In this document: piece by piece, positions 1 to 44,556 of the stretch
How the letters are laid out: every line of letters starts with the position of its first letter
Position numbering within the stretch: position 1 is the stretch's first letter
Source: an uncultured Bacilli bacterium
GTDB taxonomy: Bacteria > Bacillota_I > Bacilli_A > RF39 > UBA660
Length of the DNA: 44,556 nucleotides
NCBI GenBank assembly: GCA_947624705.1
Contig: CANQLL010000003.1
Location: 1-44,556 of the forward strand
Direction of reading: 5' to 3'
The notes under the pieces: model-generated
Told to the model about the DNA's origin: nothing
The model's database searches: none
The model's input: only the letters and a program-made list of their open reading frames with translations
Made by a program: the position numbers and the translations under genes

Positions 1-246
1 ATTATTGAACGTTTTAATCGTACTTTAAAGTATTATTATCGTCCTAAAGGTGGTTTTTCTTCTCTTGATAATGCCAATTCTTATATGGTTTTATTTGCTA
101 CTTATAATAACTTCTTAAGACCTAACAAATTTTTAAATTGGAAAACTCCGGTTGAACTTCCTGAACTTAATGGTATTTCCAACATGCCTAACAAATGGAT
201 TGAACTTCTTAACCTTGGTTACAAGTATTCGGATATTTACGCTTAA
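1..246 (+). CDS. DDE-type integrase/transposase, C-terminal fragment (5' end outside window)
   Basis: Frame 1 is open from base 1: IIERFNRTLKYYYRPKGGF...ATYNNFLRPNKFLNWKTP...YA* (TAA 244-246). ERFNRTLK and YN..RP...L..KTP are typical integrase-core motifs. Missing from the ORF track because it has no start codon here. Confidence 0.8.
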   Translation: MIERFNRTLKYYYRPKGGFSSLDNANSYMVLFATYNNFLRPNKFLNWKTPVELPELNGISNMPNKWIELLNLGYKYSDIYA

Positions 247-413
247 GTTAAAAATTGTTTTATTTAACTTCTTTTCATCATGCCTTTTTTTATTAATTAC
301 TATTTTCAAAGAACTATTTTTCTATCTTTTTTGATAGATTTATATTAAAATTTTCATTTTAATATCTTTTTCTTCTAGTATGACTTGTTTTCCATAAAAC
401 TTTTCACACTATC
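1..413 (+). mobile_element. Right end of a putative IS element
   Basis: Transposase fragment followed by an AT-rich tail ending ...TTCCATAAAACTTTTCACACTATC, which resembles an IS terminal repeat. The matching left end is not visible, so the boundary is tentative. Confidence 0.45.
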
Positions 414-432
414 TCGGCTTATTTTCGGTTTA

Positions 433-2544
433 TTACCCTAGATTAATAACTAAAGGAACATTTAAATCTATTTTATCATTAACATTTAAAGATGTAGATA
501 TTACTTTGCCATAGCCATTTATTTGATAATTTAAGCCAATCATTTTACATAAAGTTATAATATCATTGCGGCTCCAACCCGTAACATCAAGCATTGTATA
601 AGTATTTTCATTAGTTAAAATAAAGACTTTACTACCCGAAACTACGACCGTATTTTTTAAAGGATATTGATTTACGACCCGATCACCATTTCCTAAAATT
701 ATTGGCGTTAAGCCTAAAGAAGTTAAATTATCTTTAGTTTCCGTCACATTTTTACTAATATAATTATTTAAAGTAATAATTTTACTACTATCTAAAGCAC
801 TTTCTGTTTCGGTAATATTTTTATACTTAGCTACTTCTTCAACTGTTGTTTTAACTAAATTAGCGACTTCACTAATTGGTCCGACAAATTTTTTCGTCGC
901 TATATACAAAATATATTGGGGATCATCTTTAGGAAAAATTCCTGAAAAAGATCGAATATAATCATATTCTCCTGTTTCATAGCCGCCACTTGGTGAAGCT
1001 ATCTGGGCTGTTCCTGTTTTTCCAATTAAAGTAATATTATCAGCTTTATAATATTTAGCATCAGTAAGTCCACTATAAACGACATCATACATTAAATCTT
1101 TTAATTTATTAGTTGTTTCAATACTCGCAATTGTGGCAACTTCCTCTTTTTTGCCACTTTCAATTACTTTTCCCGTTTGCGAATCTACAATTTTATCAAC
1201 AATATAAGGTTTTAACATTACCCCATTATTAGCTACTGTTGTTAAACCTTGAATCATTTGAATCGGGGTTACTAAAATACCTTGACCAAAAGCCGCATTA
1301 GCTAGTTCAATATCATATTTAAAATTAATTTTACCCGTAGCTTCTTTAGGTAAAGCAATACCCGTTTGTTGACCAAAACCTAATCTAGTATAAAATTCTT
1401 TTAATTTGTCACGTCCTAATTTAAAAGCTAAATTAGTAGCAGCCGTATTAGAAGAATAAGCAAAACCTAAATCAAAAGAAATTCGCCCCCAACCGACTCC
1501 TTTATTAAAGTCTACAACTTTATCATCACCAACATTAATAGTTCCGGACATATAGGTATCACTACCATTATAAACACCATTTTCCATCGCAGCCATAAAC
1601 GAAAAGACTTTCATCGTACTTCCGGGTTCATAGGTATAAGATACTAATGGATTAATATAACTTTCAATCCCCTCTAAGGTATTTAAATTAAAAGTTGGTT
1701 TTGAGGCAGAGGCCACAATAGCTCCCGTTTTGGCATCAGCTATTGTCATCGTTAACCATTCAGCACTATAATTTTTTAAAAGTTCCGTAATAGAGTTTTC
1801 TAATAAAATTTGAATATTATTATCAATCGTTAAATAAATATCTTTTCCCGTTACTGGTTCTTCCGTTAAAGACGGAGTATTGGGCATTTGATAACCATTA
1901 ATATCTTTTTGATATTCCGTATAACCATCTTTTCCTTTTAAAATATCATTATAATATTCTTCAATGCCCATTTCGCCTTTTATTTCTCCCTCATCATCGG
2001 CTTTAGCATAGCCGATGATGTAAGGCGCAAAAGCTCCCATTTTATAATATCTTTTGGTAGAAGAAATAAAATCTATTCCCGGTAAATTTAATTCTTCAAT
2101 TTGACTTTTTAAAAGTTCGGTAATTCCTCGGCCTCCTGGACCTAATTCCACTTGATAAACATCTTTATTTAAAAGTTCTAAGATTTGTTCTTCACTCATG
2201 TTTAAAAGTGGCGCCAAAGCGGCGGCGGTGGCTTGTTTATCAACAACATGTTGGGGATTATTTTCATCCGTTGTTCTTTTTGGAGAAAGATAAGCAATAA
2301 CTGTATAAGAATTAACACTCTGGGCTAAAATTTCCCCATTTACATCATAAATCGTTCCGCGTGATGCAAATAAAGTTTCTTTCGCCGTATTACGATTATT
2401 GGCAAAAGCCGTTAAATTAATTCCATCCACTTTTTTACTTGTTGCCACATACACAGCTCGATAACAAGTAAAAATAAATAAAAGAACAATACAAAGAATA
2501 AAATATTTATTTATTTTAATTGTATTGTTCTTTTTTCTTTTCAT
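433..2544 (-). CDS. Class B penicillin-binding protein (FtsI/PBP2B/PBP2X family) with C-terminal PASTA domains
   Basis: N-terminal TM, RGTIYD dimerisation motif, SxxK (GSTMK), SxN (YSSN), KTG (GKTGTAQ); lies after mraZ-rsmH-ftsL. Confidence 0.93.
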   Translation of the reverse strand: MKRKKNNTIKINKYFILCIVLLFIFTCYRAVYVATSKKVDGINLTAFANNRNTAKETLFASRGTIYDVNGEILAQSVNSYTVIAYLSPKRTTDENNPQHVVDKQATAAALAPLLNMSEEQILELLNKDVYQVELGPGGRGITELLKSQIEELNLPGIDFISSTKRYYKMGAFAPYIIGYAKADDEGEIKGEMGIEEYYNDILKGKDGYTEYQKDINGYQMPNTPSLTEEPVTGKDIYLTIDNNIQILLENSITELLKNYSAEWLTMTIADAKTGAIVASASKPTFNLNTLEGIESYINPLVSYTYEPGSTMKVFSFMAAMENGVYNGSDTYMSGTINVGDDKVVDFNKGVGWGRISFDLGFAYSSNTAATNLAFKLGRDKLKEFYTRLGFGQQTGIALPKEATGKINFKYDIELANAAFGQGILVTPIQMIQGLTTVANNGVMLKPYIVDKIVDSQTGKVIESGKKEEVATIASIETTNKLKDLMYDVVYSGLTDAKYYKADNITLIGKTGTAQIASPSGGYETGEYDYIRSFSGIFPKDDPQYILYIATKKFVGPISEVANLVKTTVEEVAKYKNITETESALDSSKIITLNNYISKNVTETKDNLTSLGLTPIILGNGDRVVNQYPLKNTVVVSGSKVFILTNENTYTMLDVTGWSRNDIITLCKMIGLNYQINGYGKVISTSLNVNDKIDLNVPLVINLG

Positions 2545-2554
2545 AATGTTCTCC

Positions 2555-2857
2555 TTAATTACTATCTGTTATCACTTTGATATTGTCATTATTATAAGAT
2601 AATCCTTGTTCATTTGCAACTTCTTGTAATTTATCTAAAGAAGCTAATTCATTTATTTTCATATTTAAACTTTCATTTATACCACTTTGCGTATTAATTT
2701 TTTCTTTCATTTGTTCTAATTCAATACTAGTTTCAGAAAGTAAAGATTTCGTAAAAACGCTAATTAAAGGAGTAGCTACTAATAATATGGCAAACAGAAA
2801 ATAAATTATCTTTTCGCCTCTTAATAATTTTAATTTTTTTCCTTTTTGTTTACTCAT
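2555..2857 (-). CDS. ftsL: Cell division protein FtsL
   Basis: 100 aa, one TM plus leucine-zipper coiled coil; canonical position between rsmH and the PBP. Confidence 0.8.
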   Translation of the reverse strand: MSKQKGKKLKLLRGEKIIYFLFAILLVATPLISVFTKSLLSETSIELEQMKEKINTQSGINESLNMKINELASLDKLQEVANEQGLSYNNDNIKVITDSN

Positions 2858-2861
2858 ATTC

Positions 2862-3782
2862 TTAAATCCTTTCTATAACTCTTAATTTAGCACTTTTACT
2901 CCGAGAATTTTCTTGCAATTCTTCCAAACTTGGAAGAATTGGCTTTTTATTGATAATTTTGATTAAAGGTTGATATTCTTCGGGAATACTCGGAAGACCT
3001 TTAACCATTTCATTAACTTCACTATATTTTTTAAAAATCTTTTTGACAATTCGATCTTCTAAAGAATGAAAAGTTATAACACATATTCTTCCCTTTTTTT
3101 TAAGAAGAGATATTGCTTGTGGTAATACTTCTTCTAACACTTTTAATTCTTGATTAACTTCAATTCGAATTGCTTGAAATATTTTTCTTTCGGGGTGATT
3201 TTTAAAAAAGTAATTAGCACCAACTGCTTCTTTAATGATATCAACTAATTCTAAAGTAGTTTTAATATTAATTTGTTTTCTTTTTTTAACAATTAAATTA
3301 ACAATTACTTTAGAAAGTTTTTCTTCCCCATAAGTATAAAATATTTTTAGAAGTTCTTCTTCTGAGTAAGTATTTACAACTTCATAAGCTGTAAGAGCTG
3401 CTTCTTGATCCATGCGCATGTCTAAAGGCGCATCTTGCATAAAGCTAAAACCTCTTTCTTTATTATCTACTTGCGGTGAGGAAAAACCTAAATCAAATAA
3501 AATACCATCAACTTGAAAAACATTTTCTTGCGCTAATAATTTTTTCATGTCTTTAAAATTAGCGTGAAATATTTTGTAATTGTCCCCTATTTCTGATAAA
3601 ACCTTATCAGAATAATTAATTGCTTCTTGATCAGCATCAAAGGCGAATAAGAAGCCCCTTTTTAATTCTTTTAATATCTTTTTACTATGACCAGCATATC
3701 CCATTGTGGCATCGATATACACGCCATCTTCTTTGATATTTAAATTAGCTAAACTTTCTTTAAGTAAAACACTATAATGCAT
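2862..3782 (-). CDS. rsmH: 16S rRNA m4C1402 methyltransferase RsmH (MraW)
   Basis: HYSVLL, DATMGYAGHS, DLGFSSPQ, PLDMRMD, FQAIRIEVN, FHSLEDRIVK, SRSKSAKLR motifs. Confidence 0.97.
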   Translation of the reverse strand: MHYSVLLKESLANLNIKEDGVYIDATMGYAGHSKKILKELKRGFLFAFDADQEAINYSDKVLSEIGDNYKIFHANFKDMKKLLAQENVFQVDGILFDLGFSSPQVDNKERGFSFMQDAPLDMRMDQEAALTAYEVVNTYSEEELLKIFYTYGEEKLSKVIVNLIVKKRKQINIKTTLELVDIIKEAVGANYFFKNHPERKIFQAIRIEVNQELKVLEEVLPQAISLLKKKGRICVITFHSLEDRIVKKIFKKYSEVNEMVKGLPSIPEEYQPLIKIINKKPILPSLEELQENSRSKSAKLRVIERI

Positions 3783-3784
3783 GA

Positions 3785-4216
3785 TTAACCCACTTCCGCA
3801 AAAAGATTCTCCGCTATTTCATCAAGTTGTTCAGAGTTTTCCTTTAAGAAATTAGTCCAAGCTTCTTGATCCCATACTTCAATTCTGTCATTGGCGCCGA
3901 TTATAACACATTCTTTAGTTAAATCGGCATGACCAATGAGCGGGGAGGTTATATTAATGCGACCTTGACGATCAACTTCGCATTGCGTGGCACCAGAAAA
4001 GAAGGATCTAATGAAAGTACGAGCATCCTTTTTAGTAAAAGGCAAAGTGTTTAATTTATCAACTATTTTTTGCCAAGCTTCATTTGGATAAATGTATAAA
4101 CATTTTTCAATTCCGCGGGTGATAATAAAATTATCACCAAGCATTTCGCGAAACTTAGCAGGAATAATTAAACGTCCCTTATCATCAATGGAATGATGAT
4201 ACTCACCCATAAACAT
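3785..4216 (-). CDS. mraZ: Division/cell wall cluster repressor MraZ
   Basis: [23 protein letters not shown] and a second DRQGRI repeat; start moved to the ATG at 4216 after GGGGG. Confidence 0.96.
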
Positions 4217-4224
4217 AAAATCCC

Positions 4225-4248
4225 CCACTTTCTTCCACAATGTACCAC
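4225..4248 (-). promoter_or_regulatory. MraZ-binding boxes (3 x GTGG at 10-bp period)
   Basis: Minus strand GTGGtacattGTGGaagaaaGTGG directly upstream of mraZ, matching the established MraZ autoregulatory direct repeats. Confidence 0.85.
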
Positions 4249-4358
4249 TGCTTAACTAAATAATACCCTAATTACCCATTTTTGTAAATATCAATTTTAG
4301 ATATTTGCTCATTTAGACAAAACTTTACAAAAAATTGACAAAAGAAAAAACTTACCAT

Positions 4359-5387
4359 TTAGCAAGTTTTTTGTCTAACATATTTTAATTCATGATCTAA
4401 ACTTTCTTTGGAAAGCTTTGTTTTATCTAAAGTTTCTTGATATATATTATTAGCTTGTTCTTCTATTTTAAATATTGCTATATCTGCTAACATATATGTT
4501 TCTTGTTCACTACTTGTTAAATCATCTTTTAATCGTTCTTTCATCTCTTGAAATTGGGCTTTATCTTGTTCTAAAGCCGTTAATTGTTTATTACATTTTT
4601 CAATTTGCTTTTTAGTTGTCTCATAAAAATCATATGGTATTTTAAATTGAGCTATTTTTTCTTTTAATTCTTTTTCATCTTTAGGAAAAGTCTTTGAATC
4701 AAAAGTTAAATCACTTATATAAAGTAAATTTCTGTTCGAATTTTTATTACTACAATAGTGAAGAAGATAATTGGCATTTTGGAAAGAACAATTATATTGT
4801 CCTTCTTCTATTTCATCAAAATCATTATTATAAATAAATTTAATTTGGCCATCACTTAAAATTATATTTTGAGAATTTACAGTGCATGGTTGACTTAAAG
4901 CTTTTTTGAACATAACAATATATATCCATTCTAAATCTAAAACCTTATCTATATTTTTAATTTTAAGTAAATTGTTATAAATTAAATCTATACTAGCATA
5001 ATTTAATTTTAAATACTCAGCAAATGCTATATAATTTTGTAAAATTGTAATTGGTTCGACAACAAATTCTTTTAAAACATCTTGATAACTTAATTCTCTT
5101 AATATTTCTTTTTCAGTTAAAGCTATTTCTAAAGATATTGAATTTTTAATATTCTTAAATTTGTTCTTATTTATTAATTGTAAGATTGGGGTATTAATAT
5201 CATAAGCAGATTTTTCTAAATAATCTAATAAATATTTTAAATCTCTATCTTTTTTAGAAAAGTTTTTTCTTAAATATTTAATACTTTTAAAAAAATTCCC
5301 TAATTCAATTGTTTCAATTTCTCTATCTTTACTATCTTTTATTATTTTTGTTAAGGTTAAAGCTGTATTTATTCTGACTTCTATCAT
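4359..5387 (-). CDS. Hypothetical protein with C-terminal coiled coil
   Basis: 342-aa ORF with AGGAAG RBS; no family recognised. Confidence 0.75.
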   Translation of the reverse strand: MIEVRINTALTLTKIIKDSKDREIETIELGNFFKSIKYLRKNFSKKDRDLKYLLDYLEKSAYDINTPILQLINKNKFKNIKNSISLEIALTEKEILRELSYQDVLKEFVVEPITILQNYIAFAEYLKLNYASIDLIYNNLLKIKNIDKVLDLEWIYIVMFKKALSQPCTVNSQNIILSDGQIKFIYNNDFDEIEEGQYNCSFQNANYLLHYCSNKNSNRNLLYISDLTFDSKTFPKDEKELKEKIAQFKIPYDFYETTKKQIEKCNKQLTALEQDKAQFQEMKERLKDDLTSSEQETYMLADIAIFKIEEQANNIYQETLDKTKLSKESLDHELKYVRQKTC

Positions 5388-5399
5388 ATTAATTACTTC

Positions 5400-5570
5400 C
5401 TATCTTTTTAAAGTTAAACTTTTACTATAATCATTTATTAATTCTAAAGCATAACTTTCTTGCTTATAGAAAATAGCATAAGAATTATAAACTTTTTTAA
5501 TATCTATTCCTAAATTAAGTAAATAATTAACACAATTTTCATCAATTGTTTTATTTAATAAAATATACAT
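5400..5570 (-). CDS. Small hypothetical protein (56 aa), not in the ORF track
   Basis: MYILLNKTIDENCVNYLLNLGIDIKKVYNSYAIFYKQESYALELINDYSKSLTLKR*; GAAAGGGA RBS; upstream TTGCAA-N17-TAAGAT promoter (5623-5595). Confidence 0.65.
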   Translation of the reverse strand: MYILLNKTIDENCVNYLLNLGIDIKKVYNSYAIFYKQESYALELINDYSKSLTLKR

Positions 5571-5639
5571 ATATATTTCCCTTTCATAGATTGTATCTTA
5601 ACATTAGTTGTATTAAATTGCAAGAAAAAACAATAAGGA

Positions 5640-6638
5640 CTATTGCTTATTATTTAATTGCTCTAATATAAAATAATTAATATTTGATTCAATGGCAATT
5701 TCACAAGATATTTTAATTATTTTTTCTATTCTTTTTTTATTTTCTTTTAATATTTGATTTTTACATACAAAATGTTGAAGAAAAGTTTTTTTAATTAATC
5801 TTTTTTCTAAAGATTGATAAGTTTTTAAGTAAATTTTATTATTAGTTAAATTGATTATATAACCGATAATTCCTCCAGCCAAGCCAGGAATTATAAAAAG
5901 TAAAGGTTGAAAACTAGAACTTATTACTAAATTTAATGGTAAACTAAACAATAAAATGGCAAAACTTAAACCTATTAATATAGATAATAAATAATTTAAT
6001 ATCTTTAATTTTCTATTTTTAAATTTTTTAAAAATATTAAATAAAGATGATTTATTATTGATAATATCTATTTCATCTTGATAATTATGAATTTTATTTC
6101 TTATGTTTTGAATATTTTCTTCTAGCATTTGTTTAGATTTTTTACTTTTTAAAGGGATATCATAATTTTTTAAGATATATTCTAAATAAGGATTATCATG
6201 TTTAGAATAATTTAAACTTTTTTCTAGCATTATAACTTGACTATCTAATCTTTTTATTTCCAAAAGGCAATTAATTTCTTCTTCTAATATTTCTTTTTGA
6301 TTTTGAGGATTACAAAATCCTAGCATCTTTAATTTATAATTTTTACATCGATAAAAAATAATGGTACTAATAATTCCTATAACAAATGTTAAAACTAACC
6401 AGATAAGAAGTTCTAAAAAAGATAAATGAATTCCTTTTATATATAAAATAAATAAAGCTAACATAATAATAAACCAAGAAATTAACCAAAAAATAAGTAA
6501 TGTATAAATTTTTTTAGAAAACTTATTTCTGTTAAGAATTTGCATTTCATTTTTTAACTTTTTAATTTTATTTTGATGTTCATTTAAATTATGTTTTAAA
6601 ACTTTAAAAATTTCATCCATCATTAATCCAAAATTCAT
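5640..6638 (-). CDS. Hypothetical membrane protein (two TM hairpins plus coiled coils), paralog of 6810..7940
   Basis: AGGAG RBS; aligns along its length with the neighbour (e.g. LEIKRLDSQVIMLEKSL..NPYLE vs LEIAKLKSQTKMLEKCL..NPYLE). Confidence 0.8.
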   Translation of the reverse strand: MNFGLMMDEIFKVLKHNLNEHQNKIKKLKNEMQILNRNKFSKKIYTLLIFWLISWFIIMLALFILYIKGIHLSFLELLIWLVLTFVIGIISTIIFYRCKNYKLKMLGFCNPQNQKEILEEEINCLLEIKRLDSQVIMLEKSLNYSKHDNPYLEYILKNYDIPLKSKKSKQMLEENIQNIRNKIHNYQDEIDIINNKSSLFNIFKKFKNRKLKILNYLLSILIGLSFAILLFSLPLNLVISSSFQPLLFIIPGLAGGIIGYIINLTNNKIYLKTYQSLEKRLIKKTFLQHFVCKNQILKENKKRIEKIIKISCEIAIESNINYFILEQLNNKQ

Positions 6639-6809
6639 ATTTACTACTCCTATTATTTAGATAATAGTAACATAAATATATATTTAAACAAAAAATTTGT
6701 CTTAAAATAACAAAATTTGTTTTTTTAAATAAATTATTATTATTTTATTTATTTAAATTTAATTTTAAACATATTTTAGCTAATTTAAGACAAATTAAAA
6801 TAATAAACA

Positions 6810-7940
6810 TTAATGCTTATTATTTTTGGTTCTAGTTAATTTAGGCCCATCTATTTCTAACCTAGAACTATATTCATTTTCCTTAATTATTGTTTTATTA
6901 ATTTCTTTAATTTCATCATTATTATTTTTTTCTTTTTCTTGATTTTCCATTTCTTCTAAAACACAATAATTAATATCAGCTTTTATTCCTAATTCACTTG
7001 ATTTAGTTATTAAATTGTTAACTTCTGAATTATAATTGGAAAGAGTTTTGTCATTTCCTAAATCATTAAAATCAGGTAAACTTTCTTTGTTTAAATCTTT
7101 AACAATATCTTCATATGCTTCAAGATAAATTTTATTCTGCCATTTTTTTATTCCATAACCTACTGTTCCCCCAATAATACCCGGAGCTGCAATCATAGTT
7201 ATGGCTAAAGGGAAAGCCATTTGATAATTAGATGATAAGCAAACTAATGCTAATGGCAAAACTTCAATTAGCAATCCGGCTGTTAGTCCTCCGCCAATAG
7301 CTTGAAAAAAATTAAATCTTTTCCAACTTTTATTTTTAACATCACAAAAATTAGTTAATAAAATGCTTTTATTATTTATATTATCTATTTCTGCTTGAAT
7401 ATGATTTATTTCTTGTCTTATTTTTTCTATTTCCAATTGTATTTCTTCTTTAGACCTAGAATCTTTAATAGCTAAATTATAACTTTTAAATAAATTTTCT
7501 AAATAAGGATTTTGTTCATTAGAAAAGTCTAGACATTTTTCTAACATTTTAGTTTGACTTTTTAATTTGGCAATTTCTAAATCATATTTTACATCTTCTA
7601 TTAAAAGTTCTTTTTGGGTTTGGGCTTTAGAAAATTCTTTTAATTTATTTTTATAATCATATTTTTTATAAAGATAATTAGTACCAAGAGCACCAACTCC
7701 TAAGGAAATTGCTGTATTTACTAACAGATATAAAGGTGATGCTTTTAATAAAGCAATAACAATAACACTAATCGCCCAAATTAACGCACTTATAATAGCC
7801 ATTGTAGTCAATTCATCTGTCCACTTATTTCTTTCAATAATTTTTTGCTTATATTTTAACTGGGCTATTTTTTCTTGATTTTTAGCTAAATTTCCCGATA
7901 ATTTTTCTTTTATTTTATTCATCATTTCACTATATTGCAT
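6810..7940 (-). CDS. Hypothetical membrane protein (two TM hairpins plus coiled coils)
   Basis: GGGAGTGG RBS, 376 aa, four hydrophobic segments. Confidence 0.8.
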   Translation of the reverse strand: MQYSEMMNKIKEKLSGNLAKNQEKIAQLKYKQKIIERNKWTDELTTMAIISALIWAISVIVIALLKASPLYLLVNTAISLGVGALGTNYLYKKYDYKNKLKEFSKAQTQKELLIEDVKYDLEIAKLKSQTKMLEKCLDFSNEQNPYLENLFKSYNLAIKDSRSKEEIQLEIEKIRQEINHIQAEIDNINNKSILLTNFCDVKNKSWKRFNFFQAIGGGLTAGLLIEVLPLALVCLSSNYQMAFPLAITMIAAPGIIGGTVGYGIKKWQNKIYLEAYEDIVKDLNKESLPDFNDLGNDKTLSNYNSEVNNLITKSSELGIKADINYCVLEEMENQEKEKNNNDEIKEINKTIIKENEYSSRLEIDGPKLTRTKNNKH

Positions 7941-7997
7941 TTAAAACCACTCCCGACAAGTAAATAATAACATAAAACTTACTTTAACTTCAATAAA

Positions 7998-9116
7998 TTA
8001 TTTCATAATTAAATTATATATATCATCAATTGCTTTTTTCTTATTTTCATCTTTCATATTATTACTCATTCTTTTTAAAATTTCCGGATTAGTTTCAATT
8101 GTTTCTAAAAATTTTACAATTTGTTTCGGATGTTCAGCTTTTAAAGCATATTTTTTATTAACTAAATATTTATAATTACCTTTTTCTTGTCCCGCACTTT
8201 TATTAATTAAAATCATTGGTTTTTGTAAAAATAAACATTCCGTTACTGTTAGTCCACCCGGTTTAGTAACAACTACATCACTGGCCGCCATAAAGTCGAT
8301 AACATTATCAACAAAACCATATACTTTAACATTTTTAGCTTTGGTCTTAGTCACTATTTTTTGCACTTTTTTCTTTAATTCATTATTTTTACCAGCAATA
8401 AAAATAAGATTAAAATTAGCGTAATTTACAATAGCTTTAAAGAAAGGCAAAGAAACATTAGAGTTATTACCGCCCCCAAAAAATAAAATCGTTATTTTAT
8501 TATCTAATTTTAATTTTTCTTTAGCTAACTGCGGATTATTTTGAACACTAAATTCATCTGAAATAGGAATTCCAAATACTTTTATTTTATTTTTATCTAT
8601 TCCTTTTTTAATTAATTCTTTTTTCATTTCTTTATTACCAACAATTAAAGCTTCTTCTACTTTATTAGCTTTAAGCCAAGCTTCATGTAAATCATAATCG
8701 GTAATAATAGTATATAATTTAGAATTAATTAAATTATGTCTTTTATAACGAGATGCCAGCATACTAGCAAAAAAATGGGTTGAAATAATAACATCTGGAT
8801 TAAATTCTTGGATTTTTTGTCTTAATTTTTCTTTATCAAATATATGATAACATAAACTTTTCATTCCTAAAGAACGCCATTTATGATTATAAAAACGATA
8901 GATAAAATCCCAAATAATTGGATTTTTAGCAAACATGGTTTTTTCAAAAATTCCTTTACTAACTTTACGCATAAAAGGAGTGGCATAATCTAAGATATCT
9001 AAAGTTTCCACAATTAAATCAGGATTTTTCTTTTTAAAGTTTTTTTCTAAATACATTGCCACCATTTTATGACCATTACCATATGTAGCATAAGGAATTA
9101 AAATTTTTTTAACCAT
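7998..9116 (-). CDS. MGDG-synthase/UgtP family diacylglycerol glycosyltransferase (GT28)
   Basis: YGNGH, PDVIISTHF, TIITDY..H..W, FGIPI, TKPGGLTVTE, GQE..N motifs. Confidence 0.88.
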   Translation of the reverse strand: MVKKILIPYATYGNGHKMVAMYLEKNFKKKNPDLIVETLDILDYATPFMRKVSKGIFEKTMFAKNPIIWDFIYRFYNHKWRSLGMKSLCYHIFDKEKLRQKIQEFNPDVIISTHFFASMLASRYKRHNLINSKLYTIITDYDLHEAWLKANKVEEALIVGNKEMKKELIKKGIDKNKIKVFGIPISDEFSVQNNPQLAKEKLKLDNKITILFFGGGNNSNVSLPFFKAIVNYANFNLIFIAGKNNELKKKVQKIVTKTKAKNVKVYGFVDNVIDFMAASDVVVTKPGGLTVTECLFLQKPMILINKSAGQEKGNYKYLVNKKYALKAEHPKQIVKFLETIETNPEILKRMSNNMKDENKKKAIDDIYNLIMK

Positions 9117-9283
9117 TGTTGCCTCACTCCTATTTCTATTATATCTTTATTTTATTTTACTTGCCAAGCAGAAAGTTCAGTTATTTTATCAAGAATGAAT
9201 AGATATTGTCAAATAAGAGCAAATTTAGCAACTTTAATTATTTATTTTGAAAATTCATGATATTATTTTTATGGTGATACTAG

Positions 9284-10651
9284 ATGAAAAAAGAAATATT
9301 TCGGGAATATGATATAAGAGGAATTTATCCTGAGGAATTAAATGATGAAGATGCTTATACTATTGGTTTAAGTTATGGTTCATTTATTTTCGAAAAATAT
9401 AATCAAAAAGTATGTGTAGTTGGTCAAGATAATCGTTTATCTTCTCCCGCTTTAGCAACTAATTTAATCAAAGGTTTAGTAGATAGTGGTTGTGATGTTT
9501 TTGATTTAGGAGTTTGTACTACTCCCATGTTTGCCTACGCCGCCTTAAAAACTAATATTATTTTTGGTTTAATGGTTACAGCTAGTCATAATCCCAAAGA
9601 ATATAATGGTTTTAAAATGACTTTTGATAATTTAGGAATGGCTCGCGGAAAACAGATTTATGATTTTCGAGATTTTACTTTTAAAAAGGAATTTAAACAA
9701 GGCAAAGGAAATGTAACTAAATTTAATATATTACCTTATTATACTTCTTTAATAAATAGTAGTATCAAAATGAATGATAAAAAATTAAAAGTTGTTATTG
9801 ATCCCGGCAATGGTACGACTTCCCTCTTTGCTAAAGATATTTATCAAAACTTTCCTAATTTAGATATTGTAATGATTAATGATACAAGTAATCCAACGTT
9901 TCCCAATCATCATCCTGATCCTAATGTGGCGGAAAATTTAAAAATGTTACAGGCCAAAGTTTTAGAAACAAAAGCTGATATTGGCCTAGCTTACGACGGA
10001 GATGGCGATCGCTTAGGTGTTGTTAATGATCAAGGGCAAATTGTTACTACAGAATATTTAATGATTTTAATTATTCGTAGTTTAATTAATAAAGTTACTA
10101 ATAAAACTTTCTTATATGATGTTAAATGTTCAAAAGTTTTAGAAGAAGAGATCAAAAAATTAGGGGGGAATTCTTTAGAATATCGAACTGGAGCATCTTA
10201 CACAAGAGCTAAAGTTAATGAAGATAATCTCGCCTTTGGCGGGGAATATTCTGGTCATTTATTCTTTAATGACCGGTGGCCAGGAATTGATTCGGGAATT
10301 TATAATGGTCTTAGAATTTTAGAAATTCTAAGTCATTCAGATTTAAAATTAAGTCAAATGTTTAATGATCTTCCTCAATATTTAATTACCCCCGAAATTA
10401 AAATTAAAGTAGCTGATAATGAAAAGTTTTCAATTGTAAATGAAATGAAAGTTGAATATGAAAAATTAAATTATCATTTATTAGCAATTGACGGGATTAA
10501 AGTTTTTTATGAAAATGGTTGGGTATTATTAAGAGCGAGTAACACAACCCCATGCTTAACTTATCGAATCGAAGCTGATACTAAAGAAAATCAAAATGCA
10601 ATCAATAATCATTTTATGAGTTTATTGCAAAAGTATTTACTTAAGCAATAA
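9284..10651 (+). CDS. Phosphomannomutase/phosphoglucomutase
   Basis: IFREYDIRG, TASHNP catalytic loop, DGDGDR metal loop, GEYSGH, RASNT. Confidence 0.95.
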   Translation: MKKEIFREYDIRGIYPEELNDEDAYTIGLSYGSFIFEKYNQKVCVVGQDNRLSSPALATNLIKGLVDSGCDVFDLGVCTTPMFAYAALKTNIIFGLMVTASHNPKEYNGFKMTFDNLGMARGKQIYDFRDFTFKKEFKQGKGNVTKFNILPYYTSLINSSIKMNDKKLKVVIDPGNGTTSLFAKDIYQNFPNLDIVMINDTSNPTFPNHHPDPNVAENLKMLQAKVLETKADIGLAYDGDGDRLGVVNDQGQIVTTEYLMILIIRSLINKVTNKTFLYDVKCSKVLEEEIKKLGGNSLEYRTGASYTRAKVNEDNLAFGGEYSGHLFFNDRWPGIDSGIYNGLRILEILSHSDLKLSQMFNDLPQYLITPEIKIKVADNEKFSIVNEMKVEYEKLNYHLLAIDGIKVFYENGWVLLRASNTTPCLTYRIEADTKENQNAINNHFMSLLQKYLLKQ

Positions 10652-10734
10652 ACTTTTTTATTAATTTAAAAAATATAAATGTTGTTTATTTTACATTTAT
10701 ATTTTAATCTAACCAAAATTAATTTCACAAAGCC

Positions 10735-13128
10735 CTATTTGATATTGATTGGATTATCTACTTCACCCGTACCGGAATATGTTAGATTATCAGTTTTTAG
10801 ATTGATAACTGGCACCACGGCTCCGATATCATTATTGGCACTGACGTAGCTTAAGGAACCTGGAGTGCTAGCATCTAACACATAAACATGGCTATTAGAA
10901 TTGTTAGGCGAGGCCGTCCAATAACCATAACTTCTTCTTAAATAATTTTGCTCGGATGCATAAGTATTATATGATAATCCTCCCATTGCTAGTTCATCAG
11001 CTGTTATTAAGCCTATTTTACTTTTATATAGTCCCCCATATGTTCTTGATTGTTTATTTTTATTTACTTGTTCCGGACATACCAGGGTTGGGGTTACATT
11101 TGTTGAATTTGAAACTAATCTCTGGTACGCTCCATAATATAAAGTTGACGTTGAACTTGTATTATCTACTCCACTTCCATAACTAATATCATTACAAAAT
11201 AAACCATATGCTATTTGTTCATCATATTCATTTAAATTTGTTTTATACCACTCTTCTAAGGCATTTTTGATTGTACTATTTGTTCCTCCATTTTCATTTG
11301 TAAAAGTTTTTGTTCCTTTATTATATGTTACTTGACACGGGGAATTTATTGGACATGAATTTCCTCCACTGGTATAGCCTACTTTTTCATGTTCAGGTGT
11401 TGATGACTGCCAAGTATAATAATTATATTTTGAATTATTTGTTAATTTATCTTTTAACATTAATCGGACTGTTCCGTCCCCATTGACTCTTAGAATGCGC
11501 CATTCTTGGTCACCAAATTTGACATAGTTATTATCTACTTGACCTCGGAAGATATAACTTGTTCCACTATCATCTTGAGTGGCGTACAATCCACTTCCCG
11601 CTTTTATTTGGGCATCTGTTAAACTTTCACCTTCTGGTGGAAATCCTTTTGTGAAGTCAGGGTTGGTTACTTTTGGATAATTGGCTATTATCCATTCATT
11701 TAATTTCATTCTTTTAAAATTGACTGTACACTCTGTATCTTTACTTGGACTAGTTATGGTTAATGTATTATTTGCTTCATTATAACTTCCATTTTGTCCA
11801 TTTGTACATGTTACTCCTTTACTTGAATCATATACATAGCCAGAATTTGGATATACTTTCATTGTTGCCGTTGTTTTATAATCTGTTGTTTTAGTAATGT
11901 TTTCTCCTTCACTTATTACATATGGACTGCCGCTACTTCCACTTCCTGTTGCCATTACATCGGCTTTTAAATTGATAACTGGCCGCACTCCGCTAGAAGT
12001 ATTATTGACAGTAACGTCGTAAAGGTAGCCACTGTTGCCGCGAAGAACATAAGCATTGCCACTACTGAAGTAGTAAGGCGACAGGCCCCACCATGGAACA
12101 CCCTTATATAAATAATTACTACTTAAAGCATATGGACTACTATAAGCAAATCCTGCATAATTCATCTCATCAGCACTTAATAAACCTATCTTTAATTTAT
12201 ATAATCCTCCATAGGTATGATATCTTGTTCCATTTACTGTTGTGGTGTCTGTATTTGAGTAACCTGTCCCTGCTGTCGGATTTGGACATATTAAAGTGGG
12301 TTGCCCATATTTTGATGAACTTTTATTTGCAACTCTTTCGTACGCTCCATAATATGTAGTACTTGCTTCACTTCCACTTGCAAAACTAGTGTCATTACAA
12401 TATGTTCCATAGGCTATTTTACTATCATAATTTCTTAAATTATTATAATACCATGTCTCTAATTGTGTTTTTACATTACTATTTGTTCCTCCATAAGTAT
12501 TACTAAAGGTTGCACTATTATTATATGTACTTTGACATGGACTACTTGTTGTACACGGAGTGCTATTATTATATGTATAACCTGTGTACATTCGAGCATT
12601 AGATGAATTATTAAATGTATAGCCACCTATATTTTCATCTAATATGATTCTTATTGTTCCATCTCCATTTATTCGCACTATTCTCCATGTCTTTTCGGCA
12701 AATTTTACATAATTATTAACATTTCCTCTAAAGTAATAACTTGTTCCAGTTTCATCAGAAGTACTAAATAAGCCACTTCCTCCAACACTATTTCCACTTG
12801 CGGGTGGTTCTCCTATGGTGAAATCTGGGGTTACGGTTTTAAGAGTATTATTTTTTAATATTTTATCTACTAAACTTCCCTCTACATATCCATTATTTGC
12901 TTTAACATTTATTTTTATTTTTTTACTAGCAGTTGTTTTAAATGCTGAATATCTTCCTGAGGAAAAGGAATACATAGCCATACTTCTATAAATAAATATA
13001 CTTAATATTGCTACTCCTATAATACTAAACATTGTTACATATTTAAATTTTTTGCTATGTATTCCTTTTCCCTGAACTTTTTTTAATTCTTTTTTATAGT
13101 TAAATGGTTTTAACTTTATTTTCTTCAT
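10735..13128 (-). CDS. Membrane-anchored surface protein with two tandem CLec-like (DUF6273-like) domains and an Ig-like linker
   Basis: N-terminal basic stretch plus TM. The domain YxFRGxVxNNYVKF..WRI.R.NGDGT.R...GGLYKxKIGL..ADE...W..SP...VxPVINLK occurs twice. The fold call is inferred from the W..SP...GVRP end. Confidence 0.7.
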   Translation of the reverse strand: MKKIKLKPFNYKKELKKVQGKGIHSKKFKYVTMFSIIGVAILSIFIYRSMAMYSFSSGRYSAFKTTASKKIKINVKANNGYVEGSLVDKILKNNTLKTVTPDFTIGEPPASGNSVGGSGLFSTSDETGTSYYFRGNVNNYVKFAEKTWRIVRINGDGTIRIILDENIGGYTFNNSSNARMYTGYTYNNSTPCTTSSPCQSTYNNSATFSNTYGGTNSNVKTQLETWYYNNLRNYDSKIAYGTYCNDTSFASGSEASTTYYGAYERVANKSSSKYGQPTLICPNPTAGTGYSNTDTTTVNGTRYHTYGGLYKLKIGLLSADEMNYAGFAYSSPYALSSNYLYKGVPWWGLSPYYFSSGNAYVLRGNSGYLYDVTVNNTSSGVRPVINLKADVMATGSGSSGSPYVISEGENITKTTDYKTTATMKVYPNSGYVYDSSKGVTCTNGQNGSYNEANNTLTITSPSKDTECTVNFKRMKLNEWIIANYPKVTNPDFTKGFPPEGESLTDAQIKAGSGLYATQDDSGTSYIFRGQVDNNYVKFGDQEWRILRVNGDGTVRLMLKDKLTNNSKYNYYTWQSSTPEHEKVGYTSGGNSCPINSPCQVTYNKGTKTFTNENGGTNSTIKNALEEWYKTNLNEYDEQIAYGLFCNDISYGSGVDNTSSTSTLYYGAYQRLVSNSTNVTPTLVCPEQVNKNKQSRTYGGLYKSKIGLITADELAMGGLSYNTYASEQNYLRRSYGYWTASPNNSNSHVYVLDASTPGSLSYVSANNDIGAVVPVINLKTDNLTYSGTGEVDNPINIK

Positions 13129-13180
13129 TTTCTTTCATCTCCTATTATGTAAAGTATATTTTCTAGGTTTACATAATAAT

Positions 13181-13208
13181 ATTTTAACCCCCCCCGACTT
13201 TTTGTCAA
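13181..13208 (-). promoter_or_regulatory. SigA-type promoter with a G8 homopolymer in the spacer
   Basis: Minus strand TTGACA-aaaagtcGGGGGGGGt-TAAAAT (16-nt spacer) upstream of the 797-aa gene. Confidence 0.7.
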
Positions 13209-13283
13209 GAAAAAGAAGCTTACTTTACACTTTTTTCTTTTGGCAAATGTTAAGCGTTAAAAAAAGAGGTAATCCCCCTTTTA

Positions 13284-13427
13284 TTAATAATAGACTATAC
13301 CAGCAAGGATTATTGCTAGTAAAATATATAAGACAATGATAAAGTATGCATTGCTGCAACCGCAATTATTGTTATTTTTCTTTTGACAAGATTTTTGTGG
13401 TTTGCAACAAGAACTTGAAGTACTCAT
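13284..13427 (-). CDS. Cys-rich YjcZ/SscA-like sporulation microprotein (47 aa), not in the ORF track
   Basis: MSTSSSCCKPQKSCQKKNNNNCGCSNAYFIIVLYILLAIILAGIVYY*; AGGAGG RBS; followed by a hairpin and T-run (about 13259-13282). Confidence 0.75.
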   Translation of the reverse strand: MSTSSSCCKPQKSCQKKNNNNCGCSNAYFIIVLYILLAIILAGIVYY

Positions 13428-13452
13428 AGGATACCCTCCTTTATTTAATTTA

Positions 13453-13542
13453 TTAGATAAATGCTCCTACAATGATTATTAAAAGTATGAATAGCACTAG
13501 GATTATTGCAGGTCCTAAGCATCCGCAGCCATTGTTGTTCAT
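13453..13542 (-). CDS. YjcZ/SscA family sporulation microprotein (29 aa), not in the ORF track
   Basis: MNNNGCGCLGPAIILVLFILLIIIVGAFI*; AAGGAGG RBS; the VLFILLIIIVGA segment matches the family signature. Confidence 0.82.
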   Translation of the reverse strand: MNNNGCGCLGPAIILVLFILLIIIVGAFI

Positions 13543-13666
13543 AAATCATTCCTCCTTTTTTGTCTTTTCACTAATATAGTATACGAAACCCAGAATTTGT
13601 GTGAGTATTTAGGTTGTATTTTTCGAAAATGATTGATATAATTGGTTATGTTTAGGAGGAAAATAA

Positions 13667-14692
13667 ATGAAAAAGAAAATTGTTATTTTAGGAGTTTGTA
13701 TGCTACTTGTAGCTGGTTGTGGAAAAGAAGTTCCTAAATTAAAAGACGGAAGTGAAGCAGTTGTAACACTAAAGGAAGGAAATATTAGTGCAAATGAGTT
13801 GTATAGCGAAATAAAAGATACTTATGGTTTATCAACTTTAGTTAATATGATTGATAAAAAAATCTTAGAACAAGAATATAAAGATGATTTAGAAGATGCT
13901 AAATCATCAGCTAAAACGCAAGTTGAACAAATTCAAAATCAATATGGTGATAATGCTTTAGCAGCAATTCAACAATATACTGGTTTTTCAACAATAGAAG
14001 CTTATCAAGATTATTTATATATTGCTTATTTACAAAATTTAGCTGTTGAAGATTATGCTAAAGCGCAAATAAGTGATGATCAAATTAATAAATATTATGA
14101 AGATGAAATTAAAGGTGATATTAAAGTTAGTCATATTTTAATTACTCCAGATGTAAAAGATGATATGAGTGAAGACGATAAGACTAAAGCGGAAAATAAA
14201 GCGAAAGAAGAAGCAGAAAAAATCATAAAAGAATTAAATGAAGCTGATGATAAAGCTAAAAAATTTAGTGAACTTGCTAAAAAAAGTTCTGATGATGATG
14301 CTACAAAAGATAAAGATGGCGATTTAGGTTATATCAATACCGATACTTTATCAAGCGATTATGATGGTTTTGCTGATGCTGCTTATGCTCTTAAAGATAA
14401 TGAATATACTAAAGAACCAGTAAAAACAGCGTTAGGATATCATGTTATTTTAAGAACAAAAACTAAAGAAAAAGCTAAATTAGATAAAGTTAAAGATAAA
14501 ATTATTGAAACATTATCAAGTGATTTAATTAGTAATGATGCTACAACTTCAATCAACGCTTTACAAGATATTCGTAAAAAATATGGTGTAGAAATTAAAG
14601 ATAGTGAACTTAATAAACAATATTCTAACTACATTCAAAATTCTTTAAGTAGTGCTATTGAACAAAATTCCAGTAAAAATGAGCAAGAATAA
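13667..14692 (+). CDS. prsA: Foldase PrsA (parvulin PPIase lipoprotein)
   Basis: Lipobox LVAGC; SHILI, FSELAKKSSDD, GDLGY, GYHVI motifs. Confidence 0.92.
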   Translation: MKKKIVILGVCMLLVAGCGKEVPKLKDGSEAVVTLKEGNISANELYSEIKDTYGLSTLVNMIDKKILEQEYKDDLEDAKSSAKTQVEQIQNQYGDNALAAIQQYTGFSTIEAYQDYLYIAYLQNLAVEDYAKAQISDDQINKYYEDEIKGDIKVSHILITPDVKDDMSEDDKTKAENKAKEEAEKIIKELNEADDKAKKFSELAKKSSDDDATKDKDGDLGYINTDTLSSDYDGFADAAYALKDNEYTKEPVKTALGYHVILRTKTKEKAKLDKVKDKIIETLSSDLISNDATTSINALQDIRKKYGVEIKDSELNKQYSNYIQNSLSSAIEQNSSKNEQE

Positions 14693-14768
14693 GGAACCAA
14701 TTGGTTCTTTTTTCTTGCCTTTTTTATTTTTATTGATATAATAATCATTCTTAGAAAGAAGGAAAATT

Positions 14769-15182
14769 ATGAAATCAAAAATATTTAAAACAATTAAAAA
14801 TCCAAAACTTTATGCTTTTGGTTTAGCTAGTATTTTATCACTTAGTTCTTTAAGTGGATGCTTAAACCAAGATACTAATACTGAAATAATTAATAATGAA
14901 AATCAAATTACAAATGATGAACAAATAGAACCTATAACTAAAACTTTTAATCCGGGTGAGCATATTATTTCGGAACCTTACTTGTATAACGCAATTAGTA
15001 ATAAATATCAGCAATATCCTTATCATCCCGGTTATATTATAGTTGACATTGAACAAATTCGTAATGTTGTAACATTTTTTTATCAAAATGAAAAAACTGT
15101 AGAATGCACATCTAATGAAAATGGCGAATTTATCGAGTTTGGTACTCCAGTTGAACAAGAAAAAACTTTAACTTTAAAATAA
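14769..15182 (+). CDS. Lipoprotein, single-domain member of a tandem family
   Basis: Lipobox LSGC; one F.PGEHII...HPGY...FGTP domain; ends EQEKTLTLK. Confidence 0.8.
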   Translation: MKSKIFKTIKNPKLYAFGLASILSLSSLSGCLNQDTNTEIINNENQITNDEQIEPITKTFNPGEHIISEPYLYNAISNKYQQYPYHPGYIIVDIEQIRNVVTFFYQNEKTVECTSNENGEFIEFGTPVEQEKTLTLK

Positions 15183-15218
15183 CTACCCTTTGGGGAAGTT
15201 ATTTTATTTTTAAAAAGA

Positions 15219-15247
15219 TTGACTTTCTTTATGCAAATAAATATAAT
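15219..15247 (+). promoter_or_regulatory. SigA promoter (duplicated at 15978-16006)
   Basis: TTGACT-N17-TATAAT in both repeat copies; the TTG used as start in the ORF track is this -35 box. Confidence 0.8.
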
Positions 15248-15272
15248 AATAATCACTAGAAATGAGGTATTT

Positions 15273-15941
15273 ATGATAAATTATAATTTTTTTAAGAATA
15301 ATAAATCTAAATTAGTAGCTTGTAGCTTAGCAGGGATAATGTCATTAGGAATTTCAAGTTGTAATGATAAAACTAAAGAAACAGATGCAAAGACGCCTAC
15401 GGAAAGAGTCGAGATTACAAAATTTTTTGATGTAGGAAAGCACATTATTTCTGAACCTATTGAATATAGCACTGCCAACATTAGGCAATATCATAATCAT
15501 CCAGGATATAAATGTGTTGATATAACGTTGGGTGATGGAAAATTTTACCATAGTGCTTTACTCTTTATTAATGATTATCCCGTTGATGTCAAACCAACCC
15601 TTAAAAATCAGACGTTAAATTATAATAATTTTGGTACTCCTCGAAATTATTCCGTAGTTGAAAAAAGTATAACAAATAATTGCAAAGAATTTTTACCAGG
15701 TGAACATATTTTGTTAGTCCATTTAGAGGACAAAAATATTCAAAACAACCAAATTTTTGAAACTTATGATGGTTATGAAATTATGGGTATAAGCTATGCA
15801 TCTAATTGGAATCCGATAGTTTTATATGTAAACAAAGAAAATGTTATTTGCGAAATAACTGGTTATGATAAAAACAATAATCCTGAATTTTTAAAGTTTG
15901 GTACTCCAGTTGAACAAGAAAAAACTTTAACTTTAAAATAA
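15273..15941 (+). CDS. Lipoprotein, two-domain member of the tandem family
   Basis: GAGGT RBS then ATG at 15273; lipobox ISSC; internal domain duplication. Confidence 0.82.
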   Translation: MINYNFFKNNKSKLVACSLAGIMSLGISSCNDKTKETDAKTPTERVEITKFFDVGKHIISEPIEYSTANIRQYHNHPGYKCVDITLGDGKFYHSALLFINDYPVDVKPTLKNQTLNYNNFGTPRNYSVVEKSITNNCKEFLPGEHILLVHLEDKNIQNNQIFETYDGYEIMGISYASNWNPIVLYVNKENVICEITGYDKNNNPEFLKFGTPVEQEKTLTLK

Positions 15942-16028
15942 CTACCTTTTTAGGAAGTTATTTTATTTTTAAAAAGATTGACTTTCTTTATCCAAATAAA
16001 TATAATAATCACTAGAAATGAGGTATTT

Positions 16029-16700
16029 ATGATAAATTATAATTTTTTTAAGAATAATAAGTCTAAATTAGTAGCTTGTAGTTTAGCAGGAATTATGTCT
16101 TTAGGAATTTCAGGTTGTAATGATAAAACTAAAGAAACAGATACAAAGACGCCTATAGAAACAGTTGAAAATACAAAGCTTTTTGATGTTGGAAAGCATG
16201 TTGTTTCTGAACCTATTGATTATGATACTGCCAATATTAGGCAATGCCATAATCATCCGGGATATAAATGTATTGATATAACTTCGTCAGTTGGATTTTC
16301 TTTTAACTATAGTACTTTAATCTTTATTAATGATTACCCTGTTGATGTCAAACCAACACTTAAAGATAAGACCTTAAATTATAATAATTTTGGTACACCT
16401 CAAAATTATTCCGTAGTTGAAAAAAGTATAACAAATAATTGCAAAGAATTTTTACCAGGTGAACATATTTTGTTAGTCCGTTTAAAGGATAAAAATATTA
16501 AAAACAACCAAATTTTTGAGGCTTATGATGGTTATGAAATTATGGGTGTAAGCTATGCAAATAATTCTGATCCGATAGTTTTATATGTAAACAAAGAAAA
16601 TGTTATTTGTGAAATAACTGGTTATGATGAAAATAATAATCCTGAATTTTTAAAGTTTGGTACACCAGTTGAACAAGAAAAATCTTTAACTTTAAAATAA
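16029..16700 (+). CDS. Lipoprotein, close paralog of the preceding gene
   Basis: GAGGT RBS then ATG at 16029; lipobox ISGC; near-identical C-terminal half. Confidence 0.82.
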   Translation: MINYNFFKNNKSKLVACSLAGIMSLGISGCNDKTKETDTKTPIETVENTKLFDVGKHVVSEPIDYDTANIRQCHNHPGYKCIDITSSVGFSFNYSTLIFINDYPVDVKPTLKDKTLNYNNFGTPQNYSVVEKSITNNCKEFLPGEHILLVRLKDKNIKNNQIFEAYDGYEIMGVSYANNSDPIVLYVNKENVICEITGYDENNNPEFLKFGTPVEQEKSLTLK

Positions 16701-16716
16701 CTACCCTTTTGGGAAG

Positions 16717-17487
16717 TTATTTTATTTTTTCAATAAAATCATTTATTTGGTCAATACTATAACCTTTTGTATATAATTTATTTTTTAAATAATATATTAA
16801 TTCTTCTTTCTTTTCATATTTCTTTTGTAATTTTTGATAAATTAAATTAGCTTCTTTATTAAAATTATTACTATCTTCTATCTTAATTTCTTGAATTAAA
16901 AAATTAGTCATTTCATTATTATATCCCTCTTTAAAAAGATAATCTTTAATTTTTCTTTTAAATATTTGTTCACTATTTTTATTAACTTTTAATCTTTTAT
17001 TAATTATTTTAACAATTTTCTCTTGCCAAATATCAGGTGATATTTGGCTTAATTTTTCTTCAATTAAATTAATATCTAAATCTTGATTAACTAAATCATT
17101 TTTAATTTTTAAAGGTCCATTTAAAGTTAAAGTTACTTTATCTTTAATGTAATATCCAATATATTTTTCTTCATCAATATAACCTTCTTTTTCTAATCTA
17201 TTAATTGTTTTATTAATAATATTTTCTGAATAATTATCTTTTTTTAAATAAGTAGTAATTTCTTTTTTAGTACGCATTTTAAAAGTTAAATATTTTAAAG
17301 ATTTATAATAACTTTCTAATTCATTATTAAAATTTTTAATTTTAATAAATTCATTTTCAGTTAATGATTTATGATTAAGTAAATTAAATTTTAAAATTAC
17401 ATCATCATATAAAGTTATTTCGGGATGATCTTTAAAAATAATTTTATATTTATTATTATTTAATTTTTGAAATTTAATTATTTGCAT
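16717..17487 (-). CDS. recX: Recombination regulator RecX
   Basis: SLKYLTFKMRTKKEI, L...GYIDE..Y, GPLKIK..L, L..KGY motifs of long Firmicute RecX. Confidence 0.88.
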   Translation of the reverse strand: MQIIKFQKLNNNKYKIIFKDHPEITLYDDVILKFNLLNHKSLTENEFIKIKNFNNELESYYKSLKYLTFKMRTKKEITTYLKKDNYSENIINKTINRLEKEGYIDEEKYIGYYIKDKVTLTLNGPLKIKNDLVNQDLDINLIEEKLSQISPDIWQEKIVKIINKRLKVNKNSEQIFKRKIKDYLFKEGYNNEMTNFLIQEIKIEDSNNFNKEANLIYQKLQKKYEKKEELIYYLKNKLYTKGYSIDQINDFIEKIK

Positions 17488-17519
17488 AAAACCTCCTACT
17501 TTGAAAAAAAGAATATAAT

Positions 17520-18482
17520 TTATTTTTTATATTCTTGACATGCTTTATCTAAAGCATTAATTAATTTATCAATATCTTCTTCTTTATCAGTTCTAACCCC
17601 ACTGGCAAATTTGTGACCTCCCCCGCCATATAAAGAAGCAATTTCATTAATAACTGGACCGCGCGAACGAATATTTACTTTATAAATATTGGTTCTTTCA
17701 TCATAAGTTACAAATAGCCAAACTAAAACTTCTTTAATAAAATTAAAATCATTTATCATGTTAGAAGCTGTGGCATGATCAACATTAAATTCATTAATTA
17801 TTTTATTATCTAATTTAAGATAAGCAAGTCCACTATCTAAAAGGGTTAAATTTTGAGAAAGATAACCATGAAATTTAATTTCATTAATTGGTCTTTCATA
17901 AAGCAAAGGATAATATTTTGTAAAATCTAAATGGGATTTTTGAATTAATTGGGTAATTAATTCAAAAGTCTTAGTTGTTGTATAAGGAAGTAAGAAACGA
18001 TCACTATCCGATACAACTCCTAAGAAAAGATTACGAGCTACTTCTTCTGTTAATCTTAAAGAAGAATTTAAAATAAGTTCAATAATTAATTGACAAGTAG
18101 AAGAAGCAGTTTCATCAACCCATTCAATTTTTCCCATTTTATCTTCATAGGGATGATGATCAATTTTAATTACTTGTTTAAATTTAGCATAATCATCAAC
18201 ATCAACTCGACTAATATTAGGAACATCTAAAACAATTAGAATAGCTTTTTCATAATTTGGTTCACCAATTTTATCAAGTTCACCAAAATATTTAAATTTG
18301 CTAACCGAAGTTCCAACAGCCAAAACTTTCTTATTTTTATAAGTGGCTTTAATAGTATCTCTTAAAGCCGTTTGACTCGCTATCGCATCCGGATCAGGCC
18401 CAATATGGCGAGCAATATAAATTTCATCGGCCATTTTAATGGCTTTAATTATTTTTTTGATTATTGGTTTGATAAAAACCAC
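17520..18482 (-). CDS. nrnA: Bifunctional oligoribonuclease/pAp phosphatase NrnA (DHH/DHHA1)
   Basis: HIGPDPDA, IDHH, G+VSDS, GGGGHKFASG motifs. Confidence 0.92.
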   Translation of the reverse strand: MVFIKPIIKKIIKAIKMADEIYIARHIGPDPDAIASQTALRDTIKATYKNKKVLAVGTSVSKFKYFGELDKIGEPNYEKAILIVLDVPNISRVDVDDYAKFKQVIKIDHHPYEDKMGKIEWVDETASSTCQLIIELILNSSLRLTEEVARNLFLGVVSDSDRFLLPYTTTKTFELITQLIQKSHLDFTKYYPLLYERPINEIKFHGYLSQNLTLLDSGLAYLKLDNKIINEFNVDHATASNMINDFNFIKEVLVWLFVTYDERTNIYKVNIRSRGPVINEIASLYGGGGHKFASGVRTDKEEDIDKLINALDKACQEYKK

Positions 18483-18491
18483 TTCTTTCTA

Positions 18492-19673
18492 TTAATTAAT
18501 TAAATCGTAAGTATCAAGAGCAATCATTAATTCTTCATCAGTTGGCACAACATAAACTGGTATTTTAGAATCATTAGTACTGATTAAGCCAAATTTACCA
18601 AAAGTCTCAGCATTAACTTTACTATCAATCTCGACACCAAGAGAAGCAACTCTTCTAATAATTTCTTCTCTAAACTTAGGACCCTTTTCACCAATTCCAG
18701 CGGTAAAGCAAATGACATCGGCCCCGCCTAAAATATTATTATACATAGCAATATAATTAGCCGTTTTTTGAGCAAAGATATTATAAGCTAAGATAGCTCT
18801 TTTATTTCCTTCATCCATTGCAATTTCAATATCCCGGGCATCACTGGATACTCCACTTACACCAAGTAAACCAGATTTTTTATTAATATCATTCATTACT
18901 TCATCTAGCGTTTTATTTTCTTTAGTCATTATATAAGGAATAATACTAGCATCAAAATCACCAGCTCTAGTTCCCATCATTACACCTGGAGCAGGAGTAA
19001 AGCCCATAGATGTATCTAATACTTTGCCACTATCAATCGCTGCTAAAGATGCTCCACTACCAATATGACAAGAAATAACTTTTAAATTATCTTTCTTTAA
19101 ATATTCACTAATCGTTTTATTAATAAAACGATGAGAAGTTCCGTGAAAACCATATTTTCTAACTCCATATTTTGTATACCATTCATAAGGTAAAGGATAG
19201 ATATAAGCTTCTTCTTCCATAGTTTGATGAAAGGCTGTATCAAATACGCCTATCATTGGCGTATTTGGCATATTTTCCATAAAAGCTCGAACTCCAATTA
19301 AATTGGCTGGATTATGTAAAGGAGCAAGTTCATTAAATGATTCAATGTCAGCAATAATCTCTTCATTTAATAAAACACTTTTACTATACTTATCCGCGCC
19401 ATGAACAATTCGATGTCCTACTCCCTCAATATCTTCTAAAGAATCAACTACTTTATTATTAATTAATTCTTCAATTAAATATTTAACAGCCACAGAATGA
19501 TCTTTTAAAGCAACTTCTTTCTTTATTTTTTCACCATTTACTTTAATACTATAAAAACTATCTTCTATGCCTATTTTTTCAAATAACCCACTTATTAATT
19601 CTTTTTTTTCTGGTAATTCAAATAAAGTAAACTTTAATGATGAACTTCCAGCATTTACTGATAAAATTTTCAT
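18492..19673 (-). CDS. ackA: Acetate kinase
   Basis: NAGSSSLK, GHRIVHG, APLHNP, FDTAFH, YGFHGTSH, FTAGIGE, PTDEE motifs. Confidence 0.97.
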   Translation of the reverse strand: MKILSVNAGSSSLKFTLFELPEKKELISGLFEKIGIEDSFYSIKVNGEKIKKEVALKDHSVAVKYLIEELINNKVVDSLEDIEGVGHRIVHGADKYSKSVLLNEEIIADIESFNELAPLHNPANLIGVRAFMENMPNTPMIGVFDTAFHQTMEEEAYIYPLPYEWYTKYGVRKYGFHGTSHRFINKTISEYLKKDNLKVISCHIGSGASLAAIDSGKVLDTSMGFTPAPGVMMGTRAGDFDASIIPYIMTKENKTLDEVMNDINKKSGLLGVSGVSSDARDIEIAMDEGNKRAILAYNIFAQKTANYIAMYNNILGGADVICFTAGIGEKGPKFREEIIRRVASLGVEIDSKVNAETFGKFGLISTNDSKIPVYVVPTDEELMIALDTYDLIN

Positions 19674-19717
19674 TTTTCCACCTCACTTCTAATTATACAA
19701 AAAAAAAGATAATTACG

Positions 19718-19912
19718 CTATCTTTTTGTATTAATAAAATTCTTATTTACAGCTATTTTAGGCTTTAAAAATAAATTATCTTCATTAAAAGTTCTTTTAG
19801 AATTACTGGTAAAATTATAACCATATTCATTAACTAATTCAAAACGATTTCTTTCAATTTCATCTTGAAAATCTAAAGCCGATTGTTTGTAATGATAATC
19901 AACATATTTCAT
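19718..19912 (-). CDS. Small hypothetical protein (64 aa)
   Basis: AGGTG RBS; fills the gap; divergent from the DUF1540-like gene. Confidence 0.65.
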   Translation of the reverse strand: MKYVDYHYKQSALDFQDEIERNRFELVNEYGYNFTSNSKRTFNEDNLFLKPKIAVNKNFINTKR

Positions 19913-19979
19913 AAATCTTCACCTACTATTAGCTTGTATAATTTTTTAAAAATTATACAGAATATTAATGGTGATAGAA

Positions 19980-20156
19980 ATGCAAAAAGAAGATCCATAC
20001 TATAACAAACAAATTGCTTGTAGTGTTCACAATTGTCATTTTAATGATTGTGATAATGAAGAATGTACTTTATCTAAAATTAAAATATGTAATATGAATG
20101 AAACAGATAAAAAACAAGCAACTATGTGTGATAGTTTTGAAAAAAGATGCGATTAG
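19980..20156 (+). CDS. DUF1540-like small Cys-rich protein
   Basis: I.CSVHNCHFN.....CTLSKIKI.......T.CDSF pattern; GGTGA RBS before the ATG at 19980. Confidence 0.78.
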   Translation: MQKEDPYYNKQIACSVHNCHFNDCDNEECTLSKIKICNMNETDKKQATMCDSFEKRCD

Positions 20157-20165
20157 GCATCTTTT
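20141..20165. terminator. Bidirectional intrinsic terminator
   Basis: AAAAGATGC-gattag-GCATCTTTT between convergent genes. Confidence 0.7.
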
Positions 20166-21352
20166 TACAATATATCTTCATAATTTTTTTGATAATCACT
20201 TGTTATTTTAATTACTTCGTGATTCTTAAGAGCTTTTTTAATTAAAGTTTCATAATCAATTAATTTTTCATATTCTATACATTTAGTTAATTCAGGATTA
20301 ATAACCGGATGTTTAGGCACAAAGATAGTACAACAATCTTCAAAAGGTAAAATACTTGTTTCATAAGTAGCAATTTCTCTGGCTATTTTAATTATTTCGA
20401 CTTTATCAAAACAAGCAACAGGACGAATGACCGGTAATTTAACTACTTCATTAATTACACTCATACTTGTTAAAGTTTGCGAAGCAACTTGGCCAATTGA
20501 TTCCCCATTAACTAAGACTTTAGCTTTAATATCATGAGCAATGGCCTCACTTATTCGATACATCATCCTGCGCATTATAGTGATTAAATATTCATGAGGA
20601 ATATTTTTATAAATTTCTTCTTGAATTTCGGTAAAATTAATCACATGCAATTTTAAATTATTATTATATAAACTTAATTTTTTGGCTAGTTCAATAACTT
20701 TATTTTTAGCTTCTTGACTTGTATGGGGAGGACTTTCAAAATAAACAGCTTCTAACTTTACTCCTCTTTTAATACTTAAATAACCAGCGACTGGTGAGTC
20801 TATTCCACCACTTAACATTAATAAACCTTTTCCTAAAACTCCTACGGGATAACCACCCTTTCCTTTAAAAGTTTCAAAATAAAGATATGTTGCTTCTTTT
20901 CTTAATTCAATATTAATTATTTTTTCGGGATGATGAATATCAACTTTAATCTTAGGAATATTTTTAAGTAATATTCCCCCAATTTTAGCACTAACTTCCA
21001 TACTAGTTAAAGGATAACTTTTATTACTTCTTTTGGTTATAACTTTAAATGTTTGAAATTCATAATCTTTAATTAAATCTAATAAATTAGTAGCCATACT
21101 ATTAATTGTATTATCAGCAAACTCATAAGCAATAACTATTTCATGAATACCAAATACATTTTGTAATTTATGAACAATTAAATCAAAATTATCATGAGGA
21201 ATAACAAACATTCTTCCTTTATCAAATTTAATTTCATAATCTAAATTATCTAAAGTAATAACAATATTTTCTTTTAAAGTATTTAAAAATAAACCAATAT
21301 TTCCTTTTTTTGTTGATAATTCACCATATTTAAGCATAATTAATTTTTGCAT
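20165..21352 (-). CDS. thiI: tRNA 4-thiouridine synthase ThiI
   Basis: KYGELSTKKGN, THUMP domain, SGGIDSPVA PP-loop, GESIGQVASQT, DCC; start moved to the ATG at 21352 after GAGG. Confidence 0.96.
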   Translation of the reverse strand: MQKLIMLKYGELSTKKGNIGLFLNTLKENIVITLDNLDYEIKFDKGRMFVIPHDNFDLIVHKLQNVFGIHEIVIAYEFADNTINSMATNLLDLIKDYEFQTFKVITKRSNKSYPLTSMEVSAKIGGILLKNIPKIKVDIHHPEKIINIELRKEATYLYFETFKGKGGYPVGVLGKGLLMLSGGIDSPVAGYLSIKRGVKLEAVYFESPPHTSQEAKNKVIELAKKLSLYNNNLKLHVINFTEIQEEIYKNIPHEYLITIMRRMMYRISEAIAHDIKAKVLVNGESIGQVASQTLTSMSVINEVVKLPVIRPVACFDKVEIIKIAREIATYETSILPFEDCCTIFVPKHPVINPELTKCIEYEKLIDYETLIKKALKNHEVIKITSDYQKNYEDIL

Positions 21353-21399
21353 GGGGGTTTCTTCCTCTCTAAATCGCAATATAATTTTATAATAAATCT

Positions 21400-21448
21400 T
21401 TTCTAACGTCAAACTTGTGAATCTTTTCTAACGTCATTTCTAACGTCA
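21400..21448. repeat. Three direct copies of TTTCTAACGTCA between divergent promoters
   Basis: Copies at 21400, 21425 and 21437; the first overlaps the thiI -35 (TTGACG-N17-TAAAAT on minus). Confidence 0.85.
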
Positions 21449-21501
21449 AACTATTGACTTTCAGATAAATTAAGTTATAATAAAAACCATTAAAGATTGA
21501 A

Positions 21502-22044
21502 TTGATAAATGTTTTTGAAGACAACTCCAATGTAGGTATATTTTATTTAAGTGACGAAGAAAGAGGAAAAATAATATCCGAAATAAAAAGTTATATTCAT
21601 AAAGGGTTTGATCCTAAAATATTAATTGCTCAATGTGAACATAAAATAATTGCTTTAAATGATAGTAAATTGTCTTACTTTTTTGCCAAAAATGTAAAAG
21701 GAGCACATGTAGATCTTCATTTAAATATTGCTATTGCTGATAAAGATTATGATATTTTATTTAAATTTGCCCAAAATATTCCTGGAGTTAATGTTGATGC
21801 TATAGGTGAAATTTTAGTAAATTCTTTCAATACTAAACTCTTAGAACTTTTTGTTGAAAAGTGTCATCCAACTAAATCATATGAGTATTATAAAGATAAA
21901 ATACATAAATTATATTATAAGGAATATGATAAACTACAAGATTTGCAATTAAATGAACTATCTGCGGCTCAACGACAAGAAATTAAATTATATAAGATTA
22001 ATGATAGTATTAAAAGAACAAACTTTTTAAAATATATTAAATAA
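21502..22044 (+). CDS. Hypothetical protein with two ~25-aa helical repeats
   Basis: YFFAKNVKGAHVD / FKFAQNIPGVNVD repeats; upstream TTGACT-N16-TATAAT; start codon uncertain. Confidence 0.7.
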   Translation: MINVFEDNSNVGIFYLSDEERGKIISEIKSYIHKGFDPKILIAQCEHKIIALNDSKLSYFFAKNVKGAHVDLHLNIAIADKDYDILFKFAQNIPGVNVDAIGEILVNSFNTKLLELFVEKCHPTKSYEYYKDKIHKLYYKEYDKLQDLQLNELSAAQRQEIKLYKINDSIKRTNFLKYIK

Positions 22045-22114
22045 AGTTTTTATATAAATTTATTTTAGACTAGCATAAAATATTGTCTAAAATTAAAATA
22101 TATGGTATAGTGAA

Positions 22115-22236
22115 TATGCAAAGGAAATTTGCATAAAATAAAAAGGAACAAATTCAACAATGTCGTGTTAGTTGTTGCCAAAGTATAATTTTGTGAAGTC
22201 ATCTAAATCATTGCTGAGTTAGATGATTTCTTATTT
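22115..22236 (+). ncRNA. Candidate small RNA (~120 nt)
   Basis: TTGTCT-N17-TATAGT promoter with TG extension (22083-22111), 5' hairpin TATGCAAA/TTTGCATA, middle hairpin CAACAA/TTGTTG, terminator GAAGTCATCTAA/TTAGATGATTTC plus T-rich tail; no ORF. Confidence 0.55.
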
Positions 22237-22357
22237 ATATTAAATTTTTAATAATATTAATAAGATACTTAATAAAAAAAGGTGAACTTTTTTTAGAAGA
22301 CAATGAATAATATTGCATTATTCCCAAAATTTAGTGTATAATTAAATTGGTGATAAT

Positions 22358-22675
22358 ATGAATTCTATTTGGCAATATGTTATTATTGGAATTGTTTTAA
22401 TTATTATAGCTTTAATTGTCGTTAAAATTAATAAAAAAGATTTTGGAGTAGAAATAAATAAATTAATTCAATATCTTGGTGGTAAAGATAATATTATTAA
22501 TTGTGAATGTAATATGTCGCGTTTTAAAGTAATCTTAAAAGATGTCAGTAAAGCTGATAAAGATGGAATTCAAAAACTTGGAGCCAAAGGAATTGTCGAA
22601 GTTGATAATCAATTAAAAATAATCTTTGGCAAAAATGCTAAAGCCTTAAAAAGATATATTGAAGATTTATTGTAA
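22358..22675 (+). CDS. Stand-alone membrane-anchored PTS EIIB-like protein
   Basis: N-terminal TM; LGGKDNI......SRFKV.LKD..K.D...I.KLGAKG....LKIIFG resembles glucose-class EIIB. Confidence 0.75.
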   Translation: MNSIWQYVIIGIVLIIIALIVVKINKKDFGVEINKLIQYLGGKDNIINCECNMSRFKVILKDVSKADKDGIQKLGAKGIVEVDNQLKIIFGKNAKALKRYIEDLL

Positions 22676-22702
22676 AAGTAAATCTTTTTTAGTGGTGATG
22701 TT

Positions 22703-23782
22703 ATGCAAATATATTTAAATTCTATTATTTGGGCTTTAGTCCTATTTCCTTTATTAGTTTTAATTTTATGTATTCCCTATATGATTATAGAATACCATAA
22801 ATATGGCGCTATAACTAAAAAGAAATTCTTTATTATGTTTTCCTTTATTTTTTATTTATTATGTGTTTATTTTTTAGTAATTTTACCTCTTCCTAAAATA
22901 AAAGATGTTGCTTTATATCGAGGAAAATGGTATAACTTAAAACTTTTTGATTTTATTAAAGAAATTCAAGGTAGTTCATCTTTTATTTTAACTAAACCTT
23001 CTACTTATATTTCTTTATTTACGACTAATCGGATTGTTGAACCAATATCAAATATTGTTTTAATGATTCCTTTTGGTATTTATTTAAGATATTATTTTAA
23101 AAAAGGTTGGTTTACAACTATTATTTATACACTTCTATTTTCTTTATTTTTAGAAATAACCCAATTAACCGGTTTATATTATATTTATCCTCGTCCCTAC
23201 CGTATGTTTGATGTTAATGATTTATTAACAAACACCATAGGTGGTTTAATTGGTTTTATAATAACCCCAATCTTTTCTAATCTTTTACCAACTGTCTTAG
23301 AATTAGATGAAGAAGTATTAAGAAAAGGAAAAAAAGTTTCTTTTTCGCGAAGAACTATTGGTTATTTAATAGATATCTTTTTAATTAATTTAATTCTTTT
23401 ACTTTTAAAAAATCACTTAAATTATTTAATTATTTTAATTGTTATAATTAGTTATTTTATTTTCAATAATTTAATTTTTAAAGGAAAAACTATAGGAAAA
23501 ATGGTAGTTAATATTAAAATTAAACAAAAAAGTTATTTAAAATATATATTAAGAAGTATTTTATTTGAAGGATTGTTTATGCATAATTATTTAGTTTTAC
23601 TAATCTTTAAAGTTCCATCTTTAATTGCTATTTTAATTCAAATAGCTTGTTACTTCTTTTTAATATTTAATATAATTTGTGAAAAATATTATGGACGTAA
23701 TAGTTTAGTAATTGATAAAATATTAAAATTAGAAATTGTAGATACAATTAAACATGAAGAAACTTATATTATTAGATTATAA
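22703..23782 (+). CDS. VanZ-RDD family membrane protein
   Basis: N+VLMIPFG, LEITQLTG, RMFDVNDLLTNTIGG (VanZ); RR..GYLID and GKTIGKM (RDD). Confidence 0.88.
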   Translation: MQIYLNSIIWALVLFPLLVLILCIPYMIIEYHKYGAITKKKFFIMFSFIFYLLCVYFLVILPLPKIKDVALYRGKWYNLKLFDFIKEIQGSSSFILTKPSTYISLFTTNRIVEPISNIVLMIPFGIYLRYYFKKGWFTTIIYTLLFSLFLEITQLTGLYYIYPRPYRMFDVNDLLTNTIGGLIGFIITPIFSNLLPTVLELDEEVLRKGKKVSFSRRTIGYLIDIFLINLILLLLKNHLNYLIILIVIISYFIFNNLIFKGKTIGKMVVNIKIKQKSYLKYILRSILFEGLFMHNYLVLLIFKVPSLIAILIQIACYFFLIFNIICEKYYGRNSLVIDKILKLEIVDTIKHEETYIIRL

Positions 23783-23790
23783 TTAATGAC

Positions 23791-23817
23791 ACTCTTTTAT
23801 TAATTTCACATAAATTA
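23791..23817 (+). promoter_or_regulatory. SigK-like promoter
   Basis: AC-N16-CATAAATTA upstream of the CotY/Z-like gene. Confidence 0.55.
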
Positions 23818-23847
23818 TTAGTGAGAATACATGAAAGGGTGAATAAT

Positions 23848-24312
23848 ATGTGTAATAATAATTCAACATCTAATCAAGGTAATTGCATTGCCGATATCTT
23901 AAATGTAATATTAATTCTTCAACAAAATGCAAGTCCTGAAAATTGTTTAGATTCTTGTGATCGACCAATGCTTGGAGGCGGGCCTAATTGTTTAATATGT
24001 AACACTCGTCCTGTAATGCTTTATACATGCTGCGGCAATGGGGTGCCTTGGACAATGCCAGTTTGTAAAGATACTTCAATAACTTGTTCAAATCCACAAG
24101 CTAGTGATAATGGTAATAATTGTTGCTCTTGTGTGTTTAGGGTTGAAAAGATAGATGGAAATTGTGCAACATTTAGAGTTTTAGCTGATAATCCCGAACC
24201 AAGTTGCTGTAACTCTATGCCATATATAGCAACAAATTCATTCTTCACAATGAACCTAAGCTGTGTATGTTGCATTAAATGTTTAAGTGATACAACTGTT
24301 GATTGTGTTTAA
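23848..24312 (+). CDS. CotY/CotZ family spore coat (crust) protein
   Basis: Cys-rich; CI.D+L..I..LQ, NTRP+ML, FRVEKIDGNCATFRVL, +++NLSC+CCIKCL; GAAAGGGT RBS. Confidence 0.85.
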   Translation: MCNNNSTSNQGNCIADILNVILILQQNASPENCLDSCDRPMLGGGPNCLICNTRPVMLYTCCGNGVPWTMPVCKDTSITCSNPQASDNGNNCCSCVFRVEKIDGNCATFRVLADNPEPSCCNSMPYIATNSFFTMNLSCVCCIKCLSDTTVDCV

Positions 24313-24340
24313 GAAGATATAAAAAAATATGATCACCAAA

Positions 24341-24964
24341 TCATATTTTTTTCTTTTTAAAATATTTACATTCTTTTTGAAGTAGACAATCTTGACATAA
24401 AGGATTTTTACTTTTACAAGTATAACGACCAAATAAAACCATTTGATGATGAGTTCTACTCCATTTATCTCTAGGCACCTTGCGCATGAGTTTTTGTTCA
24501 ACAACAAGGACATTATCATTTTCTTTAGCTAAACCTAATCTTTTAGCTACTCTTTCCACATGGGTATCAACAGCAATAGCGGGGACATCATAGATATTAG
24601 CCAGAACTACATTACAAGTCTTACGCCCTACCCCAGGTAAATTTTCTAAATATTTTCGATTGTTAGGAACTTTTCCCTTAAAATCTTTAACTAAAGCTTG
24701 CGCAATATTAATAATATATTCACTTTTTTTCGTATAAGTTCCTACTGGTCTAATTATTTCTTCTACATCTTTTTTAGAAGCTTTACTTAAAGAGAAAATA
24801 TCATATTTGCTAAATAATTCTTTAGTTACCATATTAACTCTAGCGTCAGTACATTGAGCTGATAAGACTGTTGCTATTAAAAGTTCATAATCTTTGCTAT
24901 AATTTAATTCACAACGGGGATTAGGAACCATAATATCCAATTTTTCTAAAATATTATATTTCAT
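24341..24964 (-). CDS. nth: Endonuclease III
   Basis: LLIATVLSAQCTDARVN, HhH LPGVGRKT, AVDTHV, C-x6-C-x2-C-x5-C FeS motif; exact start among consecutive ATGs uncertain. Confidence 0.95.
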   Translation of the reverse strand: MKYNILEKLDIMVPNPRCELNYSKDYELLIATVLSAQCTDARVNMVTKELFSKYDIFSLSKASKKDVEEIIRPVGTYTKKSEYIINIAQALVKDFKGKVPNNRKYLENLPGVGRKTCNVVLANIYDVPAIAVDTHVERVAKRLGLAKENDNVLVVEQKLMRKVPRDKWSRTHHQMVLFGRYTCKSKNPLCQDCLLQKECKYFKKKKI

Positions 24965-25607
24965 CATCATCTAACCAATCATAATCAAATAATTCTTTTT
25001 CTTCTTTTGGTTTATCATTTTTATTCATTAAATGTTTATTAACATCATCCATTGTTTTAAATCCCTTTTTCCCCCACTCATAAATTATTTTATCAATATA
25101 GCGAAAATTTCTAACGCCATTATAGATTGCTTCTTTTAAAGCGCCTAAAATTAACTCTTCACTAATATTATTTTCTAACCAGGCATTAACTATTTCATAT
25201 TCTATAGGAGAAAGTTGCCGATCAAATTCTTTTTCAAAAATATCAAAGATATTTTCTTTCCTACTTTTTTTATTTTCTTCTTTAACCTCACTGGTTAAAG
25301 AAGCATATAATAAATCTAAAGATATAGTTTCACTAATTTTCCCATTATCTAAAGTTTTAACTTCCATTTTAATTAATTGTTTATTCATTAAATTATTAAA
25401 AGCGTCTAAAATTTCTTTTTCATTTAAACCTAATTTTTGTTCAATATCTTTTAAATTAAATATTTTTTCATCTTCATTATAAAAATATATTATTAGTAAA
25501 AATTCATTTAAATTTAAATTATGTTTTAATAACTCTTTAATTATTATAGCTGAAATTACATAGTGTTTAGTATTAAACATATTTTTATAATCTAACATTT
25601 TAACCAC
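24954..25607 (-). CDS. dnaD: DnaD domain primosomal protein
   Basis: FEKEFDRQLSPIEYE, ALKEA, YIDKIIYEW, C-terminal YDWL; canonical dnaD-nth order. Confidence 0.9.
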   Translation of the reverse strand: MVKMLDYKNMFNTKHYVISAIIIKELLKHNLNLNEFLLIIYFYNEDEKIFNLKDIEQKLGLNEKEILDAFNNLMNKQLIKMEVKTLDNGKISETISLDLLYASLTSEVKEENKKSRKENIFDIFEKEFDRQLSPIEYEIVNAWLENNISEELILGALKEAIYNGVRNFRYIDKIIYEWGKKGFKTMDDVNKHLMNKNDKPKEEKELFDYDWLDDDEI

Positions 25608-26692
25608 ATTCCTTTATTATCAGTTATATATTTAATTAAAATTTCTTTTTCATTAGTAATTTTTTTATTTAAAATTAAAATAATTAAGCTATCCGTTATA
25701 TTTTTAATTATTTTAGATGGTTTAATCTTTAAAGCTTTTTGAATATCATCACCATCTATAGCCAGTTCACTCGCTCTTTTTATGGGCATTTCATTATATA
25801 TTTCATTTATTTTTTTAGAATCTAAGCCTAATATTTTTCCAGAAATTATACAAATATATAAACCATATTTAAATAAAATTCCATAATCTATTTTTCCATA
25901 ATTTACTACTTCTTTAATAGCTTCACAATTTTGTTTTTCTTCTTTAGTTAAAGGAAAATCATCAGGTAAATTAAGTTGAGCAAACATAGCATTAATATCA
26001 TCAACGTATTTTAATTTAGAATAAGATATTTTTAAAATATCTAAAATTTGTAATTCTTTTAAATAATTAAATCCTTCTACAGCATTAGGAGAAATTAACA
26101 TTTTGGTTATTTCTTCTTTTTTACGAGTACCAGAAATATTTTGAATATCTTCTTTATGAACATGAATATATTTAATTATTTCACTATCTATTATTAAATT
26201 ATGCGTTATTTTTAATCTTAAAGCTCTTAACATTCTTAAAGGATCTTCTTGAAATTTCGCATTAATATCACCAATAACTCTGATTGTTTTATTTTGCAAA
26301 TCTTCTAAACCATTAACTTTATCTATAATATGGCCATTTATATCCATATATAAAGCATTAATTGTAAAATCTCTTCTTTTTATATCAGGATATAAATCAT
26401 TAATATATTCTATTTTCGTTGGTTTGCCATGTTCGTATTTTAATTCTTTTCGATAAGTATTAATATCAATCGAATATTTATTAATATTTAATTTTAAAGA
26501 ACCATAACAAGATGTTTTAAAATCATCATCAGCAAATATTTGCATTAAATCTTTAGGTAAAGCATTAGTACAAATATCAACATCATTAGTCTCGCGATTT
26601 AAAATAAAATCGCGCACATAGCCACCTACAATATAGGCTTGATAACCAGCATCTATTATTTTTTGTAAAATTTTTTTTATGTCTTCTGTCAT
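25592..26692 (-). CDS. cca: CCA tRNA nucleotidyltransferase
   Basis: VGGYVRD, DVDI, RRDFTINA, EDPLRMLRA.R motifs. Confidence 0.92.
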   Translation of the reverse strand: MTEDIKKILQKIIDAGYQAYIVGGYVRDFILNRETNDVDICTNALPKDLMQIFADDDFKTSCYGSLKLNINKYSIDINTYRKELKYEHGKPTKIEYINDLYPDIKRRDFTINALYMDINGHIIDKVNGLEDLQNKTIRVIGDINAKFQEDPLRMLRALRLKITHNLIIDSEIIKYIHVHKEDIQNISGTRKKEEITKMLISPNAVEGFNYLKELQILDILKISYSKLKYVDDINAMFAQLNLPDDFPLTKEEKQNCEAIKEVVNYGKIDYGILFKYGLYICIISGKILGLDSKKINEIYNEMPIKRASELAIDGDDIQKALKIKPSKIIKNITDSLIILILNKKITNEKEILIKYITDNKGMWLKC

Positions 26693-26725
26693 TATTGTCG
26701 AGTATATCTCCCTTTCTTTTTTAGC

Positions 26726-27658
26726 TTATAATGTTTTCGTTAAAACATGACCTTGCATTTCTTTTAATTCAAAATTTTCAGTCTTTTCAAAACTTAATAT
26801 TAAATCTTTAAGAGTTTCAGTTGTATAAACTATTTCATTTAAAGAATTAGTTGGTAATGGACACTCTTTGTCAGCATTTTCTAAAATTTGCTTTTCATTT
26901 AAATAGTATAAAACTTCCCCATTTATATTCATAATCATAACATTTTTAGCATCAGCTTCATGATAAATAAGCGGTTTAGCTTTTTTTTCAATTTCGATAA
27001 TATCTTTATAATTTTGTTTAGCTATTAATTCTAATAAGTATTGATATTGTTCTAAAGATAAAGAATAAACTTTATAAGTTTTATCCAAATTATATTGCAT
27101 ATTATATTCTAAGTATTGATATAAATTATCTCTGGAAATTTGCGTTCTTTCTGGATTTACTCTGATAACTTTATCTAATTTTTTAAGATAAGATTGATCT
27201 AAAGTAATAGTATTATCTAAAATTTGGTTGGTTAAAATTCTATATTTTCTTAAATTATTTTGAAATTCTTCTCTTTCTTTATGGGCTTTAGAACGAGGTA
27301 TATAAGAGCATTCATTATTAATTAAATTACTATTTTTTTCATTAGTAAATTTTAAAGCTTCTTCATAATTATCAAAAACTTGTTCCACAAGATTATAATT
27401 ATTACATTGAAAATTAAAATTGTATTGAGGAATAACTTTCTCTAAATCAAAGATTTTCGTTTTATCATCAAAATATATAGGTTGATAAGGAAAAACAACG
27501 GCATATTCTTTTTCATAGTCACCATCTATTTTATATATAGTTTTTTCCCCTACTAAATAACATTTTGAAACAATATAACATACAGTAGCTTTCTCTAATC
27601 TATTAATGGGTTCAATGATGGGCATAGCGGCATATTTAATGGGATAATTATATTTCAT
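26726..27658 (-). CDS. Hypothetical protein
   Basis: 310 aa, GAGGTG RBS; no family recognised. Confidence 0.78.
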   Translation of the reverse strand: MKYNYPIKYAAMPIIEPINRLEKATVCYIVSKCYLVGEKTIYKIDGDYEKEYAVVFPYQPIYFDDKTKIFDLEKVIPQYNFNFQCNNYNLVEQVFDNYEEALKFTNEKNSNLINNECSYIPRSKAHKEREEFQNNLRKYRILTNQILDNTITLDQSYLKKLDKVIRVNPERTQISRDNLYQYLEYNMQYNLDKTYKVYSLSLEQYQYLLELIAKQNYKDIIEIEKKAKPLIYHEADAKNVMIMNINGEVLYYLNEKQILENADKECPLPTNSLNEIVYTTETLKDLILSFEKTENFELKEMQGHVLTKTL

Positions 27659-27839
27659 AACTTAAACACCTCAAATTAATTATATAATGACTTTAGGAAA
27701 AAAGCTATTTATTTTTCTATTGGAATAAAATAAAAAGAACTATACTGTTAATATTATTTCAGTGACAATTTTTATTATTAATTTTATCTTTTTTAAGAAT
27801 TTCCTTTTTAATTCAACGCATATTAATAATGGTGATTTT

Positions 27840-28337
27840 ATGTATTTAATCAATATTTTTTTAAGTTATTCCATTATTGGTTATTTATTTGAATTAATAG
27901 TTGATTTAATTTTAAAAATTAAACCTAGTAGTGGCATTTTATTTGGACCATGGACACCTATTTATGGTTTTGGTGTTTTAATAATGTTATTTATTAAAAA
28001 TAAATTACAAAAATTAAATTTAAATAAAGTTTTAGAAATAATTATTTTCTTTTTTATCATCGTTATTACTTTAACTTTATTAGAACAATTAGGAGGAGTT
28101 CTTTTAGCAAAATTATTTCATAAAACTTTATGGGATTATCGTAATTTAAAATTTCATATAACTAAATATATTGCTTTAGAAACTTCTTTAGGTTGGGGAC
28201 TTGGTTCCATAATTATTGCTTATGTTATTCATCCAAAATTTAAAAAAATTTTAAAGAAAATTCCCTTTTTAATCTCCTCTTTAGTTTTTATTGCTTTTGC
28301 AATTGATGTAATAATAACAATATTTAAATATATATAG
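27840..28337 (+). CDS. Putative ABC-transporter-permease-like membrane protein (DUF1113/CmpB-like)
   Basis: YS.IGY.FE, G.L.GPW.PIYGFG, LWDY motifs; start moved to the ATG at 27840 after GGTGA. Confidence 0.8.
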   Translation: MYLINIFLSYSIIGYLFELIVDLILKIKPSSGILFGPWTPIYGFGVLIMLFIKNKLQKLNLNKVLEIIIFFFIIVITLTLLEQLGGVLLAKLFHKTLWDYRNLKFHITKYIALETSLGWGLGSIIIAYVIHPKFKKILKKIPFLISSLVFIAFAIDVIITIFKYI

Positions 28338-28397
28338 GCTGATAAACAATTCAAGGTATAAATGTCTCATATTATATCTTGAAAGGGGAAATAAAAA

Positions 28398-28835
28398 ATG
28401 TTATTTGAAAACAATAATTTTGATGATAACTTTGGGTTAGACTTATCTTTTTTTAATCTAGATTTAGATAGTAAAAAAAATCCTAAATTATATGATGTAA
28501 AAGAAGGATTTTTAAAAGGAAATATGTTTAAAAATGAATTTGAGCCTTATAAGAATTATCCAGTAGCAACAATTGTTCCAAAAAATAAAAAAGAAGAATT
28601 AGAATTAAAAATATATGAATTAGATTTTGCTATTAATGATTTAAATTTATACTTAGATTTACATCCAGAAGATATGGAAATGTTTAATTTATTTAAAAAA
28701 TATATTAAAGATGCTAATCGTTATAAAGAAGAATATTTAAATGAAATAGGACCAATTTGTCTTACAGATGTTACTTCTAAAACTTATGATTGGCCCAATA
28801 CTTGGCCTTGGGAAAATAAAGGAGGTAATATCTAA
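28398..28835 (+). CDS. cotJB: CotJA-CotJB fusion spore coat protein
   Basis: CotJA-like LYD.KEGF.KGNMF.NEFEPY followed by CotJB DFAINDLNLYLDLHP...GP....WPWE. Confidence 0.82.
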   Translation: MLFENNNFDDNFGLDLSFFNLDLDSKKNPKLYDVKEGFLKGNMFKNEFEPYKNYPVATIVPKNKKEELELKIYELDFAINDLNLYLDLHPEDMEMFNLFKKYIKDANRYKEEYLNEIGPICLTDVTSKTYDWPNTWPWENKGGNI

Positions 28836-29392
28836 TGTTTAAATATGAAAAAAAATTAAATTATCCGGTTAATTTAAAGAAAAAAGATTTAAAAATGGCT
28901 AAATATTTAATTACTCAATTTGGCGGTTCTAATGGGGAATTAGCGGCGGCGTTACGTTATTTTTCGCAAAAATTTACGATGCCTGATGCCAAAGGTAAAG
29001 CTTTACTTAATGATATAGCTACCGAAGAATTTGGTCATTGTGAAATGATTTGTACCATGATTTATCAATTAACTAAAGGTGCAACGGTGGAAGAATTAAT
29101 GAATGCCGGAATTGGCACAAAATATGTAGAACATGGTAAAGCTTTATACCCTACTGATTCGGAAGGAGTTCCATTTACAGCGAGCTACTTTAATGCTGTA
29201 GGTGACCCTCTTGCTGATTTAGCTGAAGATATGGCCGCTGAACAAAAAGCCCGGGCAACTTATGAACATTTAATTGATATTGCCACTGACCAAGATATTA
29301 TTGCCGTTTTACTTTTCTTACGCCAAAGAGAAGTTGTTCACTATAATCGTTTTAAAGAATTATTTGATATGTATCAAAAGCAAGGTTACTAG
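28835..29392 (+). CDS. cotJC: CotJC, manganese catalase family spore coat protein
   Basis: MF.YEKKL.YPV, QFGGSNGEL.A.LRY, DIATEE.GH.E, EDMAAEQKARATYE, REVVH; TAATG coupling to cotJB. Confidence 0.93.
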   Translation: MFKYEKKLNYPVNLKKKDLKMAKYLITQFGGSNGELAAALRYFSQKFTMPDAKGKALLNDIATEEFGHCEMICTMIYQLTKGATVEELMNAGIGTKYVEHGKALYPTDSEGVPFTASYFNAVGDPLADLAEDMAAEQKARATYEHLIDIATDQDIIAVLLFLRQREVVHYNRFKELFDMYQKQGY

Positions 29393-29405
29393 TAACCTTG
29401 CTTTT
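29376..29405. terminator. 30-bp perfect palindrome, likely bidirectional terminator
   Basis: AAAAGCAAGGTTACT|AGTAACCTTGCTTTT spanning the cotJC stop. Confidence 0.75.
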
Positions 29406-29459
29406 TATTTTAAGTAAAATCGTTTAATCGTTCGGAAAATCGTTCGATCGTTCAGCAAA

Positions 29460-32063
29460 TTATACTCCATATTTAACTTTTTTCTTTTTTAAAATTAATT
29501 TTCTTAAAAAATCAACAGGAATAACTGTAAAAGCTAATAAGATTACAATTAAAAATTCAAAACCAGTTAAACCATAAGTTCTAAACATATTTCCCCCATA
29601 ATAAATTAAATATATTTGTACTAATACTATGAAAAGAAAAGTTAATAAAAAGACTTTATTTTTAGTAATATTAGCTAAAATATTTAAACGTTCAGTTCTC
29701 GCATTAAAAGCATTAAAAATACTAACAAAAATAAATAAAGCAAAGTAAGCAGTCATTAAATATTTATAGTTAGTACCACTACGAATTAGCATTTTAAAAA
29801 TTGGTAATTTTAAAAATAAAATACATAAAATGGCGGAATATAAACCTGTAAATAAAATTTCACTATACATATACTTATTAATAATCGCTTCATCCTTTTG
29901 TTTAGGTGCTTCTTGCATATAATCGCGCAGTGGAGCTTCGAAAGAAAAAGCTAGTCCGGCTAAAGTATCCATAATCATATTAATCCATAACATTTGCATA
30001 ATCGTAATGGGAGTGTTAATACCGATAAAAGGCCCAATAATCGACATCGCTACCGCACAAATATTAACCGTTAATTGAAAGATAATAAATTTGCGAATGC
30101 TTTTGAAGATTGTCCGGCCAAATAAAATAGCTTTGCTAATTGATAAAATATTATCATCAACAATCACTATATCTGCGGCACTTTTGGCCACTTCCGTACC
30201 ACTTCCCATCGCAAAGCCCACATCACATTTTTTTAAAGCTGGGGCATCATTGACACCATCTCCTGTCATCCCGACAACTAAATTTTGACTTTGAGCAATT
30301 TTTACTAAACGACTTTTATCACTTGGTAAAGCCCGAGCTATTATTTTAATGGAAGGTAAGATACTAGCTATTTCCTCATCACTTAAACTACCTAAATCTT
30401 TACTTGTTAAAACTAAATCTTTAGAATTATTTATTAAATTAATTTCTTTCCCAATAGCCATGGCTGTTTCTTTAGAATCCCCGGTAATCATAATAGTTTG
30501 AATTCCCGCTTCTGTTACTAACTTTAATCCTTCTTTAGCTTCATCTCTTATTTCATCTTTAATGAAAACTAAACCAACTAGAGTTAAATTATCAAAATAA
30601 TTTAACTCTTTTAAATCTTCATTAATAGCCATTACTAAAACTCTAATTCCCCTATTTGTGGCATTATCTATTTCTTTTAAAATATCTTTTTTATTTAGTA
30701 AAACTTTTCTTTTACCCTCTTTATTATAATAATATTTACAAAAAGGTAAAATCTTTTCCTGCGCTCCTTTAATTAGAGAGAGTCTTTTACCTAAATCAAT
30801 GGTAGTGATAGCATATTTGTTACTACTATTAAAAGGTATTTTATTTATTATTTTAATATTTTGATATTTTTTTTGACAAAATTCCAGTAAAGCTCGATCT
30901 GTTATATTTCCGCCAATAATTTTACCATTTTCATCTATTTGACTAGCATTATTAACAGACATGGATAAATCAACTAAATATTCTAACTTTTTATCTATTT
31001 GTTGATGTTGAGTGTATCTTATTAAATCCCCAGTTATAAAATTAGTTACTTCTAATTTACCTTTGGTAATAGTTCCAGTTTTATCACTTAAAAGTAAATT
31101 AATACTACCCGCTGTTTCAATTCCGACTAACTTTCGAACTAAAACATTTTCTTTTAACATTCTTTTCATATTAGCTGATAAAACTAAAGTTATCATCATG
31201 GGTAACCCTTCGGGTACGGCTACTACAATGATTGTGACACTTAAAGTTAAAGCATAAAGAATATAAGAAAATAATTCTCGAAAGTTAGTTAAAGTAGCCA
31301 TAATTTCATTAACATTAAAATGATTATTTATAACAATCGTGGAAAATAAATAAGAAAAAGAAACCAAGAAAGCTCCAATATAACCTATTCGACTGATTAT
31401 TTTAGCTAAATGTCTTAATTTTAATTTTAAAGGACTATCAGGTTGTTTTTCTTGAATTTCTAAAGCTAATGAACCATAAATAGTTTTATCCCCTACTTCA
31501 CAGACTAACATTTTAGCTTCTTTATTAACTACGACACTACCTCTTAAAACTTTACTATCTTTTAAAGAAGATTTTTCTTTTTCTTTGGCTTCACCATTTA
31601 AAATAGATTCATCTACTTCTATTTCCCCTTCAATAATAATTCCATCCGCCGGAACTTTATCTCCTGAGGCTAATAAGACAATATCTTCTTTAACTACTTC
31701 ATCAATACTAATTTCTTTAATTTTACCGTCTCTTAAAACTCTTGATTTAGTTTTTTCCGCTTCATCTTGTAAACGTTTAAAAGCTTGCTCACTTCCATAT
31801 TCACTAATACTAGAAATAAATGAAGCTAAGAATATAGCAATAACTATGCCTAAAGTTTCAAACCAATCAAAATCTTGAAATAGAAAAACAACTTTAACAG
31901 CTAAAGCTATTAATAAAATTTTAATAATAGGATCTCCTAAAGATTCCAAAAGTAATCTAAAAAAGCCATCTTGTTTCTTATCTGTTATTTTATTAGTGCC
32001 ATATTTTTTTCTAGATATTATTACTTCTTCTTCGCTTAAACCTTTGCTATATTTATTTTTCAT
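29460..32063 (-). CDS. Calcium-translocating P-type ATPase (type II)
   Basis: VPEGLP, DKTGT, KGAQE, TGDS, GDGVNDAPAL, QMLWINMIMDT; start moved to the ATG at 32063 after GGAGG. Confidence 0.93.
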   Translation of the reverse strand: MKNKYSKGLSEEEVIISRKKYGTNKITDKKQDGFFRLLLESLGDPIIKILLIALAVKVVFLFQDFDWFETLGIVIAIFLASFISSISEYGSEQAFKRLQDEAEKTKSRVLRDGKIKEISIDEVVKEDIVLLASGDKVPADGIIIEGEIEVDESILNGEAKEKEKSSLKDSKVLRGSVVVNKEAKMLVCEVGDKTIYGSLALEIQEKQPDSPLKLKLRHLAKIISRIGYIGAFLVSFSYLFSTIVINNHFNVNEIMATLTNFRELFSYILYALTLSVTIIVVAVPEGLPMMITLVLSANMKRMLKENVLVRKLVGIETAGSINLLLSDKTGTITKGKLEVTNFITGDLIRYTQHQQIDKKLEYLVDLSMSVNNASQIDENGKIIGGNITDRALLEFCQKKYQNIKIINKIPFNSSNKYAITTIDLGKRLSLIKGAQEKILPFCKYYYNKEGKRKVLLNKKDILKEIDNATNRGIRVLVMAINEDLKELNYFDNLTLVGLVFIKDEIRDEAKEGLKLVTEAGIQTIMITGDSKETAMAIGKEINLINNSKDLVLTSKDLGSLSDEEIASILPSIKIIARALPSDKSRLVKIAQSQNLVVGMTGDGVNDAPALKKCDVGFAMGSGTEVAKSAADIVIVDDNILSISKAILFGRTIFKSIRKFIIFQLTVNICAVAMSIIGPFIGINTPITIMQMLWINMIMDTLAGLAFSFEAPLRDYMQEAPKQKDEAIINKYMYSEILFTGLYSAILCILFLKLPIFKMLIRSGTNYKYLMTAYFALFIFVSIFNAFNARTERLNILANITKNKVFLLTFLFIVLVQIYLIYYGGNMFRTYGLTGFEFLIVILLAFTVIPVDFLRKLILKKKKVKYGV

Positions 32064-32156
32064 ATTGTCCTCCAACACAATATATGCCAAGGTTTAAACT
32101 TTTAGAATAAAAAAATTAGGACCATATTCTAAATAGTCCCCTATTAATAATTTCAA

Positions 32157-32690
32157 CTATTCATTAATTATCGCATAAACATATGCATCTTCATTTTTAT
32201 TTGTTTTACAAAAATATTTTTTTCTTAAAATACCTTCTAATTCAAAGCCACATTTTTCTAATAACTTACGACTGGCAATATTTGGGTCAATTGTTTCTGC
32301 TGATATTCTTATTAATCCATAATTTTTAAAATAATAATTTACTAATAATTTTATAGCTTCGCTCATTATTCCTTTTTTCCAATATTTTTGACTTAAGCAA
32401 TAAGCTATCTCCCCTGTTTTATGTCTTTTACTTGTTACAATATTAATTGAACCAACAACATTACCTTCATATTCAATCGCATATTGTTTAAAAGGATCAT
32501 CTTTTTTATAACATTCGATGTAATAGTTTATAGAATCTTTGGCATCTTCAATACTTTTATAATTTTTCCAAAGCATATATTTAGATACTTCTTCGTCCAT
32601 ACCCCAATTTTCATATAATTGTTTAGCATCATCTAGTTCAAATTCTCTTAATGTAACTTTTTTTCCTTTAATTGGTTCTAATTTTATCAT
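32157..32690 (-). CDS. GNAT family acetyltransferase (RimJ/RimL-like)
   Basis: LREF...DA, EIAY.L...YW.KGIMSEA, N.AS..LLEKCGF..EG motifs. Confidence 0.9.
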   Translation of the reverse strand: MIKLEPIKGKKVTLREFELDDAKQLYENWGMDEEVSKYMLWKNYKSIEDAKDSINYYIECYKKDDPFKQYAIEYEGNVVGSINIVTSKRHKTGEIAYCLSQKYWKKGIMSEAIKLLVNYYFKNYGLIRISAETIDPNIASRKLLEKCGFELEGILRKKYFCKTNKNEDAYVYAIINE

Positions 32691-32806
32691 TTCTAATTCC
32701 TCCTTAATACCTTCATTATATTCTTGTTAGTTATTTTTTCATATTACTTAATAATAACGTAATATATATTTTTATTTCTTAAGAAAAAACAAGTTCTTCA
32801 AACTTG

Positions 32807-34921
32807 TTAAACTCTTTTAATTTCCACCATTTCATAGGCTTCAATAATATCTTTTTCTTTTATATCATTATAACCATCTAAAGTAATACCACATTCAAAA
32901 CCTTTTTTCACTTCTTTAGCAGCATCTTTTCCTCTTTGGATACTAGCTATTTTACCATCATGAATTATAACGCCATCGCGAATGACCCGAGCTTGAGCAT
33001 TATTTTTAATAAGGCCATCAGTTACATAAGATCCCGCAATAGTTCCAACTTTAGAAAATTTAAATAATTGTCTAACTTCAGCCGTACCTAGAATTTTTTC
33101 TTCAAATTCAGGATCTAACATGCCTTTCATGGCAAGTTCCATTTCTTCGACAACTTTATAAATTATTGTATAAAGTCTAATTTCGACTGAATACTCTTTA
33201 GCAATTTCTTTAGTCATGGCACTAGGAGAAACATTAAAACCAATAACAATAGCATTAGAAGCATTAGCTAAAACTATGTCGCTTTCGGTAATTGTTCCAA
33301 TTCCCGAACGAATAACATTAACAGTTACACCCTCAACATTAATTTTTTCTAAAGCATTGCGTACGGCTTCTTCCGAACCGCGCACGTCGGCTTTTAAAAC
33401 AACATTAATTTCTTTATTGCCGGCATTAATGTGAGCAAATAAATCATCTAAAGAAACAACTTCTTTTTTATGACGATTTTCTTTAGCATAAGTTTCTCTT
33501 TTTTGAGCAATAGATTTAGCTTGACTTTCCGTTTCAAAAGCCATGAATTTATCTCCAGCCGAAGGATTGCCGGATAAACCGGTAATTTCTACTGGCGTAG
33601 AAGGTCCAGCTGAAACAATTTGTTCCCCTAAATCATTTTTCATAGTTCTAACTTTACCAAAGTAATAACCAACTACAATCGGGTCACCTAATCTTAAAGT
33701 TCCATTTTGAATTAAGATTGAAGCCACTCCTCCCACATTTTTATCAATTTTAGATTCAATTACAGAGCCTACAGCATAACGTTTAGGATTAGCTTTTAAT
33801 TCACTCATTTCGGCAATAGTTAAAACAGTTTCTAATAGTAAATCAACGCCTTCGCCGGTTGCGGCAGAGATGTCCACAAAAGGAACATTTCCGCCCCATT
33901 CTTCCGGCGTTATATTAATTTCGGCCATTTCGGTTCTAATTCTATCGGGATTAGCATCTTTTTTATCAATTTTATTAACTGCAACAACAATAGGCACGTG
34001 AGCCGATAAAGCATGATCAACCGCTTCTTTGGTCTGTGGCATGACCCCATCATCAGCAGCCACAATGATGATAACAATATCAGTAACACTTGCTCCGCGT
34101 GCACGCATTTCGGTAAAGGCCGCATGACCAGGGGTATCGATAAAGGTAATTAAATCATCACCTTTTTTAACTTGATAAGCCCCAATATGTTGAGTAATTC
34201 CTCCAAATTCCGTATTAACAACATGAGATGAACGAATATAATCTAGTAAAGTTGTTTTACCATGATCAACATGACCCATAATTGTAACAACTGGTGGTCT
34301 TTTAACTAAATCTTTAACATCATCTATTACTTCATATTCTTCAAAGTTAGCTAAATCGCGGGTTGAATCTTTCTTTAAAGTCTTACCATATTCTAAAGCA
34401 ATAATCTCGGCATTTTCATAATCAATAGCTTGATTTAAACTTAACATTAAACCCGAAGTTATCAGTTTACTAATAACTTCACTACCAGTTACTTCTAACT
34501 GGCTTGCTAAATCATTAACAGTCATACCTTCATGATATAAAACCACATTTTCTTCTTCATTATTAGTTTTTAATTTAGACTTATTTTTATACATAGCCTT
34601 TCTTTTATTTAAAAACTCTTCTTTTGTCACATTATTATTTTTCTTTTTTAATTTTTCTTTTTTAACTTCATTTTTCATAGCAGCATTTTTAATGCTGGAT
34701 AATTCCATTATTTCATCAACAGCTTGATCAATAACATCCTCTTCTTCTAAAGAAGTATCATTTTCTGTACTAATTAAACTTAAAACATTATCTAAAATAA
34801 TAACATCATCATCTTCTAACAAATCGGTTGCACTACTAACATTAATATCAATTTCTTGACATTTTTTTAAAACCTCGGCAACTGTCATATTTACTGAATC
34901 CGCATATTCTTTTACAGTCAT
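32807..34921 (-). CDS. infB: Translation initiation factor IF-2
   Basis: RPPVVTIMGHVDHGKTTLLD, GGITQHIGA, DTPGHAAF, NKID. Confidence 0.98.
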   Translation of the reverse strand: MTVKEYADSVNMTVAEVLKKCQEIDINVSSATDLLEDDDVIILDNVLSLISTENDTSLEEEDVIDQAVDEIMELSSIKNAAMKNEVKKEKLKKKNNNVTKEEFLNKRKAMYKNKSKLKTNNEEENVVLYHEGMTVNDLASQLEVTGSEVISKLITSGLMLSLNQAIDYENAEIIALEYGKTLKKDSTRDLANFEEYEVIDDVKDLVKRPPVVTIMGHVDHGKTTLLDYIRSSHVVNTEFGGITQHIGAYQVKKGDDLITFIDTPGHAAFTEMRARGASVTDIVIIIVAADDGVMPQTKEAVDHALSAHVPIVVAVNKIDKKDANPDRIRTEMAEINITPEEWGGNVPFVDISAATGEGVDLLLETVLTIAEMSELKANPKRYAVGSVIESKIDKNVGGVASILIQNGTLRLGDPIVVGYYFGKVRTMKNDLGEQIVSAGPSTPVEITGLSGNPSAGDKFMAFETESQAKSIAQKRETYAKENRHKKEVVSLDDLFAHINAGNKEINVVLKADVRGSEEAVRNALEKINVEGVTVNVIRSGIGTITESDIVLANASNAIVIGFNVSPSAMTKEIAKEYSVEIRLYTIIYKVVEEMELAMKGMLDPEFEEKILGTAEVRQLFKFSKVGTIAGSYVTDGLIKNNAQARVIRDGVIIHDGKIASIQRGKDAAKEVKKGFECGITLDGYNDIKEKDIIEAYEMVEIKRV

Positions 34922-34937
34922 AATTATTTCCTCCTTC

Positions 34938-35198
34938 TCATCTTACTAATTTTCTTAAATTTTCATAAACCTCTTCTTGAACTTCTACTTCTAATACTCT
35001 ATCTAATATTTTATTTTGTTGCGCTTTATTTATCACAGCTAAATCCCTTTTTAAATAAGCGCCTTTGCCATTTAATTTTCCTGTTTCATCAACTATTACA
35101 TTTTTTTGGGGCGTTCTTACGACACGTATTAATTCTTTTTTTTCACATTTATCTTTCGTAATAACACAAGTTCGCATCGGAATTTTTCTTTGTTTCAT
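34938..35198 (-). CDS. ylxR: YlxR (RnpM) family protein
   Basis: RKIPMRTCVI...KKELIRVV...D.TGK.NG.GAY. Confidence 0.93.
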   Translation of the reverse strand: MKQRKIPMRTCVITKDKCEKKELIRVVRTPQKNVIVDETGKLNGKGAYLKRDLAVINKAQQNKILDRVLEVEVQEEVYENLRKLVR

Positions 35199-35206
35199 GT
35201 TTCCTC

Positions 35207-36124
35207 CTAACTTAAAAATTTTTTAATTAATTCTTTTTCATTTTCCGGATTTAAATCACATGAAGATGCTAATTTATGTCCATAGCCATTAAATTCTTTC
35301 GCGATATTCTTAACTTCTATTTCATTATTAATACTTCTAAATGATACCGTTTCATTATCAACAGCCATAAATATTAAAACATCACAACTTTTATCATCAT
35401 TTAATTTATCAGCTAAGATATTACGATAATCATAAAGTCCATAAACAATCCCATATTTAATTTTATCTATTTTTTTATAAATAACTCTTTTTATTAAATT
35501 ATCTAAATATTTTTGTTCTTCTTCTAATTGTTCTTTAATCCAATTTTTTTCTTCTTCGTTATAGCGAAAATGAAGAGATATGACACTAAATTTATCATTA
35601 AAGTGATTTATATACCCAACACTTCCCAACTTGTGTAATAAAGTTTCTAAATGATAAGCATCTAAATTATTTTCTTCTTTCCACTTCCAAGTATCATGTA
35701 AATCAGTTAACTTAACAAATTCTTTTAAAGTTTTATTAGGAAGAATTAAATAATGATGTTTAACTAAATATTCATAAAATAAACTTGTTGCACATTTATC
35801 TAAATTAATATCAATAAATTGATAATCTTTATCTTTTATTTTTTCTAAGTTAGATATATGATGATCAATAATAAATATTTTATTATTTAATTTTTCATTA
35901 CTAGCAATTTTAGTTAAGATATTATCACTTGGACATAAATCAGTAATAAAAATTTTTTCATAATTTACATATTCTTCTTGATTAATAAAATCATTTAATT
36001 TTAAATCTAAATCTTTAAAATTTTTACATAAAGTATAATCTACTTCTTCAAAACATATTTTACTTAAAATGATACATCCTAAACCATCAGGATCAGCTTG
36101 ATGGGAAAATATTTTTATTGGCAT
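35207..36124 (-). CDS. DHH/DHHA1 family phosphoesterase (NrnB-like)
   Basis: SH..DPDG.G, ITDL, IDHH, CAT, DTW.W, SFRS, G.GH..AS motifs. Confidence 0.82.
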   Translation of the reverse strand: MPIKIFSHQADPDGLGCIILSKICFEEVDYTLCKNFKDLDLKLNDFINQEEYVNYEKIFITDLCPSDNILTKIASNEKLNNKIFIIDHHISNLEKIKDKDYQFIDINLDKCATSLFYEYLVKHHYLILPNKTLKEFVKLTDLHDTWKWKEENNLDAYHLETLLHKLGSVGYINHFNDKFSVISLHFRYNEEEKNWIKEQLEEEQKYLDNLIKRVIYKKIDKIKYGIVYGLYDYRNILADKLNDDKSCDVLIFMAVDNETVSFRSINNEIEVKNIAKEFNGYGHKLASSCDLNPENEKELIKKFLS

Positions 36125-36139
36125 ATAACCACCTCCATA

Positions 36140-36601
36140 TTATTTAGTTTTTATATAAATATTTTGATTATTTAAAATTTCTGTTTCTTCATTTTTTAAA
36201 TTTTCAATTACTTCTAATATTTCTTCATTAGTATAAGTATCTTTAGCAATAGAATTATTATAATAATGCATAATACTATTTAAATCGATATTGTATATAA
36301 CTTCTCCATAAGGTTCTTGACCAAGTTCACCATGCAGTTTTTTATCAGTTCCAATTAAGATAATAGGTGTTTCAAGAGCCCCTAAACCCATTTTAGTTAT
36401 ATAATACTGAGGATTATTTTTTAAATCAATTATTTTTGTTATATAAAGATTATTTAAATTAGTAGCTTGACCTATTAATTCATCACTTTTGGTTTCTTCA
36501 TTATATTGATATTTTAAAGTGTTTTTGCTTTTACCACAAGCCGTAAGACTCATACTGGCAATTAGGGTGGTTGCTATTAAAACTTTTCTTCTGTGCTTCA
36601 A
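36140..36601 (-). CDS. Hypothetical lipoprotein
   Basis: Lipobox SLTAC; start overlaps the nusA stop (ATGA). Confidence 0.75.
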   Translation of the reverse strand: MKHRRKVLIATTLIASMSLTACGKSKNTLKYQYNEETKSDELIGQATNLNNLYITKIIDLKNNPQYYITKMGLGALETPIILIGTDKKLHGELGQEPYGEVIYNIDLNSIMHYYNNSIAKDTYTNEEILEVIENLKNEETEILNNQNIYIKTK

Positions 36602-37713
36602 TTTTGATTTCCTTCCTCATTTATTTGATTTAAAGTTTTAACACTAATTTTATACTTAGTTAAACGACTAGCTAATTTAACATTACTTCCCCCTTTACCA
36701 ATGGCTAAAGAGAAGTTACTATCATCTAAAATTGCTAAAGCTTCTTTTTTAACGGGATCAGTTATATTAACAATAGCATTTTTAGCTGGTGATAAAGCAT
36801 TTTGAATAAAGGTTACTGGATCTTCATCATATAAAACTAAATCTACTTTTTCGCCATTTAATTCTTTTAAAATACTACCAATTCTTGAACCATGTTCCCC
36901 AATACACGCGCCGATAGCATCAACTTTTTCATTGGTTGAATAAACAGCAACTTTACTTCTTAGTCCAGCTTCGCGCGCAACGGCATATAGCATTAAAGTT
37001 CCATCTTCAAATTCGGGAATTTCTCTTTCAAATAATCTTTTAACAAAACCATAATGTTTACGTGAAAGTAATATTAATGGTCCTTTGGTTCCGGCTTCGA
37101 CTTTGGTGACATAAACTTTAACTGAAGAACCCATTTTTACTTCTTCGCCTGGAATCATTTCACTTTTTGGTAAAATACCTCTCGTTCGGCCTAATTCTAC
37201 ATAATAATTTTTAGCATCTTCCATGGCTAGTGTTCCAACTAATAACTCATTTTGTTTATCTGCAAACTCAGCCATGATACTATTTCTTTCTGCTTCTCTT
37301 ATCTTTTGCGTAACTACTTGTTTGGCCGTACTAGCAGCCACCCGACCGAAATCAGCGGGAGTTACTTCTTTTTCAATAGTTTCCCCAACTTTAATATCAG
37401 GTACTATTTCTTTAGCATCTTCAAGTAATATTTGGGCATCAGGATTTATTTCTGGTTCGGTATAAGTAACATTACCTTCTTCATCCACTACTTCTTCTCC
37501 ATCAATATAATCTTCGACTACAACTAAATAAGAATAAACTTTAATATCTCCTGTTTCACGATTAATATCTACTCTAACGTTAGTTTTAGAATCAAAATTC
37601 TTTTTATAAGCTGTAGCTAAAGCTTGTTCCATCGCTTCAAAAACAATATCTTCTGATATACCTTTTTCTTCCACAATATTCTTTACAGCTTTAATAAATT
37701 CTTCACTATTCAT
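36598..37713 (-). CDS. nusA: Transcription factor NusA
   Basis: FGRVAASTAKQV, S1 domain, AREAG.RSKVAV, GACIG..G.R, AIGKGG.NVKLA; start at 37713. Confidence 0.97.
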   Translation of the reverse strand: MNSEEFIKAVKNIVEEKGISEDIVFEAMEQALATAYKKNFDSKTNVRVDINRETGDIKVYSYLVVVEDYIDGEEVVDEEGNVTYTEPEINPDAQILLEDAKEIVPDIKVGETIEKEVTPADFGRVAASTAKQVVTQKIREAERNSIMAEFADKQNELLVGTLAMEDAKNYYVELGRTRGILPKSEMIPGEEVKMGSSVKVYVTKVEAGTKGPLILLSRKHYGFVKRLFEREIPEFEDGTLMLYAVAREAGLRSKVAVYSTNEKVDAIGACIGEHGSRIGSILKELNGEKVDLVLYDEDPVTFIQNALSPAKNAIVNITDPVKKEALAILDDSNFSLAIGKGGSNVKLASRLTKYKISVKTLNQINEEGNQN

Positions 37714-37972
37714 TATAATCATCTCCTTTAACTTTACTTACAACATCTAGAATATAATATTCATCTATTAAATCATGTTTATCCACAATTGGATTAATTA
37801 CTTCTGTGGCTTTAACAATTGTATCTAAATCTATACCCCCAATTTTATCTAATTCAATTGTTAAAAACTTATACTTTTTTTCTTCCCGAATATTAATATC
37901 GGAAACTATAATTTCCATTTCTTTTAAAGCTTGATTAACATCACTTTCTAATTTTTTTAATTTTTGATCCAT
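37706..37972 (-). CDS. rimP: Ribosome maturation factor RimP, N-terminal domain only
   Basis: L.I.LDK.GGIDLD.....T..I..IVD..D.I...Y.LDV.S; first gene of the nusA operon; only 88 aa. Confidence 0.75.
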   Translation of the reverse strand: MDQKLKKLESDVNQALKEMEIIVSDINIREEKKYKFLTIELDKIGGIDLDTIVKATEVINPIVDKHDLIDEYYILDVVSKVKGDDYNE

Positions 37973-37992
37973 ACCTCACCTCTTACCATATT

Positions 37993-38017
37993 AAAAGCAG
38001 GAATTTCTGCCCGCTTT
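37993..38017 (-). terminator. Leader hairpin/attenuator upstream of rimP
   Basis: Minus AAAGCGGG-cagaaatt-CCTGCTTTT between a TGnTATAAT -10 (about 38032-38040) and the RBS; matches the position of the NusA-dependent leader terminator known in Bacillus. Confidence 0.55.
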
Positions 38018-38074
38018 CATCTGTTAAAAGTATTATAACAAAGATATGCTAAAAATGAAACTATTTTTTTCATT

Positions 38075-38344
38075 TTATTTAGTTCTTCTTGTAACTAATA
38101 ATTGATCTGGCATTAAATAAATTGTATCATTTTCACGCATGACTCTTTCTTTATCAATTCCAAATCGATTGGCCACAACATCTAAAGTATCTCCTTCAGT
38201 TGTTATATAATAACTATAGCCGCTTTTGGGAATTAAAATTTGTTGATTAGGATAGATATAATCATTCATTGTTAAACCATTTAAAGTTGCTAGTAATTCG
38301 GGATTAATATTATATTTTCTGGCAATAGCATATAAATTATCCCC
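38075..38344 (-). pseudogene. 3' part of a LysM gene interrupted by the recombinase element
   Basis: Frame open from 38344: GDNLYAIARKYNINPELLATLNGLTMNDYIYPNQQILIP...YITTEGDTLDVVANRFG...; lacks the first strand of LysM2, which lies at 42042 and above. Confidence 0.9.
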
Positions 38345-38355
38345 TGATACTCTTT

Positions 38356-39909
38356 TTATGTCGTATTTTTAAATGTAAATATAATATCTATCCTTTTATC
38401 TTGATAGATATAAATTTTTTCTACTAAATTTATGATTAATTCTCTTGATAGATTTTCAATTGATAAAAATTTATCAATGTATTTTTCTATTTTTTTATTA
38501 TCTATTTTATTTGATTCTTGATTTTTTAATTTAGCAATATTTTTTTGATTATCTTCTATTTCTTTTTTGATATTTTTCCTTATTCTTAAATATTGTGATT
38601 CATCAATAAAACCTTTTAATCTATCCATATAAGTTTTATCTAAATTTTCAGTTAGTTTATTATTTGTAAGTTCTAAACTTTCAATTTGTTTTTTTATTTT
38701 TAAATTGTTGTCTGCAAATTTTATATTTCCTATAGAATCTTTTATTTTCTTTTTATCAAGGTACTTCTTACAAACATCTTTAATATTATCTAAAATAACA
38801 CGCTCTAATGTTTCATAATTATTTGTATGAGTAGTACAAACATGATACTTTGAGTAAGTTCTATAATAATTGCAAGTAGTATAACTTCTACCTGTTTTAT
38901 TTTGATATCTTATCGTTATTCGATGTTTACAATCTCCACAATATAAAAGGCCATCTAATAAATAAAATCTTTTTTTCTCTGGTCTTTTTACATTTTTAGG
39001 AAGAAGAGTTTGAACATAATTAAAAGTATCTCTATCTATTATAGCTTCATGAGTATTTTTTACAATGATATAGTCTTTAGGATTATTTTTAACTGTCTTT
39101 TTTAATTTATAATTAATCTTTTTAGTTTTTCCTTGTACTGAATCTCCCACGTAGATTTGATTAGTTAAAATTGCTTTTATTGTTGTATCAACCCATACAC
39201 CAAGTTCTTTTGAAATACATTTACTACTCTTTGTATTCCATACATAATTGTAGTAAGATGCTGGTGTTTTAATTTTTCTTTTGGTTAATTCTTGGGCTAT
39301 GTAATGATAAGTATTGCCTTTTAACGCTAAATCGAAGATTAATCTAACGGTCTTTGCTTGTTCTTCATTTATTATTAGATGATTTTTATTATTTGGATCT
39401 TTCATATAGCCAAAAGGACATCTACCTGATACATATAAACCATCTTTCATTCTTGAATGTAAACTAGACTTTACTTTTTTAGAAATATCTTTGGCATACA
39501 TATCATTCATTATGGCCTTAAAAGGTGCTATATCATTATTGGTATTATCTATGAATGTATCTATTCCATCATTGATAGCAATATATCTTATATTATTGTT
39601 GGGAAAATATTTTTCTATTAACTCGCCGGTGCCGATATAATCACGACCCAATCTTGACATATCTTTAGTAATAATCATATTTATTTTATTATTTTCTATA
39701 TCTTTAATCATTTTCTTAAAAGCTGGTCTTTCAAAATTAGTGCCAGTAAATCCATCATCCACATATTCATCAATAACATTATAATTATTTTCTTTAACAT
39801 ATTGATTAAGTAAACTTCTTTGACTAACAATACTATCAGATTCAATATTTCCATCATCTCTTGATAATCTTATATAAAGTCCGACTTTAAAACTATTATT
39901 GCCGATCAT
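38356..39909 (-). CDS. Large serine recombinase (resolvase, recombinase and Zn-ribbon domains)
   Basis: YIRLS catalytic Ser, Y.DDG.TGT.F.RP, KDMSRLGR, PFGY, IL.NQ.Y.G, HEAII, LLYCGDC...C...C. Confidence 0.96.
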   Translation of the reverse strand: MIGNNSFKVGLYIRLSRDDGNIESDSIVSQRSLLNQYVKENNYNVIDEYVDDGFTGTNFERPAFKKMIKDIENNKINMIITKDMSRLGRDYIGTGELIEKYFPNNNIRYIAINDGIDTFIDNTNNDIAPFKAIMNDMYAKDISKKVKSSLHSRMKDGLYVSGRCPFGYMKDPNNKNHLIINEEQAKTVRLIFDLALKGNTYHYIAQELTKRKIKTPASYYNYVWNTKSSKCISKELGVWVDTTIKAILTNQIYVGDSVQGKTKKINYKLKKTVKNNPKDYIIVKNTHEAIIDRDTFNYVQTLLPKNVKRPEKKRFYLLDGLLYCGDCKHRITIRYQNKTGRSYTTCNYYRTYSKYHVCTTHTNNYETLERVILDNIKDVCKKYLDKKKIKDSIGNIKFADNNLKIKKQIESLELTNNKLTENLDKTYMDRLKGFIDESQYLRIRKNIKKEIEDNQKNIAKLKNQESNKIDNKKIEKYIDKFLSIENLSRELIINLVEKIYIYQDKRIDIIFTFKNTT

Positions 39910-40025
39910 TAACTTATACTCCTACTGAGTAAATTTTCTAATTCTATTTTTAAAACATTAGTTATTATTTCATTTAAAGTTTTTCCATTTTCTTTAAATT
40001 TTAAATTAATTTTATATTTAACCAT
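39909..40025 (-). CDS. Small 38-aa protein coupled to the recombinase (candidate RDF), not in the ORF track
   Basis: MVKYKINLKFKENGKTLNEIITNVLKIELENLLSRSIS*; GGAGGT RBS; its TAA overlaps the recombinase ATG (TAATG). Confidence 0.68.
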   Translation of the reverse strand: MVKYKINLKFKENGKTLNEIITNVLKIELENLLSRSIS

Positions 40026-40058
40026 AGAATTTTATACCTCCAATAAAATTCTATGGTT
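40020..40058. promoter_or_regulatory. Perfect 16-bp inverted repeat with the Shine-Dalgarno in its loop
   Basis: AACCATAGAATTTTAT-acctcca-ATAAAATTCTATGGTT; on minus the loop is TGGAGGT and the ATG lies in the stem. Confidence 0.8.
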
Positions 40059-40098
40059 CTTAAATTAATAATATTGTAAATTACTGACAAAAATCAAT

Positions 40099-41955
40099 TT
40101 ATCTAATAATTTTGCCAATTTCTTCTATTCCACTTTGCATAGTATTCATTTTCTTTTGTTGCTCCTCAAGATTACTTATTATAACATTAATTTTTTTTAT
40201 ATCATTTGGATTAGTTGCTAATTTTTTTAACGTATATCCATCATTTATAAGCTTATTATTTATAACAATTAGCGTTGCAAGTTCTTTATCATCAATATAT
40301 CCGTCAGACATCATTATATGGTATGCTTCTTGAGCTTTATCTAATTTGTTTCTTAATTGTCCTATTAATCTAGAAAAATCTTTATCATTATTAATTTGAT
40401 TAATTTCTTTTTTTATTTCAGTTTGTTTTTGAGTTTTTATTTCAGAATGAAGTTTTTTATATTTTTCTTGGATCTCTGTTAAGATAATATTTTGTAATCT
40501 AATTTGCATTTCATTATGACTAAGTTCATAAATAGAACGAGTCATTATTTGCTCCAATTCATCTTCATTATTTAATGATTCGATTAGATAAGTTTCATTA
40601 TAAAATATTTCACCTATTAGCTGTTTCTTTTGTTCTTCAGACATTTGATTATTAGGATAGTATCTTTGTACTACTTTTATCATTTCATTAAAATAATAAT
40701 TAAAATCTTTCTTCTTTTTATCTTCTTGATTCATTTGAGAATATTTTTTAATATTGGCATTTTGATTGATATCAATTACTTGTTTTTCTCTTTCAATTAC
40801 CATGTTTTTTATATTAGAAATTATTTTATCTTGTTCAGTAATTAAATTAGGATTTTTAGTCATCTGATTATTAAATTCGGATATATAATTTTTAATCCTA
40901 GTAATATCAGTTTGTGTAAGATTAGGATTTTTTAAATCATGTGCAACTTTTTTTTGTAAACAGATAGTTAAAAATAAATCTAGCTTTTGAGATTCTTCTA
41001 ATGAAGATTCATTCTTTATTTTATTTAATGAATTAAGGATATTAAACATAGGCGGTTTACCTTGATATATTTTATCAGAAACCATTTTAAATTGATCAAA
41101 AAATTCATAGGCTACGATTGAATTTTCATACATTGCTTTAAAAGCTAAATTTTCGCCCATTACAATCTTCATCATTTTTCCATATGAAGTTATCTTATAA
41201 TTACTAGACTGATAATTATAAATATTCTTTTTAAAACCATTACCCATATTGTATAAGAATTGGGATTTATTAACACCAGTCACCCTAAGTGCCTCATCCT
41301 CATTAAAAATTTCATCAAGATATATCGCGTATGCATTTTTTGCATAGAAATCTCTTGCATCTTTACTTTTGTCATCTTTACGAATCACTTTCATACCTGC
41401 TTGTCTTATAGTTAACATTTCATTAGTAGATTGAAGTTTAAAATAATTGGGATACTTTGTATTTAGATTATTGATTAATTGTCTATATTTATTATCATCA
41501 TTTCCATACATCCCTTTAAATGATGTTTGCAAAGCATGACCTAATTCATGATTAAATACATTTAAAGATGCTTTTCTTAATGTCTCGTTATCCACATTAT
41601 GAATTCTATTTTGTAATTTATCCAAGGTTATATCTTCGATAAATTTATAATTCCCTATATATAGTGATTGGTCTTTTGAAGTATAAGCACCTTTAAGAGT
41701 ATTATCTTTATTATATGTTTGATCAAAATCATAATTTCTAATATTATTAACTAATCTATTAATGAAAAAATCTCCAATATCAGAACTATTTACAACTATT
41801 TTAGTCTCATTATTATTAAAATCAGGATTAACATTTTGATAGATTTTTACTCTTCTAATAATATTTTGCCTTATTAAATTAGCTTGCTCAGTACTTAAAT
41901 TATAAACTGACACTATTTCGTTAATTACAATATTAAGTTTTTTTTCAAAATTCAT
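40099..41955 (-). CDS. Element cargo: hypothetical protein with HExxH zinc-metallopeptidase-like motif
   Basis: VFNHELGHALQ plus a downstream LDEIFNEDEA helix; coiled-coil C-terminus; probable ATG at 41955 after AGGTGG. Confidence 0.7.
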   Translation of the reverse strand: MNFEKKLNIVINEIVSVYNLSTEQANLIRQNIIRRVKIYQNVNPDFNNNETKIVVNSSDIGDFFINRLVNNIRNYDFDQTYNKDNTLKGAYTSKDQSLYIGNYKFIEDITLDKLQNRIHNVDNETLRKASLNVFNHELGHALQTSFKGMYGNDDNKYRQLINNLNTKYPNYFKLQSTNEMLTIRQAGMKVIRKDDKSKDARDFYAKNAYAIYLDEIFNEDEALRVTGVNKSQFLYNMGNGFKKNIYNYQSSNYKITSYGKMMKIVMGENLAFKAMYENSIVAYEFFDQFKMVSDKIYQGKPPMFNILNSLNKIKNESSLEESQKLDLFLTICLQKKVAHDLKNPNLTQTDITRIKNYISEFNNQMTKNPNLITEQDKIISNIKNMVIEREKQVIDINQNANIKKYSQMNQEDKKKKDFNYYFNEMIKVVQRYYPNNQMSEEQKKQLIGEIFYNETYLIESLNNEDELEQIMTRSIYELSHNEMQIRLQNIILTEIQEKYKKLHSEIKTQKQTEIKKEINQINNDKDFSRLIGQLRNKLDKAQEAYHIMMSDGYIDDKELATLIVINNKLINDGYTLKKLATNPNDIKKINVIISNLEEQQKKMNTMQSGIEEIGKIIR

Positions 41956-42041
41956 TTGACTCACCACCTATAGTTATAATAACATTTTTCATAATTTTTA
42001 TTTTTTAAATATTCATTATTTCCCATAAAAACTGTATCCCC

Positions 42042-42227
42042 CTTTTCAATTGTATAATATTCAAAATATTGTTCTTTATTTTTGGGAACAACTATTTCCA
42101 TTCCCGCTCTTAAATAATTAACATTTTCTAAATTATTTAATTCTTTTAATACTTCAATTGAAGTATTAAATTTTTGGGCTATTACTTTTAAATCTTCGCC
42201 ACTTTTTAAAAGATATTTATCATACAT
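42042..42227 (-). CDS. 5' part of the LysM gene (62 codons; reads on into the element to 41961 when it is integrated)
   Basis: Y.LKSGEDL..IAQKFN.SIE.L.ELNNL.....L.AG.EI.VP (LysM1) then YTIEKGD (start of LysM2); AGGAGTG RBS. Confidence 0.9.
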
Positions 42228-42246
42228 ACTTAATCACTCCTAATAG

Positions 42247-42273
42247 TAAGATATGATAAACTCCTAATTTTGT
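42247..42273 (-). promoter_or_regulatory. Sporulation-sigma (SigK-like) promoter of the LysM gene
   Basis: Minus AC-N16-CATATCTTA upstream of the RBS; no clear SigA boxes. Confidence 0.5.
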
Positions 42274-43379
42274 TATTTAAAAACAAAAATCATTTTTTCA
42301 AAATTAAAATTCCATTCAAAATTTTCTAGTAATAATATTTCTCCTTCTTTAGGAGAATAACTATATAATTTATTTTCCTCTAAATAATAAACAGTATCAT
42401 CTTGTGTATCAATAATTTTTGCATTTTCTTTCTTACTTACTAACCTTTTATTTTCACTATTATATAATTTTAAATATAAATTTTTTTTACTTAAATAATA
42501 ATTATAATCTAATGTTTGAATAAATTTTCTTTCTTTATTTACTAATTCATTTAAAGTTATTTCTTTAAAACCATTTTCATAAATAATTCCTTTATTTTTC
42601 TTATTTCCTACTATTCTCAATTTTTTATGAGATGGTACTATTTCATACTCAATCTTATTTTTCTTATCAACTAAATAAACACTATCTTTATAAGTCCCTA
42701 AAACATAACTATCCATAGAAATATCGTAATCAATATTCCAAATTTCTTTTTTACCATTATCAAAATTAATAATAATAAATTGATTAAAATTATATTCTTC
42801 TTGATAATTAGCTAAAATTAATAAATTATGAATTTTAGCTATTACTTTAAGATTATATACATCTTTATCAGTTATTTTTATATTATCAGTTATATCTTTA
42901 TTTAAATAATAAAAACCTTTGTAATTCCATAATAAATATTTATTAGAGTTTAAATTATGAATTGTAATATTATTAAAATTAATTTTATTATCAATATTAT
43001 TTTCTTTTATTTTATAATGTTTAAGTATTTCTTCATCATTAATTAATCTAATATCTTTTAAAGTATTATTTTCATAACAAACCGGTTTAAGTACTTCTTT
43101 TTTTAAAGAAATACTTAAACATTTATTTTTTTCATTTGTAAAATAATCTAAATTTTCTACTAATTTACGTCCTTTGGTAGATGAAATAAATTCATAATCT
43201 TTGTTATCAATATTTATTTTAAAATAATGAATTTTTAAATCTTTATTATATTCTTCATAAATTTTGTAATTGTTAATTTTATATTCAATTTTATAATTGT
43301 GAGGAAGATGAAAGAGGATAATAATTACAATAATGGTAATTATTATCATATAAAATCTTTTTTTAACTTTCTTCTTCAT
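42273..43379 (-). CDS. Hypothetical membrane-anchored protein
   Basis: N-terminal basic stretch plus TM; beta-rich 368-aa body. Confidence 0.78.
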   Translation of the reverse strand: MKKKVKKRFYMIIITIIVIIILFHLPHNYKIEYKINNYKIYEEYNKDLKIHYFKINIDNKDYEFISSTKGRKLVENLDYFTNEKNKCLSISLKKEVLKPVCYENNTLKDIRLINDEEILKHYKIKENNIDNKINFNNITIHNLNSNKYLLWNYKGFYYLNKDITDNIKITDKDVYNLKVIAKIHNLLILANYQEEYNFNQFIIINFDNGKKEIWNIDYDISMDSYVLGTYKDSVYLVDKKNKIEYEIVPSHKKLRIVGNKKNKGIIYENGFKEITLNELVNKERKFIQTLDYNYYLSKKNLYLKLYNSENKRLVSKKENAKIIDTQDDTVYYLEENKLYSYSPKEGEILLLENFEWNFNFEKMIFVFK

Positions 43380-43803
43380 TAGCTTGATATTTTTGTTTTT
43401 CGCGAATCATATATTCAGTTATTTCTGTTTCAATTTTACTTAAAGCCTTTTTAGAAAGTTTAGAGATGGTAATTACTTCTTTAACTGTATCAATAGTTAC
43501 TCTTCCCCAAATAACTCCTTCTCTTACCGTTAAATCATTATACATATCTGGAGTAATAGAAATAAAACTATAACCCCATAAAACTCTTTTTTTAGCAACA
43601 ATTAATCTTTTATTAGTAATAGCTACAACACAAGTGGAAAATATATCAAATAAACTTAAAGTCTTTTGACCCGTAAAAATAAATAATATTTCTTCTTCAG
43701 GATTTAAGTGTTCTTCTATAACTTTACAATGTTTTTTAATGCGCCAGGCGATTCCGCCTGGATAAGTATTAATATATTCAATTAATTTTTCATAAACTTT
43801 CAT
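43363..43803 (-). CDS. Bacterial PH-domain protein
   Basis: L.P.EE+L..F.GQ, VVAITNKRLIVA, G.+.IDT..E motifs; start moved to the ATG at 43803 after GAGGT. Confidence 0.8.
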   Translation of the reverse strand: MKVYEKLIEYINTYPGGIAWRIKKHCKVIEEHLNPEEEILFIFTGQKTLSLFDIFSTCVVAITNKRLIVAKKRVLWGYSFISITPDMYNDLTVREGVIWGRVTIDTVKEVITISKLSKKALSKIETEITEYMIREKQKYQANEEES

Positions 43804-43966
43804 AAACTTTACCTCTAATCTTATTTTACCTATTAATAAAAGATTGCGCAAGGAAAATTTTTAAAAAATTACCAAATAAAAAAAGGAAATTGAAGTTAAA
43901 CCGATAATATATTTAATGAGGGTAATTATTTTTAATTCATAAAAAGAATGGAGGTGAAAATTAATT

Positions 43967-44556
43967 TTGAGTAAAAGAAAAAATGAAAATAACTTTATTC
44001 CCTTAACCTTTGACGGTATCTTTAAAGCTTTATTTAGACATAAAAGATATTTAATTGATTTTCTTAAAGATGTTTTAAAGTATGATATTGTTGATTTAGA
44101 ATATCTTGATTCTTATTTAGAAAAAGCTAATATTTCCACTAAAGAATCTTTCTTAGATGTCTTAGTTAAATTTAATGATGGCACTCATGCCATCATTGAA
44201 ATGCAAAACCAAGATCGTGGGAGTATGGTTACGAGAATTTTTTACTACCTTGGTAAACTAGCTACTAAAAGTTTAAAAACGGGTGAAGATTATAAATTAA
44301 TTAAAAAATATATTGGTATTTGTGTTTTAGATTATAATGACCCACGCTTTACAAATCTTCACAATGTTTGTAAACTATATAATGTAGATACCAAAGAAAT
44401 TCTAACTGATGAATTAGAAATTCATATTATTAATTTAAAAAGTAAAATTATGAATGATAAATTAAAATGGTTAGAAGTATTTAAAGAAGAGGATGATTGG
44501 GATATGGGTAAATATACTGATGAAGAATTAAAAGCTGCTGTTAATGAGTTAAAAAG
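43967..44556 (+). CDS. Rpn family PD-(D/E)XK nuclease/putative transposase (3' end outside window)
   Basis: TTG start after GGAGGTG: ...PLTFDGIFKALF...FLDVLVKFNDGTHAIIEMQ...RIFYY...GEDYKLIKKYIGICVLDY; open to the window end and absent from the ORF track. Confidence 0.87.
   Translation, partial: MSKRKNENNFIPLTFDGIFKALFRHKRYLIDFLKDVLKYDIVDLEYLDSYLEKANISTKESFLDVLVKFNDGTHAIIEMQNQDRGSMVTRIFYYLGKLATKSLKTGEDYKLIKKYIGICVLDYNDPRFTNLHNVCKLYNVDTKEILTDELEIHIINLKSKIMNDKLKWLEVFKEEDDWDMGKYTDEELKAAVNELK

Follow-up and report, generated by a model that had tools for sequence, protein, structure and literature searches.

Diversity-generating retroelements (DGRs) act from a non-coding, AAY-rich template repeat (TR), which is transcribed and copied by a reverse transcriptase (RT) that misreads adenines, after which the cDNA replaces a variable region (VR) of a target gene, as established in other DGRs. 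The DGR of Treponema denticola has seven non-adjacent targets (PMC5758913). The same survey describes one CLec1 target that holds three VRs, two of them internal, and the target of DGR 4 in Thiohalocapsa PB-PSB1 also has three VRs, with diversification in trans (PMC10907252). For such multi-VR targets, unequal VR activity within one protein was reported (PMC5758913, PMC10907252). For the "tentaclins" of gut phages, models of the DUF6273 domains showed C-lec folds in which a surface hairpin bears the VR (PMC10743442). The authors of a large metagenome survey stated that their own approach would miss remote targets that do not share a contig with their template and RT (PMC8144416), and our literature search returned no paper combining "diversity-generating retroelement" with "RF39".

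The stretch of DNA analysed here (44,556 nucleotides; hereafter the window) comes from an uncultured, small-genome gut bacterium of the RF39 lineage. Its ORF at 10735..13128 on the minus strand, the strand of all features of the gene given below, encodes a two-module protein of 797 aa and belongs to a DGR-targeted family. The order of parts is an N-terminal hydrophobic segment, module 1, a spacer, module 2, and a short tail. The hydrophobic segment (aa 32-47, TMFSIIGVAILSIFIY; 12988..13035), found by reading the sequence, is presumed to be a signal or membrane anchor, and the gene product is presumably exported or surface-anchored. Module 1 (aa 95-392, about 300 aa; 11953..12846) contains the internal variable region VR1 (11979..12093), and module 2 (aa 486-780; 10789..11673) contains the C-terminal VR2 (10809..10924). 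The spacer that separates them (11677..11952) retains, as compared by eye, the G-x-G...P-Y-V tail with which single-module family members end, suggesting that two single-module genes were fused.

The first-pass annotation of this DNA had pointed to 29 straight codons ending in C or T, 13 of them in C, in the first domain. This run was recovered from the string of third bases at 11992..12078 (aa 351-379), in an ORF in which 89/798 codons end in C. When the protein sequence was kept fixed and synonymous codons were redrawn 20,000 times at the frequencies seen in 16 other ORFs of the window, 0.015% of the draws gave at least 29 C/T-ending codons in a row anywhere in the gene, and the 13 C-ending codons of the 29-codon run (2.4 expected) were reached in 0/20,000, placing the signal far above background codon usage. 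The weaker signal that had been described for domain 2 was borne out as well: the C/T-ending runs there comprise two of only 9 codons (10882-10908 and 10825-10851), with an excess of C-ending codons (9 vs. 2.5 expected; P = 6e-4) and no enrichment of Y-ending codons (22/29 vs. 21.4 expected). Both tracts keep the nucleotide anchors TCGCCT and GCCAGTTATCAAT, again as claimed.

A search of the assembly with the RVT_1 profile gave matches on two contigs only, C63 and C27, and none on the window's own contig, in agreement with the earlier remark that no RT lies near the gene. The annotation had advised searching the genome for a near-copy with mismatches at template adenines and an RT alongside, and such near-copies were found at these same two loci. 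The C63 cassette consists of a cognate target with its VR at 4319-4432, TR1 at about 4681-4793, an Avd-like ORF, and an RT (RT1, 5436-6494), an intact ORF of 352 aa that matches RVT_1 at 80 bits and carries, as read by eye, the motif IGNLSSQ, which we take to be of the DGR type. All 20 mismatches between the C63 cognate VR and TR1 fall on template adenines (0/76 elsewhere). The C27 cassette consists of TR2 (16020-16132, minus strand), an Avd-like ORF, and an RT (RT2) that is frameshifted, being split by a 1-nt insertion; its cognate VR (16324-16437) differs from TR2 at 16 adenines and 1-2 other positions. With an RT adjoining a template and TR/VR pairs that differ at template adenines, the system in this genome is a diversity-generating retroelement.

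The ORFs between TR and RT, one in each cassette (112 and 122 aa), are Avd candidates whose match to NF033474 (DGR Avd; E = 0.0028, 17.9 bits) lies far under the 80-bit cut-off of that model, and they gave no Pfam hit. RT1 and RT2 share 78% nt identity (830/1066 aligned columns), and the flanks of TR1 and TR2 have conserved blocks in common. The 3' end of the homology is GC-rich (...GTGCGGCCAG or ...GTGGTGCCAG), and the next sequence is TTATCAAT in targets and ATTCCTAC in templates; no consistent GC-rich inverted repeat was found after the VRs, and none after window VR1 or VR2. Both templates are non-coding and AAY-rich. In TR1, 30/37 codons end in C or T, an all-NNY design that the 29-codon run of the window gene mirrors. 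The variable codons number 19 in TR1 and 20 in TR2, allowing about 10^21 protein variants per template, and because the templates consist almost wholly of NNY codons, none of the variable codons can become a stop.

Homology pairs the internal VR1 with TR1 and the C-terminal VR2 with TR2, which upholds the claim of two diversifiable sites, one of them internal. With near-copies found twice beside RTs (TR1 on C63, TR2 on C27), the proposal of a remote DGR target, whether current or relic, is likewise sustained. Between VR1 and TR1, 16/37 template adenines were changed vs. 8/76 non-adenine positions (Fisher p = 1.5e-4), and between VR2 and TR2 16/38 vs. 10/75 (Fisher p = 1.6e-3); in a codon-aware alignment, the adenine changes fell at codon positions 1-2 in 17/17 (VR1) and 15/16 (VR2) cases. 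VR1 has 6-8 and VR2 9-10 non-adenine changes, and each contains one extra codon beside AAY runs. The window gene therefore shows the homology and adenine bias of a DGR target, but not differences lying almost only at adenines, to which remote-target assignment in the survey allowed minor exceptions only (PMC5758913). Separate templates for the two tracts are indicated by the alignment scores, since the cross-pairings scored far worse: 132 for VR1 with TR1 and 33.5 with TR2, 125 for VR2 with TR2 and 61 with TR1. The TRs of five related genomes were also considered as better templates and rejected, as all fitted the window VRs worse.

Module 2 has 79-82% nt identity overall to five single-module TR2-type genes, the C27 cognate target among them; against five TR2-type paralogs, each identity profile has its minimum, or a value close to it, across VR2 (0.58-0.70). 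Over aa 1-460, the window gene and its closest paralog, C23:9899-12280, share 84-98% nt identity for the most part; identity drops to 53-61% across VR1, and its lowest value elsewhere is 0.71 near aa 254. Because this divergence sets in upstream of the TR homology, by about 60 nt, paralog recombination may also have acted near VR1. The 90%-identity cluster of the window protein has one member, and the best match to the gene in 40 related genomes was 76% identical over 414 nt. Assembled contigs from public runs (four runs, 80% likeness) were dominated by paralogs; positions 11950-12184 are matched exactly by a 235-nt contig, and in two studies contigs end at 10810-10816. Shared paralog sequence and variation explain this exact match and these contig ends equally well.

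In the 1.28-Mb assembly, the family comprises 27 ORFs (about 3.3% of the sequence) and 22 VR-like tracts were found, with two templates for the family. Its VRs are graded from perfectly in-register to fully decayed. Beside the cognate VRs on C63 and C27, the well-preserved ones include C7:18390-18499 and C21:795-907. The best-kept ones, including further TR2-type VRs beyond the C27 cognate, hold 0-3 non-adenine changes and no extra codon, compared to about 7-9 changes in the window tracts, and all four two-module paralogs (4/4) have out-of-register VRs. We favor, with a probability of roughly 60%, the reading that the window gene encodes a two-module protein whose VRs were written by a DGR from TR1 and TR2 and have since drifted. 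By analogy with other DGRs, the VR at the end of each module would have been written by mutagenic retrohoming, in which the TR is transcribed, the RT misreads adenines, and the cDNA replaces the VR between the 5' homology TGG...TCGCCT and the GC-rich 3' end. VR1 would derive from the template on C63 and VR2 from that on C27, and the C/T-ending run would be the imprint of near-all-NNY templates. Both VRs would later have drifted from these templates as part of the graded paralog series, most likely as lapsed or rarely rewritten targets.

Drift is supported by the non-adenine load and extra codon of the window VRs relative to the best-kept VRs, and by the loss of register in all four two-module paralogs. 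The 6-10 non-adenine changes and extra codon per tract fit a relic or seldom-rewritten target better than a freshly rewritten one. The non-adenine changes of VR1 are synonymous third-position changes in 5/6 cases, which was counted for drift, although this third-position excess is weak (p = 0.10) and those of VR2 are mostly non-synonymous (6/9). Drift is not proven, since the survey treated as live VRs with up to 11 non-adenine changes in one target and with 3-bp indels next to AAC runs, blamed on RT slippage or infidelity (PMC5758913), and the window VRs fall within this range.

It is possible, though in our judgement rather unlikely, that the two window VRs are still live as remote targets, being rewritten in trans (VR1 from TR1 and VR2 from TR2, with RT1 possibly serving both), and that their non-adenine changes and extra codons reflect non-canonical reverse transcription. 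In favor of this, both VRs retain the GC-rich 3' end and the TTATCAAT flank, the extra codons adjoin AAY runs, where the survey places most 3-bp indels (PMC5758913), the match of VR1 to TR1 is much closer than that of the equivalent region in the near-identical C23 paralog, and use of both templates by a single RT is plausible given the conserved TR flank blocks and the similarity of the RTs. The 0-3 non-adenine changes and absent extra codons in other VRs of the same genome, however, indicate that the high load is specific to certain targets rather than a general property of the RT. The mostly silent changes in VR1 are also better explained by drift under selection than by RT error, and non-adenine changes come close to the 3' end, which every homing event overwrites. 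A further proposal, which we consider unlikely, is that one surface protein has two hypervariable binding sites written by two DGR templates, possibly through one working RT in trans, and that the 27-ORF series records a "diversify, duplicate, freeze" cycle. If true, diversification would be combinatorial and bispecific (about 10^21 x 10^20.7 variants), and a reduced-genome gut bacterium would archive useful DGR-made variants as fixed paralogs.

At 88% completeness, the assembly may lack a template that fits better, and the window VRs might be in register with further TRs (e.g., with one more AAY codon), making their drift only apparent. Three TR-like copies in the genus relative G001 and a VR on C61 with a 3-nt insertion near that of window VR1 would be consistent with this, but neither the assembly nor the TRs of the five relatives compared contained a better template and no more than two RT loci turned up in the genome, so that we regard it as improbable. 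That the tracts are unrelated to a DGR, with the codon run a conserved family feature or codon-usage quirk and the TR likeness due to paralogy or gene conversion, is barely credible: the anchors and a PVINL end do occur in all family members, even clearly decayed ones, and divergence around VR1 does reach upstream of the TR homology, but the mismatches cluster significantly on template adenines and at codon positions 1-2, the C-ending excess is far above background, and the non-coding, AAY-rich templates have Avd-like and RT genes as neighbors and differ from their cognate VRs purely or almost purely at adenines.

The whole window protein gave no Pfam or NCBIfam match. The last 116 aa of module 1 matched DUF6273 (PF19789) with E = 4e-4 and 20.7 bits, below the 23.5-bit Pfam gathering cut-off, which the paralog P0002 passes at 27.9 bits. 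DUF6273 was matched at E ≤ 0.01 by 7/60 aligned homologs, and a scan of the own genome gave 1/9 matches over the cut-off. With its module below the cut-off and few relatives above it, the window family is best described as a distant relative of DUF6273 rather than a demonstrated member. A profile search of PDB sequences returned no relative, only chance stathmin hits at E > 2. Peptidase_M73 matches were present in 11/60 aligned homologs, at the N-terminus in both members examined, and pilin-type N-terminal matches in 2/60; the first 100 aa of the window protein gave no export-signal hit. Weak SipW/TasA-like N-terminal hints were observed in homologs.

The RT clade is not confined to this genome, as it was matched in 6/9 other genomes of the genus and at 416 loci in genome collections, mostly in MAGs of uncultured gut Bacilli/Tenericutes. 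Where neighboring TR/VR pairs were detected, the VR lay in the family of the window gene in 31/37. With this wide distribution and the VRs mostly in one family, the lineage is a good place to study the gain, fusion, and retirement of DGR targets and the ligands they bind. The codon-ending signature in raw sequence can, moreover, lead to a remote DGR target even when its template and RT are on different contigs from it.

Compared to the DGR of Bordetella phage BPP-1 (Mtd, TR, Avd, Brt; PMC5758913), the cassettes share the order target-VR, TR, avd (here putative), RT, the adenine-specific mismatches, and a C-terminal cognate VR, but the system is cellular, has many remote paralogous targets, and lacks a GC-rich inverted repeat immediately following the VRs. 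As in tentaclins (PMC10743442), the VR-bearing end is weakly similar to DUF6273, with P0002 above the Pfam cut-off and the window module just under it; unlike those phage proteins, the window family is cellular, with no phage homologs of the window protein found by tblastn, and its modules of about 300 aa, known here from sequence, have a Cys-containing middle part. The window gene resembles multi-VR targets (PMC5758913, PMC10907252) in having more than one VR per ORF and an internal VR whose 3' recognition sequence also encodes protein. As described in the available text of the two papers, the VRs of one gene in those targets sit in a single DGR locus, whereas here two templates on two contigs are involved, and that text contained no statement that the VRs of one gene match two different templates. 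The system also resembles cellular DGRs of the Treponema denticola type: a single locus carries the TR, a putative accessory gene, and the RT, the templates are AAY-rich, multiple VRs at other places in the genome depart from the TR mainly at adenines, the homology has a GC-rich 3' end, and the targets are paralogous to the cognate target. From these, the present system differs in having two cassettes with distinct templates for two sub-types of one family and a graded decay series of VR-like tracts rather than a clean adenine-only set. DGRs and remote targets are already known; what is unusual here is the pairing of two templates with a single protein.

Both variable regions (VRs) of the window lie in a two-module ORF of 797 aa (10735..13128, minus strand), VR1 being internal and VR2 C-terminal. 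The N-terminus of the protein is basic and contains one hydrophobic segment; it is followed by module 1 of ~300 aa (aa 95–392), a spacer of ~90 aa and the related module 2 (aa 486–780), with a short tail after it. Both modules end in W-x-x-S-P, ~30 variable-looking residues and V-x-P-V-I-N-L. The neighbours are ordinary chromosomal genes (PBP, MraW, phosphoglucomutase, PpiC-type isomerase, acetate kinase, ThiI and IF-2), and the GC content of the window is 20–32%. Two tandem 240-aa ORFs (15219–15941 and 15978–16700, plus strand) had no Pfam match. A large serine recombinase with Resolvase, Recombinase and zinc-ribbon domains is encoded at 38356–39909 (minus strand); adjoining it is a 622-aa ORF, also without Pfam match (40099–41967, minus strand), and the pair may mark the edge of a mobile element.

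The 29-codon run ending in C or T that the first-pass annotation had reported was recovered from the third-base string at aa 351–379 (11992–12078); 13 of the 29 codons end in C, vs. 89 of 798 gene-wide. With the protein sequence held fixed and synonymous codons redrawn from the usage of 16 other window ORFs, a run of such length occurred in 0.015% of 20,000 draws, and 13 C-ending codons in none (2.4 expected). The second tract, described as a weaker version, had C/T-ending codons as expected (22 vs. 21.4), and its C-ending codons were enriched (9 vs. 2.5 expected; P = 6e-4 by codon redraw). Both nucleotide anchors occur in each tract; they are the 5′ border (the S-P codons) and the end of the homology between template repeat (TR) and VR together with the target-specific flank. 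As the annotation had stated, no reverse transcriptase (RT) lies nearby: an RVT_1 search found none on the window's contig.

A DNA search of the genome's own assembly (1.28 Mb, 89 contigs, 88% complete) located a 77%-identical copy of tract 1 on contig C63, and a search with this template, TR1, located a second, TR2, on contig C27; the RVT_1 search found RTs on these two contigs only. The 6.6-kb C63 is a textbook cassette of a diversity-generating retroelement (DGR): a cognate target of 512 aa from the window ORF's family, its VR (4319–4432) lying at the C-terminus, the non-coding, AAY-rich TR1 (4681–4793), a 112-aa ORF weakly matching the DGR Avd model (17.9 bits; cut-off 80 bits) and, overlapping it, the 352-aa RT1. 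The cognate VR differs from TR1 at 20 positions, all of them template adenines, and at none of the remaining 76. In TR1, 30 of 37 codons are NNY, which accounts for the C/T-ending run of tract 1. TR2 (C27:16020–16132, minus strand) likewise has its own cognate target, Avd-like ORF and RT alongside. At the nucleotide level the two RT genes share 78% identity (830/1066 aligned columns). A 1-nt insertion relative to RT1 splits that of C27 into ORFs of 178 and 180 aa (14329–15379, minus strand); the insertion may be recent or an artefact of assembly, or TR2 may be served in trans by RT1. Despite its split RT, TR2 has the most in-register VRs of the genome. The DNA 3′ of both templates is conserved (CCAG|ATTCCTACTAA..., plus further blocks), and TRs of related genomes are followed by the same flank. 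By RT and TR/VR pairs the system is a DGR, with the small ORFs as candidate Avd genes. An 8-bp inverted repeat (TATGAGGT...ACCTCATA, 13-nt loop) lies ~60 nt downstream of the C63 VR (near 4491–4520) and also on C61, spanning the stop codon of these two TR1-type targets; neither window VR is followed by it, nor are most others.

VR1 (11979–12093) aligned to TR1 with a score of 132 vs. 33.5 to TR2, and VR2 (10809–10924) to TR2 with 125 vs. 61 to TR1. Changes affected 16/37 adenines and 8/76 other positions in VR1 (Fisher p = 1.5e-4), and 16/38 and 10/75 in VR2 (p = 1.6e-3). In a codon-aware alignment, 17 of 17 adenine changes in VR1 and 15 of 16 in VR2 were at codon positions 1 and 2. This adenine-biased pairing supports the proposal of a remote DGR target, or a relic of one, with two sites in one protein, and sharpens it: the near-copy beside an RT, differing at template adenines, that the annotation had suggested seeking exists twice. 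TR1 and TR2 contain 19 and 20 adenine-bearing codons, none able to turn into a stop, and by computation each could encode ~10^21 peptides. TRs of five related genomes, tried as better templates, fitted both tracts worse.

Judging from their sequences, the window VRs have probably lapsed or are rarely rewritten (probability roughly 60%). Each has one codon more than its template, and non-adenine changes (6–8 in VR1, 9–10 in VR2) extend near the 3′ end, which each homing event should overwrite; five of six in VR1 are silent third-position changes. The best-kept VRs of the same genome (C63, C7:18390, C18, C21:795, C27, C23:19397, C47 and C51:2679), in contrast, lack an extra codon and have 0–3 such changes. 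Taken together, all VR-like tracts grade continuously up to 27 non-adenine changes; the window's two are mid-range and those of the other three two-module proteins are more decayed. That the window VRs would still be live is unlikely on this pattern but far from negligible, as a survey of 372 DGRs (PMC5758913) reports as many as 11 non-A-to-N differences within one target and, in VRs counted as targets, 3-bp indels mostly beside AAC runs. The extra codons here are next to AAY runs, and the GC-rich 3′ ends are retained. Also in favour of continued or recent activity, a C23 paralog, mostly 84–98% identical in nucleotides over aa 1–460, falls to 53–61% exactly around VR1, its own tract being much more distant from TR1; recombination may be a further cause, given that the divergent block begins ~60 nt upstream of where homology to the TR starts. 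It is quite improbable that the window VRs are in register with a template absent from the assembly.

Using phmmer with module 1, 27 family ORFs were found in the genome, including four two-module proteins of ~790–800 aa; the family takes up 3.3% of the assembly (41.8 kb). BLAST detected 7 TR1-type and 15 TR2-type VR-like tracts. Contigs C26, C61 and C46 break off within TR1-type VRs or ~20 nt away from them (C26:18235–18344, C61:20–135 and C46:9845–9902), with an identical 5′ VR part followed by divergence; VRs appear to interrupt the assembly. Relatives in a public protein collection number more than 2,594, and matches among 60 aligned homologs were to camelysin-type (Peptidase_M73; 11), InlB-B-repeat-like (11), DUF6273 (7) and pilin N-methylation motif (2) models. 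P0005, a two-module homolog of 790 aa from another sample, has an exactly identical 40-aa VR peptide in both modules. The window module scored 20.7 bits against DUF6273, below the 23.5-bit cut-off, and the paralog P0002 27.9 bits. PMC10743442 reports C-type-lectin-like models for DUF6273 domains in phage DGR targets, and such a fold is putative for the window family. Some members have putative camelysin/TasA-like N-termini, and the single archaeal-type (SipW-like) signal peptidase I (C22:20098–20604; TIGR02228, 104.9 bits) is at most a possible lead for the family's export route.

Family copies were present in 9/9 other genus genomes searched and an RT1 relative in six; the single-contig genome G007 had family copies and no match to RT1. 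A scan of genome collections gave 416 RT relatives, the best 80 mostly labelled as uncultured gut Bacilli/Tenericutes MAGs. Across these 80 loci, 37 adenine-specific TR/VR pairs were detected, with the VR in a family ORF in 31 of the 37. The genus relative G006 had eight additional VR-like tracts matching its own TR, with 6–10 non-adenine changes at the three where a family ORF was readable. G001, another relative in the genus, had three TR-like copies (L110, L111 and L114) but a single RT match.

Already described, in PMC5758913, PMC6642488 and PMC10907252, are DGRs with remote targets or with more than one target, genes with internal or multiple VRs, diversification in trans and unequal VR activity. 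In the passages covered, no ORF was found whose two VRs match two templates at two loci; the full papers or their supplements may list such cases. In those passages the several VRs of one gene are described within a single DGR locus, and the two of the window ORF match different templates at separate loci.

Follow-up and report, generated by a model that had tools for sequence, protein, structure and literature searches.

Results

Organization of the interrupted LysM gene

We analysed a stretch of DNA of 44,556 nucleotides (the window) from an uncultured Bacilli bacterium of the gut, in which a gene for a protein with three LysM domains is interrupted by a cassette encoding a large serine recombinase (LSR). 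The locus carries the following features:

38075-38337, minus strand: 3' part of the LysM gene, with the remainder of LysM2 from ...NLYAIARKY, LysM3 and the stop codon (Pfam, rejoined ORF, orthologues)
38338-38344: core copy at attR
38346-38360, minus strand: right-end arm of the element, CATAAAAAGAGTATC; family consensus CATAAAAANNGTATC
38356-39909, minus strand: LSR of 517 aa with Resolvase, Recombinase and Zn_ribbon_recom domains; its stop codon lies within the right-end arm
39909-40025, minus strand: small ORF of 38 aa, its stop overlapping the LSR start (tblastn, ORF calls, alignment)
40020-40058, minus strand: hairpin (palindrome) with a 16-bp stem, the small-ORF RBS GGAGG in the loop and its ATG in the 3' arm (folding, alignment)
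40099-41967, minus strand: cargo ORF of 622 aa, called from a GTG at 41967
42024-42038, minus strand: left-end arm of the element, GATACAGTTTTTATG; family consensus GATACAATTTTTATG
42035-42041: core copy at attL, TATCCCC on the plus strand and GGGGATA in the sense of the gene, including a Gly codon
42042-42227, minus strand: 5' part of the LysM gene, from the ATG at 42227 through LysM1 and the first third of LysM2 to ...YYTIEK (Pfam, rejoined ORF, orthologue alignment)
42235-42241, minus strand: RBS of the LysM gene, AGGAGTG
42247-42275, minus strand: sigma-K-type promoter, -35 TAACAA (42270-42275) and -10 CATATCTTA (42247-42255), a motif kept in orthologues

The sequence search placed TATCCCC at 38338 and 42035 of the plus strand, 3,697 bp apart; a third plus-strand copy, at 31487, is unrelated. 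Joining 42227..42035 to 38337..38075 on the minus strand, with one core and the intervening DNA removed, yields a 456-nt ORF of 151 codons plus stop that encodes three LysM domains and contains no internal stop and no frameshift. The description of the locus in an earlier note, a LysM gene split by a 3.7-kb serine-recombinase cassette with neither half broken by a stop or frameshift, is thus confirmed. One LysM domain was recognised in the 5' half (Pfam E 2.4e-10) and two LysM stretches in the 3' half (Pfam E 3.2e-14), the first of which lacks its first 8 profile positions, as a domain cut in two would. In the integrated state the 5' fragment continues for 24 more codons into the element and then stops.

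The comparison of intact and occupied orthologues that the note had proposed gave a uniform result: the LysM orthologue is unbroken in all nine other genomes of the genus that were searched, with open frames of 154-172 aa. The residues are continuous over the predicted joint (...YYTIEKG-DNLY...) in each of them, and all nine hold an unoccupied attB that matches this joint, as is found for LSR elements. The three-LysM protein has no signal peptide. The dN/dS check suggested for the 3' half could be carried out, and the values of 0.09-0.16, vs 0.04-0.09 among intact orthologues, are uninformative because dS is ~1. Neither the attB nor the attP joint of the window copy is present in its own assembly.

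The two ends of the element are attP-like and form an imperfect inverted repeat with 15-nt arms, complementary at 13/15 positions; the arms of a related element (L054) are perfectly complementary. The centre is A-GG-A, the junctions share the 7-bp core and there is no target duplication, which is the arrangement of an LSR element. Beyond the arm, the left end of the window copy deviates from the family consensus.

Upstream of the LysM gene, the arrangement AAC-spacer-CATAnnnTA is kept in 12/12 aligned orthologous regions, while the adjoining intergenic bases are variable; the SigK-like promoter noticed earlier is therefore supported. Our promoter call uses the letter consensus of sigma-K. The -10 element is common to sigma-E and sigma-K, and a C instead of a T at position 4 of the -35 element marks sigma-K, according to the part of PMC517825 that deals with these promoters. 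With such a motif in front of it, the three-LysM gene probably belongs to the spore-envelope genes that the mother cell expresses late. Across the family described below, a sigma-K-type motif stands upstream of 11/52 LysM targets, vs 22/1,069 background ORFs. The remark in the note that several coat genes lie nearby is only partly right: cotJB and a cotJC-like gene do lie at 28398-29392, whereas the other 28 ORFs scanned are housekeeping genes or unassigned.

Genes of the element

The LSR carries the domains PF00239 (1.9e-21), PF07508 (1.1e-22) and PF13408 (9.7e-10) that are typical of LSR elements, and a weak match to DUF4368 (E 0.0025) falls below the cut-off. Its closest solved relative is the catalytic domain of TnpX (PDB 2mhc, E 2.2e-27). 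In the PHROGs search of the element the LSR matched the integrase family phrog_95, and this was the sole match, with no structural, lysis or replication genes; nor did any LSR from phage records reach 60% identity to that of the window. The view of the insert as a non-phage cassette agrees with these results.

The small ORF upstream of the LSR has tblastn matches in 20/20 loci, was called as an ORF in 42/52 elements and shows nine invariant columns across 25 sequences. We infer that this ORF may encode a directionality or regulatory factor, which would modulate the direction of recombination or the expression of the cassette. The hairpin at its start (-22.7 kcal/mol, z = -4.0, with 0/200 shuffles as stable) is conserved in an alignment of 52 elements. 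The cargo ORF probably starts at the ATG at 41955 (MNFEKK...), giving 618 aa. It had no match in Pfam, PADLOC or PHROG, and none of its 204 homologues is informatively named; an HExxH-like stretch is not invariant among its relatives, and the family is present in 4/52 elements. Neither of the two non-LSR ORFs of the window copy has a Pfam or PHROG match, so that no relaxase was recognised there, and none was found in the cargo families scanned.

The window copy may be impaired, as its small ORF has lost the C-terminal half and ~60 nt are missing ahead of the LSR. Its small ORF is of the short form (38 aa, whereas most relatives have 55-69 aa), and the missing ~60-nt segment, which encodes the C-terminal part of this ORF, is kept by most relatives. 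One could argue that the copy can no longer excise and that the LysM gene is permanently broken, and the deviating left end and the existence of decayed or nested relatives (L040, L054/L106, L074, L118, L134) point the same way. However, the LSR is encoded in full and shares 91% identity with its nearest relatives, and neither the two 15-nt arms nor the core nor the two gene halves are damaged. Short small ORFs also occur in otherwise complete elements (35 aa in L115, 50 aa in L104). We regard an immobile remnant as unlikely.

A family of cassettes in LysM genes

Relatives of the LSR are encoded by 511 of 600 candidate stretches of genome contigs, and the best 80, 75-94% identical, were kept. 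When one genome was taken from each of 200 other genera in the host family, 22 genera had an LSR at least 78% identical. Among the best 80 of 511 loci, the end sequences and the insertion point recur in 72, where the right end adjoins an in-frame G-D-[TSN]-[LI] LysM motif; [YH]-x-[VIT]-x-x-G stands before the left end in 55, and most loci without a left end stop at the end of a contig. Both ends could be located in 51 elements of the same set, with lengths of 2,324-7,900 bp (median 4,312 bp), and the attB and attP consensus of the 51 sites have only GG-N-GATAC in common. Two natural attP joints were met in relatives, one in two elements in tandem (L054/L106) and one on a 1,380-bp metagenome contig (L058).

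The targets comprise the gene for the three-LysM protein, Amidase_3+LysM, PG_binding_1+LysM and LysM-only genes. Since signal-peptide-like N-termini begin 2/52 target proteins, the choice of target follows sequence and not function. The cargo is shuffled between elements and much of it consists of defence genes (a DpnII R-M trio, an OLD-like nuclease, AIPR, RhuM, SWIM, HNH and others). The LSR is 85-91% identical across genera, vs ~40-70% for the three-LysM protein of the hosts, as befits a mobile element.

The earlier note had suggested that the insert may be a minimal, developmentally excised, skin-like element. In its strict form this reading would make it a domesticated switch dedicated to this gene, kept vertically and excised only in the mother cell. 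The sigma-K-type promoter on the target and the lack of phage genes on the element would suit such a switch, and orthologues of the same LysM gene were struck repeatedly, at LysM2 in four loci (L061, L063, L068, L111) and at LysM3 in two (L109, L115). The distribution of the family contradicts it: the window element is one copy of a widespread family with 75-94% identical LSRs in many genera and shuffled cargo. The site is empty in the nine other genomes of the genus, one of which (G007) has a related element in a different gene, and LSRs almost identical to that of the window, accompanied by other cargo, occupy many further genes and genera. Therefore a mobile element fits the data and not a fixed one, and we consider a switch dedicated to this gene very improbable.

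Sporulation genes of the host and their interruption

At the level of genes the host is an endospore former: Spo0A (Spo0A_C), SpoIVA, CotE, CotJB, CotJC-like and spoVE-like genes are present, and CotE was found in 34/36 genomes of the host family. The spoVE gene of the same genome is split by an element of ~11 kb with a different LSR. In the congener G007, cotE is split by an LSR element, and a CwlC-like amidase-LysM gene is split at two places with all three pieces intact. A link of the cassette to sporulation is plausible on these grounds.

Discussion

Taken together, the anatomy and distribution of the insert indicate that its 3,697 bp are probably one member of a family of small LSR-driven cassettes that move horizontally. 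The host attachment site is the DNA encoding the conserved LysM motif Y-x-V-x-x-G followed by D-T/S-L-W/Y-x-I-A, cut between G and D. In the mechanism that we propose, the LSR, which is presumably active, would recombine a palindromic attP of ~34 bp (CATAAAAA-NN-GTATC-N-GG-N-GATAC-NN-TTTTTATG) with the LysM-coding attB, and the crossover would take place at the GG of the invariant glycine codon. Because the LSR reaction is conservative, an integrating cassette would part the Gly codon of the gene from the Asp codon, in every case with gene and LSR in the same orientation, and its excision would restore the gene exactly. The window cassette would have landed in this way in LysM2 of a conserved three-LysM gene that lacks a signal peptide. 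The exact attP pattern was absent from the host's own genome and from the viral contigs searched. The note had pointed to exact in-frame excision. Conservative LSR excision of any kind restores attB, and in-frame restoration, being automatic from the chemistry of the LSR, is therefore no evidence of domestication.

Elements inside sporulation genes have been described before. The skin element in sigK and SPbeta in spsM of Bacillus subtilis as well as skinCd of Clostridioides difficile are tens of kb in size. Conservative excision by an LSR rebuilds a mother-cell gene in these cases and the element is kept in the spore germline; SPbeta and skinCd combine a constitutive recombinase with an RDF under sporulation control (excerpts of PMC4191935 and PMC5595907). 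All three are prophages or prophage relics, each tied to one target gene, while the window element has no phage genes and the cargo of its family is variable, with many defence genes. An intervening element of non-phage nature is known from gin, which resides in gerE of Bacillus cereus ATCC10987 and for which recent horizontal spread was suggested (PMC5595907, in the passages on gin). By the features given there, gin resembles the window element in being non-phage and in interrupting the coding sequence of a gene of the late mother cell (a predicted class for the window gene), in pairing an LSR with a small extra factor (GirC and GirX in gin, the candidate small ORF here), and in having a short core common to both junctions and an inverted-repeat attachment site. 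It differs in its 28.6 kb, in having three recombinase genes and in being known from a single target gene, against 3.7 kb, one LSR and a protein-domain motif targeted in many genes. Furthermore, sporulation-specific excision was demonstrated for gin (PMC5595907), whereas for the window element it is a prediction.

Among solved structures the LSR of the window is nearer to TnpX than to any phage integrase. Tn4451 and Tn4453 are likewise small elements with an LSR, which excises and integrates at a 2-bp identical sequence (excerpt of PMC5704250). As described there, Tn4451 is not very selective in its targets (GA, numerous sites) and carries a MobV relaxase as well as a resistance gene. In contrast, the family described here is highly specific, with a GG centre at one position of the LysM motif (72/80 loci, best 80 of 511), and the window copy has no recognised relaxase and bears the conserved small ORF ahead of its LSR. 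Some serine-recombinase IMEs integrate within conserved genes, such as traG of Tn5252-related ICEs (table of PMC5704250), and share with our family an LSR that takes a conserved coding sequence as attB. They use one gene of another mobile element, while our family uses a motif of a repeat domain, which is present in several host genes and more than once in each. In the literature searched we found no paper tying LSR elements to LysM genes.

One could argue that the cassette is an ordinary integrative element free of developmental control. The LysM motif would be no more than a landing pad that is conserved and occurs in many copies, the interrupted gene would be knocked out and excision would serve transfer only. 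The loss would be tolerated if a gut bacterium can do without late spore-envelope or LysM-repeat genes, or if this strain is under relaxed selection for sporulation. Such an element would account for the choice of targets by sequence across unrelated LysM genes, two of them with signal-peptide-like starts, for the patchy distribution with high identity across genera, for a cargo made up largely of defence genes and for the lack of a conserved sigma-K motif on the cassette. At least three sporulation-type genes are struck in one genome, which could reflect relaxed selection. However, all pieces of the split genes examined in detail are open and in register (the LysM gene and spoVE here, cotE and the three-piece amidase in G007). 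The spoVE gene, which is required for cortex synthesis in Bacillus subtilis, is split, yet spo0A, spoIVA and cotE were all found in the same genome. The kinship with TnpX also favours an ordinary element, the Tn4451 recombinase needing no RDF in either direction (excerpt of PMC5704250). On the other side, the LSR elements studied within mother-cell genes leave during sporulation (excerpts of PMC5595907 and PMC4191935). We give an ordinary element a serious chance, somewhat less than an even one.

Two routes could time the excision of the mobile cassette. Transcription from the promoter of the host gene could read through into the cassette; this route is possible because all cassette genes are co-directional and the search for an intrinsic terminator from the host promoter up to the LSR found none. 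Alternatively, a sigma-E-like site ahead of the small ORF could serve. In the region upstream of the small ORF, a strict sigma-K motif is present in 0/52 elements and a loose sigma-E-like arrangement in 15/52, vs 24/820 background ORFs; because the elements are related, this count is not independent evidence. It is nearly an even bet, though slightly short of one, that excision is timed to the mother cell during sporulation. The cassette would then be skin-like in function and not domesticated.

Anatomy of the split LysM gene

The earlier note described a LysM gene that is broken by a serine-recombinase cassette and rejoined in frame when the cassette is removed, and the sequence of the window matches this description. 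The features of the region and of its neighbourhood are the following:

28398-29392: cotJB and a cotJC-like gene
37706-37972, minus strand: rimP-like ORF adjoining the LysM gene, only 88 aa, N-terminal domain alone
38075: stop of the LysM gene
38338-38344: second copy of the core TATCCCC, after which the LysM gene resumes
42035-42041: core TATCCCC (plus strand), at which the LysM gene is cut
42227, minus strand: start of the LysM gene
42273-43379, minus strand: 368-aa ORF immediately upstream of the LysM gene
43967-44554, plus strand: PD-(D/E)XK transposase-family ORF, running past the contig end

Deletion of one core copy together with the intervening DNA (3,697 bp) leaves a 151-codon ORF with three LysM domains; by Pfam the 5' piece holds one of them and the 3' piece two, the first without its start. 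The insert has a G+C content of 23.2%, compared with 25.9% for the window and 26.0% for the genome. Its three ORFs (622 aa, 38 aa and a 517-aa large serine recombinase, LSR, with Resolvase, Recombinase and zinc-ribbon domains) all lie on the strand of the LysM gene, and its ends are inverted 15-nt arms, the right one containing the LSR stop codon. The gene is unbroken in 9 of the 9 other genomes of the genus and continuous across the predicted joint. The dN/dS ratio of the split gene is uninformative, because dS is about 1.

An assembly chimera was rejected, since the region occurs once in the assembly and assemblies made independently show an element of this architecture again. A prophage was rejected for the window's element by comparison with PHROGs, and an Rfam scan of the element returned nothing beyond one sub-threshold chance match. 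The 368-aa ORF has no Pfam, NCBIfam or PHROG match; in the alignment of upstream regions its position beside the LysM gene is kept in most of 11 relatives.

A family of elements with a LysM target

When 200 other genera of the host family were sampled by one genome each, 22 of them had an LSR at least 78% identical to that of the window, and one genome carries two copies. Among the species genomes, a relative is encoded by 511 of 600 candidate stretches, and our family statistics rest on the best 80 of these 511, which are 75-94% identical. This set overlaps with the 20 loci retrieved after the survey of genera, as some of the loci are the same places. The consensus of the right end is CATAAAAA-NN-GTATC, then N-GG, and that of the left end is GATACAATTTTTATG, then GGGAATAATGAGTA. 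Directly after the right end, 72 of the 80 loci continue in frame with G-D-[TSN]-[LI], and one further locus (L136) shows the same right-end motif once a 1-nt difference in the arm is allowed for. The left end is directly preceded by [YH]-x-[VIT]-x-x-G at 55 of the 80 loci; a left end is missing from the other 25, in most of which the contig extends less than 4.5 kb upstream. Both ends are present in 51 loci, where the element measures 2,324-7,900 bp (median 4,312 bp).

According to these junction counts, the insertion point of the family always lies between the Gly and Asp codons of a LysM motif, with the LSR co-oriented with its target. The attB and attP consensus sequences have little in common beyond GG-N-GATAC. 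The palindrome of one locus (L054) is perfect and centred on A-GG-A, which makes the glycine codon's GG the most probable crossover. The best solved relative of the LSR is the catalytic domain of TnpX. The phage and plasmid collections contain no LSR at 60% identity or above. Near-identical LSR loci (L091, L096, L106, L128) are found on contigs labelled Eubacterium sp. CAG:180, Muribaculaceae, Vescimonas or Oscillospiraceae; such labels reflect either transfer outside the host family or errors of binning or labelling.

Targets of the LysM family
Orthologues of the window's three-LysM gene: L061, L063, L068 and L111 at LysM2; L109 and L115 at LysM3
Amidase_3 with LysM repeats: signal peptide absent
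PG_binding_1-like regions with LysM
LysM-only proteins
Two proteins with signal-peptide-like starts: L089, L091

Every LysM repeat within a gene can serve as an insertion site. The cassette had also been read as a dedicated switch for this one LysM gene; that reading has to be given up, as copies of the family sit in many LysM genes and genera.

Mobility and cargo

Like the anatomy of the element and its target rule, the mobility of the family is established: relatives have empty sites, cargo is shuffled, and LSRs are 85-91% identical across genera whose three-LysM proteins are only about 40-70% identical. Natural attP joints were found twice. In one locus (L054/L106, 8511-10125) an attP-type joint separates a complete element from a second, truncated one, after which comes the LysM 3' half; the other joint (L058), the sole match of its scan, lies on a metagenome contig of 1,380 bp. 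A tandem or nested arrangement of the L054/L106 kind is seen at L040 (5085-6230), and nested or decayed copies occur at L040, L074, L118 and L134. That the window carries an ordinary mobile element, one whose excision is not timed to the mother cell, is a reading with real weight, which we would place somewhat below an even chance.

The attP pattern had no match in viral contigs and none in the host's own genome at up to two mismatches, and neither the attB nor the attP derived from the window is present in its own assembly. We consider it improbable that this copy is inert.

The window's element and the 51 others contain 320 ORFs of at least 35 aa, which fall into 99 clusters, 60 of them singletons. 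The LSR is present in 52 of 52 elements and the small ORF before it was called in 42 of 52; tblastn matched the small ORF in 20 of 20 loci.

Recurrent cargo of the 52 elements (number of elements)
DpnII-type restriction-modification set, D12 methylase: 12
DpnII-type restriction-modification set, N6_N4 methylase: 9
DpnII-type restriction-modification set, DpnII endonuclease: 9
RhuM: 7
UPF0158 and SWIM pair: 5
ASCH: 4
OLD-like ATPase/TOPRIM: 3
GNAT: 3
AIPR: 2
HNH: 2
MMPL with a divergently transcribed 186-aa ORF (TetR-like by eye): 2
Class-II aaRS-like gene: 2

The family of the window's 622-aa cargo protein occurs in 4 elements. It has no match in Pfam, PADLOC or PHROG, none of its 204 homologues is informatively named, and its HExxH-like stretch varies among the homologues.

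The host and other interrupted sporulation-type genes

The window is an entire contig of a 1.28-Mb assembly (89 contigs, 88% complete, 26% G+C). Records with related LSRs stem from the guts of animals and humans and bear the labels uncultured Bacilli, Tenericutes or Erysipelotrichaceae. The sequencing runs that contain the window derive from a rabbit gut metagenome: four runs of one sample in one study, probably the sample from which the window came, contain 85-95% of its words, 2 further runs from a second study contain a small share of them, and no RNA run was among those listed. Spo0A and SpoIVA were found in the host's own genome, and CotE in 34 of 36 genomes of the host family. Besides cotJB and the cotJC-like gene the window encodes a SpoVD-like PBP; its remaining ORFs are housekeeping or unassigned.

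In the same lineage mother-cell genes are split by paralogous elements, whose LSRs are 36-41% identical. On contig C5 of the host's own genome (423-12710; L016, L143) a SEDS gene is cut at ...PVTG|V... by an element of about 11 kb. The best model of this gene is spoVE (NCBIfam, 412.9 bits versus 375 for ftsW), and the FtsW-like and RodA-like paralogues of the genome are intact. The 5' part of the split gene comprises 339 aa and its 3' piece lies at 423-584, next to the 538-aa LSR (588-2201) at the element's right end. By eye, the cargo includes two tRNA-synthetase-like ORFs (KMSKS motif), a NUDIX-like ORF and an aldo-keto-reductase-like ORF. By match pattern alone, spoVE is also split in 2 further genomes (G005 and G021) of 46 searched. 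Short fragments matching positions 299/318-354 of the spoVE profile were noted in the congener G007 (C1:488614-488775) and in G008 (C15:1222-1332), both of which also hold an intact spoVE; the former is stop-ridden and lies about 1.4 kb downstream of the intact gene, the latter is on a separate contig. Such fragments may have been left by earlier insertions, or they may be gene-end mimics borne by elements.

Contig C6 of the own genome (49-2361; L017) holds an Amidase_3 fragment covering profile positions 6-80, from ...SHGG to ...NAGGGDG, with a 535-aa LSR carrying DUF4368 upstream and a TnpV gene downstream, where the contig ends. Two further elements seem to have interrupted this amidase gene, each at a conserved motif.

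The congener, assembled as a single contig, provides two more cases. Its cotE is split by an element of about 3 kb with a 550-aa LSR (C1:690102-693653; L140, 6094-9672); one piece matches the CotE profile at positions 2-42 and the other at 38-174. Of 61 genomes searched, 42 others have cotE, and in all of these it is unsplit; two cargo ORFs of this element are ASCH- and GNAT-like by eye. A CwlC-like amidase-LysM gene (C1:~404000-422600; L139, L048) lies in three intact, in-register pieces. The first insert is an element of about 11.9 kb with a 556-aa LSR at ...NAGGG|..., whose junction pair shares the core GGTGGCGA, and the second, in LysM1, is a 3.9-kb member of the LysM family with the same cargo family as in the window.

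Comparable elements in sigK, spsM, spoVFB, spoVR and gerE are reported to leave in the mother cell (PMC5595907; PMC4191935).

Promoters, hairpin and small ORF

The three-LysM gene encodes no signal peptide. The earlier note had assigned it a SigK-like promoter, and this assignment is supported: AAC, a spacer and CATAnnnTA are kept upstream of 12 of 12 orthologues, while the neighbouring bases vary. The motif follows the letter consensus of sigma-K promoters. Across the family a sigma-K-type motif stands at most 120 nt upstream of 11 of 52 targets, versus 22 of 1,069 background ORFs. Twelve targets begin with a complete amidase domain, and the motif precedes 10 of these. An Amidase_3 enzyme that lacks a signal peptide and stands behind a sigma-K-type promoter resembles CwlC, which is described as a mother-cell lysis hydrolase and the last to be switched on (PMC517825). 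According to the same paper, by Eichenberger et al., sigma-E and sigma-K promoters have a common -10 and differ at position 4 of the -35, which is C for sigma-K and T for sigma-E. With these promoters and the split mother-cell genes, a link of the element to sporulation is plausible.

In 0 of the 52 elements does the strict sigma-K motif stand upstream of the small ORF. An arrangement that is looser and sigma-E-like (AT, 16-17 nt, CATAnnnT) precedes this ORF in 15 of the 52, copies which are related to one another, and by eye also in the window's copy. Its -10-like bases are part of a hairpin (-22.7 kcal/mol, z = -4.0) whose stem measures 16 bp; the loop contains the RBS, and the start codon falls within the 3' arm. 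A hairpin with the RBS in its loop is kept across the family. The window's small ORF is a short form, missing about 60 nt that encode its C-terminal part. In most relatives that coding part holds a 14-nt inverted copy of the left-end motif (GGGAATAATGAGTA versus TACTCATTATTCCC), just upstream of the LSR RBS, which is lost in the window (near 39909-39930) and could serve RNA pairing or as a protein site. A scan from the host promoter to the LSR found no terminator, and sigma-70-like sites are at background level (52 versus 43.4 +/- 6.7).

Discussion

The LSR would integrate a circular cassette into a LysM-coding attB at the GG, and excision driven by the LSR, alone or together with the small ORF, would rebuild the gene; TnpX is reported to act alone (PMC5704250). 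Exact restoration is the outcome of any conservative LSR excision. In-frame restoration is therefore silent on domestication. As all cassette genes are co-directional with the host gene and no terminator was found, transcription from the late promoter of the host gene could run through the cassette and reach the LSR, and the hairpin may keep the small ORF silent on such long read-through transcripts. That excision of the window's element is timed to the mother cell appears to us nearly as probable as not.

A broader proposal can be put forward only tentatively, and we would rate it as rather doubtful: in this small-genome gut lineage of spore-forming Bacilli, several paralogous LSR families would each have evolved to use a conserved coding motif of a mother-cell gene as attB (the LysM G-D codons, spoVE ...PVTG|VTLPF..., a site in cotE and two Amidase_3 motifs), and their cassettes would cost nothing in the spore germline, as the terminal mother cell would remove them. 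In the LysM family, excision would be timed by read-through from the host gene's sigma-K promoter into the LSR, with the hairpin shielding the small ORF. One gene may carry two or three cassettes, and its rebuilding would need all of them to leave. The nif genes of heterocysts are multiply interrupted, and cassettes stacked in sporulation genes would, if the proposal is true, be a bacterial parallel.

LSR integrative elements and gene-intervening elements in sporulation genes are already known; yabG is reportedly a further case of the sigK and gerE kind. New are a domain motif as attB, the host group, the small size, the variable and defence-rich cargo, and the stacking of several LSR cassettes among spoVE, cotE, CwlC-like and LysM genes. 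Our literature search found no paper on LSRs with LysM and none linking LSR elements with spoVE, nor one in which cotE or cwlC is named among rearranged genes; supplementary tables may list more interrupted genes.

If confirmed, these findings would define an LSR family that uses as attB not a single locus but a protein-domain motif, namely the Gly-Asp codons of LysM. They would extend gene-intervening elements to uncultured small-genome gut Bacilli, add the three-LysM gene, a CwlC-like amidase, spoVE and cotE to the targets, and bring in much smaller elements (2.3-8 kb) with defence genes. The family is also of use to LSR engineering, as its integrases are closely related and their attB is defined, short and degenerate. 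Dozens of independent insertions, several per genome and at times several per gene, provide the material for comparison, and the question why mobile elements occupy mother-cell genes would become testable.
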